Shown: in pieces, positions 1 through 55,161 of the stretch
Position numbering within the stretch: position 1 is the stretch's first letter
How the letters are laid out: each line of letters opens with the position of its first letter
Source of the DNA: a virus
Taxonomy: Duplodnaviria; Caudoviricetes
Direction: 5' to 3' (one strand)
Virus record (IMG/VR): IMGVR_UViG_3300020042_006565
Span: 1 to 55,161 of that record
Length of the DNA stretch: 55,161 nucleotides
The notes under the pieces: generated by a model
Seen by the model: only the letters and a program-made list of their open reading frames with translations
Told to the model about the DNA's origin: nothing
Database searches by the model: none
Program-made: the position numbers and the translations under genes

Positions 1-700
1 CACGCACGCCAGTCAGGTCGTCCAGCCTACGAATCCCAGAACGAACCCCCGTCCCACGAGCCAACGCGCCCTCGATACCGAACGCGTTCAAGCCAGCGTA
101 GGGAACCCCGCCCGCCAGAGCCGACCCAAGATCGGTCGTATCACTTTGGTCCCGCTGGTTCTGCAAGATGTCGCCGACTGCCGACGGGTATGAGGCAGCG
201 ACTGCACCGGTAGTACGCGCAGCGCCTTTGGCTGCTTGACCCAGACCGAGCCGAGCTGCAGTGCCGGTGAGCGACGCACCGCCCGTGATGCCGCCAACAA
301 TGGCTTCGGCAGCGTACGGAAGACTCTGTACCGCCAACCCACCAGCGTAGTTGAGCGCGGAGCCGACGCCGCTGACGTCTTTGTAGCTGTCGATTGCACC
401 TTGGTTACGAGCAAAGTCGCCTGCTACACGAGAGGCGAAGTCATTTTCAATTCGCTTGCGCCGAGCCCAATCGCTGCCTGCGGCTTCGGCCACTCCATAC
501 AAGCCAGCTTGATAGCTATCCAGCGCCGCGCTGAAGCGGTTACCCGACATGCCGCGAGCGTTTCCACCCCACCCGAACTCATCGGCAATCTGACCAGGAC
601 TCTTACCCACGCCTCTGGCGTATGAGGACAACAACTCCTCATCAGAGCGTTCATTAGCGGAGGAACCAATCGCGGCGCGGAGGTCTGCAATAGTCGGCAT
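1..700 (-). CDS. N-terminal part of a large virion internal/ejection protein (runs off the left end)
   Basis: ATG at 700 (MPTIADLRAAIGSS...). I translated the frame by hand and found it open to position 1. It is absent from the ORF track because it has no stop. Ala/Gly-rich and follows two ejection-type genes. Confidence 0.7.
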   Translation of the reverse strand, partial: MPTIADLRAAIGSSANERSDEELLSSYARGVGKSPGQIADEFGWGGNARGMSGNRFSAALDSYQAGLYGVAEAAGSDWARRKRIENDFASRVAGDFARNQGAIDSYKDVSGVGSALNYAGGLAVQSLPYAAEAIVGGITGGASLTGTAARLGLGQAAKGAARTTGAVAASYPSAVGDILQNQRDQSDTTDLGSALAGGVPYAGLNAFGIEGALARGTGVRSGIRRLDDLTGVR

Positions 701-717
701 CAATGCGCTCCTGCTAC

Positions 718-2169
718 TTACAAACCAAAAGCGGCTTTTTCATCGGCTTCACGTCCGGGGTAGTCACCCCTTGGCAGGGTGTCCACAAACTCACCGATCC
801 GAGCGCCCCCTGCTTTGACCGCATCGCCTATCGGCCCGTAGTTGAGCCGGAGCCCGCCCTTTGCCGGGGGTTTGGTAGCTGCTGCAGACGGGTCGCCACC
901 CAAAATAGCAGCGATGCCTCGCGGGTCTAGCTGGCTGCCTGAATCGTTTCCGTCGCGGAACTTCATGAACTCGGAGCGGATCTGCTGGATCGGGAGGTCT
1001 TTTAGCAGCACCGTCTTGCCATCCTTCTGGGCGACAACCTGCTCGCCGAACGTCTCCATGAAGTCCTTGAACGGCATGTCAAACGAAGTCTTTGACTCCG
1101 GCAAGCCCACCACCTTGCCAATAGACGACATGGCAGCGGATTCCTGTGCGCGGTAGTCCTGCATCATCCTTTGCCGCTTAACCGGATCGGTCTCCTTGGA
1201 CAGCGCGACGGCCATGTCGTTCAGCTTCTTAACCATTTCAGGAGCGAGCTGCTTAGGCTCCTTCGTTGAGTAGTACCCCCGCAGTGCCGCAGTACGAGCG
1301 GCGTCGTTTGCGTCTTCGTTCCCCTGACGCACTGTGGTGTTGTTCAACGTGCCCGCAGCCATCGTCGTGCTGTTCCACGTACCGATGTGCGCCCCAAGTT
1401 CTTTATGGGCTGCTGACAAATAAGCCATCGCGTCCGTGCCGTACCCGGCCTCAGCCAGCTTGCTCGCCATAGCAAACTGCCGCATCTCGGATTCGTTGAG
1501 CGTGAACTTCTTGCCTGGCTCCCCATCCGCCTCCGTCATCTGGACCATGTAGCCGTTCTTGTCTTTGCCCAAGTAGATGACTGGGATGCCGGAGTTGTTC
1601 GCCCCCGCAGCAAACTTACCCAGTTCCTCTTTGGACAGGCGTGCAACGTCGTTGGCGATGTCTTGCCGGTTGAGGACTTGCTCTTGTGCGTCTGCCGCAG
1701 CTAGGCCAGCGCGATCCCGCAACCCCAAAGCAAGATCTCGGTTTCGGTTGTTCAGGGAGCGGTCGTATTGCGACTTCTCTCTAACGTAGTCCTGCTTCGG
1801 CTGAGGCAGCCCCTGCGCCTCCATTGGCATAACCCCGCCGCCAGCCGACGACGGCATGTTGTAGGGCGACGTGTCACTGCCGTCACCGAAGGTGCCAGCT
1901 TGGGGGCGGTAACCCGGTGGGTTCGCAACCAGCCCCGCAGTGTTTACCTGAAAGTTCGTCGGTTGCGCAGCTTGGGCGGGGTCAATGCGAACGGGAGCGA
2001 CGGGAGCGTTGTCGCGGTAGCCCTTCCAGGCGGATTCCCGCTCGTTGTACTCAGCATCAGCGCGCTTGTCCAACTCCGCTTGCCGTGCATCCAGCTTGGC
2101 TTGGCGCTCGTTCTCAATGCGCTGCTGGCCGATCTGACGGCCCATGTTGAAACCAGCATCAAATCCCAT
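718..2169 (-). CDS. putative DNA ejection/internal virion protein (483 aa)
   Basis: Long ORF with a GGAG RBS. Gly-rich N-terminus followed by a Q/E/R-rich helical segment. Position matches podovirus ejection genes. Confidence 0.6.
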   Translation of the reverse strand: MGFDAGFNMGRQIGQQRIENERQAKLDARQAELDKRADAEYNERESAWKGYRDNAPVAPVRIDPAQAAQPTNFQVNTAGLVANPPGYRPQAGTFGDGSDTSPYNMPSSAGGGVMPMEAQGLPQPKQDYVREKSQYDRSLNNRNRDLALGLRDRAGLAAADAQEQVLNRQDIANDVARLSKEELGKFAAGANNSGIPVIYLGKDKNGYMVQMTEADGEPGKKFTLNESEMRQFAMASKLAEAGYGTDAMAYLSAAHKELGAHIGTWNSTTMAAGTLNNTTVRQGNEDANDAARTAALRGYYSTKEPKQLAPEMVKKLNDMAVALSKETDPVKRQRMMQDYRAQESAAMSSIGKVVGLPESKTSFDMPFKDFMETFGEQVVAQKDGKTVLLKDLPIQQIRSEFMKFRDGNDSGSQLDPRGIAAILGGDPSAAATKPPAKGGLRLNYGPIGDAVKAGGARIGEFVDTLPRGDYPGREADEKAAFGL

Positions 2170-2178
2170 GATCTCTCC

Positions 2179-3063
2179 TTAACCGAATCTGAAGCCGCCG
2201 CTAGCCCAGCCGCCCGCTGCCGCGCCTGCTAGCGTGTTGAACGGGTTGTTGGCATCCGCCGCAGCTTGCGCGTTAGCCCGTGCGCTGAATTGGTTGGTAG
2301 CGTTCTGCCCCATCTGACCGGCCATCAGCCCTGCCGAATTAAGCCCGGAGTTCATACCTGCCAGACCTGCGTTGGCATACCCAAGCCCTGCGCCGCCGTA
2401 CCCAGCACCAGAGCCGGAAAGACCAGAAGCCATCGCGGGGTAGCCAGCCAATGCGTTGTTAGCGCGGTCGGTGAGCTGCAGGCCTTCTTGCCTTGCGGCG
2501 TTACGCGCCATGAACGCGGCTTGTGCTTGCGCACCGGCAGCACCTACACCTTGACGAGCGAACGCTTCTGCGACTGCGTTGGGGTTCATGCCGCGTCGAG
2601 CTGCGTCACGCATGGCAGAGTTACGTGCGGAGGACAGTCCTGAGTTAACGTCAGCGATGCCCTGGCTGCGAAGATCAGCGGCACGCCCGGCCTCGTTGAA
2701 ATTAGTTGCGTCGGCGGCGATTCGATCTTGCTGGGTTGCCAGCATCGCCCTGCGCCCGAGAGCGAACGTGCGGTCTTCTTGCGACTGGTTGTACGCGGTC
2801 CTCGATGAGTCCAGACCGAACTGCAGCTGCTCGCGCTGCAGCGGAGCCAGCTCTGCGGCGTTGGCCAGCATCTGTTCGATGGCCTTGTCCTGCACGCCCA
2901 TCGACTTAACCATCGCGGCGCGTTCCTCTCTGGACGGTTTGTATCCGCCGCCGCCCTTCTTGCCCTCCAGCGTCATGGAGCCGTATCGGGTGCGCCGACC
3001 GGCTCGGGGGCTGAACGCCTGCTCAGGGAGCAAGTCCCACTCGTGTTGGTGAAACCTAGACAT
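2179..3063 (-). CDS. putative DNA transfer/ejection protein (P22 gp7-like architecture)
   Basis: Ala/Gly/Gln-rich 294 aa with an N-terminal leader ending in LEGKKGGGG and a Gly/Ala-rich C-terminus. Lies directly after the GNAT gene. Confidence 0.6.
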   Translation of the reverse strand: MSRFHQHEWDLLPEQAFSPRAGRRTRYGSMTLEGKKGGGGYKPSREERAAMVKSMGVQDKAIEQMLANAAELAPLQREQLQFGLDSSRTAYNQSQEDRTFALGRRAMLATQQDRIAADATNFNEAGRAADLRSQGIADVNSGLSSARNSAMRDAARRGMNPNAVAEAFARQGVGAAGAQAQAAFMARNAARQEGLQLTDRANNALAGYPAMASGLSGSGAGYGGAGLGYANAGLAGMNSGLNSAGLMAGQMGQNATNQFSARANAQAAADANNPFNTLAGAAAGGWASGGFRFG

Positions 3064-3466
3064 ACCGACAGTCCTTACGCCACATCGAATAGATGATTAC
3101 ATCGCCCCCATCGGGTGCGGCTCCCGTGAGGATGGCTTCTGGCTTGAAGCCGAGGTGCTCGTCGAAGCGACGGGCCACCGTATTACTTGCGTTCACGTAC
3201 GCGCTTACCCTGCGCACGCCCATCTGGTTGAACGGGTAGCCGAAGAACGCTCTGAGGGTGCTTCGGTTGAGCCAGCCGCTGCCTGGAACCGCTGCCACAT
3301 GCATCCACACGTTGTAGTCACTGAACCCCTCGTAGAGCACGCCCGCCACCAACTCGCCGTCACGCTCTATCCCCAGAGCTTCCATACCTTCGACAGCGTC
3401 AATGGGCATCAACGTGCGAACGAAGTCCAGCACACGAACCACATCGGTGGTGATGCTCAGATCCAT
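3056..3466 (-). CDS. GNAT-fold acetyltransferase-like virion assembly protein
   Basis: Motif V..SN..ARRFDEHLGFKPE is typical of RimJ/RimL-type GNAT. Such genes usually precede ejection genes in podoviruses. Confidence 0.75.
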   Translation of the reverse strand: MDLSITTDVVRVLDFVRTLMPIDAVEGMEALGIERDGELVAGVLYEGFSDYNVWMHVAAVPGSGWLNRSTLRAFFGYPFNQMGVRRVSAYVNASNTVARRFDEHLGFKPEAILTGAAPDGGDVIIYSMWRKDCRYV

Positions 3467-3469
3467 TCG

Positions 3470-3697
3470 TCAGCCTTCGGCGGCTTCCGGTGCAGCTTCC
3501 ACGTCCACCTTGCGAGGGCGACCACGCTTAGCGGCAGTCGACACCCCGACATCGAGCGACTGAACCAACGCTTCGCCGTCTGGCGTGAGCAGTGGGCCGT
3601 CAACCGTCATCTGTCCGTAGTTGACGTTCTTGTAGTCAAGCTGCCCGCCGACCACCTGGAAGCCCATCTCCAACAACAGCTCGACATTCATAGTCAT
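3470..3697 (-). CDS. hypothetical protein (75 aa)
   Basis: AAGGAG RBS upstream. Tightly packed in the operon. Contains a KRGRPRK basic motif. Confidence 0.6.
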   Translation of the reverse strand: MTMNVELLLEMGFQVVGGQLDYKNVNYGQMTVDGPLLTPDGEALVQSLDVGVSTAAKRGRPRKVDVEAAPEAAEG

Positions 3698-3727
3698 CTA
3701 AACGCTCCTTTTGCAGCCGATATTATG

Positions 3728-3743
3728 CGCTTACATGTAAGCG
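3728..3743. promoter_or_regulatory. perfect palindromic operator CGCTTACATGTAAGCG
   Basis: Intergenic 16-bp perfect palindrome. An identical copy lies at 19707-19722. Confidence 0.75.
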
Positions 3744-3747
3744 TATG

Positions 3748-4317
3748 CTAGGTGGGCCATGTGATTGCTTCGACCTCTGCGATGGTGGTTGCCGCCTCAA
3801 TGGCGGTGCGCAGCGACCGGGAGGTGGCGTAAATCTGCTGGGTGCGCTGCCCCAGCGTCAACCCGACTTCGATCATCTGTGCCGTGCTCAGCGTGACGAC
3901 GGTGTTGTCGAACAGCGTGTACTCGATGGTCTGTGGGTAACCAGACGCTGCGAGCGTTTGCAGCATGGCGATGGCGTCGGTGATGTTCTTCTGGCTGTAG
4001 GTGTCTGCGTCGAACACGCCGTAGAGGGTCGTGAGCGGCGCAGTGAGGGCTTCGTTGCGAGAAGTCTTGATGCGTTCCCACTGATCGAGTTGCTGCTGAG
4101 ACAAGGAGCGAGGGTCAATCCACTGCTTGATGCTGTAGTCAAACGTGTGTTTTGGGCTAGGACGCGGCCCCATAGAAACAAACTCGGAGCCTGAGTAGTA
4201 ATGGGTTGAGTCGCTTATCGTGCCAACAATAAGAACGCACGACAGCCCCTCCAGATCCATTTCGTGAGAGGACAGTTGGGTTATTCTTCCAAGTGAATCT
4301 ACAATTGCGTATCTCAT
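3748..4317 (-). CDS. tail fibre-associated protein (DUF4376-like)
   Basis: Directly downstream of the tail fibre. Motifs W.RIK..RN, FDAD..SQ.NI and C-terminal IEAATTIAEVEAITW. Confidence 0.65.
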   Translation of the reverse strand: MRYAIVDSLGRITQLSSHEMDLEGLSCVLIVGTISDSTHYYSGSEFVSMGPRPSPKHTFDYSIKQWIDPRSLSQQQLDQWERIKTSRNEALTAPLTTLYGVFDADTYSQKNITDAIAMLQTLAASGYPQTIEYTLFDNTVVTLSTAQMIEVGLTLGQRTQQIYATSRSLRTAIEAATTIAEVEAITWPT

Positions 4318-7300
4318 CGCTTAGTTCCGATTGCAATTAAGTAGCGACTTTGAGTAGTGTGACCGTTACCCACCATTACCATAGTGTATGTATTTGCTGT
4401 TCCGAGCGTTGGAGAGCTATCAATGACTACGTCGGTATTGGCATAGTCATTACCGGCTCCTGGGAAAGCCCCATAAAAATTGCTGCTTGAGTAAACAGTA
4501 GTCCCGTTCCGTCTTATCTCTATTACTGACGATGTACCCCCGCCAGTGGTAGCACCATTTAAACTGTAGTAAAACAGAAGGATTACTGCCGGGGCGGCAC
4601 CGCTGGCGGCAGATGGCATGGTAATTGAGCCTAGCGTCAAAACCGTTTGGGTGCCTGGGCTAAGCGGGTTTGTCGCACTTACACCGCGATTTGCAGTAAT
4701 AGCCTCGCCCCTGACGTTAACGGTATCCACGGCATTGAGTGCGGCTGTCGTCAATGTGCCTGCAAAGGTACCGCTAGCAGCCGATAAAGACCCTGAAAAA
4801 CTCCCGGTGGCGGAAGATAAAGAACCTGCAAAGCTACCGGTAGCCGCCGACAAAGCCCCTCTAAATGTTCCCGTATTAAATTCTGCAGATCCTGACTTGG
4901 CTATAGCCCATCCTGCGCTACCCGCCACATAATTATCGGACTGTATCGTACCGCCTATCTTTGCGTTGGTTACCGCCAGGGCTTCTATCTTGCCGGTAGT
5001 TACAGCCAAGTCATTTATTTTCGCAGTGCCTACAGCCAAGTCATCTATCTTGGCTGTGCTTATTGCCAGATCAGCGATCTTGGCCGTGTCGATGCTGGCG
5101 TCGCCGATCTTGGCGGTGGTGATCGTGCCGTTCTGGATGAACCCGTCGGTGATGTAGACGCCCGCAGGGACGCTCACTCCGTTGATGGTGGTTGGCGTTG
5201 TTCTAACAATGAACGGGGCCAAGGGCTCGATGCCGGGGCCGGTGGGGCTGGCGATATAGAAGCTGTCCGCCCGCACGCCGAAGCTGCTTGTTACCCTGCC
5301 GTTGGCTTTCTCAGAAGCCAGCCCATACCCCGCCACGTACCCATTGACATCGAGCTTGACGGTGTACTGCGCCAGCAACGTTTCCGTCTCCACGCTGCGC
5401 AGCAGTGCCTCAATCTCCAGTGCTGCCTCGTCCTCGGCAGTCTGCGTTTGCAGCGTGGTGACTTGCGTGGCCAGTGCCCCGTCGGCATCGGCGCGGGCCG
5501 TTGACTCTGTCAATATCGCTGCTGCGTTGTCGCCCGTCGCTGCTGACAGCGTGGTGATCTGCGAAGCGATGGCTGAGTCTTGGGTTGTGCGTGCCAAAGT
5601 CTCGGCGGTCACCGCCGCTGCGTTGCTCCCGGTTGCGGCCGCAAGGCTGTTGAGTTGCGCCGCCACGGCGCTGTCGCTGCTGGCCCGCGCGTTCTGCTCT
5701 GCCAAAATGCCCGAACTGCTGTTGCCTGCCGCCACCGCAAGTCCCGTGATGTTGGCGGCTTGGGCCGAGTCTTGGGTAGACCGCACCTGTTGCTCCGCAA
5801 ACAGCGCAGCGGCGGTGTTGCCGGTCGATGCCCCCAGCACGGTGAGCTGACTGGCCACGGAGCTGTTTTCATCAGCGCGGGTTTCCTGCTCGGTTTTGAT
5901 GGCCGATGAGTTGGCCCCCACCGTCGCAGAGAGTGTGGCCGTGACCGCAGCAGACGCCGCATCAGCGGTCGCACGGGCGGTTTGTTCAACGATCAGTCCT
6001 GCCGTGCTGCTGCCCAACTGGGCCGCGATGGAGGTGGTTTGCGAAGCAAGTGCGGCGTTCTGATCCACCCGTGCAGCTTGCTCAACCTTCAACCCTGCGG
6101 TGTTCTCCTCCACCGAAGCCACGATGCCGGTCAAGGTGCTGGCCACGGCGCTGTCCGCAGCGGCCCGAGCGTTCTGCTCCGAGATCACCCCGGCGATGGT
6201 CCCGCCCACAGAAGCCCCGAGAGAAGTCACTTGCGACGCGGTCGCGCTGTCGGCCGTGGTGCGTGCGTTCTGCTCGGTAGTGACAGCGGCCAAACTACTT
6301 CCCGTCACCGCCACAACCACCTGAATCTGGCTGGCCACGGCGCTGTCAGCACCTGCGCGGGTCTGCTGCTCGGTCTGGATGGCTGCGGTAGCCCCTGCTG
6401 TGGCCGCGCCAACGGTAGACACCCGAGTGGCAAGCACGCTGTCGGCGGTGATGCGCGCAGTTTCCTCTGTGTCAATCAGTGCCGTGTTCGCGGCGATGTC
6501 CAGGGCGCGTGCGCTGGCTTCAGCCAAGTCGCCCGCAATCCGAGCTGCGATCTCGTTGTTTAGCGAGTTGATGACCCCACTCAAATCACCACTTGAAAGA
6601 TCGACAAGGGCGTCTACTTGATCCTGCAAGTCCGCATCAGCCAGCGCCCGAGCGGTTGCTTCCGCCTGCACCGCCAAGACTCGGTTGCCAACCTCCGTTT
6701 GCACCCGCTCATTCACCGATCCTGGCAGGCTGGCTAGTCCGTCGATGAGGTCAATCCGCCCGGTCAACGCCGCGTTTAACTGGCTCGTCGTGATCTGTGA
6801 TGTGAGCGCCTGAAGAAGCAGCGAAACGTCTTGGCCCGTCGTCGCCAACAAGCCGTTCGTTCCGCCTGCGGGGGACGCGCTCAACACGCCAGCGCGTGTT
6901 TCCCACTTGATCCACAGCCGCCATGTCGTCGCCGGGTTGCTCGGGTAGGCGTACACCGTCCCAGAGAACTGGGAGATCTCGGTGGCGTCCAGAAAAGTTG
7001 GCAGCGGGTCGCCCACGTCTACCACTTTGCCGTAGACCCGCGTGCGCAAATGCCGCCCACCTTGGATATAGCTGGGTGAATCGTGCTCGATGAAGACGTG
7101 GCTGATGGCGGACGCAACGCTGAAGCCCGTGGGCGTGGGGGGCGGCGTGAGGTCCAGCTCACCTTCTATGAACGGCGGCACCAGCGGCAACCCGCCGCCC
7201 CCAGGCCGAGGTGTGTACCCCGTCGGCAAAGTCGCCAGCCCGTTGTCCAGCAAGTCGCGCAGTGTGATGCCTCGGTCCAGCGGGCTGCCCTGCCGCCCCA

Positions 7301-7382
7301 GGTAGCCCATCAGCGTTTCCCGAACGCGCTGCTCAAAGTTCGCCGCGCTGGTGCTCGGGAGGTCGTTGCGGGAGTCACTCAT
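4314..7382 (-). CDS. tail fibre / host-specificity protein (1022 aa, DUF1983-like segment)
   Basis: Long coiled-coil repeat region (EQxARxxADSAxASQ), AQYTVKLDVNGYVAGYGL segment, TAKI repeats and a divergent C-terminal tip. Confidence 0.8.
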   Translation of the reverse strand: MSDSRNDLPSTSAANFEQRVRETLMGYLGRQGSPLDRGITLRDLLDNGLATLPTGYTPRPGGGGLPLVPPFIEGELDLTPPPTPTGFSVASAISHVFIEHDSPSYIQGGRHLRTRVYGKVVDVGDPLPTFLDATEISQFSGTVYAYPSNPATTWRLWIKWETRAGVLSASPAGGTNGLLATTGQDVSLLLQALTSQITTSQLNAALTGRIDLIDGLASLPGSVNERVQTEVGNRVLAVQAEATARALADADLQDQVDALVDLSSGDLSGVINSLNNEIAARIAGDLAEASARALDIAANTALIDTEETARITADSVLATRVSTVGAATAGATAAIQTEQQTRAGADSAVASQIQVVVAVTGSSLAAVTTEQNARTTADSATASQVTSLGASVGGTIAGVISEQNARAAADSAVASTLTGIVASVEENTAGLKVEQAARVDQNAALASQTTSIAAQLGSSTAGLIVEQTARATADAASAAVTATLSATVGANSSAIKTEQETRADENSSVASQLTVLGASTGNTAAALFAEQQVRSTQDSAQAANITGLAVAAGNSSSGILAEQNARASSDSAVAAQLNSLAAATGSNAAAVTAETLARTTQDSAIASQITTLSAATGDNAAAILTESTARADADGALATQVTTLQTQTAEDEAALEIEALLRSVETETLLAQYTVKLDVNGYVAGYGLASEKANGRVTSSFGVRADSFYIASPTGPGIEPLAPFIVRTTPTTINGVSVPAGVYITDGFIQNGTITTAKIGDASIDTAKIADLAISTAKIDDLAVGTAKINDLAVTTGKIEALAVTNAKIGGTIQSDNYVAGSAGWAIAKSGSAEFNTGTFRGALSAATGSFAGSLSSATGSFSGSLSAASGTFAGTLTTAALNAVDTVNVRGEAITANRGVSATNPLSPGTQTVLTLGSITMPSAASGAAPAVILLFYYSLNGATTGGGTSSVIEIRRNGTTVYSSSNFYGAFPGAGNDYANTDVVIDSSPTLGTANTYTMVMVGNGHTTQSRYLIAIGTKR

Positions 7383-7394
7383 GGCCGTCGGGCG

Positions 7395-8450
7395 TTAGCC
7401 CGTGAAGCTGGTGTTGAGCATGAACGCCGTTTGCAGCGTGGCTCCGTTAATGAACACGGCCCGGTAGTAACGCGTCATAACCGGCACCGTGAGCGTCACT
7501 ACCGTGTTAGCCGCCACTACGGTGTCTGCCGTGGCCCGCCGCCAAGTCGCGTTGTCGTTTGACATTTCAATCCGCAGCGTCCCGGCCTGATCCGCAAACG
7601 CCGAAGCATTGAACTCTGAGTAGCGATGCACTGCTGCTGCGGCAACCGCCGTATCCCGCGCAGTGCCCGTCACCGTTGCCGCCGCCGCTTGCGCGGTCAC
7701 GCTCTCGTTAAAGAACACGTTGTTCTGCGCAGTCGCATTGGCAGCCACGGTGGGCATACTCAAAACCTGCACTGGAGTGGAGTTGGCGATGGCTGCGGTG
7801 CCGTCCCCCCGAACAATGTTCACGCTCACGCCGGTCAGGTCTTGCAGCACCACCGCGTCGATGCTGACGGTGGTGCTTGTCGCAGGCGGAGTCGCCCCAT
7901 TCAAAACCCGAATCTGAACGTAGTAATCCTCGTTGGGGTCTAGCGCGTTGCGGTCAAAGTCCACCACCCCGCTCTTTATCGCGTTGGTATTCGCGGCCAC
8001 CGACGAAAACACCACATCCGTCGCATCGGCGTAAATGTCAAAGCTGGCGTACGAGGCGGTGGTTGGTACCGTGGCCGAAACGGCGGTGTTGTTCGTCCCC
8101 CCGTTTCCTGTCTGTGCTTGGGCCGAGGTGGCGGTTACGCCGTTGAAATCGTACCGAGCAAACGTGGTGCCCGCCGCGTTGGTCACTTCAAAGTAAATGT
8201 TCTGGTTGGCGATCCGCTGGCTCAACTGCGCAACGAACCGGGCGTAAAACTTGGTGCGAATTGGTTTGGTACACCGGACCGCCGTTTCCGCGTCTGCGGT
8301 CGTCCCCATCGCAATCGCCATCACCGAAGACGCCACCGTCACGGTCTGCCCCGCGCCAAGCTCAACAATGTTCCAGTCTGTGGGCAGTGCAGTGCCGGTG
8401 AACTCGTATCGCTGCTCTAGTCGGGTGGTGTCAACAGAAATGAGGGCCAC
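7395..8450 (-). CDS. virion structural / tail-associated beta-rich protein
   Basis: GTG start at 8450 preceded by AAGGAG. Thr/Ala/Val-rich. Located in the tail module. Confidence 0.6.
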   Translation of the reverse strand: MALISVDTTRLEQRYEFTGTALPTDWNIVELGAGQTVTVASSVMAIAMGTTADAETAVRCTKPIRTKFYARFVAQLSQRIANQNIYFEVTNAAGTTFARYDFNGVTATSAQAQTGNGGTNNTAVSATVPTTASYASFDIYADATDVVFSSVAANTNAIKSGVVDFDRNALDPNEDYYVQIRVLNGATPPATSTTVSIDAVVLQDLTGVSVNIVRGDGTAAIANSTPVQVLSMPTVAANATAQNNVFFNESVTAQAAAATVTGTARDTAVAAAAVHRYSEFNASAFADQAGTLRIEMSNDNATWRRATADTVVAANTVVTLTVPVMTRYYRAVFINGATLQTAFMLNTSFTG

Positions 8451-8460
8451 AGTGCGCTCC

Positions 8461-9288
8461 TTAGATGATGCGTTTGAACGAAGCGCCGCCACGAACAACC
8501 GTAGCGCCCACCGTAGTGGTCAGCGCCGTGACATCAGACTGACCCGCGATGGTCACGATGTACTCCTCCGATGACCCGGCCGAGGGCTTGACCACGGCCC
8601 CCAGCGGGTACTGCGTCTGAAACGCGTACGTGACGCAGCCAGAAACACAGATCACGTTGCCTGCACCCGGCAGTGCAGAGGCTGCGCCCAGCGTGTCCAG
8701 GCTCGTCCACGTTGGCAGGGTGGTCGACGCAGTGGTCGCCGTCGTGACCAAGAACTCTTTGAGCGAAGTCGCCGCAGGCCGCACGATCAGGCCAATGCCG
8801 TACACCGTGGCCACAACAAACGTGGTGGGGGTGTAGAACTTGGGCAGCGTCCTGAAAGACACCGTGCCGTCCGTTGTCGTGCCGCCGTCCGTCACCGTCC
8901 AAGTGGGCTCCGTCGCCGTGTTGGCCGTCGTGCCTGCCGTGGCCACAAAGAACAGCTTGCCCAGTGCAGCCTCACTGCCCGTTGCCGGGGTGATGGACGC
9001 AACCCGTGCGCCCAGCGCCAGAGCGGTGTTTTGAGGGCGCGTGCCATACGCCTCAATGTTGGTGCTGGTGCCTGATGCCGCCCAGTTGGCGCGAACAACT
9101 GTGCCGTTGTTGGCCAAGGTGGAGCCCGCCAAAAGCTCCCCAACAGACAGGGTGCCGGTGTTTCCCGCAGCGCCGCCGTTGGCGATGATGATGTTGGCGT
9201 CTGTTTCTTCCGGGTAACCGGGGGTGTCAATGGTGGTCGTGAAAGTCACGGTGCGAACCACGGTGACGCGGCGGGTGTTTTTAGGCAT
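8461..9288 (-). CDS. virion structural protein with internal repeats
   Basis: Thr-rich. Motif EPTW...GGTTTDGTV and three repeated Y..G..V.P units. Confidence 0.6.
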   Translation of the reverse strand: MPKNTRRVTVVRTVTFTTTIDTPGYPEETDANIIIANGGAAGNTGTLSVGELLAGSTLANNGTVVRANWAASGTSTNIEAYGTRPQNTALALGARVASITPATGSEAALGKLFFVATAGTTANTATEPTWTVTDGGTTTDGTVSFRTLPKFYTPTTFVVATVYGIGLIVRPAATSLKEFLVTTATTASTTLPTWTSLDTLGAASALPGAGNVICVSGCVTYAFQTQYPLGAVVKPSAGSSEEYIVTIAGQSDVTALTTTVGATVVRGGASFKRII

Positions 9289-9304
9289 GGTCTAGCCCTT
9301 TGAG

Positions 9305-10915
9305 TTAATAAAGCTCGGCCACCGTGGTGGCCAGCATGGCGTACTGCACGGGGGACGAGCCTTCGATTTCGATTTGCCAAGTCGTCGCCTCGAACCCCGA
9401 GGGCAAGCGAAACGGGCTGGCCGATGTGACGGTCTGTGTGTGCCTGAGCACGCTGTCGGCGTACAAGCGAACAGTCACGGGGTAGCTGTCTGCTTGCGCT
9501 TTGGCTGTGACAAAGTTGACCGGCTTTGGCTGCTTGAACAACTTCGACCGAAAGGTGTAAGTCATCGCCGTGCCCGCGTCCCACTTCTGCACGTTAGCGC
9601 CGTTCAGCACATACAACTGATCGCGCAACTCGTCAAAGTGCAGGGCCGTGTACCCCGTGCTCATGAAGTACAGCCCTGTCGGGTTGGTCGGGTCGATGAA
9701 GAACCCTTTGCGCCCGCTGCCCGCGTCGTAGCTGCCAAAGTACCGGCCCTCGTACATCCGACCAATGATCGAACTCGGGACCAGGGCCTGCCAGTCTTCC
9801 CGCAACATCAAACCTTCGGTGAGCACGCGAGTCCCGCCTGAGCCGATCCAGCACAGCCCGTCTTCACTGGCCCAAGCCACGCCGGTTCCCATTGCGGCCA
9901 CAGAGCGAGCAGCAACGCAGCCTTGGGGCAACTCCAGAAGCTGCTGGTCCATGCTGTCCGGCCCCGAGCCCGACACGATCAATGGCCGCGCAGTGGTGAG
10001 AACAATCAGGCTCTGCCCAAACGCAGCCAGCGCGACGGGCTTGGAATCCGGGGGCAAAATCTCATAGCCGATGGGCCACGCGTACGGGAGATAAGACTCG
10101 CAAAACCGCACTGCGTTGCCACTGATCCCCGCCAGCATGCCGTTCCACAACGAGGTCAGGTACGTCAAGTTGTCAGGAGGGGGGTACCACGTTGTCGTAG
10201 GCAAAACCTCACCCAAATCGCGCAGGTCGTCCTGCGTGGTGGTTGTGCCAATGGCGACCTCTCGCAAGAAGAAAAAATCAGTGGCCCCCGAACTGCTCGA
10301 CTGTGTGCGATAGATACGGATCAGGGTGATGTTGTAGTTGCCCGCAGGGACAGCAGAGAACGCGCTGAGCGTGGCGGTGGCATCGCTGGGGCGGTCGTTC
10401 TGTGCGCTCACCGGAGACGGTGCAGACTCCCATCCCCAGTCATTGACGTACGTGTAGACATAGAAGGCCGTATCCGTACTTCCTGTCCAAGTTCCCGTGT
10501 CGGTGGCGACAGTCGGTGCCCCGACAGGCGCGGGGACGCCCAGCGGTCGAATCACCACGGGGTTGCTCTGCGGGTCGGTGCCGTCCAGTGAAGTGTTGTC
10601 CGTGACCTTCGGAGCCCCGTCCCCAGAGTAGTAGGTTCGCTCTGTCGTGTCCGTTGCGTCGAACCCAAGAACTGCGTGGACAACCCCCGTCCAACTCAAC
10701 CAGTATTGGCTGTCGCTCGCCACGTCCCGGCCCATGCGGTAAATCGTCTGTCTCCCTGCGGGCACGGTGGCCACCGTGGTGGGAGCTTTCCAAGAACGCA
10801 AGTCGCCCCGCCCTGGCTTTTGATTAAGGCTCACCGTGCCCGTTGTTTCGGGCAGCAGCATCGGGTGCGTGGCGCGGTTCTCCCCGCCGAACCCTGCAAG
10901 GCGTACAACTGGCAT
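9305..10915 (-). CDS. tail nozzle / DNA stabilisation protein (tail tubular B-like)
   Basis: 536 aa, beta-propeller-like composition (FCESYLPYAWP, GCVAARS, WASEDGL). Position in the podovirus tail module. Confidence 0.65.
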   Translation of the reverse strand: MPVVRLAGFGGENRATHPMLLPETTGTVSLNQKPGRGDLRSWKAPTTVATVPAGRQTIYRMGRDVASDSQYWLSWTGVVHAVLGFDATDTTERTYYSGDGAPKVTDNTSLDGTDPQSNPVVIRPLGVPAPVGAPTVATDTGTWTGSTDTAFYVYTYVNDWGWESAPSPVSAQNDRPSDATATLSAFSAVPAGNYNITLIRIYRTQSSSSGATDFFFLREVAIGTTTTQDDLRDLGEVLPTTTWYPPPDNLTYLTSLWNGMLAGISGNAVRFCESYLPYAWPIGYEILPPDSKPVALAAFGQSLIVLTTARPLIVSGSGPDSMDQQLLELPQGCVAARSVAAMGTGVAWASEDGLCWIGSGGTRVLTEGLMLREDWQALVPSSIIGRMYEGRYFGSYDAGSGRKGFFIDPTNPTGLYFMSTGYTALHFDELRDQLYVLNGANVQKWDAGTAMTYTFRSKLFKQPKPVNFVTAKAQADSYPVTVRLYADSVLRHTQTVTSASPFRLPSGFEATTWQIEIEGSSPVQYAMLATTVAELY

Positions 10916-11199
10916 CAGACGTCTTTCACCGTCACGGTGAAGTCGGCTTCTTTGACCAAGTTGGCCGATGTGGTCAGCCTGACGGTGACCTTGTATTTGG
11001 TGCCGTTGGTGCCGCCCGACAGGACCGTCTTGACGACGTTGCCGGTGCGCGTAGACGCGACCACGGTGATGCCGGTCTCGGCAGTGGCCGTGAACGACGA
11101 GGGGGTATCGGTTCTGTTGGAGAACCAGTCCGTGAAGTCCACGTCGTAGTCCAGTACCTCAGCAGACTGCTTGGAGAATTTGCCCAGGATGGCGGTCAT
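10915..11199 (-). CDS. small tail/fibre adaptor protein
   Basis: Motifs K...EVLDYDVDFTDW and LSGGTNG..Y.VTV are typical of small phage Ig-like adaptors. Coupled start/stop overlaps on both sides. Confidence 0.6.
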   Translation of the reverse strand: MTAILGKFSKQSAEVLDYDVDFTDWFSNRTDTPSSFTATAETGITVVASTRTGNVVKTVLSGGTNGTKYKVTVRLTTSANLVKEADFTVTVKDV

Positions 11200-12683
11200 A
11201 CGGCTACCTCAAGGTCATCGGCGAGAACCGCTACATTGTATGTGCTAACAGGTAAGCTCGTCGATAGGTAGTCGGGCGATACCAAGACAGGCCCGTCTCC
11301 GATTGGAACGAAGCAGCTGAGTGCGTCTGTTGGGACCAGGATGTAGCGAAGCTCCACCCCGAGCAGGGAGGTATCGCCGGAATCCCCGACGTCGAGCGAA
11401 TAAAGCGAGCCTACGGCGTAAGCGCTGTTGAGCGCCTGGACCAGAGCAGACGAGCCACTGAGGGCGACTGCGCCAAAGGCTGTGGTGAAACTTGCTGCCT
11501 GAGTCCCGGCCGCAGTACCGCTGATCGCGGTGGTGCCGGTTGCGGAAGTTGTGTTGACCGCTTGTGTTCGAGCAGCAGATCCACTGATACCGACCGCGCC
11601 GGTCGCAGAGGCTGTGTTGAGTGCTTGTGTGCGGGCGACAGAACCGGAGAGGCTAGGAGCTAGGACCGTGCCCGTGCCCGAAGCTGTATTGGCGAGCTGC
11701 GCGAGTGCTGAAGACCCACTGATCGAATTAGTACCGGTCGCTGTAGTTGAGCTGACGGCCTGAGTGCGGGCAACGGTTCCGCTGATCGAGACAGTACCGG
11801 TCGCAGAGGCTGCGCTGGTAGCTTGCGTCAGAGCAGCAGAACCGCTGATACCCACTGCGCCTGTAGCGCTCGCCGAATTAGGCTGCTGAGTGACGGAGGC
11901 AAAACCAGACGGCCCCGCGACGACCGATCCAGACGCCGCTACTAAGTTGGGCGCTTGTGCGGCAGATGACGTGCCACTGACAGAATTAGTGCCGGTCGCA
12001 GAGGTTGCGTTGGCGGCTTGGAGCGGGGACGCCGTTCCTGAAACAAGGGCAGCACCCGGAGCAACTTGCAGCCAGGAGACCTGCACAACATCGTAAACAG
12101 CGCCGCTTGCAGCCGAAGTGCCGAGCGCTTGCGTGGCGGATGACGATCCGCTGATGGCATTAGCGCCGGTCGCTGACGCAGCGTTGACGTTCTGCGCAAC
12201 GGCCGCCGAGCCAGAGACACCTGCGGCAGTGACACTGCCCGTCGCTGACGCCGAGTTGGCAAGTTGGGTGGCGGATGAGGCCCCGCTGACCGAGACCGTG
12301 CCCGCAGCTGATGAGGCGTTGAGCTGCTGGGTTCTGGATGCCGTACCGCTGATGGATACGGAGCCGGTAGCGGCGGCAGAGTTAACAAGCTGAGCGGCGG
12401 ATGCCGAGCCGGACACACCAGCGGCAGAGACAGTACCGGATGCGGCGGCCGTGTTGAGCTGCTGGGTTCTGGATGCCGTACCGCTGACTGAGACAGCGCC
12501 TGTAGCGCTCGCAGCATTAAGCCCCTGAGTGGCGGCTGAGGTTCCGCTGATGGATACGGAACCCGACGCAGAAGCAGCGTTAGCAAGCTGAACAGCGGCT
12601 GAGGAGCCGGTGATGCCAGATACACCCGCGACAACGGGTAACGCCCCAATCGGACGTGATGCGATTGGGTAAAAGCCGAGCAT
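11196..12683 (-). CDS. Ala/Ser/Gly/Thr-rich repeat protein (495 aa), probable fibre or decoration
   Basis: About 20 tandem 19-21 aa repeats of SGxAAxxQxxNxASATGxV. Confidence 0.7.
   Translation of the reverse strand: MLGFYPIASRPIGALPVVAGVSGITGSSAAVQLANAASASGSVSISGTSAATQGLNAASATGAVSVSGTASRTQQLNTAAASGTVSAAGVSGSASAAQLVNSAAATGSVSISGTASRTQQLNASSAAGTVSVSGASSATQLANSASATGSVTAAGVSGSAAVAQNVNAASATGANAISGSSSATQALGTSAASGAVYDVVQVSWLQVAPGAALVSGTASPLQAANATSATGTNSVSGTSSAAQAPNLVAASGSVVAGPSGFASVTQQPNSASATGAVGISGSAALTQATSAASATGTVSISGTVARTQAVSSTTATGTNSISGSSALAQLANTASGTGTVLAPSLSGSVARTQALNTASATGAVGISGSAARTQAVNTTSATGTTAISGTAAGTQAASFTTAFGAVALSGSSALVQALNSAYAVGSLYSLDVGDSGDTSLLGVELRYILVPTDALSCFVPIGDGPVLVSPDYLSTSLPVSTYNVAVLADDLEVAV
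12318..12487. repeat. 35-bp exact direct repeat (12318-12352 and 12453-12487)
   Basis: GTTGAGCTGCTGGGTTCTGGATGCCGTACCGCTGA occurs twice within the repeat-protein gene. Confidence 0.85.
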
Positions 12684-12686
12684 GGC

Positions 12687-13088
12687 TTACACCACAGGCC
12701 AGTCACTGCGCATGTCGTATGCGCAGACGTCCTCAATCGTCGTCATCGCGTCGATGGTGTCGCGGTGCATCCCTGACACGCCAGCAATCTGGGCCTCAAG
12801 GGTGCTGAGTTGCTGGGCCTTCTCCAGCACCAGCACAATCAGCGCAGCCTCGGTGATTCCGCGATAACCAGCCTCCAGCGTCAGCATGGGGCCACCGCCA
12901 GCGTTCGCCTCGTCCAACTTGATGGGCCAACTGGACATCTCAGCGGGTGAGGTTCCTGCGGTGACTTGATTACGCAAAGATGCTGCTGCCGCATCGACCA
13001 CAGCGGAACGATCTGCTTGAGCCTCGACGAGCGTTGCAAACTCGATGTCAGGCCCATTAAAAAATTGGTTGTCTTGATAAATTAACAT
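12687..13088 (-). CDS. tail fibre assembly-like protein
   Basis: Motifs E..SWPIK..EA and L..EA..RGIT...L resemble phage tail assembly proteins. Confidence 0.55.
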   Translation of the reverse strand: MLIYQDNQFFNGPDIEFATLVEAQADRSAVVDAAAASLRNQVTAGTSPAEMSSWPIKLDEANAGGGPMLTLEAGYRGITEAALIVLVLEKAQQLSTLEAQIAGVSGMHRDTIDAMTTIEDVCAYDMRSDWPVV

Positions 13089-13090
13089 GA

Positions 13091-13969
13091 TTACCAGTAC
13101 CAGATATCTAATCGACCATCACCACCCTTGCCGCCAGCACCGCCAGTAATACCGCCAGCACCGCCGCCACCACCACACCCATATACCCCATCACCTCCAC
13201 GGCCACCCGTGCCCACAGAGTTTCCTCCACCGCCCATACCGCCAGTGCCAGCCAAAAACGGCTCATACCATAAGCCACTCTGTCCTAAACCCCCACCAAC
13301 CGCACCCCCCAGTAGTGAAGCAGAAATATTATTTAGGCCCGTAAGTCCACCACCAGCGAAATTTGCGTTTGCGGCACTGCAACTACCGCCTGCGCCACCA
13401 CCACACCCTCTGCCCAATGATTGAAGCGTGAGTAGAGAGGCAGTCGCCCCGGCAGACCCACCCTGCCCTGCAATTCCAGTCGTCACTGTAAGAACTACTA
13501 AAAATACGTTTATCGCACCTGTGGCTCCTGCGGCGCCAGCCGATCCACCCGCAGTAGTTCCGAAGCCTCCTCCAGACCCTCCCGGCGCAGTTACAAAGGG
13601 TGAGGCGGTTGATGCTGAGTGATCCACATATATATTACTCGCAATACCCGCACCCCCGGCCACCCCAGTCGCGCCACCCGCTCCACCTCTTCCTATTGAT
13701 ACTGGAATAGACCCATTGAAAAATGACGCACGAAACAGTATTCGACCATCACCGCTTCCGCCGCCACCGCCGCCCCCAGCGCGAATAGTCGATGTGGCTC
13801 CGGTTGCACCACCTCCACCTCCACCTCCAGCACCTCGCAAGTGAAGATAAATCCATTGCGCCCAACGAGGGTATGTTATTTGAGTAATGTTGCCATTCGC
13901 TGCCGTGGCATTACCCAAGACAACGATATGATTTTTGTCAGACGAATAAAGGTTTGTTTGGAAATCCAT
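13091..13969 (-). CDS. glycine-rich tail protein, paralogue 2
   Basis: GAGGGGGGG, GGGGGSG and YGCGGGGG motifs. Start placed at ATG 13969, just after the upstream stop. Confidence 0.7.
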   Translation of the reverse strand: MDFQTNLYSSDKNHIVVLGNATAANGNITQITYPRWAQWIYLHLRGAGGGGGGGATGATSTIRAGGGGGGGSGDGRILFRASFFNGSIPVSIGRGGAGGATGVAGGAGIASNIYVDHSASTASPFVTAPGGSGGGFGTTAGGSAGAAGATGAINVFLVVLTVTTGIAGQGGSAGATASLLTLQSLGRGCGGGAGGSCSAANANFAGGGLTGLNNISASLLGGAVGGGLGQSGLWYEPFLAGTGGMGGGGNSVGTGGRGGDGVYGCGGGGGAGGITGGAGGKGGDGRLDIWYW

Positions 13970-14736
13970 ATTAAAAAAACCAGACATCTATCCGAGAATC
14001 ACCGCCATTACCACCCCGGCCACCAGTAGTCCCGCCGCCGCCACCGCCGCCACCGCAGCCATATGCGCCGTTGCCGCCGTTGCCGCCAGTTCCTGCTGCG
14101 TTACCGCCGCCGCCCAGACCGCCCGTACCTGACAAAGTTTCTTCGTGCCAAATGCCATTGCCACCAGCGCCACCTCCGACAGCCCCGCCTGCCATTGTTT
14201 GAATCAAAGTGCTGGATTGCGTAAATCCACCTCCAGTAAAATTTGCGTTTGCTGCGTTTACACTGCCCCCACCAGCCCCCGCGCATCCGTTACCCACAAC
14301 GGATGCTGTTATGTTTGCGGCATTTGCTCCAGCGGAACCTATAAGTCCGTTGCCGCCTCCCAAATTAACACCGCTCTGGAGGCCAAAATATGCGGAGGGT
14401 TGTCCTCCGGCGCCAAGAGTCCCTGCCGCGCCACCCGTGGTCGTTCCTGCGCCCCCCCCAGTCCCACTAGCAATACCGATAAAATTTGGATTACCAAATA
14501 CTCCCGTAATTTGTGCTATAGGGGCCACTTGAATAGTTGCGGAGGGAGTACCGCCGCCCCCTCCCGCTGTTCCAGCCGCTCCCCCAGTGCCGCCTCTCGG
14601 CAAAGTCGCACTAATGGAGCCTCTAAAAAAAGAGGCTGGTGTAAAAAAACTAAATATGCGCCCAGCAGCCCCACCACCGCCTCCAGCGCGAATAGTCGAT
14701 GTGGCTCCGGTTGCACCGCCTCCACCTCCACCTCCA
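13776..14736. repeat. 54-bp near-identical repeat shared by two paralogous genes (13776-13829 and 14683-14736, 1 mismatch)
   Basis: CCAGCGCGAATAGTCGATGTGGCTCCGGTTGCACC[A/G]CCTCCACCTCCACCTCCA. Confidence 0.85.
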
Positions 14737-14876
14737 CCGCCTATCAAACGCACAGCCACCATTGAAGCCCAACGAGGTATTGAAATCACACAAAGACCGC
14801 TGTTGGTGGTCGTCATCCCTGCGTCAACCCATACATGGTTTTTGTCTTGCGTAGATAAAAAACCCCAAAAATCCAT
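13971..14876 (-). CDS. glycine-rich tail protein, paralogue 1
   Basis: Same architecture as its neighbour (PRWA, GATGATSTIRAGGGGG, YGCGGGGG, C-terminal RIDVWFF). Confidence 0.7.
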   Translation of the reverse strand: MDFWGFLSTQDKNHVWVDAGMTTTNSGLCVISIPRWASMVAVRLIGGGGGGGGGATGATSTIRAGGGGGAAGRIFSFFTPASFFRGSISATLPRGGTGGAAGTAGGGGGTPSATIQVAPIAQITGVFGNPNFIGIASGTGGGAGTTTGGAAGTLGAGGQPSAYFGLQSGVNLGGGNGLIGSAGANAANITASVVGNGCAGAGGGSVNAANANFTGGGFTQSSTLIQTMAGGAVGGGAGGNGIWHEETLSGTGGLGGGGNAAGTGGNGGNGAYGCGGGGGGGGTTGGRGGNGGDSRIDVWFF

Positions 14877-15290
14877 TCAATAATCCCCACCCACCCCGAT
14901 TGCCGCCCAGCCAGCACTTGTTGGTGCGGCACTTAACAGCCAGATAATTTTGTAATTCGCCGGGATTGCAATATTAAAAGGTAAAACCAATTCTGGTAAT
15001 TGAGTAGACGTTGACAAAGTAGTGGCAGGGAGGGTTAATTCACCAAACAAGAAATTATTGGTTGCGGTTGTAGTTGCGCCCCCGTTATTTATCCAAAAAC
15101 GAGCAACAACGCCAACCGAATTAGTGCCAAGTGGCTTAACTTTGACATAGGTAACAAAACTACCTGATGCGCCAGCGGTAAAACAAGTTGCTACTGTTCC
15201 GCTGGCTCCATCGTAGGAGTTGGCCGTTGATGTTGTAAGGGTGGTTGATGCGACGTTAGGCGTCGTGGTGTATTGCGGGTCGAGTGCCAT
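14877..15290 (-). CDS. virion structural protein (137 aa)
   Basis: Abuts both neighbours. Thr/Ala-rich, ending in GGDY. Confidence 0.6.
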   Translation of the reverse strand: MALDPQYTTTPNVASTTLTTSTANSYDGASGTVATCFTAGASGSFVTYVKVKPLGTNSVGVVARFWINNGGATTTATNNFLFGELTLPATTLSTSTQLPELVLPFNIAIPANYKIIWLLSAAPTSAGWAAIGVGGDY

Positions 15291-15641
15291 TTAAGTAATC
15301 CCAAAGTTACCAAGTGAGCGCAGGATCACAGTTCCTGAGCGCGTGCCTTTAAGTGCCCTTGCGCTGGGTGTCAGAAACACGTTGACGGTGGTGGTGAACG
15401 TCACCCGTGAGCCTGTGCTGCTGTCGCTAATCTGTCCCCGGCTAAGAGTCGTGCCGTTCCAAACCGAGTCGCACACCTCCCAACTGCCGGGGGTTGTGCT
15501 CTCAATAGCGATGGTCACCACACTGCCCGTTGGCACTTCGGCAGCAAACGTGGCGTATCCGGTCACAGAACCAGAAGGCGTGACTGCGCCGCTGCCGGGG
15601 TTGGCGGCGGTCTGCGATACGCGGTCAGCGACGAAACTCAT
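15291..15641 (-). CDS. virion structural protein (116 aa)
   Basis: Motifs ADRV.QT, WEV, TLSRG and VF.T.SA resemble fibre N-terminal attachment domains. Confidence 0.6.
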   Translation of the reverse strand: MSFVADRVSQTAANPGSGAVTPSGSVTGYATFAAEVPTGSVVTIAIESTTPGSWEVCDSVWNGTTLSRGQISDSSTGSRVTFTTTVNVFLTPSARALKGTRSGTVILRSLGNFGIT

Positions 15642-15670
15642 CGGGACGTTCCAAAAGTTGTGAGTGTCAT

Positions 15671-16087
15671 TTACTGCGCCTCAATACCGACCTGACTCGC
15701 AGTGCCGGTTGTTGTGATGTTCAGTGTGTACGTTGTGAAAGTGCTGGTGACCGCCTGCCAACTGGAGGTACCAACGGGGGACCCGCCAGAATCTAGCAGT
15801 ACCACGCGGAGATTCTTTGTTGCGCCGGTTGATCTGCATCGAGTGTCTATGTTGTAGTTACCTGAAGCAAGTGGTAGTGACAAACCAAACTTGGCTGTGG
15901 TGACGGCCCCTGTTAGTCCTGGGCTGAAGATGTAATCAACGTCACTCGGAGTTACTTCATCAATGTCTGTGTACAGGGGTTGCGAGTCACTAGAAGTCCA
16001 TCCGCTAACAGAAATATCAGAGTTCGGCCTGCTTATCGTGACACTTAGAGTATCCGCGCCACCGAGTAAAAGGGGCGTGAACCACAT
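15671..16087 (-). CDS. hypothetical structural protein (138 aa)
   Basis: In-operon ORF, Thr/Ser-rich beta composition. Confidence 0.55.
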   Translation of the reverse strand: MWFTPLLLGGADTLSVTISRPNSDISVSGWTSSDSQPLYTDIDEVTPSDVDYIFSPGLTGAVTTAKFGLSLPLASGNYNIDTRCRSTGATKNLRVVLLDSGGSPVGTSSWQAVTSTFTTYTLNITTTGTASQVGIEAQ

Positions 16088-16450
16088 TTAGGCCACCTGT
16101 CTAATCGACCAACTGATTACGCGAGGGGTGCCTTGCAGATTCGTCAACGTGTACGTCCAGCCGTGCATCAGCAGCAGCGCGGATGTTGCGTAAACAGGAT
16201 CGGCAGTTTGTGCGCCGCTGATGATGGTGTCATCAATGACGCGCTGCGTACTTCCCGGCGATCCAGAAGAAACCACCTTTTCATATATCCTGAGTCGGTA
16301 CGATTCGGTGGTTGTCAAGTTGCTGAAGTCAATAAACGCTTGATATATGCCGTCCGTCGTCTGTGCAGACACTGTGGTGCTACCACTTGGTAAATCATAC
16401 TCAGTGGAGTTAATGGTGGCAGAGCCGCTAAATGCTTCGGTGATAGCCAT
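16088..16450 (-). CDS. hypothetical structural protein (120 aa)
   Basis: In-operon ORF with stop/start coupling. Confidence 0.55.
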   Translation of the reverse strand: MAITEAFSGSATINSTEYDLPSGSTTVSAQTTDGIYQAFIDFSNLTTTESYRLRIYEKVVSSGSPGSTQRVIDDTIISGAQTADPVYATSALLLMHGWTYTLTNLQGTPRVISWSIRQVA

Positions 16451-17433
16451 TAGTCTTGACTCCAGTAGGTGAAGCGGACGTATCCTGAAGAACCGTTTCC
16501 TCCGGCCCCATTACCGCCACCGCCACCGCCACCACCGCCAAAACCGGGAGCATTTCCACCTACCTGTGAAGTGCCCGAAGCGTTTCCGCCACCAGCCCCG
16601 CCGCATGACCAGTAACTTGGGCCTCCTACGCCGCCGCCGCCATAAGAGTTAGTTCCATCAGTCCCTCCTACTCCCGGAATCGCGCGTCCAGAGGTATTGG
16701 TACACCCCCATACCCCACGCCCTTGATAACCTCCGCCACCGCCTCCAGCGGTTGCCCCCGTTGTAGAGGCTGCACCACCTGAAGCGCCAGTCGCACCTAC
16801 AAATTTTACATGACCCATTATAAAATTCGTTGCAGTTACCTGTGGTGTATCAGAGAAAGCAGTACCAGTAGGTGGCGAGGCTGCGTTTGCTACCCCAAGA
16901 ATGCTGCCGCCACTAATACCAAAGTCAAAAGCACCTGCACCGTAATTAGTACCGGTGCCACTTGTTGTAGCAGTTGCGGCTCCTCCTACCCCTTGTCCGC
17001 CAGCAATGTTAAAAGTACCACTAGACCATGAGCCCGTGTAAGCATTGAACCCGGTATATGCGCCGCGCGTCAAACCTGCAATCGTAGTAAGACCACCAGA
17101 ACCATTATTTGAAGCGACTGCGCCACCAGAACCGCCTGCTCCAATGGTGATCGTTAACGATGTGTTTGGTATAACTACCGTTTGGCAGTTGGTAAAAGAC
17201 ACACCCGAACCGCCTCCGCCGCCTCCTGCGCGAGATGTAGTTAAGTTGTAGCCGCCACCGCCACCAGCACCTGCGCCACAAGCATCTATGAATATGGTCG
17301 CCACGCCCAGCGGCACAACAAACGTCCACGGGCCATTGACCGATGTCGCATCCGCCACCCCATCCGTCACAACCCCCGTGCCTCGAATGAACTCAACAAC
17401 GTGCTGCCTCAATACTGGCGATCCGTAACTCAT
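16450..17433 (-). CDS. glycine-rich tail protein, paralogue 3
   Basis: WTFVVPLGV..IFIDACGAGAGGGGG, LTITIGAGGSGG and GGNGSSGYVRFTYW form the typical Gly-rich fibre domain. Confidence 0.7.
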   Translation of the reverse strand: MSYGSPVLRQHVVEFIRGTGVVTDGVADATSVNGPWTFVVPLGVATIFIDACGAGAGGGGGYNLTTSRAGGGGGGSGVSFTNCQTVVIPNTSLTITIGAGGSGGAVASNNGSGGLTTIAGLTRGAYTGFNAYTGSWSSGTFNIAGGQGVGGAATATTSGTGTNYGAGAFDFGISGGSILGVANAASPPTGTAFSDTPQVTATNFIMGHVKFVGATGASGGAASTTGATAGGGGGGYQGRGVWGCTNTSGRAIPGVGGTDGTNSYGGGGVGGPSYWSCGGAGGGNASGTSQVGGNAPGFGGGGGGGGGNGAGGNGSSGYVRFTYWSQD

Positions 17434-17843
17434 ACTGTCACCCCCAGAATACGATCAGCATCTGCTTGGGTGATGTATCCCTGATCCGCGCAGTAGTTGA
17501 CGAAGTACACAACGTCGGGGTCTTGCAGGTTCACATCCTCGGCCAAGTCAAGCAGTTGCAAGGCATCGACGATCACCGGATCGTTGGCTGCGCGAATACT
17601 AATCCGCTGCTGTGCCGTGAAACTGCGAAGGAACTCCAGCCTCGTCACGGGGCCGGGCGGCAGGATCACCACCGGAGCCTTGCTGAAGTTCGTACCATCA
17701 TGCAAGTCGCCGGGGCCGTACTGCGACAACTCAGGGGTGCGCTCAATGCAAGTGTGGTGAGGGTAGAACTGCTGCGCTCGGGCAGCAGAATCCGCACAGA
17801 TGCAGTTCTCGACCACGCCGTTGAGGATGAGGAAAACGTCCAC
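17430..17843 (-). CDS. tail-associated hypothetical protein
   Basis: Probable GTG start at 17843 after GAAAGGG. Motifs TRLEFLRSFT..QR and YITQADADRIL. Confidence 0.55.
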   Translation of the reverse strand: MDVFLILNGVVENCICADSAARAQQFYPHHTCIERTPELSQYGPGDLHDGTNFSKAPVVILPPGPVTRLEFLRSFTAQQRISIRAANDPVIVDALQLLDLAEDVNLQDPDVVYFVNYCADQGYITQADADRILGVTV

Positions 17844-17863
17844 CGACCAGCCCTTTCCAGCAG

Positions 17864-18280
17864 TTAGTTCGCGTTGGTGATCGTGAACGCCGTGACAGCA
17901 ACCGTTTGGCCGGTGGCAATCGAGGTGTTGTTCAAGTTCAGATCGCTGGTTGTGATGCCCACCGTGCCGTCGATATGACCGACCGTGCCCCCCGTGGTCG
18001 TCAGCCGGAACCATGCGGCGGTCGTGCCTGCGCCTGCGCCTGCCGTGCCTGTGCCGCTGGTGATGGAGTTCAGCGTAAGAACGCCACCCGACGAAGCCGG
18101 GGCGAACGTGGCACCGCAGGTCAGCGTGGCCAACAGCACCTGTGCGGAAACAGCGGTGTCTGGGCTTGCGGGCTGCGTGCCGCTGTAAATCAGCAGCTTG
18201 GCTGTGGTGCCCAGCGTCGTGGTGATCGCGTCTTGCTGAGCGTTCTTGAGAGCAGCGGAATACTTGAGATTGAGTGCCAT
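17864..18280 (-). CDS. virion structural protein (138 aa)
   Basis: LLIYSGTQPASPDTA...GTTAAWFRL...IDGTVG is a common small phage structural motif. AAGGA RBS. Confidence 0.65.
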   Translation of the reverse strand: MALNLKYSAALKNAQQDAITTTLGTTAKLLIYSGTQPASPDTAVSAQVLLATLTCGATFAPASSGGVLTLNSITSGTGTAGAGAGTTAAWFRLTTTGGTVGHIDGTVGITTSDLNLNNTSIATGQTVAVTAFTITNAN

Positions 18281-18293
18281 TTGAGGTCCTTAG

Positions 18294-18995
18294 TTAGACG
18301 GGCATTTCGGCACCTGCGCCGGGCTTCATTTGGGGCTGCACCATCACGGTGGCCTTGATCTCGACGCCCAGCGTGTTGGCAAAAGCGGCGTAGGAGGCTT
18401 GAGCGCGTTGGGCGTTACCCGCGTACTCACTGTCTTTGCTGTAAGCGCGGTACAAGATGTAGTCGAGCAGCGCGTTGCCGTAGATGTCGGGGATGCTCAC
18501 GTTGCCTGTCACGGCAGAGTACAAAGCGCCATCAGCCGGTTCCGTCACATCGGTGGGGAACGCGGCGTATGTGACTTCGAGTTGCGCCGACGTCGTTGCA
18601 GGGGGGTAGACGTAGAACGCCTTCGGGTCCCGTGGGTCGAACATGTAGTGCAAGATGTTGACCGCGCCTGTCAAGTTGTGCCAGCCTGGGGTCTGCGCAT
18701 CTAGGATCTGACGAGGGACCAGTCGCACAGCCTGCTTGGTTGATGTCGACGCCATGTTGCGCGTGATCTCGATCAGCTTGGCGGGTGACGGCGTAAGGGC
18801 CGAGATGGTTTGACGCGTGCCAGCCGCCAAAGTAATGGTGGTGGTCGTCGTCATCGAGTCGGGGCGGTACATCACCACCTCGCGCTGGCCGTCGTTCAGC
18901 CAACGCACCAACTCATTGGCTGGCCATCGGATTGATGTGGTGTCTTGCAGCACACCGACAGCTCGCAGAATGATGGATTGGGCGGTAAGTGCCAT
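18294..18995 (-). CDS. head-tail adaptor / tail tubular A-like protein (DUF6682-like)
   Basis: RW...EL..WLNDGQRE.V..RPD and ALLDYILYRAYSKDSE motifs. Located downstream of the capsid gene. Confidence 0.7.
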   Translation of the reverse strand: MALTAQSIILRAVGVLQDTTSIRWPANELVRWLNDGQREVVMYRPDSMTTTTTITLAAGTRQTISALTPSPAKLIEITRNMASTSTKQAVRLVPRQILDAQTPGWHNLTGAVNILHYMFDPRDPKAFYVYPPATTSAQLEVTYAAFPTDVTEPADGALYSAVTGNVSIPDIYGNALLDYILYRAYSKDSEYAGNAQRAQASYAAFANTLGVEIKATVMVQPQMKPGAGAEMPV

Positions 18996-19007
18996 TGGTA
19001 ACTCCTA

Positions 19008-19667
19008 TCAGGCAAAGTGGGTCAGCTGCACGCGGGATGAGGCAGCAACCTGCCCTGATCTAGCGACGATGGCGGCCTTGCGGGTGGCGACATCAAACTG
19101 AACTCGGTAAGCGCCAGCCAGCGCAGGTGCAGAAAAAGGTTGACCTGGAATGAGCATCAAGCGAGAGATGGCTCCCGCCGCGATGGGCTCGACCCAGTTG
19201 TTGAACAGCACGTCGTCCACCGAGGACGCAGATCTCGACGGGGCGAACGCAGCTCGCACGGCCAGCCCGTTGGCCACCGTGTAGACAGGCACCGGGTACA
19301 GCGTGATGTCTTCGCTGGTGGGCGTCTTCTGGAAGTACACCCTGGGGGTGCTCTCGGTGGCGGTCGAATCTCCCACGTCACCGCGCAGTGCGACGCCAGA
19401 GCGCATGTTTTCGATTGAGTTCGGTGTCAGCCAAGAGTCCTCGTGAATCACGCCGAGCACTCGAACCAGCACGGACGAGGCCGGAACGTCCACCGTGTAG
19501 TCCACCACCCCTGCGGTCACGGTCTGCGTAGACAGCTCTTGGACCAGCAGCGTCTGAGTACAGAACTCGATGCACGACGACAAAACCGCCTGCTCGGCCA
19601 GCATGTTTGTGCAGCCCACAACATGCGGTAGGACGTAGGGCAGAAACGAGGTCAGCGAGGTGGCCAT
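19008..19667 (-). CDS. head completion/adaptor protein
   Basis: LP.V.GC....A.QA....IEFC and IAAGA..RLM..PGQPFS.P motifs. Confidence 0.6.
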   Translation of the reverse strand: MATSLTSFLPYVLPHVVGCTNMLAEQAVLSSCIEFCTQTLLVQELSTQTVTAGVVDYTVDVPASSVLVRVLGVIHEDSWLTPNSIENMRSGVALRGDVGDSTATESTPRVYFQKTPTSEDITLYPVPVYTVANGLAVRAAFAPSRSASSVDDVLFNNWVEPIAAGAISRLMLIPGQPFSAPALAGAYRVQFDVATRKAAIVARSGQVAASSRVQLTHFA

Positions 19668-19669
19668 AT

Positions 19670-19697
19670 GAAAAACGCCCGGTGGTTAGCCGGGCGT
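19670..19697 (-). terminator. intrinsic terminator after capsid/decoration genes
   Basis: Minus strand reads ACGCCCGG-CTAACCA-CCGGGCGT-TTTTC. Confidence 0.7.
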
Positions 19698-19706
19698 ACT
19701 TTATCA

Positions 19707-19722
19707 CGCTTACATGTAAGCG
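19707..19722. promoter_or_regulatory. perfect palindromic operator CGCTTACATGTAAGCG
   Basis: Intergenic. Identical to 3728-3743. Confidence 0.75.
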
Positions 19723-19731
19723 CCTAGCACG

Positions 19732-20133
19732 TTATGCGGAGAGCACAGCCGTGTAGTCATTGCCGTTGGGGTGGGGGTAGAACGTAGCGGCTTTGTTCTG
19801 CGCAACCGAGAACGATGCGTTGGCAGTGCCGTTGTTGATCTTCCCGCCCGCTGCAGCGCCTGCGACAGCGTCCCAAGGAGGGAACACCAGCAAAGCCACT
19901 GCCGTGGCAGCGTGGTTGACGATGGTGATGGGCGAGCCCACCGAGCCGTTCTTCGGCAACACCAGTGCGGTGGAGCCCGTGACGGGCACCGTGACGCACA
20001 AGCCACCAGTGGCCGTGGTAGCCGCAGCCACCAGGGTCGTCTGAACAGCGATGGTGGTCTGGCCCGCAGTGGCCGTTCCGTTGAAGAACTCGACGCCGCC
20101 ATCGGCGCGGGCAAATTGAGTGCTAATAGGCAT
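19732..20133 (-). CDS. putative capsid decoration/cement protein
   Basis: Small Ala/Thr-rich ORF directly after the major capsid gene. AGGAG RBS. Confidence 0.6.
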   Translation of the reverse strand: MPISTQFARADGGVEFFNGTATAGQTTIAVQTTLVAAATTATGGLCVTVPVTGSTALVLPKNGSVGSPITIVNHAATAVALLVFPPWDAVAGAAAGGKINNGTANASFSVAQNKAATFYPHPNGNDYTAVLSA

Positions 20134-20151
20134 GTTGAATACTCCTGTGGG

Positions 20152-21162
20152 TTAGGCGACGACGGCCACGGCCAGGGCTTCTGGCTTGGTGACCTTGTGG
20201 CCGAAGATCTGCAGACCGCGAACCAGATCACCGAAGTCGGTCGGGTTGCGCAGCTGCTCGGTCTTGGTCATCTGGCTGGCGAAACTCATGGCGCACTTGT
20301 GGCCAGCGAAGATCGCGCGACGCTTCAGGACGCTGCCTGCCGAGGTCACACTGTTCTCCGAGCCGTCACCCGAGATCCAAGGCGTGGCGGTACCGAGCGT
20401 GCCGGTTGGCAGCTGGTTGGACAGGTACACCGTGAAGCGGTCGATCTTGCCGATCATGCCGTTGCGGATCACCGATGCGCTGTCACCCGTGATCTGGGCT
20501 TGCTGCAAGTTGGACTTGAGCAAAGCCAAGCGGGTGGCCGGGTCGATCACCAGATAACGGTCCGAGTCAGGGATGTTCTGCTCGTCCAGGACGCTGGCCA
20601 TGCCGAGGATCGTGTCCAGGATGGTGTTGGTGGTAGTAGACAAAACCACCGGAGCGGTGTCCGTGCCAAGGTTGATGGCCCCCGACTTCACACCAGCGGT
20701 AGCGCCACGATTGGTGGCCGAGCCGTTGAAGATCGAGCGGTAAACGCAAGTCGAGTCGATCACGATGCGCATCTGTTCGGCAGCGTCGTTGCTGAACATG
20801 TTCATCAGGTCGGGCTTGGCTTGGTACTCCAGCACGTCGGCGACGTTGAAGCCGAAATACTTAGCGCGGTCCACCAGCATCTCAATCGTGTTGGGGGTTG
20901 GGGTCTGGTAGTTCAGGTTGCCGCCAACAACGTAGTCACTGATCGTCAGCGACGGGATGTTATTGATGATGACCTTGTCGCCGATGTTGCTGATGTCGCC
21001 TTCCCAGCTGCGATTGCAAATGTCTGCAAACACGGAAGTCGCATAGAACTTGACGTTCAGCTTGCTCGACCAGATGGTCGGAATGAACGTGCCTGAGTAG
21101 GCGGGGTTGGTGTTGTACTGTGCCCCTACTGGGGTCACTTGACCTGTAGTAATCGTTGCCAT
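20152..21162 (-). CDS. major capsid protein (P22 coat/N4-like HK97 fold)
   Basis: FIPTIWSSKL, WEGDISNIGDKVII, LDEQNIP..DRYLVI and FGDLVRGLQIFG.KV.KPEAL. Follows the scaffold gene. Confidence 0.9.
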   Translation of the reverse strand: MATITTGQVTPVGAQYNTNPAYSGTFIPTIWSSKLNVKFYATSVFADICNRSWEGDISNIGDKVIINNIPSLTISDYVVGGNLNYQTPTPNTIEMLVDRAKYFGFNVADVLEYQAKPDLMNMFSNDAAEQMRIVIDSTCVYRSIFNGSATNRGATAGVKSGAINLGTDTAPVVLSTTTNTILDTILGMASVLDEQNIPDSDRYLVIDPATRLALLKSNLQQAQITGDSASVIRNGMIGKIDRFTVYLSNQLPTGTLGTATPWISGDGSENSVTSAGSVLKRRAIFAGHKCAMSFASQMTKTEQLRNPTDFGDLVRGLQIFGHKVTKPEALAVAVVA

Positions 21163-21189
21163 GATTGATCCTTAAATTGTGCTTACACG

Positions 21190-22143
21190 TTAGCGAATAC
21201 GCCCTTCGGCAGCTGCTGCATCTATTTCCGCTACGAGCTGAGCGGCTTCTGCTTCGCGTCTTGCGTAGTGGCCCCTGGCGACGTCGTTGTAGAACTTCTC
21301 AACGAACTTCGAGGTGAACACCGGCTTGGCCGATTGAGCAGAAGGATTGACAGCGGCAGCGCCATTCGGGGCTACTTGATTTGCCATCGAACTTGGTTGC
21401 TTGACCGGGTGAGCAGCCTTGAACGCCTTGAACACATTCGCTACACGCTGCACGTCCATGCGCTGATGGGCGTCGTCCAGAGCCAGCTGCCGAGCAGCTC
21501 CGTAAACGGAGTCAACCTCGGCGAGCCATGCGAGCCAGCGCGAGTCCTGGTTGACTTGCTCCCAGTCGGGCACAAGCGTGTTCAGGGTTGCGTAGAACTG
21601 CTGCTCCAGATTCGTGTTGGTGCGAGTGGCCACACCAGTGACTTGCTGTTCAAGTGCCGACAAGCGGCCGTCCATCTCAGCTGCTTTCCCGCCGAATTGA
21701 TCCGCCATGCCTTGGAATACTCGTTCGGCGTAGCGCTGGACCATCTCGATCAGGTCAGCTCCAAAGTTCTCTACATCCTTGGGGTCCGCAGTGGCGTTGG
21801 CCTTCTGGTCATCCTGCTTACGCGTTTGCATCAGCGCATCTAGCTGCTTCTGCATTTGCGCGAATTGGCTCTCGTACTGCTTGTTCTGGGCCTGAAGCTC
21901 GCCGGTCTTTTGGGCAAACATGCCCTGAAGACTTCGATACTTCTGTTGCCAGTCATCGGCAGGAGGCGGCGCGGGAGGCTGGGGCTCTACGAGCTGCGGT
22001 TGCGCACTAACAGGTTCGTTCGCGGTAAACAGTTGGGCTGGGTCATTCATCACAACTTCGGTCTGTGCGACCTGTTGGGAGATTGCCGCTTCTGCCGCTG
22101 CAGCTTCGTCAGCTTGCCGTTGAATCGCCTTGGGGAGTGCCAT
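21190..22143 (-). CDS. capsid scaffolding protein
   Basis: Coiled-coil and acidic composition. WQQKYRSLQG, VPDWEQVN....WLAWL and C-terminal IDAAAAEGRIR. Precedes the capsid gene. Confidence 0.75.
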   Translation of the reverse strand: MALPKAIQRQADEAAAAEAAISQQVAQTEVVMNDPAQLFTANEPVSAQPQLVEPQPPAPPPADDWQQKYRSLQGMFAQKTGELQAQNKQYESQFAQMQKQLDALMQTRKQDDQKANATADPKDVENFGADLIEMVQRYAERVFQGMADQFGGKAAEMDGRLSALEQQVTGVATRTNTNLEQQFYATLNTLVPDWEQVNQDSRWLAWLAEVDSVYGAARQLALDDAHQRMDVQRVANVFKAFKAAHPVKQPSSMANQVAPNGAAAVNPSAQSAKPVFTSKFVEKFYNDVARGHYARREAEAAQLVAEIDAAAAEGRIR

Positions 22144-22228
22144 GTAATAGTTCCTTTCCGTGCCGCCCTGGATATTCAGGGGTTGGGCTTGGTGGTCTTA
22201 CTTGTTTACATGTTAGCACGTGCAAACC

Positions 22229-22423
22229 CTAACGCAGTTTCTGGGCCGCCTCAAGCAAATCAACGAGCTTGTTGATAACGGCCAGTTGGCCCTGGGCGCG
22301 ATGCACCATGACCATATCCGTAGCCCCGGTCAGATACTTGACGGCGCAAGCTGCTTCCTGGTCCAACCATTCCCTCAGTGGGCGGTCATCACATATCCGG
22401 CGAAACTTCTCTGCGCTGCTCAC
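22229..22423 (-). CDS. small head-module hypothetical protein
   Basis: ATGA overlap with the endolysin stop. HRAQG motif is common in small genes between portal and scaffold. Confidence 0.55.
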   Translation of the reverse strand: MSSAEKFRRICDDRPLREWLDQEAACAVKYLTGATDMVMVHRAQGQLAVINKLVDLLEAAQKLR

Positions 22424-22758
22424 GGGCGGCGCTCAAAATGCGGGACATCCTTGAACGAGTTCCAAAACCCGCCCCAGCTATTCTTGGGGCTCAAGGACTG
22501 CCAATAATCGCCAAGAGGTTTCAGCGTGGGGATGTCGTACGTCAACACGCCACCCTTGAAGAAATTCAGGTCAATCGCGCAGCGGCGCAGGTGGTTCGAG
22601 TTCATCGTCTTCGACCGGCCCGTCTTGACGTAGATCTGCTGCTGCTCCGTCGTGCGGAACAACTCGCCTGCCGTGACGGTGAACCCCAACTCGGTCGCCT
22701 TCTCGATCAACTTGCACGCATGCAAGAGGAACTCGGCTTGCTCGGGCACGGCGCTCAT
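22420..22758 (-). CDS. endolysin, peptidase M15 family (L-Ala-D-Glu peptidase-like)
   Basis: Zn-peptidase motifs R...QQ, SNHLRRCAIDL and WGG.W....DVPHFE. Confidence 0.85.
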   Translation of the reverse strand: MSAVPEQAEFLLHACKLIEKATELGFTVTAGELFRTTEQQQIYVKTGRSKTMNSNHLRRCAIDLNFFKGGVLTYDIPTLKPLGDYWQSLSPKNSWGGFWNSFKDVPHFERRP

Positions 22759-23255
22759 TTTTCACCCCCAGCCAGTCTGGCGATGGTGTCGTCCTTGGCT
22801 TGACTGCGCACCGACGATCCGAAATAGAAACCCAAAACGAGTGTCATCAAACCCACCACGGCAGTGCGGACGTCGGCGTCTTTTGTCGTGGCCAACAGAG
22901 CCCCACCACCCAGAACCACCAGCAAAGCCAGTACCGCAGCGACGTTCTTGGCCAACCAGGACGCGTTGACGGACTCGTTGATGCGCGTATTCATGTCGCG
23001 GGCACTATTTGTGTCCGCATAGGCCAGTTGGTCGGCCTTCAACTCCTGCTCACGCTGTGCCAGGACAAATTGGTTGAGCGCTTCCTCGTGCGACGTTTCG
23101 AGCTGCTTGAGCTGGATGCGCCCCTGCTCGGTGCTCATGGCGGTCGTGAGGTCCACGCCGAGCTTCTCCTCGATGACGTCCTTGCCCTTGGCCATGACGG
23201 CGTTCCCGATCAAGCTGAGCCCGCTTTGGAGCAACGCGCCAACCAGAGGAATCAC
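22755..23255 (-). CDS. putative holin-like membrane protein
   Basis: GTG start at 23255 overlapping the upstream stop. D..SAR.M motif, two C-terminal TM segments and GFYFGSS. Adjacent to the endolysin. Confidence 0.65.
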   Translation of the reverse strand: MIPLVGALLQSGLSLIGNAVMAKGKDVIEEKLGVDLTTAMSTEQGRIQLKQLETSHEEALNQFVLAQREQELKADQLAYADTNSARDMNTRINESVNASWLAKNVAAVLALLVVLGGGALLATTKDADVRTAVVGLMTLVLGFYFGSSVRSQAKDDTIARLAGGEK

Positions 23256-23500
23256 TTCAGCCCCTTCAGGTGGATGTAGAGACCAGCAGCCAAGACGGTC
23301 AACAGCGCGGTAGTGCAGACCTGCGCCACGGTCTTCCAGGCTGTGGTCTTGGCATCTCGCCACGCTTCGAGCAAGCTGCGCAGCTCCATGACGTCACGCA
23401 CGGCGGCATCGTCGTGCAGCCCGATGGACTCCAACGCTTCGCGCGCACCGCGCTTGGCGGCACGCTCCAGTAGAGCTTCGAGTTCAGATTCGCTCATCAT
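23252..23500 (-). CDS. small membrane-anchored protein (DUF6127-like), possible lysis accessory
   Basis: AA.RGA..AL..IGL.D..A..D..ELRSLL.AWR.AK plus a C-terminal hydrophobic helix. Confidence 0.6.
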   Translation of the reverse strand: MMSESELEALLERAAKRGAREALESIGLHDDAAVRDVMELRSLLEAWRDAKTTAWKTVAQVCTTALLTVLAAGLYIHLKGLK

Positions 23501-25608
23501 GCTGGCTGGAAGTTGTCGGTTACGGGAGCACCATTCATCAGCTGCTGCTGATTTGGCTTCTGAGGCGCGTTTTGCATCTCCTGCTGCATGGCTTGCTGCG
23601 CCTGTTGGGCCTGCTGCATCGCGGCGCGTTCCTTGAGGACTGCCACGGGCGGGACCACCTTGTCAGCGTTCATGTCCAGCGTCTTGACCGTCTGGCGCAG
23701 CACCTCGGCTCTGCCCTCCATGCCGATGATCTGCATGTCAATCGGATTGGCCGTGGCCAGCAAGAACTCGTTGCGGCGAACCTGGGCAGCTTCCTTGACC
23801 GCGAGCGACATGGCCCCGCGCGAGATGACTTTGACGTCACCCTTCAGATCGGGGTCGTCGCTGTAGCGCATGTTGTAGTAGTACAGGCGGTCGAGCAGCT
23901 TGGTCATGACGTGGATGTCGATGCCTGCCACCACCTGCTTGATGATCTTGGACGCGTTGCCAATCATCATGCTCATGCCCGACGCCGTGCGCCCTGCCCC
24001 GCCCGAGTCGCCGTTGAACCCGGACATGTACCGTGGGATGCCGGTGTATTCATCGGCCAGCTGAGAGAACCGGTCGAACACCGTCATCAGCTCGGAGGAG
24101 TTGCTCTGCGGCTGGAAAAACTGGATCGGTGAGGCGGTCGAGCCCATCGGGTCCGACTCGAACTGCCAGATCTTCCACGGGTACATCTCGGTCACGTCCT
24201 CGCCGGGTGGCAGACGGTTCGACAAGATCGCCACCTGCGGGCCTGAGCTGATGCCCAGGTTCGCGGCCAGTGAACGCGCAGCGGCGTTACACATGTCCTG
24301 GCAGTCGCGCATCAAGTCGTACGGGCTGTCGCCCCACACCGAGCCGGGGATCTGATGGAACGAGTACGAGAAGTACGGACGACGCGCCAGCGGGTCGGCG
24401 TTGAGCACCGCCTTGATGACGTACGAGCCGATGAGCCACGCCTCGATCTGGTACTCCTTGGCCGGGTCTTCGACCTGCTCAGCAGGCAGTCCCCAGTCCA
24501 ACAGCATCTGGCCGGAGGCCGAGCCCCAGAACTGCAGTGCGTCGATCAGGCCGGTGGTGACCGCAGCGTTGATCTGGTCCTTACCCTCAGCAGCAGCACG
24601 CTGCGAGTCCACCGACAGCCAATCGTGCAGACCGGACGTGCCGTACTGCTCCAGCACCTTACGGATCGCGGCTTCGCTGTAACCCTCGACACCGATCAGC
24701 TGGGTCAGGTCCTCGCGGGTCAGCTTGTGTTTCTCGATCAGCGAGCCTTCGCTGATGTGACGAGCCCACGGGGCTGGGTAGATGTTGAACGGGTCCACCC
24801 GCTCCCACTGCAGCGTGAGCTTGGTCTCGACGGCCAACTCGCCGTCCTGGCCCCATGACAGCTGTGGGCGGTTACGCACCACAGGCCCCTTGAGGAACGC
24901 AGTCTTGAACGTGGCCAAGTCGCTGATGAACTGGTCCATCGCAATCGGAAATCCACCCTCGACAAGTTGGTCCTCCATCTTGTCTTCCATGCGCTCACAG
25001 CGTATCTGGGCTTCTTCCTTGAGCTTGGTGTTGAGCTGGTCGCGGTACATGCGCAGCCGCTCTCGCACTTGGTCCATCGTGGGCTGCAGACCCGCCTCCA
25101 GGATCTGCTGAATTTCTTCCTGCAAGCCCTGAACGATCTTTTGCACCTGCTCGGGCGGCAGCTCGGGGTTCGGCGTCGGGCTCAGGGTCCACGGCTTGTC
25201 TTCGCCCATCCCCAGCAAGATGTCGCGCAACAGACTCTCGATCTGCCGCATCTTGCTCGCGGCGAGCATCATGTAGATCGCAGGCTGCTTGGACTCCTGG
25301 ATCTTCGCCAGCTTCTCTGTCGTGTACTCGCCGCGTCGGGCGTACAGGGCTTCGAGCATGGGCAGCTGCACGATCAATTTGGCTCGCTCGGCCTTGCCCC
25401 AGAAATCTTTGATGTGACCAGCCAGCCCAGCAATAGCCGGTGCGCTCTGCTGAGTCGCAAGCTCTGCGGCCATCTCTTTTTTCTTCTGCTCCTGCACGGC
25501 TGCCGCGTTCATGAACGGCATCACCCCGCCCAGGCTCCCCGACATCGGGGCCTGGGGAGCGAACTTAGGGACCGTGTACGACGGTGACGGCAGGCCGGTG
25601 GTTTCCAT
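23497..25608 (-). CDS. portal protein
   Basis: 703 aa downstream of the terminase. VDPFNIYP, GAGRTASGMSM and a Gln-rich C-terminal barrel typical of podovirus portals. Confidence 0.85.
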   Translation of the reverse strand: METTGLPSPSYTVPKFAPQAPMSGSLGGVMPFMNAAAVQEQKKKEMAAELATQQSAPAIAGLAGHIKDFWGKAERAKLIVQLPMLEALYARRGEYTTEKLAKIQESKQPAIYMMLAASKMRQIESLLRDILLGMGEDKPWTLSPTPNPELPPEQVQKIVQGLQEEIQQILEAGLQPTMDQVRERLRMYRDQLNTKLKEEAQIRCERMEDKMEDQLVEGGFPIAMDQFISDLATFKTAFLKGPVVRNRPQLSWGQDGELAVETKLTLQWERVDPFNIYPAPWARHISEGSLIEKHKLTREDLTQLIGVEGYSEAAIRKVLEQYGTSGLHDWLSVDSQRAAAEGKDQINAAVTTGLIDALQFWGSASGQMLLDWGLPAEQVEDPAKEYQIEAWLIGSYVIKAVLNADPLARRPYFSYSFHQIPGSVWGDSPYDLMRDCQDMCNAAARSLAANLGISSGPQVAILSNRLPPGEDVTEMYPWKIWQFESDPMGSTASPIQFFQPQSNSSELMTVFDRFSQLADEYTGIPRYMSGFNGDSGGAGRTASGMSMMIGNASKIIKQVVAGIDIHVMTKLLDRLYYYNMRYSDDPDLKGDVKVISRGAMSLAVKEAAQVRRNEFLLATANPIDMQIIGMEGRAEVLRQTVKTLDMNADKVVPPVAVLKERAAMQQAQQAQQAMQQEMQNAPQKPNQQQLMNGAPVTDNFQPA

Positions 25609-25611
25609 AGG

Positions 25612-25866
25612 TCAGCACTTCCACGCCCGCAGGCTCTTGTTGATACGGGAGTCCGGGTCGTTGGCTGTCTTGGCGCTGGTGAGCTTCTTTTTCATGCCCT
25701 CCATCCGGGCACAGAAGCTGTCTCTGCGGGGGCCACCTTCAGGCTGCGGGGCCTTGAGCCCTGGCTTGCCTGGATTCGCCTTGTTGTAGGAGGCACGCCC
25801 TTTGGCGTTGAGACCGCCAGCTTCGGCTTTGCCTTCCTTACGGGTCCAAGCGGGTGACTTGGCCAC
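25612..25866 (-). CDS. small basic phage protein (DUF6321-like)
   Basis: PAWTRKEGK...GGLNAKGRASY...SFCARM.GM...SRINKSLRAWKC, a widespread phage motif. GTG start. Confidence 0.7.
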   Translation of the reverse strand: MAKSPAWTRKEGKAEAGGLNAKGRASYNKANPGKPGLKAPQPEGGPRRDSFCARMEGMKKKLTSAKTANDPDSRINKSLRAWKC

Positions 25867-25869
25867 GGC

Positions 25870-26061
25870 TTACTTCTTTTTCATCATGGGCATCTTGCCC
25901 TTCATCGCAGGCTTGCCCTTCTTCATGGCTTCCATCTTCTCCCCGCTCGCATACTGCTTGGGAGTAATCTTTCCTGACTTGAGCGCTTTGCCCTCAGCCA
26001 GTTCTTCCTTGTAGGTCTCTTTACCCTTGAACAGGGCTTTGACAGCTGGTTTCATGGCCAT
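25870..26061 (-). CDS. small Lys/Met-rich protein
   Basis: ATG at 26061 after GGAG. Highly basic. Confidence 0.55.
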   Translation of the reverse strand: MAMKPAVKALFKGKETYKEELAEGKALKSGKITPKQYASGEKMEAMKKGKPAMKGKMPMMKKK

Positions 26062-26093
26062 ACGAACTCCGCAAAATAGAAGCGACCCCGGCA

Positions 26094-26123
26094 GTATAGT
26101 GCTTACACGTATGCAAATGCAAC
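26094..26123 (-). promoter_or_regulatory. sigma70-like promoter TTGCAT-N18-TATACT with palindrome variant in the spacer
   Basis: Read on the minus strand upstream of the 26061 start. Operator variant GCTTACACGTATGC at 26101-26114. Confidence 0.5.
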
Positions 26124-27557
26124 GGACTTGATCTCTCTGCGGGTCGTGGCGTGCTTGGCCCCGAACGTCGCCCCATTGTCCGCGTGCAGGCAAATGTACT
26201 GGAGTGAGTCGGCGTAGTCAGACCACGGGTGGCTCTTCTCCGGCGTCTCGTCCTTGTCGCCCTTCGAGTTGATCTTGTAGCGGTACTTGCTACGCATGGC
26301 GATGATGAGCTGGGTGCAGCCTTCCTTGTCGAACAGGATCGCGGGTTTTCCGTCGATGGTCCTGGTCAGGTAGCTGTCCACTGCGGCCAGCCGGGCTGTG
26401 ATCGTGTTGGTCTTGGCCGGTTTAACGACGAACCCCTCGGCTTTGAAGATGTCAGCCACGGTGCGCTCGTCGGTCTGCGCTCTTTGGAACGCTGCCGGGT
26501 CGATGATGATGACTGACGGCTTGCCCGCGTACTTGGTCGCTATCAGCGGCTTGAGCATCTCCCGCACGAACCTCAGCGCACCCATGCTCTCGCCGGATAT
26601 GGAGTCATGCACGATCAACCGGCCCTGGTAGTCGAGCTGCGCGATGGTCGCTGTGGGGGTCAGGCCTGCATCCACCCCGATGATGATCGGTGCCGAGAGC
26701 ACGTTCAGCTTGCTCGTCGAGATGTGCGTGTCCTGCTTGAAGCTGCTGAACACCGGCTTGCCGGAGAGCGACTTGCCGAACTGCGCGTGGATGTACACGT
26801 CGATCCAGTCCTGCGTTTTCCCCTCTGCGAGGTCGTCGTAGTAAGACGCGGGCAGGAACTGCAGCCAATCTGCCTCTGTGGCCAGCCCGGATGGCTGGAA
26901 AAAGACAGCTACGTTCGACGGAGGATCTGTCAGCAGCGCCTCCCAGTGCGTGTCCATGTCCGGTGGGTTCGTCATCCCCCACAGGTGCTTGTTCGGACTG
27001 CCATCGTCGGTGACGCACCCGCCTATCGCGTGTCCTTTGTCGTCCTTGCCCCACTCGGGGCGTGGCGGCACGAGCATCTTGTCCGGGTATCTGCCCAGAC
27101 GGCCCTGGATCGCCTCGAAGATGTCCCTGTGGATCTCTCTGAACTCGTCCAGGATGGCAAAACTCGCCTGCAGCGACAGCAGCCGCCTCACGTCGTTCGA
27201 GTCATCCAGGCCCCGGAACAGAACTTCGCACTCGACGTCGTCGAACTTCAGCGTGAACTTCATGTCCACCTTGGCCATCGACCCTGCCTGGCCGTCCGGG
27301 AACCACTTCAAAAAGTCCGGGATGCTGGGGTCGGTGAGCATCTGCCGCGTGTTTCGTATCCACACCGCCCTCGATCTGCGGATACCGTCCTTGCACGCGG
27401 CCATCTGCTTGGCGTGGTACGCGATCTTCATGATCCCTGCGCTGGTCTTGGTGCTGCCGACCGGGCCGACGATCAGCGAGATGAACGAGTCCGAGCCCAG
27501 GAACCCCTGCACTGACTCTGGGGGGTTGAAGTCGATGCCGTGAGTGGTTTTGCTCAT
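26103..27557 (-). CDS. terL: terminase large subunit
   Basis: Walker A GPVGSTKT, Walker B AILDE, coupling motif MTNPP, RNase H-like nuclease motifs GVDAG and DYADSLQY. Confidence 0.9.
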   Translation of the reverse strand: MSKTTHGIDFNPPESVQGFLGSDSFISLIVGPVGSTKTSAGIMKIAYHAKQMAACKDGIRRSRAVWIRNTRQMLTDPSIPDFLKWFPDGQAGSMAKVDMKFTLKFDDVECEVLFRGLDDSNDVRRLLSLQASFAILDEFREIHRDIFEAIQGRLGRYPDKMLVPPRPEWGKDDKGHAIGGCVTDDGSPNKHLWGMTNPPDMDTHWEALLTDPPSNVAVFFQPSGLATEADWLQFLPASYYDDLAEGKTQDWIDVYIHAQFGKSLSGKPVFSSFKQDTHISTSKLNVLSAPIIIGVDAGLTPTATIAQLDYQGRLIVHDSISGESMGALRFVREMLKPLIATKYAGKPSVIIIDPAAFQRAQTDERTVADIFKAEGFVVKPAKTNTITARLAAVDSYLTRTIDGKPAILFDKEGCTQLIIAMRSKYRYKINSKGDKDETPEKSHPWSDYADSLQYICLHADNGATFGAKHATTRREIKSVAFAYV

Positions 27558-27910
27558 TCGCTGGTCGCTTCTGTGGCGGTTACTTCCGTCACTGCGCCCT
27601 CGATGACGTTCTGGTCTGCCTTGCGCTGCGTCATGTTGATGTTGACGCTGAAGGTCGGACCCCCTGCACCTGCTGACACGTTAGTTTGTTTGGGGATCGC
27701 GTCCGCGACCTTGGCCAAGAACTCCATGAACTGCACGCGAGTGGCCATCGACACTGCCGGGTCGCGCATGCGCATGTGCATCAAGTCGATATGCACTGCC
27801 AGGAGCTTCAAGTTGTAGTCCTTGAACGCCTTGGGATTGGCTACGAACTCCTCCAGCAGCGCTGGGGGCATCGCCAACTGTTTTGATACTGCGGGGTTGG
27901 TCTGGTCCAT
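27554..27910 (-). CDS. terS: putative terminase small subunit
   Basis: Overlaps the terL start (ATGA). Helical body plus a GGPTFSVNINM beta-strand tail. Confidence 0.55.
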   Translation of the reverse strand: MDQTNPAVSKQLAMPPALLEEFVANPKAFKDYNLKLLAVHIDLMHMRMRDPAVSMATRVQFMEFLAKVADAIPKQTNVSAGAGGPTFSVNINMTQRKADQNVIEGAVTEVTATEATSE

Positions 27911-27919
27911 GACCAGATA

Positions 27920-28150
27920 TTACATCAACGGTGTCGTAAATAGGGTTAAGTACGCATCGCGCTGATTACGCAGGACTATCGCTGCGTTTTGCTGTGGGGC
28001 GGTCAGGGGTAATTTGGTCGCCTGGAACAACAGCTGCACAGCGTGGGCTGTGAGCGGGTCCTTATTAATAGCAAAGATCTGCAGCCCTTCTGCTGCCAGG
28101 TCGTGCAGCTCTGCGAGCTGGGTGTTTTTTGGCTTGGGTGTCATAGCCAT
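27920..28150 (-). CDS. hypothetical protein (76 aa)
   Basis: First ORF of the leftward operon. No clear RBS. Confidence 0.4.
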   Translation of the reverse strand: MAMTPKPKNTQLAELHDLAAEGLQIFAINKDPLTAHAVQLLFQATKLPLTAPQQNAAIVLRNQRDAYLTLFTTPLM

Positions 28151-28233
28151 GAATGTAGGGGATTTTTTGGAAAAATTTTTGGGGGAGGGGTGCTTTTTGG
28201 GCGCGAAATGGGCTGGGTGTCATAGCCATGAAT
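28135..28233. repeat. 20-bp direct repeat TGGGTGTCATAGCCATGAAT (28135-28154, 28214-28233)
   Basis: Exact duplicate read directly from the sequence. Confidence 0.85.
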
Positions 28234-28339
28234 CGAAAAATTGGGCTTGAGATGTATGAACTACCCCCCTACCCCCACGCCGCCCGCCTGGTTGGTCCCA
28301 CCCCCCCACCCCGGCACCCCCCGAAAACACGGAAAACAC

Positions 28340-28910
28340 AGTCGCACCGTTTATGTAAGAACAGCGGCTGTCGTAACCCTGGTGTTCTTACTGACTTAGA
28401 TGCAAGCCGGTGCGCAACTTCCGCACCGCTACCCGAAAGGGAGAGAGCACTAGGTTACCCGTGAGGGGACTCCATCTATGGTGGAGACTAGGATTCGGGA
28501 TTGATGTTTAGGCGCAACTGTGCGGCTAACCCAGTTCCTGCATGAGTAACCCAGCGTTTGTTTAGCGCAGCGCTGGTGTAGGGGTGCAGGTTCGGCTGGG
28601 CGTGTAGCAGTGAGGTGGTTTGCAGCGCCGATAGTCAAGTCGAACCGCGTGTGAAGCGCGAAACCGAATCCTACTGGATCACAACCGTCCGGACGTGCGG
28701 GGCGCAAAGCTCTCGACAGCCCCCGGACGTGATAGGCGCGCATGGCGTGCCAACGATCACTTCACAAGCGCCTTATCAGGGGGGCGCGTAATACCCCTGC
28801 GGCTTGGCAAGCCACAAAACCCGCGAGTCGGCGCGGACAGTACCGACACAAAGTTTCAGCCAATGCCCACAGTCTATCGTGGGCATTACCGGGCGCTTTG
28901 ACCCGAAACC
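28340..28910 (+). ncRNA. candidate large structured RNA (~570 nt)
   Basis: At least 15 helices found by eye, including long-range 28489-28498/28664-28673, GNRA-capped hairpins and a 3' pseudoknot. No credible ORF. Confidence 0.7.
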
Positions 28911-28940
28911 CCCTTAATCATTCACTCAAGGAGCTACACC

Positions 28941-29471
28941 ATGTCCACCAATCAACAAGAACCCGTCGTGTTCACCATCGAAGACTTCAACAAGAGCATT
29001 GCGGTGCTCGTCAAGGGCCAAGCCAAGACTGCGAAGTCTATCGGCGCACTGCTGCTCCAGTGCCTCTACTTCTCTATCGTGGAGAAGGACGCTGGAGCGG
29101 CCAATGGGCTGATCGCCTGCCTGCGCAAGTCCACCAAGCAGGCCGGAATAATCGCGCTGCTGGAGACGCACGGCAACCTCGTGTGGCAGAAGTCCCTCAA
29201 GACCCCGCGCTTCGCTCACTTCGACGCTGACTGGGAGTGGACTCAGGAGTACGTGGACGGCATGCGCGAGGTCTGCGCTGACTGGGAGAGCTACAAGCCA
29301 GAGACTGAGAAGGAGACTGAGTTCGACGTCATCAAGGCGCTGGAGTCCCTCCAGAAGAAGGCAGTCTCTGCCAAGAGCAAGAGCCTCAACATCAAGGGCG
29401 AAGCTGCGCTGCAAGCGATCAGCTTGATCGTGGCCAAGTACAACGCGGCTGCTATCGACAAGGTTCTGTGA
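28941..29471 (+). CDS. early hypothetical protein (176 aa) between the structured RNA and the hammerhead
   Basis: AAGGAG RBS and strongly C/G-ending codons like the highly expressed phage genes. Confidence 0.85.
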   Translation: MSTNQQEPVVFTIEDFNKSIAVLVKGQAKTAKSIGALLLQCLYFSIVEKDAGAANGLIACLRKSTKQAGIIALLETHGNLVWQKSLKTPRFAHFDADWEWTQEYVDGMREVCADWESYKPETEKETEFDVIKALESLQKKAVSAKSKSLNIKGEAALQAISLIVAKYNAAAIDKVL

Positions 29472-29473
29472 CA

Positions 29474-29536
29474 CCTGCCCACTGATGAGGCCCCGTGGCA
29501 GGGGCCGAAACCCTGCGCTAGTTGGCAGGGTCTGGG
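29474..29536 (+). ncRNA. type I hammerhead ribozyme
   Basis: CCCA-CUGAUGA-GGCCCC(GUGGCA)GGGGCC-GAAA-CCCUGC(GCUAGUUG)GCAGGG-UC-UGGG. The complete core is present and predicted cleavage is after C29532. Confidence 0.93.
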
Positions 29537-29539
29537 AAG

Positions 29540-29985
29540 CTCTAATTAATATTAATTGTCGCCATGGCAACTTGCTTACACGTCAGCGAGCTGTCCTCTG
29601 GCGCTGTTCTTATTAGAGAGGGCTCTTTTTTGGGACCCATTTGTTCGATTGATAAGGATTCATCGCTATGGCTCTGCATGGGTCCCCATGCATCTACTTA
29701 TCTCTATATTAATCATATTAATATAATTAAAGAGAGAAAAGAGAGCCAGAAAGCTACGCTCTGTTGTCATGCGCATGAATCGCGGCGCGCTCGCTCCTCA
29801 GTTGTCATAGCGACAAGTTCGCACAAGCTTTTGCTCTCAGTGGGAAAAACGGCTCTAATATATTAATAAGAAAAAAGTCCTTGCATAGCCAGCCGTGCGC
29901 ATGCATAGCGACAAGCTCTTATTAGAGACCCCTCTTATTAATATGCCTCTAATAAGACCCCGCCCACCCCTAATAAGACCCGCAG
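29540..29985. other. AT-rich repeat-containing non-coding region, candidate replication origin/control region
   Basis: CTTATTAGAG at 29609 and 29918, inverted copies at 29947 and 29968 (1 mismatch), palindrome AATTAATATTAATT at 29544 and an AT tract at ~29700-29740. Confidence 0.5.
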
Positions 29986-30043
29986 CGCCCTCGCATCGAG
30001 CAAGCGCAGCACTGGTCAGCGCCCTTTTTCTCCCCCACAACTC

Positions 30044-30057
30044 GCTTACATGTAAGC
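30044..30057. promoter_or_regulatory. perfect palindromic operator GCTTACATGTAAGC
   Basis: Upstream of the small early gene array. Confidence 0.75.
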
Positions 30058-30101
30058 AAGTTGTTCGTTCGTCCCCCACTCACTTAATAAAGGACAGCAC
30101 C

Positions 30102-30269
30102 ATGAACCACCAAATTCCAGTCGCCAACATCGCAGATGAGATCGAGACAGTCCAAGACTTCTTCCTTCTTCTTAATAACCCGCACCTCCCGCCCCTGCAC
30201 TTGGCAGAGGAAGACAACCCAGGCGACCGGACGTTCATCCACACCCTCGAAGACCCGACCTCATATTAA
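30102..30269 (+). CDS. small early hypothetical protein
   Basis: AAAGGA RBS, ATG 30102 (MNHQIPV...). Confidence 0.55.
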   Translation: MNHQIPVANIADEIETVQDFFLLLNNPHLPPLHLAEEDNPGDRTFIHTLEDPTSY

Positions 30270-30282
30270 TAAGGAGCAGACC

Positions 30283-30459
30283 ATGCAGATCAAAGTAGTT
30301 TTCGAGTTCCCCGACGTCACCGACCCCACCAGCGCGGCAGCGTTCCACATCCTCTCCACGTTCGAGCGCGACTGCAACCGGCTGGTGTACCGGCAGTACA
30401 CCGCCAACGACACCAACTACGCGTACATCGAGCGCGACGACCCAACTGACGAGGAGTAA
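30283..30459 (+). CDS. small early hypothetical protein
   Basis: TAAGGAG RBS, ATG 30283 (MQIKVVF...). Confidence 0.65.
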   Translation: MQIKVVFEFPDVTDPTSAAAFHILSTFERDCNRLVYRQYTANDTNYAYIERDDPTDEE

Positions 30460-30461
30460 CC

Positions 30462-30728
30462 ATGCCAAACCCAACACGCACAACCTGCATGTTCCTCAAC
30501 GCAGAGGACATCGAGAAGATCGCCCAGTCAACCAACTGGGACAAGCTGATGACCGCCATCGCCTACCTTTCTACGTGGAACATCGCCACGTTCCCTGTAG
30601 TGACCATCACCCGCGACCGGATGGACACGAACGACTTGTTCGCCCTCTATCACGACCCCAAGCACCCCGAAAGGCGCTACTCAATCGGTGCCGTCTGGCA
30701 CGGCGACCACTACGGCTTCCACTCATAA
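30462..30728 (+). CDS. small early hypothetical protein (88 aa)
   Basis: GAGGAG RBS. C-terminal IGAVW....YGFHS. Confidence 0.7.
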   Translation: MPNPTRTTCMFLNAEDIEKIAQSTNWDKLMTAIAYLSTWNIATFPVVTITRDRMDTNDLFALYHDPKHPERRYSIGAVWHGDHYGFHS

Positions 30729-30738
30729 GGAGACAACC

Positions 30739-30927
30739 ATGCAGATCAACGGCACTTACCTGTTTGAAATACCGGCAGAGATGCCCAAAGAACTCGCGGA
30801 GATCGTGAAGAAGTATTCGCTTCCGTACTCCGACACCCTACGAATCGCAGGGGGCAACTGGTGGAAAGACAGCTCGCTCCAAAAGGAGTGGCAGGACTAC
30901 CTTTACAAACAGAAAGGACAACCATGA
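30739..30927 (+). CDS. small early hypothetical protein
   Basis: TAAGGAG RBS, ATG 30739 (MQINGTY...). Confidence 0.65.
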   Translation: MQINGTYLFEIPAEMPKELAEIVKKYSLPYSDTLRIAGGNWWKDSSLQKEWQDYLYKQKGQP

Positions 30928-31034
30928 GCAAATGGGAAACAGAATTCCTGCGCCGCCTCGACGCAGCGATGGAAGTAGGCGTGTGCTTGGCGACGATAGC
31001 GGCAGTAACCCTGCTGCTGTTGGCTTGGGCGTAG
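30924..31034 (+). CDS. 36-aa single-TM peptide
   Basis: GAAAGGA RBS and ATGA overlap. MSKWETEFLRRLDAAMEVGVCLATIAAVTLLLLAWA. Below the ORF track cutoff. Confidence 0.6.
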   Translation: MSKWETEFLRRLDAAMEVGVCLATIAAVTLLLLAWA

Positions 31035-31217
31035 CCCCTTGCCCTCTTCGGAGGGCTTGGGAGTGCGTTGCACTGGGGTGTCTTCGACAGGTTCTAGCGG
31101 CCCCGCTAGTCACGCGAAACTAGAGAACCTTCACCAGGGGCGAGGCATGACAAGCCTCGCATTAACGTAGATCGACGCATCTAGCTTGACCGACAACACC
31201 GACTAGGGTTTTCCCTA
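31035..31217 (+). ncRNA. candidate structured intergenic RNA
   Basis: GCCCUC-UUCG-GAGGGC, AGGUUCU/AGAACCU enclosing inner hairpins, GCGAGGC/GCCUCGC, UAGAU/AUCUA and UAGGG/CCCUA. Confidence 0.45.
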
Positions 31218-31283
31218 TTCATCAACTCACTTACATGTAATCAGAATCCCCGTCCACCAACTCACTCACTGAAAGGAAAGACC

Positions 31284-32183
31284 ATGACCGAACTCACTCT
31301 CACGCAGCTCAATCAGAAAGCCATGTTGGTCAAGCTGACGCAGCGCAAGCCGCGTCTCACCAAGCGTGCCACGTCCTCGGACGAGCAGCACATCCAACTG
31401 GAGCTGGGCGACAAGGGCGCCAAGCTGTACAGCACCATCTTCATCGACAAGTACAACGCAGTGCGCCAGCTCATCAACAGCGCATCAGCGGTGTACGTCT
31501 ACCACAAGGACCACACGCTCCCGTATATCGACCGTGGACCACGCCTGCTGCCAGTCGCCCAGTACGAGCGGTACCGCGACGAGGTTCGCCGCCTCATCGC
31601 AGAGGTAGACACAGCACTGGTCAACACGATGCCGTCATACGACCAACACGTAGCGAACGACATCCTCCAGCGTAACGAGGCAGCTCACGCAGCAGGCAAG
31701 CCCCCTCGCGCATCGGTCGCCGACTACCCGACAGCAGCGCAGTTCGAGCAGAGCATCGGCTCGGAGTTCTTCTTCTCCCCACTGCCAGATCAGTCGCACT
31801 TCCTGTTCGACGTATCCCAGGAAGACAAGGACGGGTTGAACCAGCAGCTCGAAGCCGCAGCTGACGCGGCGCGTGCAGACATGTATGCACGTATCAAGGA
31901 GCCAGTGAAGCACTTGCTGGCCAAGCTGAAGATCCCCGCAGGCGAGCCCGGCAGCGTGTTCCGCGATACCGCAGTGGAGAACGTCATCGAGTCCATCACT
32001 CTGGTGCGGTCGCTGGCGATGGGCGACGAGCAGATCTTGCAGATGTGCGACGAGGTGGCCAGCTCGATGAGCGGGTATGCACGTAACCCGCAGATCCTGC
32101 GCGATAGCCCCATCGTGCGTGAGCAGACAGTGGCCAAGCTCGCAGCGGTCGCCGACCGTATGGGGTTCATGTTCGATAACTAA
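31284..32183 (+). CDS. conserved phage protein (DUF3150-like), helical
   Basis: HTLPY...GPRLLP, DYPT and FRDTAVEN motifs. Usually found with AAA/vWA genes. Confidence 0.7.
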   Translation: MTELTLTQLNQKAMLVKLTQRKPRLTKRATSSDEQHIQLELGDKGAKLYSTIFIDKYNAVRQLINSASAVYVYHKDHTLPYIDRGPRLLPVAQYERYRDEVRRLIAEVDTALVNTMPSYDQHVANDILQRNEAAHAAGKPPRASVADYPTAAQFEQSIGSEFFFSPLPDQSHFLFDVSQEDKDGLNQQLEAAADAARADMYARIKEPVKHLLAKLKIPAGEPGSVFRDTAVENVIESITLVRSLAMGDEQILQMCDEVASSMSGYARNPQILRDSPIVREQTVAKLAAVADRMGFMFDN

Positions 32184-32193
32184 GGAGACAGAG

Positions 32194-32382
32194 ATGAAGG
32201 CTGATTTGTTTCAGCTGCCATTCCACGAGTACATCGCGCAGCGGTCAGCGTATGCGGCAGATGTGGCTGGGCGCACCAAGTTGCTGGACTTGGACTACTC
32301 CGCGCTGGCGCTGCTCCAAGCAATGTGGGCGCGAGAGTATTGGTTTAACAAAGTACAAGGAGACAGAGATGAAAGTACGTGA
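32194..32382 (+). CDS. small hypothetical protein
   Basis: Start inside the repeat (MKADLFQ...). Confidence 0.65.
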   Translation: MKADLFQLPFHEYIAQRSAYAADVAGRTKLLDLDYSALALLQAMWAREYWFNKVQGDRDEST

Positions 32383-32548
32383 CATCCGCGCACGACGCTA
32401 CAGGAAAGCCATTCCTGTAGTTCTCAAACAGTTCGGGCCGAAGTGCCCGAGCTTTCACGCTGGCTGCATCGTGTGCCAAGGGCACAGATTGCTGAAGATC
32501 TTCAGGCGTATCCCTACGTTTGAAGAGACAAACATCCTCACTTACTAA
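32369..32548 (+). CDS. small basic Cys-containing protein
   Basis: Start inside the repeat (MKVRDIR...). C-x6-CxxC pattern. Confidence 0.6.
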   Translation: MKVRDIRARRYRKAIPVVLKQFGPKCPSFHAGCIVCQGHRLLKIFRRIPTFEETNILTY

Positions 32549-32558
32549 GGAGACAGAG

Positions 32559-32720
32559 ATGAATCTGAAAGAAGCGATGACCTGCGCGTACTGGGTCATG
32601 CAAGAAGAACTCGACCGCGTTGAAGAGATGCCAGAGGAGAGCAAGCAGTTTCTCTACACCTCCGAAGCGTGCCTCAACGAGGCGATTCGTGTAATCCGAA
32701 ACCAACTGGACACTATATGA
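32559..32720 (+). CDS. small hypothetical protein
   Basis: Start inside the repeat (MNLKEAM...). Confidence 0.6.
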   Translation: MNLKEAMTCAYWVMQEELDRVEEMPEESKQFLYTSEACLNEAIRVIRNQLDTI

Positions 32721-32878
32721 GTGAAGCCTTCTATCTAGGCATGGTGCGTGGCCGAACTGGGCAAGACCCGCTAGTCGGCGTCCCCCACGACAGCTACGCC
32801 GAGTACCACCTCGGCTGGCACTTCGGGTTCGAGCAGTGGCGCATGGCCCACAACGCAGCGTTAGACGCTGCTAACTAA
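32717..32878 (+). CDS. small hypothetical protein
   Basis: ATGA overlap. FYLG...G...Y.LGW..G pattern. Confidence 0.55.
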   Translation: MSEAFYLGMVRGRTGQDPLVGVPHDSYAEYHLGWHFGFEQWRMAHNAALDAAN

Positions 32879-32888
32879 GGAGACAGAG

Positions 32889-33158
32889 ATGAACAAACGA
32901 GAACTATTTGTAGAGATCGACAAGGACGAGCTGCTTCATCAGGCCCTCGATGAATTCGAGGACTATCGGGTGCATCTCATTCAGTCCAGCGCTTACTTGA
33001 ACCTGCCCGAGTTCAAGGAGGTATTGCGCGAACGGGAGGAACAGTTCGACACGTTCGAGTTCAAGCAGCGAGTGCAGCGCTTTCTCTTCAAAGCAGCGGA
33101 ACTGCAAAAGGCAATGGCGGCGCAAGCCACCACTGGTCAGGCCGCGACCACTAGCTAA
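32889..33158 (+). CDS. hypothetical protein (89 aa)
   Basis: Start inside the repeat. Confidence 0.65.
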   Translation: MNKRELFVEIDKDELLHQALDEFEDYRVHLIQSSAYLNLPEFKEVLREREEQFDTFEFKQRVQRFLFKAAELQKAMAAQATTGQAATTS

Positions 33159-33224
33159 CCCGTCAGCACCTTGGTGCTAATTTATTAATAACTCACCCAA
33201 CTCACTTACTAAAGGAAATACGTC

Positions 33225-34235
33225 ATGGCAACTTATACCGACCTCTTTACCATCGGCACCACGCAGTTCGCACACAACGCGATGATCGCGTATCTCGTTC
33301 TGGGCAAGCCCGGTGGCGGCAAGTCCGCTCTGGCGATGGACATCGTGCGCAGCAGCGGCGGCACTCCCGAGAACACTGTCGTGTTCACCCCGTCTCTGCG
33401 CGATCCGGTGGACGTGCTGGGCACGCCGCGTAACAACGGCGAAGTGACGGAGTGGGTTCCCCCCACAGAGTTCTACAAGCTGCGCGACGGCGTGGGCAAG
33501 TGCTTCCTCATCATCGAGGAGCTGACCGATGCGTCTATCGCCATGATGAACGCGATGTGCAGGATCGTGCTCGACAAGTACGCTGGTGATCTGGCACTCA
33601 GCCAAGAGCTGTACATCGTCGGCACGGGTAACCGCACCGAGGACAAGTCAGGTGCCAACCGCCTCAGCACCAAGCTCGGTAACCGCCTCAACGTGCAGGA
33701 GTTCGACGAGAACTTGGACGCGTGGGTCGACTGGGCACTGAACACTGGCATCGACCCTGTGCTGATCCAGTTCGTTCGCTTCAAGCCCAACCTGCTCAGC
33801 GACTTCGACCCGAACCGCCCGTTCGGTATCAACCCAACCCCCCGCCAGTGGGAGAAGGTGTCGTTCGCAGCGCCGATGCCCAACGACGGGCTGTACTTCA
33901 CCAACATCAAGGGTCTGGTCGGAGAGGGCGCAGCCGCAGAGTACGCAGCGTTCCGCAAGATCTACGCATCACTCATCAGCTTCGAGGAAGTTGTGATGAA
34001 CCCGACCGGTGTGGCGATCCCCAAGGATCTGTCGGCGCAGTACGCCATCGTCGGCAGCATCAGCCACAACACGACGCCTGCCAATGTGGACCGCGTGTCG
34101 CAGTTCGTCGAGCGCCTGCCCTCTGACTTCGGTGTGATGTTCTGGCAGGACACGATCCGCAAGACGCCTGCGGTCAAGATGACCAAGCCCTTCATCAAGT
34201 GGGCGACTGGTTCCGGCAACGTGGTGATGAACTAA
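33225..34235 (+). CDS. AAA+ ATPase (MoxR/dynein-related type)
   Basis: Walker A GKPGGGKS, Walker B LIIEE, sensor TGNR..DKSGA, NR finger and PTPRQW. Confidence 0.85.
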   Translation: MATYTDLFTIGTTQFAHNAMIAYLVLGKPGGGKSALAMDIVRSSGGTPENTVVFTPSLRDPVDVLGTPRNNGEVTEWVPPTEFYKLRDGVGKCFLIIEELTDASIAMMNAMCRIVLDKYAGDLALSQELYIVGTGNRTEDKSGANRLSTKLGNRLNVQEFDENLDAWVDWALNTGIDPVLIQFVRFKPNLLSDFDPNRPFGINPTPRQWEKVSFAAPMPNDGLYFTNIKGLVGEGAAAEYAAFRKIYASLISFEEVVMNPTGVAIPKDLSAQYAIVGSISHNTTPANVDRVSQFVERLPSDFGVMFWQDTIRKTPAVKMTKPFIKWATGSGNVVMN

Positions 34236-34245
34236 GGAGAACGCT

Positions 34246-35493
34246 ATGACCCCCGTACCCAAGAAGAAGAAAGCCAAGCTCACCCCTGAGCAGATCGCCG
34301 AGCGTATGGCAGCAGTCGAGGCCGCTCGCCCGGCAGCCCGCAAGTTGATCGACAAGTCACGTGCGTTCATCGTGCTTGACCATCCGTTCTTCGCCAGCCC
34401 CATGCTCAAGCGTCCGATGGTTGAGCGGCTCGACATCCCGACGCTGTGCGTCAACAACAGCGGCGTTATCTACTACAACCCTGTGTTCGTCGCGGGTCTC
34501 ACCGCAGCGCAGATGGTCTGGGCTACGTGCCACGAGATCATGCACTACATGTCAGGCCACGGTCTGCGCCTTGGCCAGCGCGATCCCAAGAAGTGGAACT
34601 ACGCTGGCGACATGTGGATCAACGACACGCTCAACACGTCAGGTGTCGGCGAGAAGATCGTCGGTTGTATCGACGTGCCTGGTTCGGCTGCTCGCACAGT
34701 AGAGGACATCTACGCATCGTTCCCGCCAGATGAGGAGGGAGATGAGCCTGGTGATGAGGATGGCCCAACTGGCGATCAGCCCACCACTGGTCAGGGCGAG
34801 GGTGATGGCGACGACGACCCAATCGGCGGCGACCTCGACGACGACAACGACGGCTCGACACCCGAGGAGCTGGACGCGCAGCGCAAGATCGACGTGGCCG
34901 AGGCAGCTCAGGTTGCGAAGATGAAGGGCAAGCTGCCCGGTGCGTTGCAGAAGTTCGCCGCAGAGACCATCGACAGCAAGGTGCCTTGGTACGACGTGCT
35001 GGAGCGGTACATGACCGAGCGTGTCAAGAACGACTACAGCTGGGCGCGACCCAACCGTCGCTACATGCCTGACTTCTACCTGCCGACCATCGACGGCGTG
35101 GGTGCGATGGGCGAGATCGTGGTTCAGGTGGACATCTCAGGCAGCGTGTCGAGGCAGGAGATCACGTACTACAACGGGCACATCAAGCGCATCGTCGAGC
35201 AGTGCCACCCGTCCAAGGTCCACGTCATCTACACCGACACCCGTGTGCAGAAGCACGACACGTTCGACAAGCCCGAGGAAGTGGAGATCCAGTTCCACTC
35301 CGGTGGCGGCACTGACATGCGTGCAGGGTTCGAGTACATCAGCAAGCACGGTATCGAGCCCGAGGTTGTCGTCACACTCACTGACGGGTATACACCTTGG
35401 CCCGACTCGACTGACGTGCCAGCTATCTGGTGCATCAGCAGCGACATGCGTGCGCCATGCGGCGAGAACATTCACTTCACTATGGAGGGTTGA
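34246..35493 (+). CDS. metallopeptidase + vWA domain protein (DUF2201-like)
   Basis: HEIMH (HExxH), acidic linker, MIDAS motifs DISGS, GGGTD and LTDG. Confidence 0.85.
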   Translation: MTPVPKKKKAKLTPEQIAERMAAVEAARPAARKLIDKSRAFIVLDHPFFASPMLKRPMVERLDIPTLCVNNSGVIYYNPVFVAGLTAAQMVWATCHEIMHYMSGHGLRLGQRDPKKWNYAGDMWINDTLNTSGVGEKIVGCIDVPGSAARTVEDIYASFPPDEEGDEPGDEDGPTGDQPTTGQGEGDGDDDPIGGDLDDDNDGSTPEELDAQRKIDVAEAAQVAKMKGKLPGALQKFAAETIDSKVPWYDVLERYMTERVKNDYSWARPNRRYMPDFYLPTIDGVGAMGEIVVQVDISGSVSRQEITYYNGHIKRIVEQCHPSKVHVIYTDTRVQKHDTFDKPEEVEIQFHSGGGTDMRAGFEYISKHGIEPEVVVTLTDGYTPWPDSTDVPAIWCISSDMRAPCGENIHFTMEG

Positions 35494-35494
35494 G

Positions 35495-35674
35495 ATGACC
35501 ATCACTACAGAAGCAAAGCAGCAGGCCCTGGACTTCCTAATCAAGGCAGAGGAGTTTCTCAACGACGCACTCGTTGAGCTGACCGAGGATTCCTTCGAGG
35601 AAGAACCAGAAATAGATAACGCACGAGCCGACGTGCTCGATGTGATAGCGCGATTGGAAGGAGAACTGAAATGA
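35495..35674 (+). CDS. small acidic hypothetical protein
   Basis: GGAGG RBS, ATG 35495 (MTITTEAK...). Confidence 0.6.
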   Translation: MTITTEAKQQALDFLIKAEEFLNDALVELTEDSFEEEPEIDNARADVLDVIARLEGELK

Positions 35675-35985
35675 CTAAAGCAGTCATGTGGGAAGGGTTA
35701 ACTGTCGAGCAACTGCGGGCGATAGAGCCTTTTGATCCCCCGATGAAGCTGGTAGTTGACTATGAAGCGCTGTATCAGCAGCTGCTCAAAACGGGATGGA
35801 TGCTTATTCGCACAGACCCGAGCCTAGACAGACCAGTTGGGGGTGGCCAGAAGTCACACGTAGCCCCTTTGGTCAAGGCGTTCAACTGCCATGTCCGAGT
35901 GGTCCTCAAGCAACGCCTGTTCATGCGTCGCGTGGCACTGGATGCGTGGTACATCGAGCTTGGGCTCAACAAAGAGGAGAACTGA
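35671..35985 (+). CDS. hypothetical protein (104 aa)
   Basis: AAGGAG RBS and ATGA overlap. Confidence 0.65.
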   Translation: MTKAVMWEGLTVEQLRAIEPFDPPMKLVVDYEALYQQLLKTGWMLIRTDPSLDRPVGGGQKSHVAPLVKAFNCHVRVVLKQRLFMRRVALDAWYIELGLNKEEN

Positions 35986-35986
35986 G

Positions 35987-36169
35987 ATGAGTCACATCAC
36001 ACAGGTTCAAGTCCTGTACCGCATCGACGCTTTGTTAGAGCAAGCGCTGCGCGAAACAGTACACATTGAAAAAGTACACGACTTGCATTTGCAAATCCAC
36101 CGCATACGCGACGTGATTAAAGAGCGCGTCATGTATCAGCGCATAGAAGACAAAGGAGAACTGAGATGA
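35987..36169 (+). CDS. small hypothetical protein
   Basis: GAGGAG RBS, ATG 35987. Confidence 0.6.
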   Translation: MSHITQVQVLYRIDALLEQALRETVHIEKVHDLHLQIHRIRDVIKERVMYQRIEDKGELR

Positions 36170-36975
36170 ACTACGCAGAGATGATGAAGTTGTTCCAGTC
36201 CAGGAAGAAAGGACGGGACTTCAAGGTCTTCCGTAACGCATACGAGCACATCCGGCTCGACCCCGACAGCGGTGCGCTGACGCTCAGCAACAACTGCAGG
36301 ATGTGGGAGAAGGACGAAGGAGGCAGGCACAAGCAGAAGGTGCGTCCAGGCACACCGGTACTTCGCTTCACACCAGATAACGTGCTGGAGATACTGCACC
36401 GCCCACAAGCAACCAGCCTGTCCGACCGACTGATGATCGAGAAGGCGACGGGCGGTGATATCTATATGCGCAGCCCGAAGTTTGAGTACCGCTTGATGTT
36501 GCAGTTCAACACCCCCCGCAGCGAAATCCGCAGCGAAATCCCGCTGGTCGCTGGCCTCAAGATCGACCTGAACACCAAGCAGGCCATCAACAAGCCAGAG
36601 CAGGTCAAGAACACTACCAATCGCACTACGGCACAACCTGTTTACAAGCATGTTCGTCAGGTCGGTAAGGTGATGGACGTGCTGTGGCGCATGGAAGATC
36701 TTGAGTACGTCAGCAGGCCGCTGCCCGACAGCACCCCCGTAGAGTTGTGCGAGGAGACATTGGCTGTGCATGCACAAGCTGCGATCCATGCTGGCTGGAA
36801 CCGAGGGCACGTCGACAGCAGCGTCTATGACCCCGCGACACACCAGCACAAGAAGCGGCCCGAAGCCGACGTCAGAGCAGAGAGATACGCCAAAGCCCGT
36901 CATCATGGGCTGAAGCGATTGACAGAGTTCCTCAAGTCCCATCACGGGGCAATCGTTCGTACCGTTGTTTCCTAA
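36166..36975 (+). CDS. hypothetical protein (269 aa)
   Basis: AAGGAG RBS and long ORF. Confidence 0.75.
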   Translation: MNYAEMMKLFQSRKKGRDFKVFRNAYEHIRLDPDSGALTLSNNCRMWEKDEGGRHKQKVRPGTPVLRFTPDNVLEILHRPQATSLSDRLMIEKATGGDIYMRSPKFEYRLMLQFNTPRSEIRSEIPLVAGLKIDLNTKQAINKPEQVKNTTNRTTAQPVYKHVRQVGKVMDVLWRMEDLEYVSRPLPDSTPVELCEETLAVHAQAAIHAGWNRGHVDSSVYDPATHQHKKRPEADVRAERYAKARHHGLKRLTEFLKSHHGAIVRTVVS

Positions 36976-37007
36976 CCTACCTCACTCACTTACTTGAAAG
37001 CACCAAT

Positions 37008-37676
37008 ATGAGCTACGTATCAATCTCCCGCGACCTGACCCTAGAGGTCAGCAACTTCATCACCGGCCTGGCCAACACCGAGCTGAACTCGATGAGCAAC
37101 TTCGACCGCATCGTCGAGGACATCAACAAAGACGAGTCGTTCAAGCAGATGCTGGACAACATCATGTGGGGCGAGTACATCGACCTGCAGCCCAGGCTTG
37201 AGACGTTCAGCCTCAAAGGCCGAATCGACCTGCAGATTGCTTGCACCCGCACCATCGCTGACGGCACGTTCGACACGTTCACCACGGAGCTGCGGGTCAA
37301 CAACGTCTCGGTTCCGGTGACCAGCAAGGCCAAGTTCGGCTACGGCTACATGGAACTCCCCATCGACGCGGAGATGCACCCGCTGCTGCTCGAAGCTCGT
37401 GAACTTGCACTGCTGCGCCGTGAGTGCAGCAAGCGTTGGGAGAAGGTAAAGGAGCAAGTCACCAAGTTCCTCGGCAGCTGCAAGTCGCTCAACGAGGCGA
37501 TCAAGCTGTGGCCCGATGTGCGCCGTTACGTACCTACTGAGTACCTCAAGCGCGTCGACACCAAGGTAGAGAAGGCGAAGACCAAGTCTTCCGGTGCCGA
37601 TGCTCTGGCTGGCATGGACATGGATATGGTGAACACCAGCCTCGTCTTGGCCCGCATGGCAGGCGCTTCGCTGTAA
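37008..37676 (+). CDS. Nmad5-like phage protein
   Basis: C-terminal pattern FL.SCKSLNEAIKLWPD...YVP resembles the nucleotide-modification-associated domain 5. Confidence 0.55.
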   Translation: MSYVSISRDLTLEVSNFITGLANTELNSMSNFDRIVEDINKDESFKQMLDNIMWGEYIDLQPRLETFSLKGRIDLQIACTRTIADGTFDTFTTELRVNNVSVPVTSKAKFGYGYMELPIDAEMHPLLLEARELALLRRECSKRWEKVKEQVTKFLGSCKSLNEAIKLWPDVRRYVPTEYLKRVDTKVEKAKTKSSGADALAGMDMDMVNTSLVLARMAGASL

Positions 37677-37698
37677 GCAAATAATGGCACGGATGGTA

Positions 37699-37727
37699 TT
37701 GACTCCATCCGTGCTTACACGTAACCT
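37699..37727 (+). promoter_or_regulatory. sigma70-like promoter TTGACT-N17-TAACCT overlapped by operator variant GCTTACACGTAACC (37713-37726)
   Basis: Direct reading. Lies upstream of ATG 37750. Confidence 0.55.
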
Positions 37728-37749
37728 AGACTACTTATGGCGTACTCAA

Positions 37750-38118
37750 ATGAACGAGAGCGAGAACGACAAACCACTACCCGCAAGTGATCTGGAACGC
37801 AGGGTGATCCGTATCGAGACACGCCTCACCAGATTCATGCGGCACTTCAACCTAGACAACGAAGGAGCCCCTATGACCCAACCGAACCAACCCACTAACC
37901 CGTCAGCAACTCCACCACTGGTCAACGAGGTCAGCGATGAAACAGCCGCGAAACTACTCTACACGCTTGCTTCCGTACAACACGGGCAAATTGCTCATCG
38001 GATGTGCCTATCAACCACCTCAGAGGAATTCGCAAACAAGCTTGACCAGCTTCGAGTGCTCCCTACAGAAGGCTTTGCTAAACCCCCCAAAGCCACGGAT
38101 CACGATGAAAGTGATTGA
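37750..38118 (+). CDS. hypothetical protein
   Basis: Start uncertain (37684, 37750 or 37873). LERRVIRIETRL coiled segment. Confidence 0.5.
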   Translation: MNESENDKPLPASDLERRVIRIETRLTRFMRHFNLDNEGAPMTQPNQPTNPSATPPLVNEVSDETAAKLLYTLASVQHGQIAHRMCLSTTSEEFANKLDQLRVLPTEGFAKPPKATDHDESD

Positions 38119-38172
38119 CGGCATCTGCATGGCGGTCTCTGGTGCGCTGATGCTTGCACTGCTGTTGCTCGT

Positions 38173-38481
38173 ATGAAGTGCTTGGAGACTCGCAAGCTGG
38201 AGGGATACACCCGTCGCCGTTACGAGCGGCAAGACGGAACCCGAGTAACCACCTACGAAATCTCCGAGCCCTTCGTGTTCAAGGCAGACATCGAGCGACT
38301 GGTCAGACGAGCCGCTCTGGGCAGGGCGAACCTGATACCACGCGACAAGATTCGCGTGGACCCCGACAAGATCGACGCCGTGCTCGAAGCACTCGACGGC
38401 AAGGAAACGCACCAGCAGATCGCTGAACGCTTACACGTCAGCACCAAGACCATTCAGCGCATCAAGCGCGGCTACAGATGA
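38173..38481 (+). CDS. HTH DNA-binding protein
   Basis: C-terminal THQQIAERLHVSTKTIQRIKRG helix-turn-helix. Confidence 0.7.
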   Translation: MKCLETRKLEGYTRRRYERQDGTRVTTYEISEPFVFKADIERLVRRAALGRANLIPRDKIRVDPDKIDAVLEALDGKETHQQIAERLHVSTKTIQRIKRGYR

Positions 38482-38491
38482 AAGGACGCAG

Positions 38492-38728
38492 ATGACGCGA
38501 TACGAAATCGACTCTGTCTACTACGACGGACTGATCGGGTTCGAGCTGGTGCCGCCGATGGAGGCCAACGCATGGACTGTCTACGAGCGCCGGGCAGACG
38601 GCACGCTGCGGGCCATCGTGGACTTCTTCTTCACCTACGAGAACAGCAGTGAGCGCGAACGTGCCCGCGCCTTGGCCAAAGCAGAAGTGGATCGACTAAC
38701 AAAGGAGCAGACCCATGAAACCAACTGA
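38492..38728 (+). CDS. hypothetical protein (78 aa)
   Basis: GAAAGGA RBS. Confidence 0.6.
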   Translation: MTRYEIDSVYYDGLIGFELVPPMEANAWTVYERRADGTLRAIVDFFFTYENSSERERARALAKAEVDRLTKEQTHETN

Positions 38729-38897
38729 TCTTTGCAGCGGAACTTGCGAAGGTAAGCGTGAGAACTGTCCGGTCCCGATGGCGTGCGGTTGGCCAGAGGA
38801 AGACAGCCTGGGCGCGAAGGCGCTCAACCTGATTATTACTGCGCTGGTAGTTATTGGGCTTGTCGTTACCTGCGCGGCTGTACTCGTATGGCTTTGA
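38715..38897 (+). CDS. small Cys-rich membrane-anchored protein
   Basis: AAGGAG RBS. C.G.C..G...CP.P.AC followed by a TM helix. Confidence 0.6.
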   Translation: MKPTDLCSGTCEGKRENCPVPMACGWPEEDSLGAKALNLIITALVVIGLVVTCAAVLVWL

Positions 38898-39066
38898 TCT
38901 GGCGAGTAGCAGCAAAAGCTGCGCGAGATTCGATGGTGTCCCGCGTCCATGTGACAGAGATACTGAAACAGATAGGTACTGGGTGGGAGCTGCCGCCTGG
39001 AGTTGAGCCTCCTGACGACATGACTGCGAAAGAACTCGCCGTCTGGCTACGGGACTTAGCGAAGCC

Positions 39067-39231
39067 ATGCGATCACTAGCGTTTGTGGCGGCGTGTGTGA
39101 TGTGGCTGTTCGCCTGTTCGCAGCCGCCAGAAGCAGTACCCGATGATGAGTTGTTCGACTGCCAGCTGACCAAAGACGGGAAGTTTCTCGTCTGCCACGA
39201 ACGAAAACGCACGGAAATGGCGGGGCCGTAA
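39067..39231 (+). CDS. 54-aa putative lipoprotein
   Basis: MRSLAFVAACVMWLFA|CSQP... gives a signal peptide with a lipobox-like LFAC. Stop overlaps the next ATG. Not in the ORF track. Confidence 0.55.
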   Translation: MRSLAFVAACVMWLFACSQPPEAVPDDELFDCQLTKDGKFLVCHERKRTEMAGP

Positions 39232-39422
39232 TGGACTGGGAAGCAGCTAAGCAGATCGCCAGCTTGATGGAGGTGGTCAAGGAAGACTGCCGCAGAGACG
39301 CGTTAGCTGTGGCGCTGACGTCAGAAGGTTTTCGGTTAACGAAGACTGTGCCTTCAGATCGGTTACTTGATTTGAACAGTCTGGCCGAGTTCATTCGGCT
39401 GTATTCAAAGAGGATTGAATGA
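39231..39422 (+). CDS. small hypothetical protein
   Basis: TAATG coupling with the upstream ORF. Confidence 0.5.
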   Translation: MDWEAAKQIASLMEVVKEDCRRDALAVALTSEGFRLTKTVPSDRLLDLNSLAEFIRLYSKRIE

Positions 39423-39434
39423 TGAGCTGGTCCT

Positions 39435-39944
39435 ATGAGTCTTGAGGCCCTACTCAAACGCGTCTACGACAAGTGCGTCGAGGACGGCGAGTGCATGAAC
39501 TGGACCGGGGCGGTGCAGTCGAAGTGCCGCACACCTGCCATGCGTCGGTTTGGTACGGGCTCATGCGTGTCACTGCGCAGGATGATGTTGGAGACCGACT
39601 CCGGCAAGAAGCTAAGCCGATCCCGGTTCGCCACTTACATGTGCGGGAACATCAACTGCGTCAGGCTGGAGCACTTAGGGGCGGTGCCTCGCAAGGTTAT
39701 TCAAGAGAGAAACGAAGCCGGGTTCGACGCCGTGCAGCGCATGACCAAGGCCAAAAGGATCACTGAAAAAGCAAGGGCTCGCGCCAAGCTAACACTGGAG
39801 ATGGCTAAAGAGATCGCCTCTGCCGAAGGGACGCAGCGCGAGCTGGCCAAGCGGTACGGGGTCTGCCAGTCAACTGTAGGAATGATCCGTCGCGGTGAGA
39901 CATGGCGCGACCTCACTAACCCGTTTGCAAGTTTGGCAGCATGA
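39435..39944 (+). CDS. degenerate HNH-like zinc domain + C-terminal HTH protein
   Basis: C..WTGA, YMCGNINCVRLEHL and TQRELAKRYGVCQSTVGMIRRGETW. Confidence 0.7.
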   Translation: MSLEALLKRVYDKCVEDGECMNWTGAVQSKCRTPAMRRFGTGSCVSLRRMMLETDSGKKLSRSRFATYMCGNINCVRLEHLGAVPRKVIQERNEAGFDAVQRMTKAKRITEKARARAKLTLEMAKEIASAEGTQRELAKRYGVCQSTVGMIRRGETWRDLTNPFASLAA

Positions 39945-40114
39945 ACAAACCATCCACAAAGAAGCCCAGCCTGATAGAGCAGTGCATGAAGACTGAGCTG
40001 GACAGGCGCATCGAGCGAGTGCGGGAGTACCTGATACATCAAGAAGAACTAACCCCCATCGCACGGTTTGAGTACGCCGTGCTGATGTCAAAAATGGCAA
40101 AGGAGAAGAAATGA
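39941..40114 (+). CDS. small hypothetical protein (57 aa)
   Basis: ATGA overlaps at both ends (MNKPSTKK...). Confidence 0.5.
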   Translation: MNKPSTKKPSLIEQCMKTELDRRIERVREYLIHQEELTPIARFEYAVLMSKMAKEKK

Positions 40115-40344
40115 AAGCAGATGACACACAGATCGGCGGCACGCACTACAAAGATATGGCCGTGCCCCCTTGGACGGTTATGCAAGCGACGATGACCCAC
40201 GCAGAGTTCGTCGGATTCTTGAAGGGCAACATATACAAGTACGCGTTGCGTGCCGGTAAGAAAGAAGGCTCGGCGGACGACGCGGCCAAGTGCCGCCACT
40301 ACATGCAGAAGCTGGCAGAAGTCCTGGCCGGAAATAATGTATGA
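40111..40344 (+). CDS. DUF3310-like protein
   Basis: QIGG.HY, GFLKGNIYKY..RAGKK and D..K...Y. Confidence 0.8.
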   Translation: MKADDTQIGGTHYKDMAVPPWTVMQATMTHAEFVGFLKGNIYKYALRAGKKEGSADDAAKCRHYMQKLAEVLAGNNV

Positions 40345-42299
40345 AGGTAGTAACCATCGACTTCGAGACGTACTGGTCGACTGACTTCAGCCTGACCAAG
40401 ATGAGCTTCATCGAGTACATCAAGTCGCCGCTGTTCGAGGTCATCAGCGTGGCCATCAAGATCGGCAGCGGCATCACCAACGTGTACTTTGGCAAGGACG
40501 TGGCACCCGCGCTTCAGGCCATCGACTGGAAAGACGCAGCAGCCGTGGCGCACAACGGCGCGGAGTTCGACTTCCCCCTGCTGGTGTGGACGTATGACGT
40601 TCACCCGAAACTGTTCGTGGACACGCTGCATCTGGCTCGGGCTCGTCACCAGTCATCGGTGGGCGGCAGTCTGAAGAAGTTGTCTGCCCATTACAAGCTA
40701 CCGGACAAGAACAACGCGGCGCTTCTGTCTACCAAGGGCAAGCGGCTCGCCGACATGACGCTGCAGGAGTGCGCGGACATGGGCGCATACAACATCCAAG
40801 ACACAGCCAACACCGCAGAGCTGTTCAAGATCTTCAAGACAGAGATGGTGTCTGACTCGGAGGATCTGCGCGAGTGCGTGAAGGTGGCGCAGTGGGCCAA
40901 TAAGGAGATGCTGCTGTCGGACATGACGACTCGGATGATCTGCTACCCGCAGCTCCACTGCGACTCGGAGCTGCTTGGCTCGACGCTGGCCGAAGCCGAA
41001 GGCATCAAAGAGAAGCAGCTGCTGTCGCTGACTGATGTGCTTGGCGTGCTCGATGTCGAGGAGGTTCGCGCTGAGCTGGCCTCCGCGCCGAAGTTCGCAG
41101 CGGTGCTGGAGTCGATGGGTGTGACGCCCCCGCGCAAGATCAGTAAGACGACCGGTAAAGAAACTTACGCCCTGGCTAAGACCGACGAGGAATTTACTGC
41201 GCTGCTTGAGCATGAAGACGAGCGAGTGCAGATGGTCACTGCAGCTCGCCTGGGCGTGAAGTCCACGTTACTTGAAACACGTCTTGCCAAGATGAAGACG
41301 TGTGCGGAGCTGATGGACGGGAAGATGCCCGTGCCGCTGGGGTACCACGCGGCCACCACTGGTCGGTGGGGCGGGCGCGTATGGAACCCGCAGAACCTGC
41401 CGCGCATCTCGCGCAACAAAGACGGCAGCGTCGTGCCTAAGCTGACCAATGCACTGCGCATGTCGCTGCATGCGCCCGAGGGGCACAAGATCGTGGTGTC
41501 GGATCTGTCTGGCATCGAGCTGCGAGTCAACCACTACCTGTGGGGCGTCGAGTCCACGGCTGAGCTGTACGCCGCTGACCCAGAGGCAGACCTGTACCGT
41601 GACTTTGCTGCCACCTTGTTCGGCAAGGACAAGGCAGACGTGACCAAGGACGAACGGCAGCTGGCCAAGGTCGCTCAGCTCGGACTGGGGTTCGGCGCGG
41701 GGGCGGTGACGTTTCAGAAGGTCGCCAAGCTCATGGGCGGCATCGACCTCGATGAGGAGGAGTCACGCAGAGTCACCGAGACGTGGCGCTTCAAGTACCG
41801 CTACATCGTGGAAGGCTGGGCGCAGTGCAACAAGCTCATCTCGTCGATCTTCAAGGGCGAGGAATACTCGCCAGACGAACGCGGGCTGGTGCGGTCAGTC
41901 AAGGGGGGTGTGCTGCTGCCGTCAGGACGCACGCTGTTCTATCCGAACCTCGACACGTTCACTGACAAGGAAGCAGAGACCGTGCGCCAGCGAACCGGGT
42001 TCATCTACGGCGAGGGTCGCAACAAGTCAAAGATCTACGGCGGGCTGATGTGCGAGAACTTGGTTCAAGGAATCGCTCGTGACGTCATCGCTGAACAGGC
42101 TCTGACCGTATGGAAGACCACGGGGTACTACCCTGCTCTGACGGTCCATGACGAGCTTGTCTACGTTGTGCCCGACGACAAGGCAGAGCAGCACCTACAG
42201 ACCGTCGATAGAGTGATGCGCACCCCTCCGACATGGCTCCCCGGCATCGTTCTGTGGAGCGAAGGCGACGTAGCGCAAAGCTATGGGGGCGCAAAGTAA
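40341..42299 (+). CDS. DNA polymerase, family A, with 3'-5' exonuclease
   Basis: Exo I DFET, Exo II AHN..FD, TGRW, motif A DLSGIELR, motif B RQLAKVAQLGLGFG, motif C VHDE. Confidence 0.95.
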   Translation: MKVVTIDFETYWSTDFSLTKMSFIEYIKSPLFEVISVAIKIGSGITNVYFGKDVAPALQAIDWKDAAAVAHNGAEFDFPLLVWTYDVHPKLFVDTLHLARARHQSSVGGSLKKLSAHYKLPDKNNAALLSTKGKRLADMTLQECADMGAYNIQDTANTAELFKIFKTEMVSDSEDLRECVKVAQWANKEMLLSDMTTRMICYPQLHCDSELLGSTLAEAEGIKEKQLLSLTDVLGVLDVEEVRAELASAPKFAAVLESMGVTPPRKISKTTGKETYALAKTDEEFTALLEHEDERVQMVTAARLGVKSTLLETRLAKMKTCAELMDGKMPVPLGYHAATTGRWGGRVWNPQNLPRISRNKDGSVVPKLTNALRMSLHAPEGHKIVVSDLSGIELRVNHYLWGVESTAELYAADPEADLYRDFAATLFGKDKADVTKDERQLAKVAQLGLGFGAGAVTFQKVAKLMGGIDLDEEESRRVTETWRFKYRYIVEGWAQCNKLISSIFKGEEYSPDERGLVRSVKGGVLLPSGRTLFYPNLDTFTDKEAETVRQRTGFIYGEGRNKSKIYGGLMCENLVQGIARDVIAEQALTVWKTTGYYPALTVHDELVYVVPDDKAEQHLQTVDRVMRTPPTWLPGIVLWSEGDVAQSYGGAK

Positions 42300-42417
42300 G
42301 TGTTTTTCCTAGAGACTCATCACCCTTTTGGGGGGGTCTCTTTTGTCATGCACACGTGTAAGCTACCAAGGATGGCAATAATGCAGACTGCACCGCCCAA
42401 CTATGGGACACCACAAA

Positions 42418-43014
42418 ATGGACTTCCGAGAAGCAACACGCATACTAATGAGGCAACCGGACATCGCCCGGCAGCTTCGTCTGGCGGACAGTTACATACA
42501 GGCATACAACCGCATGCCTGACTCATTCGTTCTGCCAGCAGATCATGTGATCCTCAAGCCGATCATCGAGGCGTTCGCGGCCAACACGAGCGCCTTCGCG
42601 CAGTACATCAAGACGCTGCGCGACGCCAGTGACTCGCACGACTACGACGAGCTGCACGATCTGTATCGGACCATCGACATGCGCTCCCTGCAAGCAGAAC
42701 GGCGCAGTCGCATACGCAAAGCAGTGGCCCTGCTCATGCCCGAGTTTTCGCGGGCACTTGAGCGAGAGCTGACCTACGAAGAGCAGTTGAAGATGGCTCG
42801 TTTCATTGAACACCGATGGGGGGCGATGCGACTGGCGCACTTGGACCAGGAGCGACGTAAGCACAACTCCAAGAGACTCCCTGCTGAAGAACGCGCGACC
42901 TCTCTGTCTCAGTTCTGGAAGAGTATCGAGACAGCGTTAGATAACGGTGGCGTGCTGCTGGGTGATGAGTACAAAGACGAGCTGCTCGCCACGATCAAAG
43001 GAGGAACCGTTTGA
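42418..43014 (+). CDS. hypothetical helical protein
   Basis: Long ORF after a short intergenic gap containing an operator variant (42350-42363). Start uncertain. Confidence 0.65.
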   Translation: MDFREATRILMRQPDIARQLRLADSYIQAYNRMPDSFVLPADHVILKPIIEAFAANTSAFAQYIKTLRDASDSHDYDELHDLYRTIDMRSLQAERRSRIRKAVALLMPEFSRALERELTYEEQLKMARFIEHRWGAMRLAHLDQERRKHNSKRLPAEERATSLSQFWKSIETALDNGGVLLGDEYKDELLATIKGGTV

Positions 43015-43676
43015 AAACACCACCGTGGTCCTACAGCGGGCTCACTTCGTTTGAGACTTGCCCGAAGAGGTACTTCCACATTAAGGTAGCGAAGGACGTC
43101 ATGGACAGTCCCGGCGAGGCCGCGATCTGGGGGAGCACGGTACACAAGCATCTGGAAGATAGGGTCAGGGATGGTATTCCCCTACCGCAATCCATCGCCG
43201 GATACGAGAAACTAGCCGTCCCCATCGTTGCGCACGTTGGACAAAAGTTGGTCGAGCAGCAGATGGCGGTGGACGTGAATCTGACGCCCGTTGATTGGAC
43301 CTCTGACATGGCTTGGTGCCGTGGCATTGTTGACGTTGGCGTGTTAACGGGTAAGCGGGTAGTTCTCCTCGATTGGAAAACAGGTAAGAGGAAAGCTGAC
43401 AGCGATCAGCTGAAATTGTTTGCGGGGCTGGCGTTCGCGCACTACCCACAGCTTGAGGTGGCCGTCACGGGATTCGTGTGGCTCAAGGCGGGTGTGATTG
43501 ATAAACAAAGGTTCGAGCGATCCCAGGTGCCGTTCATCTGGCAGGAGTTCTTACCTAGAGTGCAGCGACTTGAACGCGCTTATGGCGAAGACAAGTTTCC
43601 CCCCAAACCAAGCGGCTTGTGTTCCAAGTGGTGCCCTGTACCGAGACACAAGTGCGAGTTCTCTGGAAAGCCGTAG
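43011..43676 (+). CDS. PD-(D/E)XK exonuclease (Cas4/RecB-like)
   Basis: WSYS.L..FETCP, G..VH, RGIVD, DWKTGK, QL and C..C...C. TTG start after GGAGG. Confidence 0.85.
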   Translation: MKTPPWSYSGLTSFETCPKRYFHIKVAKDVMDSPGEAAIWGSTVHKHLEDRVRDGIPLPQSIAGYEKLAVPIVAHVGQKLVEQQMAVDVNLTPVDWTSDMAWCRGIVDVGVLTGKRVVLLDWKTGKRKADSDQLKLFAGLAFAHYPQLEVAVTGFVWLKAGVIDKQRFERSQVPFIWQEFLPRVQRLERAYGEDKFPPKPSGLCSKWCPVPRHKCEFSGKP

Positions 43677-43883
43677 ATGGATCTCGACACCATGCCCTAT
43701 TCGACCTACACCGACGAAGAACTGTTGCGCCTGCTGTATACGGGTAAGCGTGTATTGTCTCCGGTTGAGATCGAACTCACGTTGAGGCTTGAGCATGCGC
43801 TCGACGAGCTGGCCGCGCGCCCTCATGCAGTGGGCGAAATGCTTACCCGTCACATGATGAACGCCGACAAGGACATCAACTGA
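43677..43883 (+). CDS. small hypothetical protein
   Basis: Abuts both neighbours. Confidence 0.55.
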   Translation: MDLDTMPYSTYTDEELLRLLYTGKRVLSPVEIELTLRLEHALDELAARPHAVGEMLTRHMMNADKDIN

Positions 43884-44176
43884 TGGCGATGACGCCAGAG
43901 GGTCGTGTGAAGGCCGCTGTGAAACGCTGGCTCAAAGAGCGCGGCGTTTGGCACTTCTGTCCTGTGAGTAACGGGATGGGGCAGCACGGCATACCCGACT
44001 TCATCTGCTGCATGAATGGGCGGTTCGTGGCGATAGAGACGAAAGCTCCTGGCAAGAGAGGCAATGTCTCTGCCAACCAGGAACACCAGATTACTTTGAT
44101 TCATCAAGCCGGTGGCGCTGCCATCGTTATCGACGACGTAGAGCAACTCACCTTATTGGAGAACGTAGATGCCTAA
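43883..44176 (+). CDS. VRR-NUC nuclease (Holliday junction resolvase-like)
   Basis: TPEG.VK, GIPD, F.AIETKAPGK and Q...I..AGG. Confidence 0.85.
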   Translation: MAMTPEGRVKAAVKRWLKERGVWHFCPVSNGMGQHGIPDFICCMNGRFVAIETKAPGKRGNVSANQEHQITLIHQAGGAAIVIDDVEQLTLLENVDA

Positions 44177-44441
44177 ATCATCAGCCCAAAAACTCAAGTA
44201 TCAAGCCGAGTACAACAAGAAACCGGAACAGAAAGAAGCAGGAGTTGAACGACGTAAAGCAAGACGGCACGCCATCGCGGATGGAAAAGTTGCTATCGGT
44301 GACGGCAAAGACTTGGCTCATAAAGTCCCCCTCAGTGAGGGTGGAACAGCCAGCAAGGCCAACCTCAAGGTCGAGAGTGAGAAGTCCAACCGAGACTGGC
44401 GCAAGGGCAGATCTGGGTACAAGGTCGGAGTAGACAAGTAA
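44169..44441 (+). CDS. small HNH-like endonuclease
   Basis: DGKDLAHKVPLSEGG....NL......NR. Confidence 0.7.
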   Translation: MPKSSAQKLKYQAEYNKKPEQKEAGVERRKARRHAIADGKVAIGDGKDLAHKVPLSEGGTASKANLKVESEKSNRDWRKGRSGYKVGVDK

Positions 44442-46018
44442 TGTTCGTCTACCAAGAAAAGAAAGCGCTGGTCGTCAAGTCGCGCAACCCCGGCGCACTG
44501 CTCACGCTCATCCCTAGCGCTCGCTCACTGACCGTGGGTGGTCAGCAGTACGTGGCGGTGCCCCACCGACTCGACGAGACCCGCGTGCTGTCTAACCTCG
44601 GGATGCGACCACCCTCCCCGATCCGGTATCACTACGCGTGGTCCGGCAGCTACACGCCATTCAAAGCGCAGATGGACACCGCAGAGTTCCTGACCCTGCA
44701 CCCACGCAGTTTTGTACTTAATGAGATGGGAACTGGCAAGACGCTCGCTGCGCTGTGGGCGTTCGACTACCTGCGCAAGCTGGGTGTGCTCAACAAGATG
44801 CTCGTGGTGTGCCCGCTGTCGACGATGGAGCGAACCTGGGCCGACGAGGTGTTTCGACACTTCAGCCATCTGGACTACGCGGTGCTACACGGCAGCAGAA
44901 GCAAGCGCACCAAGCTGCTGGCCCGACCCGCAGACGTATACGTCATCAACCACGACGGACTGAAGATCATTCAGGACGAGTTGAGATCGCGCCCCGACAT
45001 CGACATCGTGATCGTGGATGAGTGTGGTCAAGCTGCACGTAACGGTTCTACGGATCGCTGGCAGTCGCTCAACCAGATCATCAACAAGCAGATAGACGCC
45101 AAGCGCTGGGCCTGGGGCATGACTGGCACGCCAACTCCGAACAACCCAACCGACGCATGGGCGCAGTGCAAGCTCATCAACCCAGGGTCCGTGCCGAACT
45201 ACATGAACAAGTTCCGGGACATGGTCATGAAGCAGGTCAACAACTTCCTGTGGATGCCTAGGGAGAACGCAACTGAGATCGTGCATAGCGTGATGCAGCC
45301 GTCGATCCGGTTCAGCCGAGCTGAGTGCGTGGACCTGCCACCGTGCGTGTTCCAGACCCGACACGTCGAGCTGACCGACCAGCAGCGCGTGGCATACAAA
45401 GCCATGCTCAACAAGCTGTCGGCTGAGCTGGAGGGCGGCGAGATCCTTGCGGTCAACGAAGCTGTGAAGACATCGAAGCTGGTGCAGATCGCATGCGGCG
45501 TGGCGTATGACGTTCAGGGTAACGAGGTCACTGTGGACGCATCGAGCCGACTGTCGGTGGTTGACGAGATCATCGGCGAGGCCGAGGGCAAGGTGATTGT
45601 GTTCGTGCCGTTCGTCAGCGCAGTTCGCCACGTCAGTAACTACCTGCGCAAACAGGGCATGCACGTGGAGTGCATCTACGGAGAGGTGAGCAAAACAGAA
45701 CGCGACCGGATCTTCGGGGCGTTTCAGAGCGACGAGATAACCCGAGTCATCGTGGCCCAACCCGCTGCCATGTCGCACGGACTGACGCTGACCAAGGCAA
45801 ACACGATCATCTGGTACGCGCCGATATTTTCAAACGATACGTACGACCAAGCCTGCGCACGTATCACGCGTCCTGGTCAGAAGCTCAACCAGCTCATCGT
45901 CAATATAGAAGGCAGCCCCGTGGAACGGAGAATGTACGAACGACTGAAGAACAAACAGAAGATGCAAGGGCTATTGCTAAGCATGGTTGAAGATGATAGA
46001 GTAGAAAAAGTCCATTGA
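44441..46018 (+). CDS. SNF2-family helicase
   Basis: EMGTGKT, VDEC, MTGTP, HGLTL and QA.ARI.RPGQ. Confidence 0.9.
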   Translation: MFVYQEKKALVVKSRNPGALLTLIPSARSLTVGGQQYVAVPHRLDETRVLSNLGMRPPSPIRYHYAWSGSYTPFKAQMDTAEFLTLHPRSFVLNEMGTGKTLAALWAFDYLRKLGVLNKMLVVCPLSTMERTWADEVFRHFSHLDYAVLHGSRSKRTKLLARPADVYVINHDGLKIIQDELRSRPDIDIVIVDECGQAARNGSTDRWQSLNQIINKQIDAKRWAWGMTGTPTPNNPTDAWAQCKLINPGSVPNYMNKFRDMVMKQVNNFLWMPRENATEIVHSVMQPSIRFSRAECVDLPPCVFQTRHVELTDQQRVAYKAMLNKLSAELEGGEILAVNEAVKTSKLVQIACGVAYDVQGNEVTVDASSRLSVVDEIIGEAEGKVIVFVPFVSAVRHVSNYLRKQGMHVECIYGEVSKTERDRIFGAFQSDEITRVIVAQPAAMSHGLTLTKANTIIWYAPIFSNDTYDQACARITRPGQKLNQLIVNIEGSPVERRMYERLKNKQKMQGLLLSMVEDDRVEKVH

Positions 46019-46042
46019 TTTTTCTCAAGGAGCAATCATCTT

Positions 46043-46318
46043 ATGAACGTGCTTACAGCTAAGCAGGTAGCAGACAAGCTGCAAGTCAATGTCAGCTACA
46101 TCTGGAGACTTTCGGAGAAAGACCCAACCTTCCCCAAGGCCATCCACTTGGGAGATCCAGAAGGTCCGACACGAGGACGCGTCACTCGTTGGGTCGAAGA
46201 AGACGTCAATCATTGGCTTACACGTAAACTACAAGAGGTACAAAATGACCATGAAAATGGACGATCTGGTGGAGACCTACATCAAGATTCGAGAGAAGAA
46301 GTCGAAGCTCAAAGCTGA
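46043..46318 (+). CDS. AlpA-like wHTH regulator
   Basis: LTAKQVA..L.V..SYIWR...DPTFPK.I.LG...RW...DV..W. AAGGAG RBS. Confidence 0.75.
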   Translation: MNVLTAKQVADKLQVNVSYIWRLSEKDPTFPKAIHLGDPEGPTRGRVTRWVEEDVNHWLTRKLQEVQNDHENGRSGGDLHQDSREEVEAQS

Positions 46319-46634
46319 GTACGACGAGAAGGTCAGCAAGTTCGACCATGCGCAAGACATGATCGAGGGACTGCTCTTGCAGCGGTTCGGCGAGCTGGGT
46401 GTGGATTCGGTCAAGACCGCTTCCGGTACGGCATACACGTCAGTAAGATGCTCAGCATCGCTGGCTGACTGGGACGTGTTCCGTGAGTTCCTGACGCAGC
46501 AAGAAGACCCCTTCATGTACGTCGAGCGCCGCGTGAGCAAGGCCGCTGTCGAGCAGTACAAAGCTGCGAACGAAGACCTGCCCCCAGGTGTGAACTGGAG
46601 CGAGATGCGCACCGTTAACTTCCGCCGCTCTTAA
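46245..46634 (+). CDS. conserved phage replication-region protein
   Basis: GAGG RBS before ATG 46245. DSVKT..GT.Y, DW..F and LPPGV. Confidence 0.7.
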   Translation: MTMKMDDLVETYIKIREKKSKLKAEYDEKVSKFDHAQDMIEGLLLQRFGELGVDSVKTASGTAYTSVRCSASLADWDVFREFLTQQEDPFMYVERRVSKAAVEQYKAANEDLPPGVNWSEMRTVNFRRS

Positions 46635-46659
46635 TTAGATAACAACCAAGTACACAAGC

Positions 46660-47646
46660 ATGAACATCATTCCATTTGACTCAGGCAAGATCGCGCCAGC
46701 TATCACCTCGATGTTTGGCGACACCGCCAACGACCTTGTTGGTAACTCCGCAGGTGGCGGCTTCCCCGTCATCAGCATCAAGGGCAAGGTCTTCCACATC
46801 CAGCGTGCCGATGAGCGCGTTCTGGTGACCAAGCCGGGCGAAGACGATCCTGCATCGTCTATCGAAGTGGTCATCGTTCGGGCCAACCCCAACCGCTCGA
46901 AGGTGTTCTACGCCACGGGCTACCAAGAGGGCGAGGCGCTCAAGCCGACCTGCTACAGCAACAACGGCGTCGAGCCAGAGGCCGATGCGCAGGAGCCGCA
47001 AGCCAAGAAGTGCGCCGTGTGCGCACACAACCAGTGGGGTAGCCGCGTCACCGACAACGGCAGCAAGGGCAAGGCATGCTCTGACTCACGGCGTCTGGCC
47101 GTCGCTACGCTCGACGCGCCAGCAGATCCGATGCTGCTGCGTGTTCCGGCTGCGTCGATGCGAGCACTCGAAGAGTTCGGCAAGCAGCTGGCCGCTCGTG
47201 GTGTTCCCGCTCAAGCTGTGGTGACGAAGATCGGTTTCGACTACAGCGTGGCCCACCCTGCCCTGAGCTTCAAGCCGGTCGGCCTGATCGGTGACGCGAA
47301 CCTGCTGGCAGAGATCAAGGCAGTGGGCCAGGGCGAGATCGCCAGCCAGATCATCGGCATCAAGCCAGCGAGCGAATTCAACGCCATAGAGCACGCAGCA
47401 GAAGAACCGCTGCCCGTGATCGCTGCGCCAGTGAAAGCCCCCGTAGCGGAACCGAAGCCCGCACCAGCCAAGGTTGCGAAAGCAGCCAAGGCCGAGTCTG
47501 CCCTCGACGCAGCCAGCCAGATCGGAGACAGCCAGCCCAAGGCCACTGTGAAGGTCGAGACCCCTGCTCCTGCTGCCAAGCCAGCCGCACCTTCTATCGA
47601 AGAAAGCATCGAGGGCATGCTCGACTCGCTGGACTTCGACGACTAG
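46660..47646 (+). CDS. putative ssDNA-binding protein
   Basis: Cys cluster (C.S.NG, CAVC, GKAC), Pro/Ala/Lys-rich linker and acidic-aromatic tail LDSLDFDD. Confidence 0.6.
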   Translation: MNIIPFDSGKIAPAITSMFGDTANDLVGNSAGGGFPVISIKGKVFHIQRADERVLVTKPGEDDPASSIEVVIVRANPNRSKVFYATGYQEGEALKPTCYSNNGVEPEADAQEPQAKKCAVCAHNQWGSRVTDNGSKGKACSDSRRLAVATLDAPADPMLLRVPAASMRALEEFGKQLAARGVPAQAVVTKIGFDYSVAHPALSFKPVGLIGDANLLAEIKAVGQGEIASQIIGIKPASEFNAIEHAAEEPLPVIAAPVKAPVAEPKPAPAKVAKAAKAESALDAASQIGDSQPKATVKVETPAPAAKPAAPSIEESIEGMLDSLDFDD

Positions 47647-47722
47647 ACCCCCCAGAGCGGACGGTGCAACGCCGTCGCCGGAACCGTAACCGGCATCTTG
47701 CTTACTACAACGCACAAAAGGA

Positions 47723-47752
47723 TTGACTCCGGTACTCACTTACCGGTAAGTT
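47723..47752 (+). promoter_or_regulatory. promoter-like TTGACT-N18-TAAGTT overlapped by palindrome ACTTACCGGTAAGT (47738-47751)
   Basis: Directly upstream of the primase RBS. Confidence 0.45.
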
Positions 47753-47773
47753 CGTCGTCTCTGGGGAGGGACA

Positions 47774-48778
47774 ATGGAATCAACGAGCTTCTACAGAAGC
47801 ATCTATCCGACCGACTTCGGCGTTCGCGTGCTGGCGGTTCTGGACAAGGGCGCACCACCGCGCCACTACTTCTTTGAGACAGACGAAGACCTGATCGCCG
47901 CAGCGGCTGCGTATGACCGGCCAGGACGCGACGTCTATCACGCGTGCGCTGTCTACACCGAGCCGACCAACCGCAAAGGCGAGAACGCCAAGGCAGCGAA
48001 GTCGCTGTGGGTGGACCTGGACGTCGGACCCAACAAGCCCTACGGCACGGCCAAGGCAGCTGCTGAACATCTGGAAGCGTTCCGCGTAGAGGCAGGTCTA
48101 CAGCCACCGCACCTCGTGAAGTCAGGCAGCGGCATCCACGCTTACTTTCCGTTCGACAAGGCGATCAATCCAGATCAGTGGCGGCGACTTGCCTCCGCGA
48201 TGGCCACATGCATGGACCACTACGGCGTGGCGTACGACCCGAGCCGCGCCACCGACATTGCGTCCATCCTGCGCATACCGGATGCGCATAACTACAAGAC
48301 AGACCCGCCCAAGCAAGTCAAGCTGCTGCGCCTGGGTGAGAGCGAACCCGCTGGCACGATCTGGAAACGGCTCAAGGACTACGCCGAGCTGAACGACCTG
48401 CTGCTGGACGCCCTACCCGCCAAGGCCATCGTCAGGCAACCGGTCGAGCGCAATGAGCTGATGGGCAACGTGACCCATGCGCCGTCTTACGGAGAAATCA
48501 TCGCGCAGCACTGCGCTGTGATCGGTGAGGTTGCAGAGACTGGCGGCGACGTGGGTTACGAGATCTGGTGGCGTGCTCTGGGCATCGCCAAGCACACCGT
48601 CGCGCCAGAGGAAACAGCCGCGCACTGGACACGCAACCGCGAGCAGACAGGCCACGACCAGAGCGACTGGCAGACCGTGATGGCAGCGTGGGCCGTGGGT
48701 CCGACCACCTGCGCAGAGTTCAGCAAGCACAGCGATAAGTGCCGCGAGTGCTCCCACTTTGAGAAGGCGATGGCATGA
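47774..48778 (+). CDS. primase (AEP/RepB-like)
   Basis: LWVDLD, SGSGIHAY, D...ILRIP...NYK and a C-terminal Cys cluster. Confidence 0.85.
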   Translation: MESTSFYRSIYPTDFGVRVLAVLDKGAPPRHYFFETDEDLIAAAAAYDRPGRDVYHACAVYTEPTNRKGENAKAAKSLWVDLDVGPNKPYGTAKAAAEHLEAFRVEAGLQPPHLVKSGSGIHAYFPFDKAINPDQWRRLASAMATCMDHYGVAYDPSRATDIASILRIPDAHNYKTDPPKQVKLLRLGESEPAGTIWKRLKDYAELNDLLLDALPAKAIVRQPVERNELMGNVTHAPSYGEIIAQHCAVIGEVAETGGDVGYEIWWRALGIAKHTVAPEETAAHWTRNREQTGHDQSDWQTVMAAWAVGPTTCAEFSKHSDKCRECSHFEKAMA

Positions 48779-50790
48779 GCTTTTCACCCATCCTGCTGGG
48801 CGTCCCAGAGCTGCCCGTAGTACAGCCGCTGTCAGTCATACCCGCGCAGGGCGCTCCTGCACCCGTAGGCCCTCCCGGTCCGTGGGAGTTTGCAGAGAGC
48901 TGGATCACTGACACCCTGAACAAGAAGTTCAAGGTCGGTATTGCTGGCGATGCCATGACGATGAGCGTGCGGCAAGACGATGGCAGCTTTAAGCACGAGC
49001 CGCTGACGCAACGCTACTGGCAGGTCATGCGCCGCATCCGAACACCAGATGGGAATTGGCATTTGGACATCTGGGTCAAGACCAAAACAGGCCACGCCTC
49101 GTTCCTCCTCCCGTCAGCCGATGTCTGCCGCCCCGAGCCGCTCAAGACAGCGTTCGGTTCCAAAGAGTGCCACATACAAACAAACCAACGAGCTATGCAC
49201 AAGACACAAGAAATCTTGATGTGGGAGCAGGCCCGCCTGCACGACTACGCCATGGAAACCATCACCTACCCATCAATGGGATGGGCCACTGTCGATCACG
49301 TCAAGACTGCAGAGTTGACGGGCGAGTTTGTGATGGGCGACATGCTGTACGCCCCCAAGCAGCCACCGAGAAAGATCCTGTTGGGAGAGTCCGTCAGCGC
49401 AGACATCACGGCTGGCTTGGATACCAAGGGCACCACCAAAGAGTGGGTCGATCTCATTGACCGCATCTACAACAGGCCGGGTGCGGAGGCGTATCAGTTC
49501 TGTTTGGCTCTCTCGTTTGCGTCACCACTGGTCAAACTGGTGCCGGGGTCGGGCGGGTGGAACGGCATCCCCACTGCTATCTGCGGCACTTCTGGCGCTG
49601 CCAAGACATCGACCTGCCACGCAGCGATGAGCATCTGGGGCCACGGCAAAGCGTTGACTTTCAATGCGGGGACCAAAGAATCGCAGGGCGACACGGTGAC
49701 CGCGCTGGCCATCAAGATCGGCTCAGTCAACAACCTGCCGTGTGTGCTGGATGAGATGAGTGGTCTAGAACCCGTGCAGCTGGGCGGTCTGCTCTACATG
49801 CTGAGCAACGGCAAACCACGAGACAGATCAGACAGCAGCGGTCAGAAGCTCGTCATCAACAACCAAGTGTTTAGCAACTTGCCGCTGTTCACAGCGAACG
49901 ATGACTTCCATGAAAAGCTGCTCTTGCTGGCGGACTCCAACACGCAGGACGCCACGCGGTTGCGCTGCTTCCAGATCCCGATTCTTGAGCTGGACTTGAA
50001 GACCGTCTTCGCAGACATCGACCGAACCACCATCGACTCGGAGCTGCTGTCCATGCAGTACGGCTGCGTGGGCCGCGAGTGGATACAGCACCTCGTCAAC
50101 AACCGTGAGTCGATCCAGAAGATTCTCGGTGCGCGTCGGGCTACGTTCAAGATCGACGACAACGACCGCTCTGCGATCCGGTTCTTCAAGGACCTGTTGG
50201 TGACCGTCGAGGTCTCATCCCGCATCGCAAAGAGAAAGGGTCTCATCGACTGGGACGTTGACGCCATGATGGAGTGGGCCAAGCAGCAAGTACGCAGGCT
50301 GCGCGATGGCATCTTCGAGAAAGATTGGGACAGCACGATCTCCGACTACATCGCATCGCTGCACGGCAGAACCATCGTCACCAAATACATGAAGCTGGGC
50401 AGAGGTCGCAGGACAACTGTTGAGACGCCGCTGGAGAACCTGTCCGCATCCAACCCACCAGTGGCTCGACGCGCTATCGAAGACCGGCTGATGTTCATCA
50501 CGGTCAACTCACTGCACGACTGGTGCAAACACAACCGCGTAGCGGGCAGCGTGCTCACCGCAGAGATGCGCAAGCGTGGGTTCTTCACCAACCGAGATGG
50601 GTCCCACCCAGATGCCAAGCAGCGTGCTGCACTCATCAACCTCGGCAGCGGGACCTCAGTGACCCGAGCCCAAGCGCAGTGTTTCGAGCTGGACTACGAC
50701 GTGGTGGTCAACCGCTGTGGCAGCAACCGTGGAAAAGAGACAGACGAGCCAGAAGACGGCAACGTGGTCTACCTGCAGGAGGTCGCATGA
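48775..50790 (+). CDS. DUF927-like replicative helicase/ATPase
   Basis: SMGW motif, Walker A variant GTSGAAKTS, Walker B VLDE, G..R.R and YG.VG..WI. Confidence 0.8.
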   Translation: MSFSPILLGVPELPVVQPLSVIPAQGAPAPVGPPGPWEFAESWITDTLNKKFKVGIAGDAMTMSVRQDDGSFKHEPLTQRYWQVMRRIRTPDGNWHLDIWVKTKTGHASFLLPSADVCRPEPLKTAFGSKECHIQTNQRAMHKTQEILMWEQARLHDYAMETITYPSMGWATVDHVKTAELTGEFVMGDMLYAPKQPPRKILLGESVSADITAGLDTKGTTKEWVDLIDRIYNRPGAEAYQFCLALSFASPLVKLVPGSGGWNGIPTAICGTSGAAKTSTCHAAMSIWGHGKALTFNAGTKESQGDTVTALAIKIGSVNNLPCVLDEMSGLEPVQLGGLLYMLSNGKPRDRSDSSGQKLVINNQVFSNLPLFTANDDFHEKLLLLADSNTQDATRLRCFQIPILELDLKTVFADIDRTTIDSELLSMQYGCVGREWIQHLVNNRESIQKILGARRATFKIDDNDRSAIRFFKDLLVTVEVSSRIAKRKGLIDWDVDAMMEWAKQQVRRLRDGIFEKDWDSTISDYIASLHGRTIVTKYMKLGRGRRTTVETPLENLSASNPPVARRAIEDRLMFITVNSLHDWCKHNRVAGSVLTAEMRKRGFFTNRDGSHPDAKQRAALINLGSGTSVTRAQAQCFELDYDVVVNRCGSNRGKETDEPEDGNVVYLQEVA

Positions 50791-51005
50791 GTGAAGCATC
50801 GTTCTCAATGTTTCTTTCAGACGAGGAGTTGGCCGACCTGACTGGGTACAGACAAGCCGCCAAGCAAGCACAGCAACTCAAAGCGCAGCGCATCCCCTTT
50901 CACCTGAATCGCGCTGGACGACCAAAAGTGGCTAGAGCTATCCTAGAGGGTGGTCGAGCTGCTCCTGCAGCAGAAAAATCCTGGAGTCCTTCATGGGCCG
51001 CGTGA
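50787..51005 (+). CDS. xis: excisionase (DUF4224-like)
   Basis: FLS.EEL.DLTGY.....Q...L....IPF.....GRP.V. Directly upstream of the integrase, with a GGAGG RBS. Confidence 0.75.
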   Translation: MSEASFSMFLSDEELADLTGYRQAAKQAQQLKAQRIPFHLNRAGRPKVARAILEGGRAAPAAEKSWSPSWAA

Positions 51006-52069
51006 GCACCGTAAACAGGAACTTGCCGCCGCGTATGCGTGCGCGGGTTCGCGGGCGCACGACGTACTACTTCTATGACACCGGGGGTACGCCACGGCGT
51101 GAGGTGCCGCTAGGTACCGACTACATCTTGGCAGTGCAAAAGTGGGCCGAGATGCATGAGCAAGCTCCGACCGCACGCATCACGGTTGGGTGGGCAATCG
51201 CCAAGTACCTTGGCTCGCCGCAATTTGACGAAGTCAGCTTGGGCACACAGAAAGACTATCGGTTTGCTCTAGACAAGCTGCTTGTGAAATTTGGAGAGGC
51301 ACCGCTCGATCAAGTACGCCCGTCTCATGTGACGCTCTACCTTGACGTTCGCAGCAAGGAGTCCAGACACCGCGCACTGCGTGAGAAGACGGTGCTGTCA
51401 ATGATCTTCGGGTGGTGTATCGCACGCGACTATTGCAAGCTGAACCCAGTGTCGGCGATCAAGACCAAGCGACTGCCTGGACGGCGTGATGTCTACATCG
51501 AAGACGACATTCTTGAGGGGGTCTACGCAGCTGGTAGCGTGGCATTAAAAGATGCTATCGACCTCGCGTACTTCACTGGGCAGCGGCCTGCTGACGTACT
51601 CAAGATGGCCGAAACGGATCTACGCGACGAGTCGTTGTACGTCCGTCAGAACAAGACCGGCAAGCCACTGCGCATTGAGGTCGCTGGAGATCTGCAGCTG
51701 TTGGTTGATCGCATGCTTGAGCGCAAGCGACAGTTCGCAGTGAGACCGCTACAGCTGCTGGTTGACGAGTCTGGGCAACCGATGACCAAGGCTAAATTGC
51801 GCTCACGATTTGAGGCCGCACGAGCCCAGGTTCCGGGTGCTGAGGGCTTCCAATTCAGAGACCTTCGACGCAAGACCGCAAGCGATTTGCGGGACCAAGC
51901 AAGCATCGAAAAATCACAAGCTCTGCTGGGTCACTCAACGGTCCAAATGACCGAGCACTACGCAGCTGGAAAGGCCCAAAAAATTTCCGCAATTCCCAGG
52001 AGAGCAAGCAATGGCGCGGGTCCAGAGGCGGCTGATTGCGGAAACAAAAAGAGCCGCAAACCCGCATGA
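50993..52069 (+). CDS. int: tyrosine integrase
   Basis: TGQRPADV (R), QNKTG (K), FRDLRRK, LLGH and HY. Adjacent to a tRNA-derived att site. Confidence 0.95.
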   Translation: MGRVSTVNRNLPPRMRARVRGRTTYYFYDTGGTPRREVPLGTDYILAVQKWAEMHEQAPTARITVGWAIAKYLGSPQFDEVSLGTQKDYRFALDKLLVKFGEAPLDQVRPSHVTLYLDVRSKESRHRALREKTVLSMIFGWCIARDYCKLNPVSAIKTKRLPGRRDVYIEDDILEGVYAAGSVALKDAIDLAYFTGQRPADVLKMAETDLRDESLYVRQNKTGKPLRIEVAGDLQLLVDRMLERKRQFAVRPLQLLVDESGQPMTKAKLRSRFEAARAQVPGAEGFQFRDLRRKTASDLRDQASIEKSQALLGHSTVQMTEHYAAGKAQKISAIPRRASNGAGPEAADCGNKKSRKPA

Positions 52070-52222
52070 ATCCTCACTTCAGCGCCAGATTCAGGTACTA
52101 GCGAGTAACTTCGTGGAGGTTCGAGTCCTCTCCTGGGCACCAACGGTAGCACACGCTTATGGCGGTAGCGGCCACTAACTTACAAGAACCTGCTTTTCCG
52201 CAAAAGCATAGTTTTTCCGCAA
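51984..52222. repeat. four TTTCCGCAA copies flanking the att core (putative Int arm sites)
   Basis: Direct copies at 51984, 52195 and 52214. Inverted copy at 52036. Confidence 0.7.
52090..52142 (+). other. attP core = 3' half of tRNA-Leu(CAG)
   Basis: TT-CAG-GT anticodon loop, long variable arm, GGAGG-TTCGAGT-CCTCT T-arm and CCTGGGC-A-CCA. The 5' half is absent. Confidence 0.9.
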
Positions 52223-52227
52223 AAGAC

Positions 52228-52258
52228 AAAAAAAGACCCCCGGTGGTAGCCGAGGGTC
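52228..52258 (-). terminator. intrinsic terminator ending the late operon
   Basis: Minus strand reads GACCCTCGG-CTACCA-CCGGGGGTC followed by a T7 run. Confidence 0.75.
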
Positions 52259-52315
52259 GAAGACCGCTGCAGTTGAAAAACAGATTGGCAACTGCGCTGC
52301 AACGGAGGGACTAGC

Positions 52316-55161
52316 TCATTGCGCGAACCGACCTGCCCTATTCATATAGGCCTCGTTCTTGGTCATCAGCGGAACACCGCTGCCTGGAGCGCGATTCTTA
52401 CCTTCTCCGCGTACGTCCTTGCGCCACTGAACTTCCTGCTTGCCGGTGATCGGCTGCTCAGGGTGGTCCTCGTTGAACTCCTGGATCAGCTCGCGGACAT
52501 CGCCCATGTCACCGCTGCGAACGCCCGCCTTGTACGCCTTGCCGATACTGCCTTGGCGTTCCTTGTACGCAGCCTCGATGTTCTTGATCGCGTTGGTGCC
52601 TTCGTAGTACGCAGACTCTGCGGTAGGAGATACGCCCAGCGCCCGCAGCGTCACATCCCACGCATCCATCTCGGTGCCGGTCGGCACGTTCTTGCCATCC
52701 GTCAAACCTGCAGTGGAGTAGCGACCGGCTTTGACCACGTCAGCGACGAACTTCGGTGACAGCTTCTCGATACCCTTCGCCACATCGCCTTCGGACAGTC
52801 GTACGAATCCGTCGTAAAACTTGGCTGACATTCCTGCGGCTGGGCCGAGGGCACTGAGTACCAACTCGCCCACTTGCTCCTGGCCGGTGCGCTTATCGAA
52901 ACGAGCCATCGGGAACGGCGAGGCAATATCTCCGAGACCGATACGCTTGGACAGGTCCATGCCAAACATGGCAGGCACACCCTTGGCCAGAACATCGGAC
53001 AGTCCCTTGTCGCCCGACAAGTCATAGATCGCGTTGCGCAGTTTGGTCTCTGCATCACCTTCAGGATCATCCTCGTCGCCGAACAGGTTGGCAACGAACA
53101 ACGCGGTAGACATGAACGGCAAACCGAGCACACCTGCAGACATGCCGGAGGTGAGCGTGAAGTAGGTCAGAGCAGCGCGTGCCTCCTTGGCTTCCTTGCC
53201 CTCACCAAACGCTTTCTTGATGTTCGATCCGAACAGGTAGAGCATGCCCTGCTGGTATCTGCGGAACTGGAACACCAACTTGGCAAACGGAACCCCGCCG
53301 CCTTCTCGCATGACGCGAGCTGTGCCTTCAGAGCTGTAGTCGAACTGCGTGTTGAGCGTGGTGTCGTACGCATACTTGACCGCGTCGTCGTAGTTCATAC
53401 CGTCTTTGCGAGCCAGCCGGAAAGATGCCAGCGCAGCCGACGTGCGGTTGAGCAGCTCGATCTGCTGTGTGGTCCAACCCATGTACCGGTTGACTTGCGA
53501 GAGCAATCGGCTGGAGTCCTGCGCGAACATGCCCAGCTCAAGCTGTGCGCCATCGGCAAGAATCCCCTTGGTCATCAGCTCACGAATCGCCTTGCGGTCC
53601 TCGGTCGCAGCCAGCGTGCCCTCGCTGATGCCGGACCATGCATCGAACTGGCCGTTCTTCCAACGAGCGTCTTTCAAGATCATCAGCGCATCTCGTGAGG
53701 CTGCACTGAGTGCCTTGGTTGCCTTGGCGATCCCGAACTTGCCAGCCATCATGGGCAGCGTCACCAACCACGGCTGGGTGCTGTTGATGAGCATGAACGA
53801 AGGCGACACGCCGAGGTGGTAGACCCAAGACAGCGAAGACATCAGATCTTGCACAGGGGTCTGCTTGTACTGCATGTCCAGCGCCATGCGCTGTTCCATC
53901 TCGCGGTGGATGTGCTGCAGATCTGACTTGCCCTTGGTCTCGCGCTTCATGGCGAACATCGTGTCGGCCATCTCGCTGGCGTACATCAACCGTGACGTGA
54001 AGAACGCGCCCTGCTGCCCTGCCGCAGCGAACGCACGCAGCATGTCTGGACTCGCGCCCTCGATGCCCTTGCGGTGTGCTTCTCTGCGAAGAGCGTGCAT
54101 CTCTGGCAGAGACTGCAGAAAGATCGAGCTGATTGACTCGTTGAGTTTTCCAGCTGTGCCCTTGTCGAACTGGCTGTCGATAACCTGCGTGATGTTGTCC
54201 AGCGTGTCTTGCGACAGCGTGCGCATGCCGTCGATGTGCTGGTCAGTCAGGTCCTGGCGAGTCTGCAGACCCTTGGCCTTGAGAGCGCGTTCCGCTGCGT
54301 TGGCTTGGCCCTTGGTCTCGTGAGCGGACACCGAATACTGCGTGCCGTCTTTCTTCATCGCGTCGAGCTGCTTCTCCAACGCGGTGCGTTCTGAACCCGT
54401 GGCGTCATCCATGCGCTGGCGCAGGTCGATCAGGGCCTGAGACTCCCCGATAGCAAGGTAGCTGCCGAAACGCATCAGCGGGAAGTAAGGCCCCTTGATC
54501 TGCTTGAGCTGCTTGCTGTACTCGGCCTTCGAGGTTTCTTGCTCTTTGGCCAGCTTGGCCACAGCGTCTGTGTCCCCACGTTCCTGAGCTGCTTCGATGC
54601 GCTTGTTGTACGTGTAGTCCACGAGCTGGTTGTACGCAGCCTCGCGTTTCTTCCACGCATCGTCGAGCGACTTCTTGGCTTCTTGGTAGACCTTCTTGGC
54701 CTCGGGAGTCATCGCGTTGTACTTGGCAGCGAGCGCCGCGTGCTCTGCTTGCTGCTCTGGCTTCAGGTGCGCGTTCTCTGGCTCACCGAAGGCGCGGTCC
54801 GGGTGGATCTCTTTGAGCGTGGCACGCAGCATGACTTCGCTGAGCTGGGCCTTGATCGCGTTGGCCAGCTTGTCCCAGCGAACCGAGATGTCGTGGAACT
54901 CCATCGCCTGCTTGGTGCGCTCAACCGTCAGCGACTGCTGCAGACCGACGTACTTCTTCAGCGAGTCAATCTTCTTGCCAAACTGCTCTGCCAGCTGCGA
55001 GTTGTTGAGGAACCTGGGCGAGTTCTTCTGGAGGAAGTCGGTCACCGTCGCAAAGCTGTCTGCGACCTTCGGGTTCATGTTGCCCCGCAGCCGCTCCGCA
55101 GTGTTGCGGTACAGCGTGTTGGCGTTGTTGGCAGTTGCAGTAGAGCTGCCGATACCAAACT
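52316..55161 (-). CDS. C-terminal part of a giant virion ejection/polyvalent protein with PLxRFG motif
   Basis: PYFPLMRFG, N.TQ and QF.Y...FQFRRY motifs. The frame stays open from the track start (55078) to the right end of the window. Confidence 0.8.
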   Translation of the reverse strand, partial: FGIGSSTATANNANTLYRNTAERLRGNMNPKVADSFATVTDFLQKNSPRFLNNSQLAEQFGKKIDSLKKYVGLQQSLTVERTKQAMEFHDISVRWDKLANAIKAQLSEVMLRATLKEIHPDRAFGEPENAHLKPEQQAEHAALAAKYNAMTPEAKKVYQEAKKSLDDAWKKREAAYNQLVDYTYNKRIEAAQERGDTDAVAKLAKEQETSKAEYSKQLKQIKGPYFPLMRFGSYLAIGESQALIDLRQRMDDATGSERTALEKQLDAMKKDGTQYSVSAHETKGQANAAERALKAKGLQTRQDLTDQHIDGMRTLSQDTLDNITQVIDSQFDKGTAGKLNESISSIFLQSLPEMHALRREAHRKGIEGASPDMLRAFAAAGQQGAFFTSRLMYASEMADTMFAMKRETKGKSDLQHIHREMEQRMALDMQYKQTPVQDLMSSLSWVYHLGVSPSFMLINSTQPWLVTLPMMAGKFGIAKATKALSAASRDALMILKDARWKNGQFDAWSGISEGTLAATEDRKAIRELMTKGILADGAQLELGMFAQDSSRLLSQVNRYMGWTTQQIELLNRTSAALASFRLARKDGMNYDDAVKYAYDTTLNTQFDYSSEGTARVMREGGGVPFAKLVFQFRRYQQGMLYLFGSNIKKAFGEGKEAKEARAALTYFTLTSGMSAGVLGLPFMSTALFVANLFGDEDDPEGDAETKLRNAIYDLSGDKGLSDVLAKGVPAMFGMDLSKRIGLGDIASPFPMARFDKRTGQEQVGELVLSALGPAAGMSAKFYDGFVRLSEGDVAKGIEKLSPKFVADVVKAGRYSTAGLTDGKNVPTGTEMDAWDVTLRALGVSPTAESAYYEGTNAIKNIEAAYKERQGSIGKAYKAGVRSGDMGDVRELIQEFNEDHPEQPITGKQEVQWRKDVRGEGKNRAPGSGVPLMTKNEAYMNRAGRFAQ

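Follow-up and report, generated by a model that had tools for sequence, protein, structure and literature searches.

What does a phage keep between two gene blocks that point away from each other? The question is raised by a 55,161-bp IMG/VR virus record (hereafter the window, meaning the whole stretch of DNA that was analysed), which looks complete (93%) and belongs to a temperate, uncultured phage whose closest cultured relative by terminase shows 39% identity. The genes for DNA polymerase, helicase, primase and integrase (the last at 50993-52069) all lie on the + strand, and the - strand carries the capsid, tail and packaging genes, among them those for the large terminase and for a portal of the SU10 type. 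Between these diverging blocks is a gap of about 790 nt. To its left runs the leftward packaging operon, with a 76-aa ORF (27920-28150, - strand) at the head of the terminase genes, then a 118-aa ORF, TerL (26103-27557) and the portal; to its right starts the rightward early operon. The original prediction had placed in this gap, at 28340-28910, a candidate for a large "ornate" RNA of about 570 nt, comparable to ROOL/GOLLD RNAs in size and phage location. We report here which parts of this candidate are supported by comparison and what it may do; it is called the leader throughout, in anticipation of the reading preferred below.

The gap and its natural variants

The right edge of the gap is formed by two features:

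28906..28943, + strand: C/A-rich linker with a Shine-Dalgarno sequence AAGGAG (28928-33) and the ATG (28941); the same ribosome site also precedes the homologue in L051, the distant relative described below
28941..29471, + strand: first early gene, 176 aa, phrog_1448 (E 4e-08)

The AAGGAG lies seven bases 5' of the ATG at 28941, and the linker is poor in G, with a GC skew of -0.31 to -0.42 over 28850-28999. In the minimum-energy fold its 3'-most 10 nt or so (28934-43) are unpaired, 28911-28915 pair at long range with 28464-28468, and the Shine-Dalgarno sequence and start codon are unpaired with 28686-28905, with just a local 3-bp hairpin in their vicinity. No sigma-70-type promoter was predicted in 27800-29100. 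Since neither a terminator-like nor a promoter-like site was found between 28340 and the start codon, the leader and the early genes would form one transcript. The same order of leftward packaging operon, long gap and rightward PHROG 1448 gene is found in L051 and in a further related locus, L155.

Natural variants were obtained as Logan contigs from four public runs and compared with the window over 28150-29150. The X1 run, possibly the source sample, is identical to it over 28312-29150, a freshwater run offers a 292-nt piece with zero differences, and a lake-water run provides two pieces, each about 200 nt long and with a single substitution, one of which also has three gaps. The fourth run, X6 (freshwater), contains a relative of about 95% identity in three pieces covering 486 nt of the candidate, with a depth of 2.3-4.2 and some differences near contig ends unlisted.

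The stretch is non-coding. Insertions and deletions of +1 (28515), +2 (28787) and -1 (28816) nt occur inside it among natural variants, and the X6 substitutions in the leader show no codon (three-base) periodicity, in contrast to the 176-aa gene, where 6/6 listed X6 substitutions fall at codon position 3. The three ORFs of the gap that were scanned (two on the + strand and one on the - strand) matched no PHROG and no Pfam family. A 97-aa ORF on the - strand (28450-28743) was considered as a gene and rejected, having no family match and a frame that the 1-nt insertion of X6 at 28515 would break. A role as a -1 frameshift stimulator was discarded as well, given that no frame is conserved, that no slippery heptamer lies upstream and that variants carry indels of +2 and -1. 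X6 differs from the window at 21 of 532 leader bases and at 12 of 167 coding bases; therefore, the leader appears at least as constrained as the 176-aa gene, with the proviso that the numbers are small and that one coding piece, a 90% match, may come from a more distant relative. Seen through its natural variants, the leader is evidently under purifying selection.

Relatives of the leader

The 5' half of the candidate and the DNA preceding it contain the following features:

28293..28322, + strand: C-rich conserved DNA motif 5' of the leader; the 15-mer 28293-28307 is identical in loci L006 and L155, and a 12-mer core is common to L051
28326..28348, + strand: conserved 5' motif with a doubled AAACAC word; blastn matches in L006 and L027
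28338..28371, + strand: predicted 5' hairpin with 8 outer pairs, from the minimum-energy fold of 28338-28488
28432..28441, + strand: GAAA-tetraloop hairpin, 3/3 complementary, pair probability 0.97
28489..28673, + strand: central multi-branch domain with a 10-bp closing helix of mean pair probability 0.77; predicted only

When 28150-28940 was compared by blastn with 45 terminase relatives taken from IMG/VR, the sole match was about 28325-28357 (33 and 31 nt, in L006 and L027), beyond which the leaders of both loci diverge from that of the window; their first genes differ too. The motif at 28326-28348 is present in a single copy in the window, and a degenerate pattern derived from it retrieved from IMG/VR the L006 and L027 contigs only. 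It is the probable start region of the leader. L027 also has a hairpin that, as read from the sequence, starts with the same six bases as the 5' hairpin of the window. The C-rich motif just upstream is possibly a promoter or operator region. Its 15-mer was found at 38 loci, four of which carry a TerL relative: L155, L160 (on the contig of L006) and, at a greater distance, L151 and L157. The RNA is absent from all four.

A more informative homologue came from the first gene. A search with the 176-aa protein gave 18 relatives; those numbered P0002-P0018 (17 proteins) are 37-67% identical to it and come mostly from Logan and ENA assemblies. The alignment of the relatives led to two IMG/VR contigs, L050 and L051, which are identical to each other over the leader region (L051 1712-2516). 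In L051, a homologue of the first gene, 46% identical, stands behind a non-coding stretch of about 800 bases, opposite a terminase that belongs to another PHROG family. Exact islands of 7-12 nt are colinear between the window and L051 along the whole leader, and about the last 210-220 nt (28686-28905) alone align and have comparative support. An 8-mer with the GAAA hairpin is among the colinear words and recurs in the L155 leader, which makes this hairpin the sole comparative hint within the 5' half.

Further homologues were sought widely. Against 50,697 phage records, blastn of 28200-28940 gave no match and that of 28760-28940 one 24-nt chance match, and tblastn of the first gene found nothing among phages. 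In IMG/VR, the first gene as query retrieved no relative, and the alignments then retrieved the L050/L051 contigs only; the first gene was likewise missing from the JGI metagenomes (0/590 stretches) and GTDB genomes (0/64) searched, as was TerL from GTDB genomes (0/52). A DNA pattern for the knotted 3' domain hit four loci in IMG/VR, two on the L050/L051 contigs and two false ones in coding sequence, and a second pattern again hit the L050/L051 contigs only. In the JGI metagenomes, the one pattern tried hit 75 loci, none with the second stem. Within the sequences searched, the 3' domain thus appears in two lineages only, the window with its near-identical variants and L050/L051, and its covariation rests on few events.

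As for known RNA classes, the scan of the whole window against Rfam 15 that had been suggested with the original prediction gave no match at gathering score, and at E<=10 over 28100-29000 its sole row, a chance match of 10 bits, belonged to an IRES model and lay outside the candidate; the claim that no known class fits has therefore stood. Six related loci gave no match at E<=1. None of the large RNAs (ROOL, GOLLD, RNase P, group I and II introns, OLE, HEARO and raiA) produced a covariance-model match, the library being presumed to include ROOL and GOLLD, and the pseudoknotted riboswitches (preQ1, SAM-II/V, fluoride and guanidine-III) were similarly missing at E<=10 over 28100-29000. A tmRNA was rejected on the absence of tRNA and tmRNA genes in the window according to ARAGORN and of any Rfam match. 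A literature search found no description of the leader element.

Folding of the leader and its two pseudoknots

On the + strand, the 571-nt stretch 28340-28910 folds with -233.7 kcal/mol, against -213.9 +/- 6.5 for 100 dinucleotide shuffles (z -3.07, 0/100 as good); the - strand reaches a z of -1.35, with 8/100 shuffles as good. The shuffle control proposed beforehand thus finds a folding excess, and finds it on the + strand. Taken alone, this signal is weak evidence and not convincing, because the flanking coding sequence partly reaches similar z-scores in 150-nt sliding windows.

The helices that had been read by eye do exist. Ten of them, among which is the GAAA hairpin given above, and one alternative partner are fully complementary by coordinate; 28730-39/28768-78, which has a bulge, is listed with them but does not belong to the ten:

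28355-63/28383-91, + strand: helix, 9/9 complementary, ensemble pair probability 0.00
28408-14/28422-28, + strand: helix, 7/7 complementary
28343-49, + strand: alternative partner of the preceding helix, 7/7 complementary, ensemble pair probability 0.00
28458-67, + strand: GUGA hairpin, 3/3 complementary, ensemble pair probability 0.00
28470-86, + strand: helix, 7/7 complementary
28489-98/28664-73, + strand: helix, 10/10 complementary
28686-92/28723-29, + strand: helix, 7/7 complementary
28730-39/28768-78, + strand: helix of 5+5 pairs with one bulged U
28777-82/28794-99, + strand: helix, 6/6 complementary
28821-25/28832-36 and 28827-31/28843-47, + strand: two helices, 5/5 complementary each
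28862-70/28879-87, + strand: helix, 9/9 complementary

Two single-sequence covariance models, one built on the minimum-energy fold of 28338-28488 (5' part) and the other, R2, on that of 28489-28673 (central domain), miss the L051 leader, because of which a single ornate fold of 570 nt stays a prediction only. The whole L051 leader reaches a folding z of only -1.11 (20 shuffles), and RNAalifold, applied to an anchored alignment of the window and L051, brought out none but the 3' helices. The three substitutions and the insertion that X6 carries at 28501-28515 touch none of the listed helices. The switch suggested between 28408-28 and 28343-49 found no support either: in the anchored alignment its hairpin falls in a 26-nt gap of L051. 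A second possible switch, through 28730-39/28768-78, which would compete with the AUG hairpin and pseudoknot 1 described below, is unsupported because its orthologous pairs are not kept in L051.

The 3' third of the leader (28686-28905) is, on comparative evidence, a series of hairpins plus two compact H-type pseudoknots, whose pairing is preserved by compensatory substitutions:

28686..28729, + strand: hairpin with a 7-bp base; C28690-G28725, partners in the minimum-energy fold, become U-A on one X6 contig piece
28735..28751, + strand: 7-bp hairpin with an AUG triloop; against L051, two double changes, one one-sided change and four identical pairs
28768..28799, + strand: pseudoknot 1, with stem 1 at 28768-72/28783-87, stem 2 at 28777-82/28794-99 and a 6-nt third loop GUAAUA
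28821..28847, + strand: pseudoknot 2, with stem 1 at 28821-25/28832-36 and stem 2 at 28827-31/28843-47
28862..28887, + strand: 9-bp hairpin, pair probability 0.98; A28863-U28886 become C-G in X6 and in L051
28890..28905, + strand: last short hairpin, 4 bp; a compensatory change of G-C to A-U against L051; low pair probability, 0.13

Orthologous pairs were counted by coordinate, because MAFFT alignments of the window and L051 misplace several stems. Over seven helices and 40 orthologous pairs, 30 are the same in L051, three are changed on one side, six are double compensatory changes and one, terminal, is broken. The one-sided changes replace G-C by G-U or the reverse. Such G-U pairs occur in both the window and L051; on the opposite strand they would become A-C mismatches and, read as RNA, they fix the fold on the + strand; the orientation given in the original prediction is favoured by them and by the energy excess seen on the + strand only. 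A covariance model built on the window alone (R1, 28733-28910, five nested helices) finds L051 2288-2429 with an E-value of 1.3e-4; across the 85 sources searched (477 kb), no other match scores below E 4.

Further changes come from X6, which has 13 listed substitutions in the candidate. Nine lie outside the helices listed beforehand; the four inside make up two pairs with exact compensation, C28690-G28725 turned into U-A and A28863-U28886 into C-G, and in either case both changes are seen on the same contig piece. When 13 substitutions were placed at random 200,000 times, at least two compensatory pairs resulted with a frequency of 1.35e-4. U28730 is also changed in X6, without a listed change at A28759, its partner in the minimum-energy fold. 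The covariation sought among related phages was thus found in the 3' third, with the six double changes of L051 and the two pairs of X6; the 5' and central folds were not recovered in L051.

For the H-type pseudoknot first drawn at 28821-47, confirmation comes from stem 2, where two pairs are changed in L051 with compensation (U-A to C-G and C-G to U-A); stem 1 is identical. The CAGGGG/CCCCUG hairpin of the same reading proved to be stem 2 of another knot, pseudoknot 1, which starts 53 nt upstream and has the same design. In both knots, stem 1 has 5-6 bp, all G+C, loop 1 has 1-4 nt, no spacer separates the stems, stem 2 has 5-6 bp and loop 3 has 5-7 nt. Pseudoknot 1 lies at the orthologous site of L051 with the same architecture, its stem 2 being one G-C pair shorter on both strands, and variant X4 carries a 2-nt insertion inside its third loop. 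Of the four copies in the window and L051, three have GUAAUA, AGUAAUA or UAAUA as third loop, and the remaining one has ACAGUA. A scan for compact H-type pseudoknots gave two on the + strand of the window (shuffle mean 0.13, 0/100 reaching two) and two at the orthologous sites on the + strand of L051, against one on the - strand of the window (reached by 16/100 shuffles) and none on that of L051. In the L006 leader, the same scan gave one unrelated knot, at chance level (13/100 shuffles reaching one), and in the L027 leader none.

Around the knots, a 10-mer across the AUG triloop is identical in the window and L051; the ORF that would start at this AUG shares the frame of the first gene in L051 but not in the window. 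A small hairpin that follows pseudoknot 1 in the window (28801-13) has no counterpart in L051, and the 9-bp hairpin at 28862-87 shows there, in addition to its compensatory pair, two G-U replacements and the broken terminal pair. This knotted domain stops 22 nt short of the ribosome site. One 570-nt RNA of the ROOL/GOLLD kind is not supported as such by these results, since comparative support is confined to the 3' 220 nt or so and the ribosome site follows with nothing between, which suits a 5' leader of the early messenger better than a free-standing RNA.

Possible roles of the leader and comparison with known systems

The reading that we prefer, with about even confidence, takes the stretch as a long, folded, untranslated 5' leader of the rightward early operon, made from the + strand and with a protective role in cis. 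The leader would be produced as part of the early messenger and not as a separate RNA, and its knotted domain would act in cis on this messenger. Most likely, it would form a mechanical or structural block shielding the untranslated leader and the message from 5'-end-dependent RNase E and from Rho; it may also set the translation of the first gene. The protective role is one that we infer.

The leaders of related phages give a context for this proposal. A 12-mer that we take to be the boxA antitermination signal of rRNA operons occurs, with at most one mismatch, 14 times in the 45 terminase-related loci, where about one occurrence is expected by chance according to our estimate, and 8/14 stand in leader position and orientation (L005, L006, L012/L046, L018/L019 and, twice, L027, where the word comes just after the 5' hairpin). 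In the window, matches to the 12-mer (<=2 mismatches) are at chance level, and none of the four falls in the gap (28150-28940). The stretch 28383-92 faintly resembles a lambdoid boxA, in the 6-nt core only and inside a predicted helix, and was not counted. In L155, a hairpin followed by five U lies about 40 nt before the first gene. Because of the leaders with the boxA word and of this hairpin with its five U, the early leaders of this phage group look like places that control the elongation or survival of transcripts, and the relatives seem to answer the same need by other means, with leaders of the boxA type. The leader of the window, which lacks the boxA word, is densely folded, and for this reason we favour a role in cis.

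A more specific version is speculative and rather unlikely: the tandem pseudoknots could do in a bacterial virus what exonuclease-resistant RNAs do in eukaryotic viruses, as mechanical roadblocks at the end of a long early leader that stop RNase E scanning from the 5' end, a 5' exonuclease or Rho and protect the early messenger without Nus factors. If this is true, the sister phages with the boxA word would solve the same problem in the classical way. According to one study, compact knots of this sort resist enzymes tracking along RNA, and in the same text known frameshift pseudoknots failed to stop the exonuclease Xrn1, which counts against a protective role (PMC10321173).

Among the alternatives to a protective leader, a translational operator is an unlikely one, and the best placed. 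Phages are known to control early genes by structured 5' leaders, and gp32 of phage T4 feeds back on its own translation through a leader pseudoknot; here, the knotted domain would similarly bind a protein, most simply its own downstream product. The 3' domain and the PHROG 1448 gene occur together in the window and L051, and the TerL relatives with another first gene (L006 and L027) have other leaders, as such an operator would have it. However, L155 has a PHROG 1448 first gene behind a different leader without R1 match, and the Shine-Dalgarno sequence and start codon stay free of 28686-28905 in the minimum-energy fold. The protein itself says nothing firm about what the leader does. Its AlphaFold model (pLDDT 85) shows a helix plus beta-hairpin unit with a weak winged-helix likeness, which could suit an operator-binding protein, but its likeness in fold to nucleic-acid binders is weak (matches at E of 0.086 and above): in the PDB, the MarR-type winged-helix rows start at a best E of 0.086 with a TM of about 0.25, the 19 BFVD matches at E<=1e-3 are all uncharacterised podophage proteins, and the ESM Atlas returned no named family. 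T4 gene 32 is alike in having a pseudoknot in a phage 5' leader and then an unstructured stretch into the ribosome site; the leader of the window differs by its two knots and four hairpins and by a downstream protein that is no known single-strand-binding protein.

It is quite unlikely that the stretch acts as a free-standing RNA of about 570 nt, released by processing or termination and working in trans as proposed for ROOL and GOLLD. Its size, its location in a phage, its many helices, the + strand energy excess over the whole region, the colinearity of the islands with L051 over the full length and the misfit with every Rfam class speak for such an RNA. Against it, no terminator-like site precedes the ribosome site, the Rfam library, presumed to hold ROOL and GOLLD, gave no family match, the 5' and central folds were not recovered in L051, and, in both lineages, the conserved domain adjoins the ribosome site of a PHROG 1448 gene. 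ROOL and GOLLD (bioRxiv 10.1101/2024.12.08.627333; PMC5737381) resemble the leader in measuring several hundred nt, in having many helices and in being found in phage DNA, and the leader differs by its lack of Rfam match, by a structure demonstrable in the 3' third only and by its contiguity with a messenger.

An element acting as DNA, such as a replication origin, a packaging site or a promoter/operator array whose hairpins are incidental or form a cruciform, is very unlikely. The divergent control region adjoining the packaging genes and the conserved C-rich DNA motifs just upstream would fit it, and phage T7 has annotated promoters A1 (498), A2 (626) and A3 (750) before its first early gene (starting at 925). 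Against it, the G-U for G-C replacements in L051 preserve pairing in RNA and not in DNA, the pseudoknot stems covary, and the candidate shows neither iteron-type repeats nor promoter-like sites. The pseudoknot scan of the T7 A1-A2 spacer found no knot of such architecture. Finally, a pair of ligand-sensing riboswitches in tandem is highly improbable: two similar compact pseudoknots do stand in series with a third loop nearly the same in 3/4 copies, but no Rfam family, riboswitches included, matched at E<=10, the first loop varies (4 vs 1 nt in one knot, 1 vs 2 nt in the other), no terminator or alternative sequestering the ribosome site was found, and the downstream gene suggests no metabolite.

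Returning to a protective leader, the boxA/Nus antitermination leaders of rRNA operons and lambdoid phages are alike in being long untranslated leaders that head a long operon. The leader of the window differs from them in lacking the 12-mer at <=2 mismatches, whereas relatives carry it in the same place and orientation. A close structural likeness is found in the luteovirus frameshift knots and a Watson-Crick variant of coremin, which share with the phage knots a short G+C-rich stem 1, a loop 1 of 1-4 nt, no spacer, a purine-rich third loop of 5-7 nt and an overall length of roughly 27-32 nt (PMC10321173). The phage knots are distinguished by their place in an untranslated leader instead of an ORF or the 3' UTR of a eukaryotic virus, and, unlike the luteovirus frameshift signals, have no slippery site upstream. 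Coremin (xrRNA-C) is described in the same text with a loop of 4 or 6 nt (YGAD or YGNNAD), a spacer of about ten nt with CUAC and a second hairpin directly downstream (PMC10321173). The phage knots have a stem 2 of 5-6 pairs instead of three and lack the loop consensus; their identification as coremin was rejected, as stem 1 encloses 10 nt in pseudoknot 1 and, in pseudoknot 2, 6 nt of which the first is A, which departs from the consensus in that text (PMC10321173). CUAC was not found in the third loops, and the small hairpin directly after pseudoknot 1 (28801-13) is seen in the window and not in L051.

The weight of the leader is limited by its rarity, as IMG/VR yielded two lineages and the scan of JGI metagenomes, with one pattern, yielded no case. 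It is nevertheless a small and defined test object, with two knots of about 30 nt that have natural compensatory support. It could serve to ask whether bacterial viruses protect long untranslated leaders by mechanical RNA blocks, and the related phages with leaders of the boxA type offer natural comparisons.

A possibly duplicated segment and the C-rich stretch upstream of the leader

The 76-aa ORF that heads the packaging operon (27920-28150, - strand) and the intergenic region between it and the leader carry several sequence features, which are listed here with two other gene loci of the window.

28106-28130, + strand: terminator-like hairpin followed by a T run
28137-28154 and 28216-28233: exact 18-nt direct repeat
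28260-28325, + strand: runs of C, read as G on the opposite strand; GC skew -0.46
33225-35493, + strand: MoxR-type ATPase and VWA/DUF2201 pair, in the early operon
52316-55078, - strand: DarB-like antirestriction protein of 920 aa, at the contig end

The 76-aa ORF has its start codon inside the direct repeat, whose two copies lie 79 bases apart, copy to copy; none of 100 shuffles contained two. Judged from the sequences, this segment appears to be a variable duplication, because contigs from two public runs, X1 and X6 (the latter with a freshwater variant), join as if there were one copy and as if the 61 bases that separate the two copies in the window were missing. The terminator-like hairpin is located inside the same ORF, in antisense to it.

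Closer to the leader, a 15-mer of the C-rich stretch is conserved in L006, a terminase relative, and in L155, a locus with a first gene of the same family (PHROG 1448) behind a different leader; a 12-mer core is conserved in L051, which carries a distant homologous leader. This stretch could be an early promoter or operator or, read leftward, could form the G-quadruplex-prone start of the packaging-operon transcript.

Hairpins within the early leaders

An AUG forms the triloop of a conserved hairpin in the window (28742) and in L051 (2297), with no ribosome site upstream of it in either. The ORF starting from this AUG shares the reading frame of the first gene in L051 but not in the window.

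The leader of L155, of about 420 nt, is unrelated in sequence to that of the window; its hairpin followed by five U (1105-1085, - strand), about 40 nt before the first gene, is a possible attenuator.

A boxA-like word in the leaders of relatives

Early leaders of terminase relatives contain a boxA-like 12-mer, oriented as the leader itself, at the following positions.

L027: 2688-2677 and 2601-2590
L006: 727
L005: 2256
L012: 358; L046: 195
L018: 1753; L019: 1742

In L027, the 12-mer directly follows a 5' hairpin. We take this 12-mer to be the boxA word of rRNA operons.

Follow-up and report, generated by a model that had tools for sequence, protein, structure and literature searches.

A structured leader, a gene of a widespread phage family and a hammerhead ribozyme in the putative first rightward unit of an uncultured tailed phage

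The segment 28340-29536 of a 55,161-bp virus record (the whole record being referred to here as the window) is best read as the opening unit of rightward expression in a tailed phage of roughly 55 kb, in which a long structured leader, an ORF of 176 amino acids and a type I hammerhead ribozyme follow one another on the + strand. In the reading that is favored here, with a probability of about 0.55, this unit gives the first rightward mRNA; self-cleavage of the hammerhead would generate the 3′ end of this mRNA, where related phages have a hairpin or terminator, and the leader would act in cis. Briefly, the leader, ORF and hammerhead would be carried on one transcript, and the ribozyme would cleave itself after C29532. 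Because of the established chemistry of hammerheads, the cut mRNA would carry a 2′,3′-cyclic phosphate; it would end in the hairpins of stems II and III of the ribozyme, which may shield its 3′ end. Cleavage would also disconnect the leader-ORF mRNA from read-through into the AT-rich, operator-flanked stretch downstream. In this manner the ribozyme would take over what, in related phages, a stable hairpin or an intrinsic terminator achieves at this position. As a guess, the leader most likely sets when the first gene is expressed, how stable its message is or how well it is translated.

The structural and terminase genes of the window are on the - strand up to 28150 and the replication genes on the + strand from 28941 onward. 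The unit is best placed in a control region where these two arms diverge, with the terminase/structural genes on one side and the replication genes on the other, and the genes of the small and large terminase adjoin the leader stretch. An earlier sequence-only reading had named the three parts of the unit, and all of them are present where it had placed them (Table 1). A stretch of 566 nt of AT-rich non-coding DNA lies 3′ of the hammerhead, up to the next ORF preceded by a ribosome-binding site (start at 30103), in agreement with the gap of ~560 nt proposed earlier. Neither tRNA nor tmRNA genes were found in the window, and 28150-29700 matched none of 50,697 phage records at the DNA level. The closest phages by terminase are those of loci L023 and L026; Pseudomonas phage Rollin is the best terminase match among named phages and differs in gene layout. 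The virus is uncultured, podophage-like and apparently non-integrating, the last because no relative was found among 185,579 species genomes (64 pattern matches, none of which encodes one). A scan of JGI metagenomes gave 590 pattern matches, likewise without an encoded relative.

Table 1. Positions of the elements in and around the unit, numbered along the window.
Feature	Positions	Strand	Details
Two C-rich, G-poor tracts	28255-28289 and 28296-28330	+	directly 5′ of leader; composition scans
Motif ending in AAACACAGUCGC	28323-28348	+	5′ edge of leader; common to L023 and L026
Leader, non-coding, highly paired	28340-28940	+	601 nt; fold z, coding checks
Hairpin E1	28735-28751	+	6 bp, loop CAUGG; forms in window and L001
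H-type pseudoknot 1	28768-28799	+	stem 1 5 bp, stem 2 6 bp, third loop GUAAUA
H-type pseudoknot 2	28821-28847	+	stems 5 and 5 bp, third loop ACAGUA
Hairpin E5	28864-28885	+	7 bp
Ribosome-binding site AAGGAG	28928-28933	+	7 nt before ATG; same motif 5′ of L001 ORF
ORF, 176 aa	28941-29471	+	GC3 0.82
Type I hammerhead ribozyme	29478-29536	+	predicted cut after C29532
Inverted-repeat arm, 27 nt	29568-29594	n/a	89% complementary to 30037-30063 (pair I1)
Near-perfect palindrome, 28 bp	30037-30064	n/a	just 5′ of ORF at 30103

The leader had been described as a non-coding, highly paired region of ~570 nt; it is paired and non-coding as claimed, and its length is 601 nt. The + strand folds at -239.4 kcal/mol with z = -4.24 (0 of 20 shuffles as stable), against z = -1.31 for the - strand (3 of 20) and z = -0.79 for the ORF as a folding control (20 of 100); the z-scores of this leader and of the L026 leader are based on 20 shuffles each. 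The leader holds no ORF of coding-like GC3, and a hidden protein gene was rejected by six-frame comparison with the corresponding L001 stretch (best E 0.083, compared with 3.6e-40 for the ORF as positive control). In L001 and L002, the 3′ third of the leader is homologous to the leader of the window. Six helices with 34 pairs can form in both the window and L001, with four compensatory, three one-sided and no disruptive changes; the helices were checked sequence by sequence because MAFFT misaligns the pseudoknot strands in alignment A5, five of them by script and stem 1 of pseudoknot 1 in L001 by eye. Hairpin E1 has two changes on both sides and one that is one-sided, and a similar GCGCAUGGCG motif is found in the leaders of L035 and L036. 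All pairs of pseudoknot 1 can form in both sequences and are unchanged (stem 1 of L001 by eye), and strain variants add bases to it in the loops only. Stem 2 of pseudoknot 2 has two compensatory changes, and two C-G pairs of hairpin E5 become U-G in L001, which fits the + strand only. Furthermore, all 10 variant sites listed for 28725-28940 fall in predicted unpaired linkers (placed by hand). A global consensus fold of the window and L001 is no better than that of column-shuffled alignments (z = -1.4; 53 of 60 shuffles have at least as many compensatory pairs). No start-codon-sequestering helix was found in the leader, and the region of the ribosome-binding site is not strongly paired in the ensemble. 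A search with Rfam 15 gave no match of the leader at E ≤ 10 in 28150-30100, leaving known large and regulatory families (GOLLD, ROOL, HEARO, OLE, riboswitches) unmatched, and the whole window has no match at gathering score. The leader looks like an undescribed RNA.

A non-coding leader of ~300-700 nt lies 5′ of the gene of this ORF family at all inspected loci, namely the window, L001/L002, 15 loci of a sister clade, L032, L036, and L052. Leaders at the same position have z-scores of -5.45 in L026, -4.45 in L023, and -4.39 in L078, and that of L001 shows no unusual stability (z = -1.41; matched in stability by 2 of 20 shuffles), such that very stable leaders were found in four of the five clade examples tested. 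Despite homologous proteins, the leaders of different clades have no homology detectable by sequence or model. By blastn against 45 terminase-related loci, only the 5′ edge of the leader was matched, in L023 and L026, and nhmmer gave nothing; an 18-nt degenerate leader pattern occurs in 19 stretches of IMG/VR, of which only the L001 and L002 contigs are relatives. Covariation is strong in the sister clade. Its alignment A3 (15 sequences) has 141 pairs, 54 of them with changes on both sides; 89.3% of cells pair, compared with 34-41% when partners are slid, and none of 500 shuffles reaches the observed values. The consensus energy is -179 kcal/mol for the forward strand and -151 for the reverse complement, and G-U pairs fit the + strand both in this alignment and between the window and L001. 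Terminator or start-site-sequestering elements can be drawn for the sister clade but are without covariation. A covariance model of the central domain (R1, from alignments A3/A4) is mostly a sequence model because it has only 18 base pairs; in a cmsearch over the window and 24 loci it found L042 (E 1.6e-23) and nothing in the window or the 23 other loci, with no match beyond its own clade. The covariation in the sister clade is consequently evidence by analogy for the leader of the window. No Rfam family was found in L001/L002 at E ≤ 1 or, at gathering score, in 19 related loci. It had been suggested to look for a covarying RNA upstream of homologues of the ORF: the long leader is indeed kept, with strong covariation in the sister clade, and the leaders themselves are clade-specific. 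Large structured leaders at the start of the replication-side arm are an undescribed set of phage RNAs, the sister-clade RNA being without Rfam match, and the leader of the window is best read as an inserted, lineage-specific module that separates the first gene from a conserved, promoter-proximal element rich in C.

A modular leader could also be an independent non-coding RNA, for example a processive antiterminator, or a decoy or sponge that targets a host factor or a defence system, with the ORF merely downstream. Such an RNA would suit the high stability in four of five clade examples and the modularity of the region, since equally long and stable leaders precede unrelated first ORFs in L023 and L026 and since L035 and L040 have only a short leader, their first ORF starting within roughly 100 nt of the C-rich element. 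In the sister clade, a separate RNA could moreover end before the ATG because a hairpin and U-run lie about 70 nt 5′ of it. The same hairpin and U-run fit an attenuator equally well, however, and the window has neither a terminator-like site on the + strand of 28340-28940 nor a promoter-like site between leader and ORF; in addition, no Rfam class of non-coding RNA was matched. An independent RNA is therefore considered unlikely, and a leader that is part of the first mRNA remains the preferred reading.

The ORF had been called well translated; its GC3 and ribosome-binding site are given in Table 1. Its product matches phrog_1448, to which no function is assigned (E 4e-8; residues 10-167 align with positions 19-177 of the 190-position profile), and has relatives in 239 representative clusters at E ≤ 0.001. 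The 19 structure matches in BFVD at E ≤ 0.001 include, as the named ones, uncharacterised proteins of cultured podophages. The protein belongs to a widespread phage family without known function, members of which are encoded in the early region of T7-like phages; in an Acinetobacter Friunavirus, the third of the annotated genes encodes the homologue, with some 490 nt of unannotated sequence upstream. The closest homologues are those of L001/L002, and 17 further homologues come from metagenomes (P0002-P0018); a single-protein scan of IMG/VR gave no relative and an alignment-based scan only L001 and L002. A homodimer is predicted with a score of 0.81 compared with 0.01 for the best of three controls, the runs agreeing in at least 99% of contacts with a partner pLDDT of at least 86; of the proteins solved as one-chain pairs, 20 of 30 reached the same mark, as did 1 of 23 solved as single chains, and these counts are rough owing to a custom alignment. 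An invariant basic patch, R-x-S-T-K, is located at the dimer axis within the predicted interface. Pfam gave no match (DUF7018 only, at E 0.021, below its cut-off), and a PDB profile search gave nothing below E 0.18. The best Foldseek matches in the PDB are MarR-type chains and are weak (E 0.15-1, TM 0.22-0.30; TM 0.26-0.33 in a second comparison), and the recognition helices of MarR-type proteins sit elsewhere than at the dimer interface. Nucleic-acid binding by the protein is a lead only. The possibility of an anti-restriction protein that mimics DNA, as Ocr and ArdA do, was dropped; the protein is not acidic, as a hand count gives about 22 acidic and 22 basic residues.

Two bolder proposals assign leader and protein a role in trans. 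In the broader one, a freshwater/wastewater podophage group would start rightward expression with structured RNAs of a new class that are large and evolve fast (450-650 nt, with tandem pseudoknots, behind the C-rich element). These RNAs would be released by ribozymes or hairpins and act in trans against a host function, possibly with the dimeric first-gene protein; this is regarded as quite unlikely. The narrower one, put forward in the sequence-only reading, is that the leader RNA and the 176-aa protein may form an RNP that would be released by the hammerhead and act in host takeover, anti-defence or lysogeny control. A long leader at every inspected locus of the ORF family, the basic patch in the interface of the predicted dimer and the weak fold leads to winged-helix nucleic-acid binders of MarR type are compatible with it. 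By contrast, the leaders of different clades share no sequence or model match while the proteins are homologous, the L023 and L026 leaders stand before unrelated ORFs, a hammerhead is present at only 2 of the 24 loci with an ORF homologue, and Pfam and PDB profile searches reveal no known RNA-binding domain in the protein; furthermore, the downstream 28-bp palindromes and repeat arrays offer DNA as an equally good partner. An RNP released for action in trans is accordingly deemed improbable, and an RNA-protein partnership as such is neither supported nor excluded.

The leader is immediately preceded by the two C-rich tracts. Homologous C-blocks occur in L023, L026, L001, and the 40%-GC sister clade, and C-rich tracts also in L032, L035, and L040; the tracts are a conserved element that opens the rightward unit. 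The RNA may start near the AAACACAGUCGC-ending motif. Also just 5′ of the leader are an A5T5 palindrome and a direct repeat of 25 nt. These features would also suit the proposal that the 600 bp act mainly as DNA, in the form of an early promoter array, an origin or a packaging/entry signal, and that folding is incidental to high GC. The stretch adjoins the terminase genes within the divergent control region, the C-rich/G-rich tract just 5′ of it is conserved, and the global structure test with L001 is not significant. In T7-type phages, the first early gene is likewise preceded by a long promoter region that is largely non-coding, and the Friunavirus record is sparsely annotated there. Against a role as DNA, the stability is strand-specific (z = -4.24 vs -1.31), pseudoknot and hairpin pairs change in a compensatory manner with G-U pairs that fit one strand only, strain variants avoid stems and strong covariation is found in the sister-clade leader at the corresponding position; moreover, no sigma-70-like promoter was found in 27900-30300, where 1.1 sites are expected. 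A stretch that works chiefly as DNA is accordingly held to have a small chance of being correct, and a leader acting as RNA in cis is preferred.

The claim of a complete hammerhead a few nt past the stop codon was borne out, the ribozyme starting 6 nt after it. The core consists of CUGAUGA at 29482-29488, GAAA at 29507-29510 and GUC ending at C29532; all core positions fit the consensus, with the closing pairs U1.1-A2.1, G10.1-C11.1, and A15.1-U16.1. Stem I (open) has 4 bp, stem II 6 bp and stem III 7 bp, with A-U as its first pair; by eye, the four continuous pairs of stem I are followed by a G-A mismatch and two possible pairs. The loop of stem II could pair with bases that overlap stem I (by eye), and no tertiary contact between stems I and II, which hammerheads require to cleave fast at low Mg2+, can be assigned. 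The scores are 21.8 bits for Hammerhead_3 (RF00008; cut-off 48.5) and 19.9 bits for RAGATH-1-hammerhead (RF03152; cut-off 56.3), the latter over model positions 27-76 of 77. No other ribozyme family was found in 28150-30100 at E ≤ 10. A descriptor scan found one hammerhead on the two strands of the window and one in 200 simulated Markov-1 windows, environmental contigs with 95-99% identity keep the motif (the only listed change being one inserted C beside stem I), and 31 nt covering the core and stem II recur with one mismatch in an unrelated contig. Viroid-like and Obelisk-like RNAs are bounded by two self-cleavage sites or a unit-length repeat; with only one hammerhead on the two strands of the window together, a circular RNA of this class was rejected. 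An inactive or chance motif, with an ordinary terminator setting the 3′ end, is highly improbable: Rfam scores far below cut-offs, the short stem I, an MFE fold of 29465-29545 alone that is not the hammerhead fold (z = -1.39) and a weak hairpin and U-run downstream speak for it, but the complete consensus core and closing pairs, the chance expectation of about 1 in 200 windows, the retention in environmental variants, the recurring 31-nt stretch and two further hammerheads at equivalent early-operon positions in related phages speak against it. As judged from sequence, the hammerhead of the window is not a chance match.

The first of these further hammerheads, also of type I, lies at the same place in L042 (same contig as L069), over the end of a distant ORF homologue. 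Its stems have 6, 4 and 6 bp, the stop codon of the ORF lies inside the loop of stem II, the ATG of the next gene is 26 nt after the cut, and it aligns over full length (positions 1-77) with RAGATH-1-hammerhead at 20.8 bits, below the cut-off. The second is a type II hammerhead in L040, located between early-strand ORFs about 30 nt 5′ of the next start codon (26.9 bits on Hammerhead_II vs a cut-off of 37). All three are below the Rfam gathering cut-offs. L001/L002 have no hammerhead and no Rfam ribozyme at E ≤ 1. A hairpin and U-run follow the first ORF in L026, L032, L035, L036, L052, and L058/L062, and a GC-rich hairpin does so in 16 sister-clade loci. Since relatives carry terminator-like hairpins at that place, a discrete leader-ORF RNA that would end just past the ORF is a reasonable inference. 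With a ribozyme at so few of the ORF-family loci, the three-part layout does not stand as a conserved system; what holds of the RNA system proposed earlier is the real hammerhead and the leader upstream. One gene boundary is found in three states among relatives, i.e., hammerhead, plain GC-rich hairpin and intrinsic terminator, which constitutes a natural comparison, and this exchange makes it possible to test directly whether the ribozyme forms and protects mRNA 3′ ends independently of the host. Furthermore, the leaders are good candidates for probing, structural work and reporter tests.

In phage T7, RNase III cuts between early genes and leaves a hairpin at the 3′ end of each early mRNA. 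The unit described here is similar in its long non-coding stretch before the first early gene and its predicted hairpin 3′ end, whereas here the RNA would cut itself without a host enzyme, and the leader is far more structured than the T7 early region, with a covarying counterpart in the sister clade. Within the hammerhead clan CL00010, the window's ribozyme aligns with RF03152 in the core, stems II and III and the 3′ strand of stem I, but has no match to the first 26 model positions, and both copies (19.9 and 20.8 bits) are far from the cut-off of 56.3. Hammerheads lie beside single genes or small blocks of genes in prophages and phages; those that flank single genes in prophages were proposed to cut long phage transcripts into single-gene mRNAs, and Figures S2 and S6 of the same report include a marR gene beside hammerheads and hammerheads in phages PaP3 and Bcep176 (Perreault et al., 2011; PMC3088659). 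The earlier statement that no such system had been described is hence too strong for the ribozyme, the use of which is of a known kind; the leader looks undescribed. The prophage ribozymes resemble the present one in being consensus hammerheads in intergenic positions adjoining a single gene, with a transcript-cutting role proposed, variable neighbouring genes and patchy presence. They differ in that they often form clusters on both sides of a gene, whereas here a single ribozyme follows the first rightward gene, at the spot taken by a terminator or hairpin in relatives, in an uncultured, apparently non-integrating podophage-like virus. The role of bacterial self-cleaving ribozymes is still called largely elusive (PMC6765202). 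GOLLD and ROOL (10.1101/2024.12.08.627333) are likewise phage-encoded non-coding RNAs of about 500-600 nt with many helices; by contrast, the leader lacks an Rfam match (at E ≤ 10 in 28150-30100), lies directly 5′ of a protein gene, probably on the same RNA, and is clade-specific in sequence rather than conserved widely as a class.

The AT-rich, repeat-rich non-coding region 3′ of the ribozyme has the inverted-repeat arm of Table 1 as its left boundary. A weak hairpin with a U-run was seen by eye near 29617-29635. The palindrome close to the next ORF is likely an operator, and its half-site is enriched in the window, with 8 matches compared with 2.76 expected.

In this viral record (linear class, estimated 93% complete, 58.6% GC, 55,161 bp), leader, ORF, and hammerhead lie within the divergent control region and take in the first rightward gene, and early expression would be expected from position alone; a search around the unit found no promoter. 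The sequence-only reading had joined a structured RNA, an ORF, and a 3′ hammerhead into a three-part RNA-based system. These parts are not a conserved entity: a hammerhead follows the gene at 2 of 24 loci of the ORF family, and the leader is clade-specific and independent of that family. The best-supported account of the sequences is that the 3′ end of the first-gene mRNA would be made by self-cleavage, with a hairpin or terminator at the same place in relatives; ribozyme processing of phage mRNA has already been proposed in an earlier publication (PMC3088659).

Features of the first rightward unit and its surroundings
Feature	Position	Strand	Details
Structural genes	718 to 28150	-
Large terminase	26103-27557	-	among the structural genes
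25-nt direct repeat	28130-28154 and 28209-28233		92% identical, 79 nt apart
C-rich, G-poor blocks	28255-28330		CCCCC..ACCCCCAC, then GTCCCACCCCCC
Leader	28340-28940	+	no ORF of coding-like GC3
Leader helices	3′ third of leader	+	hairpin with CAUGG loop; 7-bp hairpin
Leader helices	3′ third of leader	+	two tandem H-type pseudoknots, third loop 5-7 nt and A-rich in each
ORF	28941-29471	+	176 aa; AAGGAG 7 nt upstream of ATG
Replication genes	from 28941	+	ATPase, HNH endonuclease, DNA polymerase, helicase, primase
Hammerhead, type I	29478-29536	+	begins 6 nt past stop codon; predicted cut after C29532
Junction at ribozyme 3′ edge	29541-29545		variable in two environmental variants
AT-rich region	29540-30100		many short repeats
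Short-repeat array	29540-29985		dense TTAATA and CTAATAAGA-type repeats in an otherwise 59%-GC genome
27-nt inverted repeat	29568-29594 and 30037-30063		bounds the AT-rich region
Palindrome	30037-30064		28 bp, near-perfect; right arm of the inverted repeat
Next gene start	30103
Further half-sites	22201, 37672, 37710, 46048, 47697
Genes of atypical composition	13091-17433	-	several with GC3 0.38-0.42 (0.6-0.85 elsewhere)
920-aa ORF	52316-55078	-	at record edge

The hammerhead is complete, as had been claimed, with all consensus core positions and standard closing pairs. A descriptor scan yielded one hit in the window and one in 200 simulated windows, and Rfam scores were below threshold (21.8 and 19.9 bits). 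Contigs of four environmental DNA runs were compared with 28200-29700; those 95-99% identical to the window span parts of the leader, ORF, and hammerhead, and the sole listed change in the hammerhead is one C inserted beside stem I, while two runs carry approximately 80 different letters directly after the ribozyme, at 29541/29545. A higher-depth contig of 380 nt (environmental run X7, record 16) has only 29481-29511 in common with the window, with one mismatch; because this 31-nt stretch, comprising the hammerhead core and stem II, recurs inside unrelated flanks, the same ribozyme module seems to be present in another genome. The window hammerhead is very probably genuine.

All three hammerhead topologies were scanned over the window and the loci of related phages, with duplicate contig copies not counted, and three ribozymes were found: in the window, in L042/L069 (one contig under two handles), and in L040. 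The L042/L069 hammerhead is of type I (stems of 6, 4, and 6 bp), aligns with RF03152 at full length (20.8 bits), and holds the ORF stop codon within its stem II loop; the ATG of the next gene lies 26 nt past the cut. The L040 hammerhead is of type II (1199-1142, - strand) and lies between two early-strand ORFs, with the next start codon approximately 30 nt downstream; its score of 26.9 bits with the Rfam Hammerhead_II model falls below the cut-off of 37. The 24 loci, each with an ORF-family gene whose 3′ end is covered by the sequence, are the window, L001, L002, L069, 16 of L070-L086 (L076, which is cut off, was left out), L032, L033, L036, and L052. After the ORF of L001/L002, no hammerhead and no Rfam ribozyme at E ≤ 1 was found, and two hairpins are present; at the 16 sister-clade loci, the first gene is followed by a GC-rich hairpin that lacks a U-run, and L032, L036, and L052 have a hairpin with a U-run after the ORF-family gene. 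The hammerhead scan of L033 was negative. In L026, L035, and L058/L062, where the first ORF is unrelated, it is likewise followed by a hairpin and U-run. Since hammerheads occur at so few of these loci and hairpins or terminator-like sites at the relatives, what is conserved directly behind the first gene is a stable hairpin or a defined RNA end, and the ribozyme is one sporadic means of providing it.

A non-coding stretch upstream of the ORF and its high degree of pairing, both described from the sequence, were borne out. Six-frame comparison of the leader with the homologous stretch of L001 gave a best E of 0.083, whereas the ORF gives 3.6e-40. The + strand folds at -239.4 kcal/mol (z = -4.24; 0 of 20 shuffles equally stable), compared with z = -1.31 for the - strand and z = -0.79 for the neighbouring ORF. 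With MAFFT, the leaders of the window and L001 are alignable in the 3′ third only, where six helices are formable in both (five by script, and pseudoknot 1 stem 1 of L001 by eye); their 34 pairs differ by four compensatory, three one-sided, and no disruptive changes, and two C-G to U-G changes are compatible with the + strand only. When the two leaders are folded to one global consensus, the result is not better than column shuffles (z = -1.4), and the stability of the L001 leader is not unusual (z = -1.41). All 10 environmental variant sites listed within 28725-28940 were placed by us in linkers, which is suggestive given that approximately 40% of the interval is paired (roughly 0.6^10, a figure outside any formal test). 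The window's own leader thus has moderate structural support.

In the closest phages by terminase, L023 (86% identity) and L026 (74%), the C-rich blocks and a motif ending in AAACACAGUCGC at the leader 5′ edge are common to the window, and beyond these each has 530-640 nt of non-coding DNA that differs in sequence (very stable, z = -4.45 and -5.45, respectively), followed by an unrelated first ORF. The C-rich element of L035 and L040 is followed by the first ORF within roughly 100 nt. In the sister clade (L069-L086, ~40% GC), 15 leaders at about 1960-2500 align well as an RNA of ~470 nt, for which RNAalifold gives 141 pairs, of which 54 have both partners changed; pairing holds in 89.3% of cells, compared with 34-41% for slid partners, and the observed measures were reached by 0 of 500 shuffles. 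The consensus energy is -179 kcal/mol forward versus -151 for the reverse complement, and a single leader has z = -4.39. This RNA, without Rfam match, has an invariant hairpin loop, ends in a hairpin with U-run ~70 nt before the ATG, and contains an invariant 10-nt stretch able to pair with the start-codon region, the pairs being invariant and hence not probative. It is a well-supported new structured RNA. A covariance model of its central domain matched neither the window nor other clades, and the strong covariation belongs to the positional counterpart of the window leader in a different clade, not to the window leader itself. Owing to the different leaders and first ORFs of L023 and L026, the clade-restricted model, and the short gap in L035 and L040, the long leader is a module of fixed position that is specific to a lineage and not bound to the ORF family; that of the window is best regarded as belonging to a set of large structured leaders that is undescribed and evolves fast.

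The C-rich blocks themselves occur in the window, L023, L026, L032, L035, L040, and L069-L086, and are conserved at the rightward-unit start across clades, 40%-GC genomes included. The opposite strand has at least four G-runs; read as RNA, the blocks would resemble a Rho-loading site.

A single ORF follows the leader, as originally described. Its protein has 17 metagenome homologues (37-67% identity), and in IMG/VR a close homologue (46%) occurs only in L001 and L002, which are identical in this region and have the gene order of the window: large terminase, small - strand ORF, ~780-nt gap, ORF, and repeat-rich gap. A set of 45 loci was gathered via the large terminase; with an ORF-family profile, the first divergent gene of L042, L032, L033, and L036 is recognised as a distant member, to which BLASTP connects L052, and the L042 protein as query yielded 17 more loci (L070-L086) and its own contig again (L069). 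No Pfam match of the protein exceeds threshold; phrog_1448, a phage family without known function, is matched at E 4e-8, and at E ≤ 0.001 the ORF family extends to 239 representative clusters. For the AlphaFold model, pLDDT is 85 and pTM is 0.60. In BFVD, 19 viral proteins matched at E ≤ 0.001, of which the named ones come from cultured podophages (hosts include Pseudomonas, Ralstonia, Caulobacter, and Rhizobium) and are uncharacterised; PDB fold matches, to MarR-type winged-helix chains, are weak (E 0.15-1), and the Atlas search points equally weakly in this direction. A homodimer is predicted with a score of 0.81 (best of three controls, 0.01), at least 99% contact agreement between runs, and partner pLDDT of at least 86; among proteins of solved structure, 20 of 30 one-chain pairs and 1 of 23 single chains attain this mark, counts that are approximate because our own alignment was used. 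Invariant residues R62, S64, T65, and K66 are located in the predicted interface. The Acinetobacter Friunavirus homologue is the third annotated gene, with ~490 unannotated nt upstream.

Downstream of the ribozyme, the palindrome lies just before the next gene, and its 10-nt half-site CTTGCTTACA occurs eight times in the window against 2.76 expected (0 of 100 shuffles reach eight), mostly in intergenic positions on the window ORF map. A phage regulator probably binds at the palindrome and half-sites, and the AT-rich region looks like the operator/promoter region of the next unit; if so, leader, ORF, and hammerhead would be their own expression unit. At the equivalent place, the repeats of L001 are of another set, CAACTGTCAA and TCAAGAGA, and L026 has a ATTAATCATATTAAT motif in common with the window repeat region.

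On the other side of the leader, the 25-nt direct repeat is a duplicated start of the first leftward gene, start codon included, and an A5T5 palindrome, present in L023 too, lies between its copies. The stretch of atypical composition among the leftward genes has many C-rich tracts on the + strand and may represent a tail module that was acquired or is rich in repeats. For the 920-aa ORF, matches are restricted to the C-terminal parts of very large proteins of phages, among them a DarB-like antirestriction family (E 3.7e-65).

Follow-up and report, generated by a model that had tools for sequence, protein, structure and literature searches.

A predicted type I hammerhead ribozyme behind a gene of an uncultivated tailed phage, and its relatives in viral contigs

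The question raised by this locus is whether a short stretch directly behind a protein-coding gene of an uncultivated tailed phage, at positions 29474-29536 of its genome, encodes a self-cleaving RNA, and, if so, which contacts hold that RNA together and what its cleavage would do to the phage messages. The window analyzed here is the whole source record, a phage genome of 55,161 nt that looks complete (93%). An earlier note on this DNA had called the element a type I hammerhead ribozyme, a description borne out by its core, by three helices of which stem I is open, and by how strongly it matches a family model built independently. The resemblance to a hammerhead is real and not a chance match; from its sequence, we put the probability that the element is a type I hammerhead RNA of the plus strand, with self-cleavage predicted, at about 0.8.

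The conserved core of hammerhead ribozymes consists of C3 U4 G5 A6 N7 G8 A9, of G12 A13 A14, of the pair A15.1-U16.1, and of H17, which is not G. All of these are in place in the window (CUGAUGA, GAA, A29510-U29531, and C29532), and the topology is that of type I, with stem I open and stems II and III closed by loops. Every piece of core and stem that the earlier note had listed was recovered at its position, and the anatomy reads as follows.

29478-29481, plus strand: 5' strand of stem I, CCCA, pairing with 29533-29536
29482-29488, plus strand: catalytic core CUGAUGA (C3-U4-G5-A6-U7-G8-A9), read directly
29489-29506, plus strand: stem II of 6 bp with loop II, 29489-29494 pairing with 29501-29506
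29495-29500, plus strand: loop II, GUGGCA, closing stem II
29507-29509, plus strand: core G12-A13-A14, read directly (GAAA is 29507-29510)
29510-29531, plus strand: stem III of 7 bp with its loop, A29510-C29516 pairing with G29525-U29531
29517-29524, plus strand: loop of stem III, 8 nt
29530-29532, plus strand: GUC triplet, read directly
29532-29533, plus strand: predicted scissile bond between C17 (29532) and U1.1 (29533), from hammerhead numbering
29533-29536, plus strand: 3' strand of stem I, UGGG, pairing with CCCA
29537-29541, plus strand: 3' tail AAGCU, in which G29539-U29541 is the putative pseudoknot partner, by homology

The first pair of stem II is G10.1-C11.1 (G29489-C29506), and stem III has 7 bp when A15.1-U16.1 (A29510-U29531) is counted and 6 bp without that pair. 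The bond C29532/U29533 is what we take to be the cut site, following the established hammerhead numbering scheme. The minimum-energy fold of 29470-29545 is the exact three-way junction, at -32.3 kcal/mol, an energy that is ordinary for the composition of this stretch (z -1.49; 14 of 200 shuffles fold equally well).

A descriptor of the motif demanding stems of at least 4/4/4 bp matched the window once and matched none of 400 dinucleotide shuffles (whole window, both strands); relaxed to 3/3/3 bp, it found matches in 2 of 400 dinucleotide shuffles of the window. Relatives were fetched from viral contigs with two patterns, the first composed of the core and stem II of the window (12 viral contigs matched) and the second, looser one of the core letters and GUCYGGGA only, with no pairing demanded (75 viral contigs matched). 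Over the fetched loci the descriptor recovered 107 hammerheads, 90 of them distinct, from which one spurious element with "stems" of 40 and 60 nt (locus L116, minus strand) was dropped to leave 89 in the family set. A covariance model, R1, was then trained on 86 of these elements, all from viral contigs other than the window. Run on the window with filters off, R1 aligned over its full length (1-66 of 66) to 29474-29545 with 68.5 bits and an E value of 3.4e-19, a score in the upper part of the range of its training members (40-75 bits). Because the next R1 match in the window reached only 13 bits, the window carries a single copy.

Covariation was analyzed in a MAFFT alignment of 87 sequences, in which 99.7%, 93.6%, and 99.8% of the cells of stems I, II, and III were paired. 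Both-sided changes were present at 4 of the 4 pairs of stem I, 5 of the 6 of stem II, and 5 of the 6 of stem III (14 of 16 in total), although part of this stem covariation is built in, the descriptor itself having required paired stems. The covariation score of the 87 sequences was 0.488 against 0.129 for shuffled alignments, with none of 500 shuffles reaching it, and it fell to at most 0.10 when the pairing partners were slid by 1-3 columns. RNAalifold independently predicted the same junction, with compensatory changes at 13 of 15 pairs. Because the descriptor required paired stems, the cleaner evidence comes from the 59 distinct matches to the looser pattern, which demanded no pairing: the 5' strand of stem I was fully complementary (4 nt) in 57 of the 59, and all three stems had at least 4 bp in 50. 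The pair G10.1-C11.1 is G-C in 87 of 87 sequences, with its letters fixed by the fetch pattern in many of them, and CUGAUGA is invariant in the family alignment except at position 7, being partly fixed by the fetch pattern and the descriptor.

The family members share an architecture in which a stop codon lies directly, or by a few nucleotides, before a 4-bp stem I (CCCR/YGGG), followed by the core, a stem II of 5-7 bp, a variable stem III, and an A-rich tail; the cleavage triplet is GUC, with GUA in four members. The CCCR/YGGG elements form a coherent type I subgroup in viral contigs. The nearest relatives of the window's copy are the elements in loci L050 and L056, in which stem II, loop II, and the start of the tail are identical to those of the window. 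Stem I is also identical in L050, and stem III of both relatives has an entirely different sequence with the pairing kept.

A search with the Rfam hammerhead models, which the earlier note had suggested as a check, returned nothing at the gathering cut-offs and only weak matches below them. For the whole window, Rfam 15 gave 0 matches to any hammerhead family at these cut-offs, and the permissive search gave two matches: Hammerhead_3 reached 21.8 of the required 48.5 bits, in a register that is permuted and wrong, and RAGATH-1 (RF03152), aligned in the correct register over model positions 27-76 of 77, reached 19.9 of 56.3 bits. At its cut-offs, Rfam 15 also gave 0 matches over 12 copy-rich family loci, and because these loci score 0 as well, the miss reflects the coverage of the models and not a defect of the window's copy.

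Each loop II was compared with its own and with swapped flanks over 61 distinct loop/tail combinations. For the 8 nt that follow stem I, the best helix scored 3.48 on average with own flanks and 2.67 with swapped ones, and 0 of 2000 permutations reached the observed value; for the 8 nt before stem I, own and swapped flanks both scored 2.49 (973 of 2000 permutations reach it). This supports a family pseudoknot in which loop II pairs with the 3' tail, without involvement of the upstream sequence. Sixty distinct members reach a helix score of 3 or more, and 41 of them have a linker of 1-2 nt between stem I and the pseudoknot. Within the subclass with a 6-nt loop II, to which the register analysis was restricted, three central pairs covary in one fixed register: loop position 5 faces tail position 3 as C-G in 8 cases and U-A in 3, loop position 4 faces tail position 4 as G-C in 7, A-U in 2, and G-U in 2, and loop position 3 faces tail position 5 as G-C in 9 and G-U in 2. 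Placed in this family register, the window has C29499-G29539, G29498-C29540, and G29497-U29541 (two Watson-Crick pairs and one G-U) after a 2-nt linker behind stem I. The window's own loop II-tail score, 2.5 against a swapped mean of 2.67, is not above chance alone, and its pseudoknot between G29497-C29499 and G29539-U29541 is credible by homology without being significant on its own.

Once at least 38 nt of upstream sequence are folded along with the element, the nearest-neighbor model favors a competing long-range helix over the junction by 0.6-3.3 kcal/mol. This helix pairs about 29464-29484 with about 29519-29537 and so hides core and cut site, and the probability of stem III drops to 0.22-0.30, in a calculation that ignores pseudoknots and co-transcriptional folding. 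Such an energy gap of at least 0.6 is found in 62 of the 89 family members, with a median of 1.3. The competing helix was also considered as a switch and rejected as such, equal or larger gaps being present in those 62 of 89 members.

The genomic surroundings of the element include the following features, together with a plus-strand replication block that encodes a family A DNA polymerase, an SNF2 helicase, and a DUF927 protein.

23497-25608, minus strand: SU10-type portal
26103-27557, minus strand: large terminase
28941-29471, plus strand: upstream protein-coding gene, 176 aa, with its TGA stop at 29469-29471, 6 nt before stem I
29542-30101, plus strand: A+T-rich, repeat-laden non-coding stretch without coding signal, with repeats and palindromes

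The upstream gene has a third-position G+C of 0.82, a clear coding signal, and its 176-aa product matches phrog_1448 (unknown function) with an E value of 4e-8; it found no match in Pfam or NCBIfam, and five nearby proteins found none in NCBIfam. Downstream, the third-position G+C signal is absent from every frame between about 29500 and 30100, and short direct repeats and palindromes abound from about 29540 to 30100. The next credible start lies at about 30102 or 30136, that is, after about 560-570 nt of non-coding DNA, and the only nearby downstream start is a TTG at 97 nt, which opens a frame without coding signal. Neither a sigma-70-like promoter nor a plus-strand intrinsic terminator pattern was called in 28500-30500, and no U-tract follows either hairpin of the window's element. 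The earlier note had the element sitting where a terminator would be expected, which is right as to place, 6 nt past the stop codon, but does not extend to an intrinsic terminator pattern on the plus strand nearby.

The non-coding DNA on both sides of the upstream gene carries further repeated elements. A 25-nt motif ending in GTCATAGCCATGAAT is present in two copies 79 nt apart (28130-28154 and 28209-28233) where the terminase block and the plus-strand genes diverge, with a 68% copy downstream of the hammerhead at 29756-29780; the motif could be a promoter or an operator of the phage. Most of the non-coding DNA behind the hammerhead is bracketed by the arms of an inverted repeat (29568-29594 and 30037-30063; 27 nt, 89% complementary), the second of which lies within a palindrome at 30037-30064, and these arms may represent two paired operators or mark the ends of a cassette inserted between the ribozyme and the next gene. 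Both non-coding regions also contain a motif (D1) that is G-rich and then runs into a stretch of T and GG, at 28112-28134, 28180-28202, and 29613-29635. The last of these copies closes a long imperfect hairpin that starts just past the cut site (29534-29627) and may act as a weak terminator. Between a small terminase-like ORF and the gene at 28941, the plus-strand frames of about 1 kb (27911-28940) have no clear third-position G+C signal, and the ORFs listed there may not be genes.

Across the family, the stop codon of an upstream ORF lies at most 40 nt away in 62 of the 89 copies (36 abut stem I), and a Shine-Dalgarno sequence with a start codon follows within 120 nt downstream in 75 of the 89, the median distance from the cut being 35 nt. 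In the window, the upstream stop is present, at 6 nt, but a close downstream gene is missing; because no credible gene follows for about 560-570 nt, the usual intercistronic role is not directly applicable to this copy. The densest locus seen is L099, in which the descriptor found 11 family hammerheads within about 7.6 kb (5800-13470, minus strand of the locus). Among the nine of these copies for which the next gene was printed, 8 lie 33-37 nt from its ATG and 1 at 90 nt, and a conserved ribosome-binding sequence follows most copies. Judged by this layout, the L099 locus appears as a ribozyme-punctuated operon.

R1 found 114 matches in 79 pattern-fetched loci, a count that includes its training sequences. 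A blastn and tblastn search of 50,697 named phage records with the hammerhead neighborhood gave no match. No homologue of the 176-aa upstream protein was found in the viral-contig locus search, in the pattern-fetched loci, or by tblastn against 45 loci with a related terminase; the pairing of gene 28941-29471 with the ribozyme is not conserved. The early region around the hammerhead is likewise not common to these 45 terminase-relative loci, and a family hammerhead is present in only one of them, L021 (379,106 nt searched; L021 is in the R1 training set). The copy in L021 (1477-1537, minus strand) is an A+T-rich type I element whose core reads CUGAAGA and whose stem I has 6 bp; it lies about 3.3 kb upstream of the terminase and on the other strand, in a topology shared with the window. 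The remaining carriers of the hammerhead are only distantly related phages. In bacterial and archaeal genomes, the fetch pattern was matched by 37 stretches in 596 billion bases, where about 34 are expected by chance under uniform base composition, and R1 gave a match with E at most 0.001 in 8 of these 37 loci (two marginal, at 22.5 and 21.7 bits). The subgroup is mainly seen in viral contigs.

Among the 20 runs listed, none of RNA was named for this region, and variation at the locus was read from DNA contigs of two related strains from other studies (runs X3 and X4). The covered parts of the hammerhead (29478-29541 in X3 and 29478-29498 in X4) carry no substitutions, whereas the related-strain contigs differ from the window at 29578, 29601, 29648, 29651, and 29656 and at many coding positions. 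One extra C is present after 29477 in both, and in X3, directly past the tail, 80 other letters replace 3 (29541/29545). This pattern is weak evidence for what could be constraint on the ribozyme and a recombination joint at its 3' edge. A separate 380-nt contig of run X4 (freshwater metagenome, depth 25) matches the window at 29481-29511 only and diverges on both sides; the 31 shared nucleotides are the core, stem II, and GAAAC, and the contig probably holds another hammerhead in a different genome.

We infer that the element is catalytic, that the window's copy forms its pseudoknot, and that cleavage has effects on RNA stability and expression. During transcription, stems II and III would fold as local hairpins, the short 4-bp stem I would then close the three-way junction, and the pseudoknot between loop II and the tail (in the window, G29497-C29499 with G29539-U29541) would hold stem I beside stem II. 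The core would cut between C29532 and U29533. The upstream message would keep nearly the whole ribozyme as a structured 3' terminus bearing a 2',3'-cyclic phosphate, and a downstream RNA with a 5'-OH would start at U29533. In most relatives, this cut would separate two adjacent cistrons. In the window, it would sever the upstream gene's message from a long stretch of repeat-rich non-coding DNA, making the ribozyme a 3'-end or insulator element, and it would presumably set the 3' end of the 28941-29471 message, with a folded 3' cap left behind.

Other readings of the locus have to be set against this one. Two G+C-rich hairpins past a gene, for example terminator-like ones, might carry the core letters by coincidence, and the unexceptional fold energy (z -1.49) and the unmet curated cut-offs of Rfam would agree with such a chance resemblance. 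We regard it as extremely improbable: a motif of this kind appeared in 0 of 400 shuffled windows, the match to the independent family model (E 3.4e-19) effectively refutes it, and the agreement extends to non-core features (CCCA, UGGGAAGC, and a stem II and loop II as in L050 and L056), with no U-tract past either hairpin and no terminator called on the plus strand. Very unlikely, too, is an active type I hammerhead of the form that the earlier note had envisaged, braced by GGCA of loop II (29497-29500) with UGCC upstream (29476-29479). The two tetranucleotides are indeed complementary, giving four Watson-Crick pairs in the window sequence, and the extra C after 29477 in X3 and X4 would, by reading of the letters and not by computation, cut the overlap between UGCC and stem I from 2 nt to 1. 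The upstream pairing nevertheless takes C29478-C29479, half of the 4-bp stem I, and in this way competes with the junction. The upstream partner is unsupported because the complementarity of loop II to upstream sequence across the family equals that of the swapped controls. UGCC is found within the 8 nt before stem I in none of the four relatives that share the GUGGCA loop, and the predicted probability of the U29476-A29500 pair is at most 0.01 in every context folded.

A further alternative accepts the hammerhead but takes the window's copy to be a decaying or silenced member of its family, whose downstream cistron was replaced, whose pseudoknot is weak, and which is trapped by the competing helix. 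The distance to the nearest credible downstream gene (about 560-570 nt against a family median of 35 nt), a pseudoknot of two Watson-Crick pairs and one G-U, an alternative helix more stable by 0.6-3.3 kcal/mol in context, and the 80-for-3 letter swap past the tail in X3, which marks a recombination-prone junction, would all fit this account. We nonetheless consider it unlikely, given that the core and all three stems are perfect, that 68.5 bits belongs to the upper part of the 40-75 range of the family, that the covered parts of 29478-29541 are unsubstituted in two related strains while their flanks vary, and that competing folds of this kind are usual in the family and come from a calculation that ignores co-transcriptional folding.

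The preferred reading is that of an intact type I hammerhead, putatively braced through its 3' tail. For the design of constructs, it matters that the partner of loop II in the tertiary contact has been corrected from the 5' flank to the 3' tail. Whether the window's copy serves as a substitute for a terminator, or as an insulator, at a module boundary, with a released 5'-OH RNA that has a role of its own, is a doubtful extension of this reading. If true, the 5'-OH RNA would start where the repeat-, palindrome-, and A+T-rich region 29540-30100 begins, a possible origin or operator cluster, and could, for example, activate or prime that region. Type I elements of this subgroup may also mark recombination joints between phage gene cassettes, the 80-letter replacement in X3 adjoining the tail. 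Taken alone, the window's copy adds little, and the comparison of the family is more useful: R1 provides a working model for a type I subgroup that falls below the curated cut-offs of Rfam 15, and the contrast between copies packed between cistrons (up to 11 per operon) and the single copy of the window facing non-coding DNA could help to test the effect of cleavage on phage messages.

Among known hammerheads, only RAGATH-1 (RF03152) has an Rfam model that places the window in the correct register. RAGATH-1 is also known as the "PK hammerhead", with a crystal structure (PDB 8YDC), and in place of helix II it has a pseudoknot formed with the loop of an additional 5' hairpin (PMC11300833). The window's element resembles RAGATH-1 in its type I-like form, its 4-bp stem I, the order of its core letters, and its long stem III, but its stem II is an ordinary hairpin of 6 bp and a 5' hairpin is absent. 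Membership in RAGATH-1 was rejected in view of the stem II hairpin and of a score of 19.9 bits against 56.3. Extended type I hammerheads, such as that of the Schistosoma satellite, make a contact between loop II and stem I and cleave fast at low Mg2+; their contacts are non-Watson-Crick ones between the loop and a bulge in a long stem I, and they reside in eukaryotic repeats. The window's element has the same core and type I topology as the Schistosoma satellite hammerhead, unlike which its subgroup combines a short stem I with a base-paired contact to the tail and a setting in phage operons.

Perreault et al. (2011; PMC3088659) described hammerheads of all three types that have pseudoknots and cluster in prophages. 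The clusters described there flank genes in prophages, and the cutting of long phage transcripts into gene-length mRNAs was suggested (PMC3088659); a 2019 review still called the biological role of phage hammerheads unresolved (PMC6765202). With the prophage hammerheads of the 2011 study (PMC3088659), the window's element shares a canonical core and three helices, as well as a place in phage DNA beside genes whose identity varies, its relatives being multi-copy and flanking single genes; the Watson-Crick pseudoknot that aligns stems I and II is supported for its family and putative in the window's copy. The worked examples and mutational tests of that study are mainly of type II, in which loop I pairs with the 3' tail after stem II (PMC3088659), whereas the window's element is of type I and would pair loop II with the tail after a 4-bp stem I; unlike the clustered elements, it is a lone copy, and no gene lies close downstream. 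Pseudoknot-braced phage hammerheads being already in print, the element of the window adds an ordinary member to the known phage-borne hammerheads.
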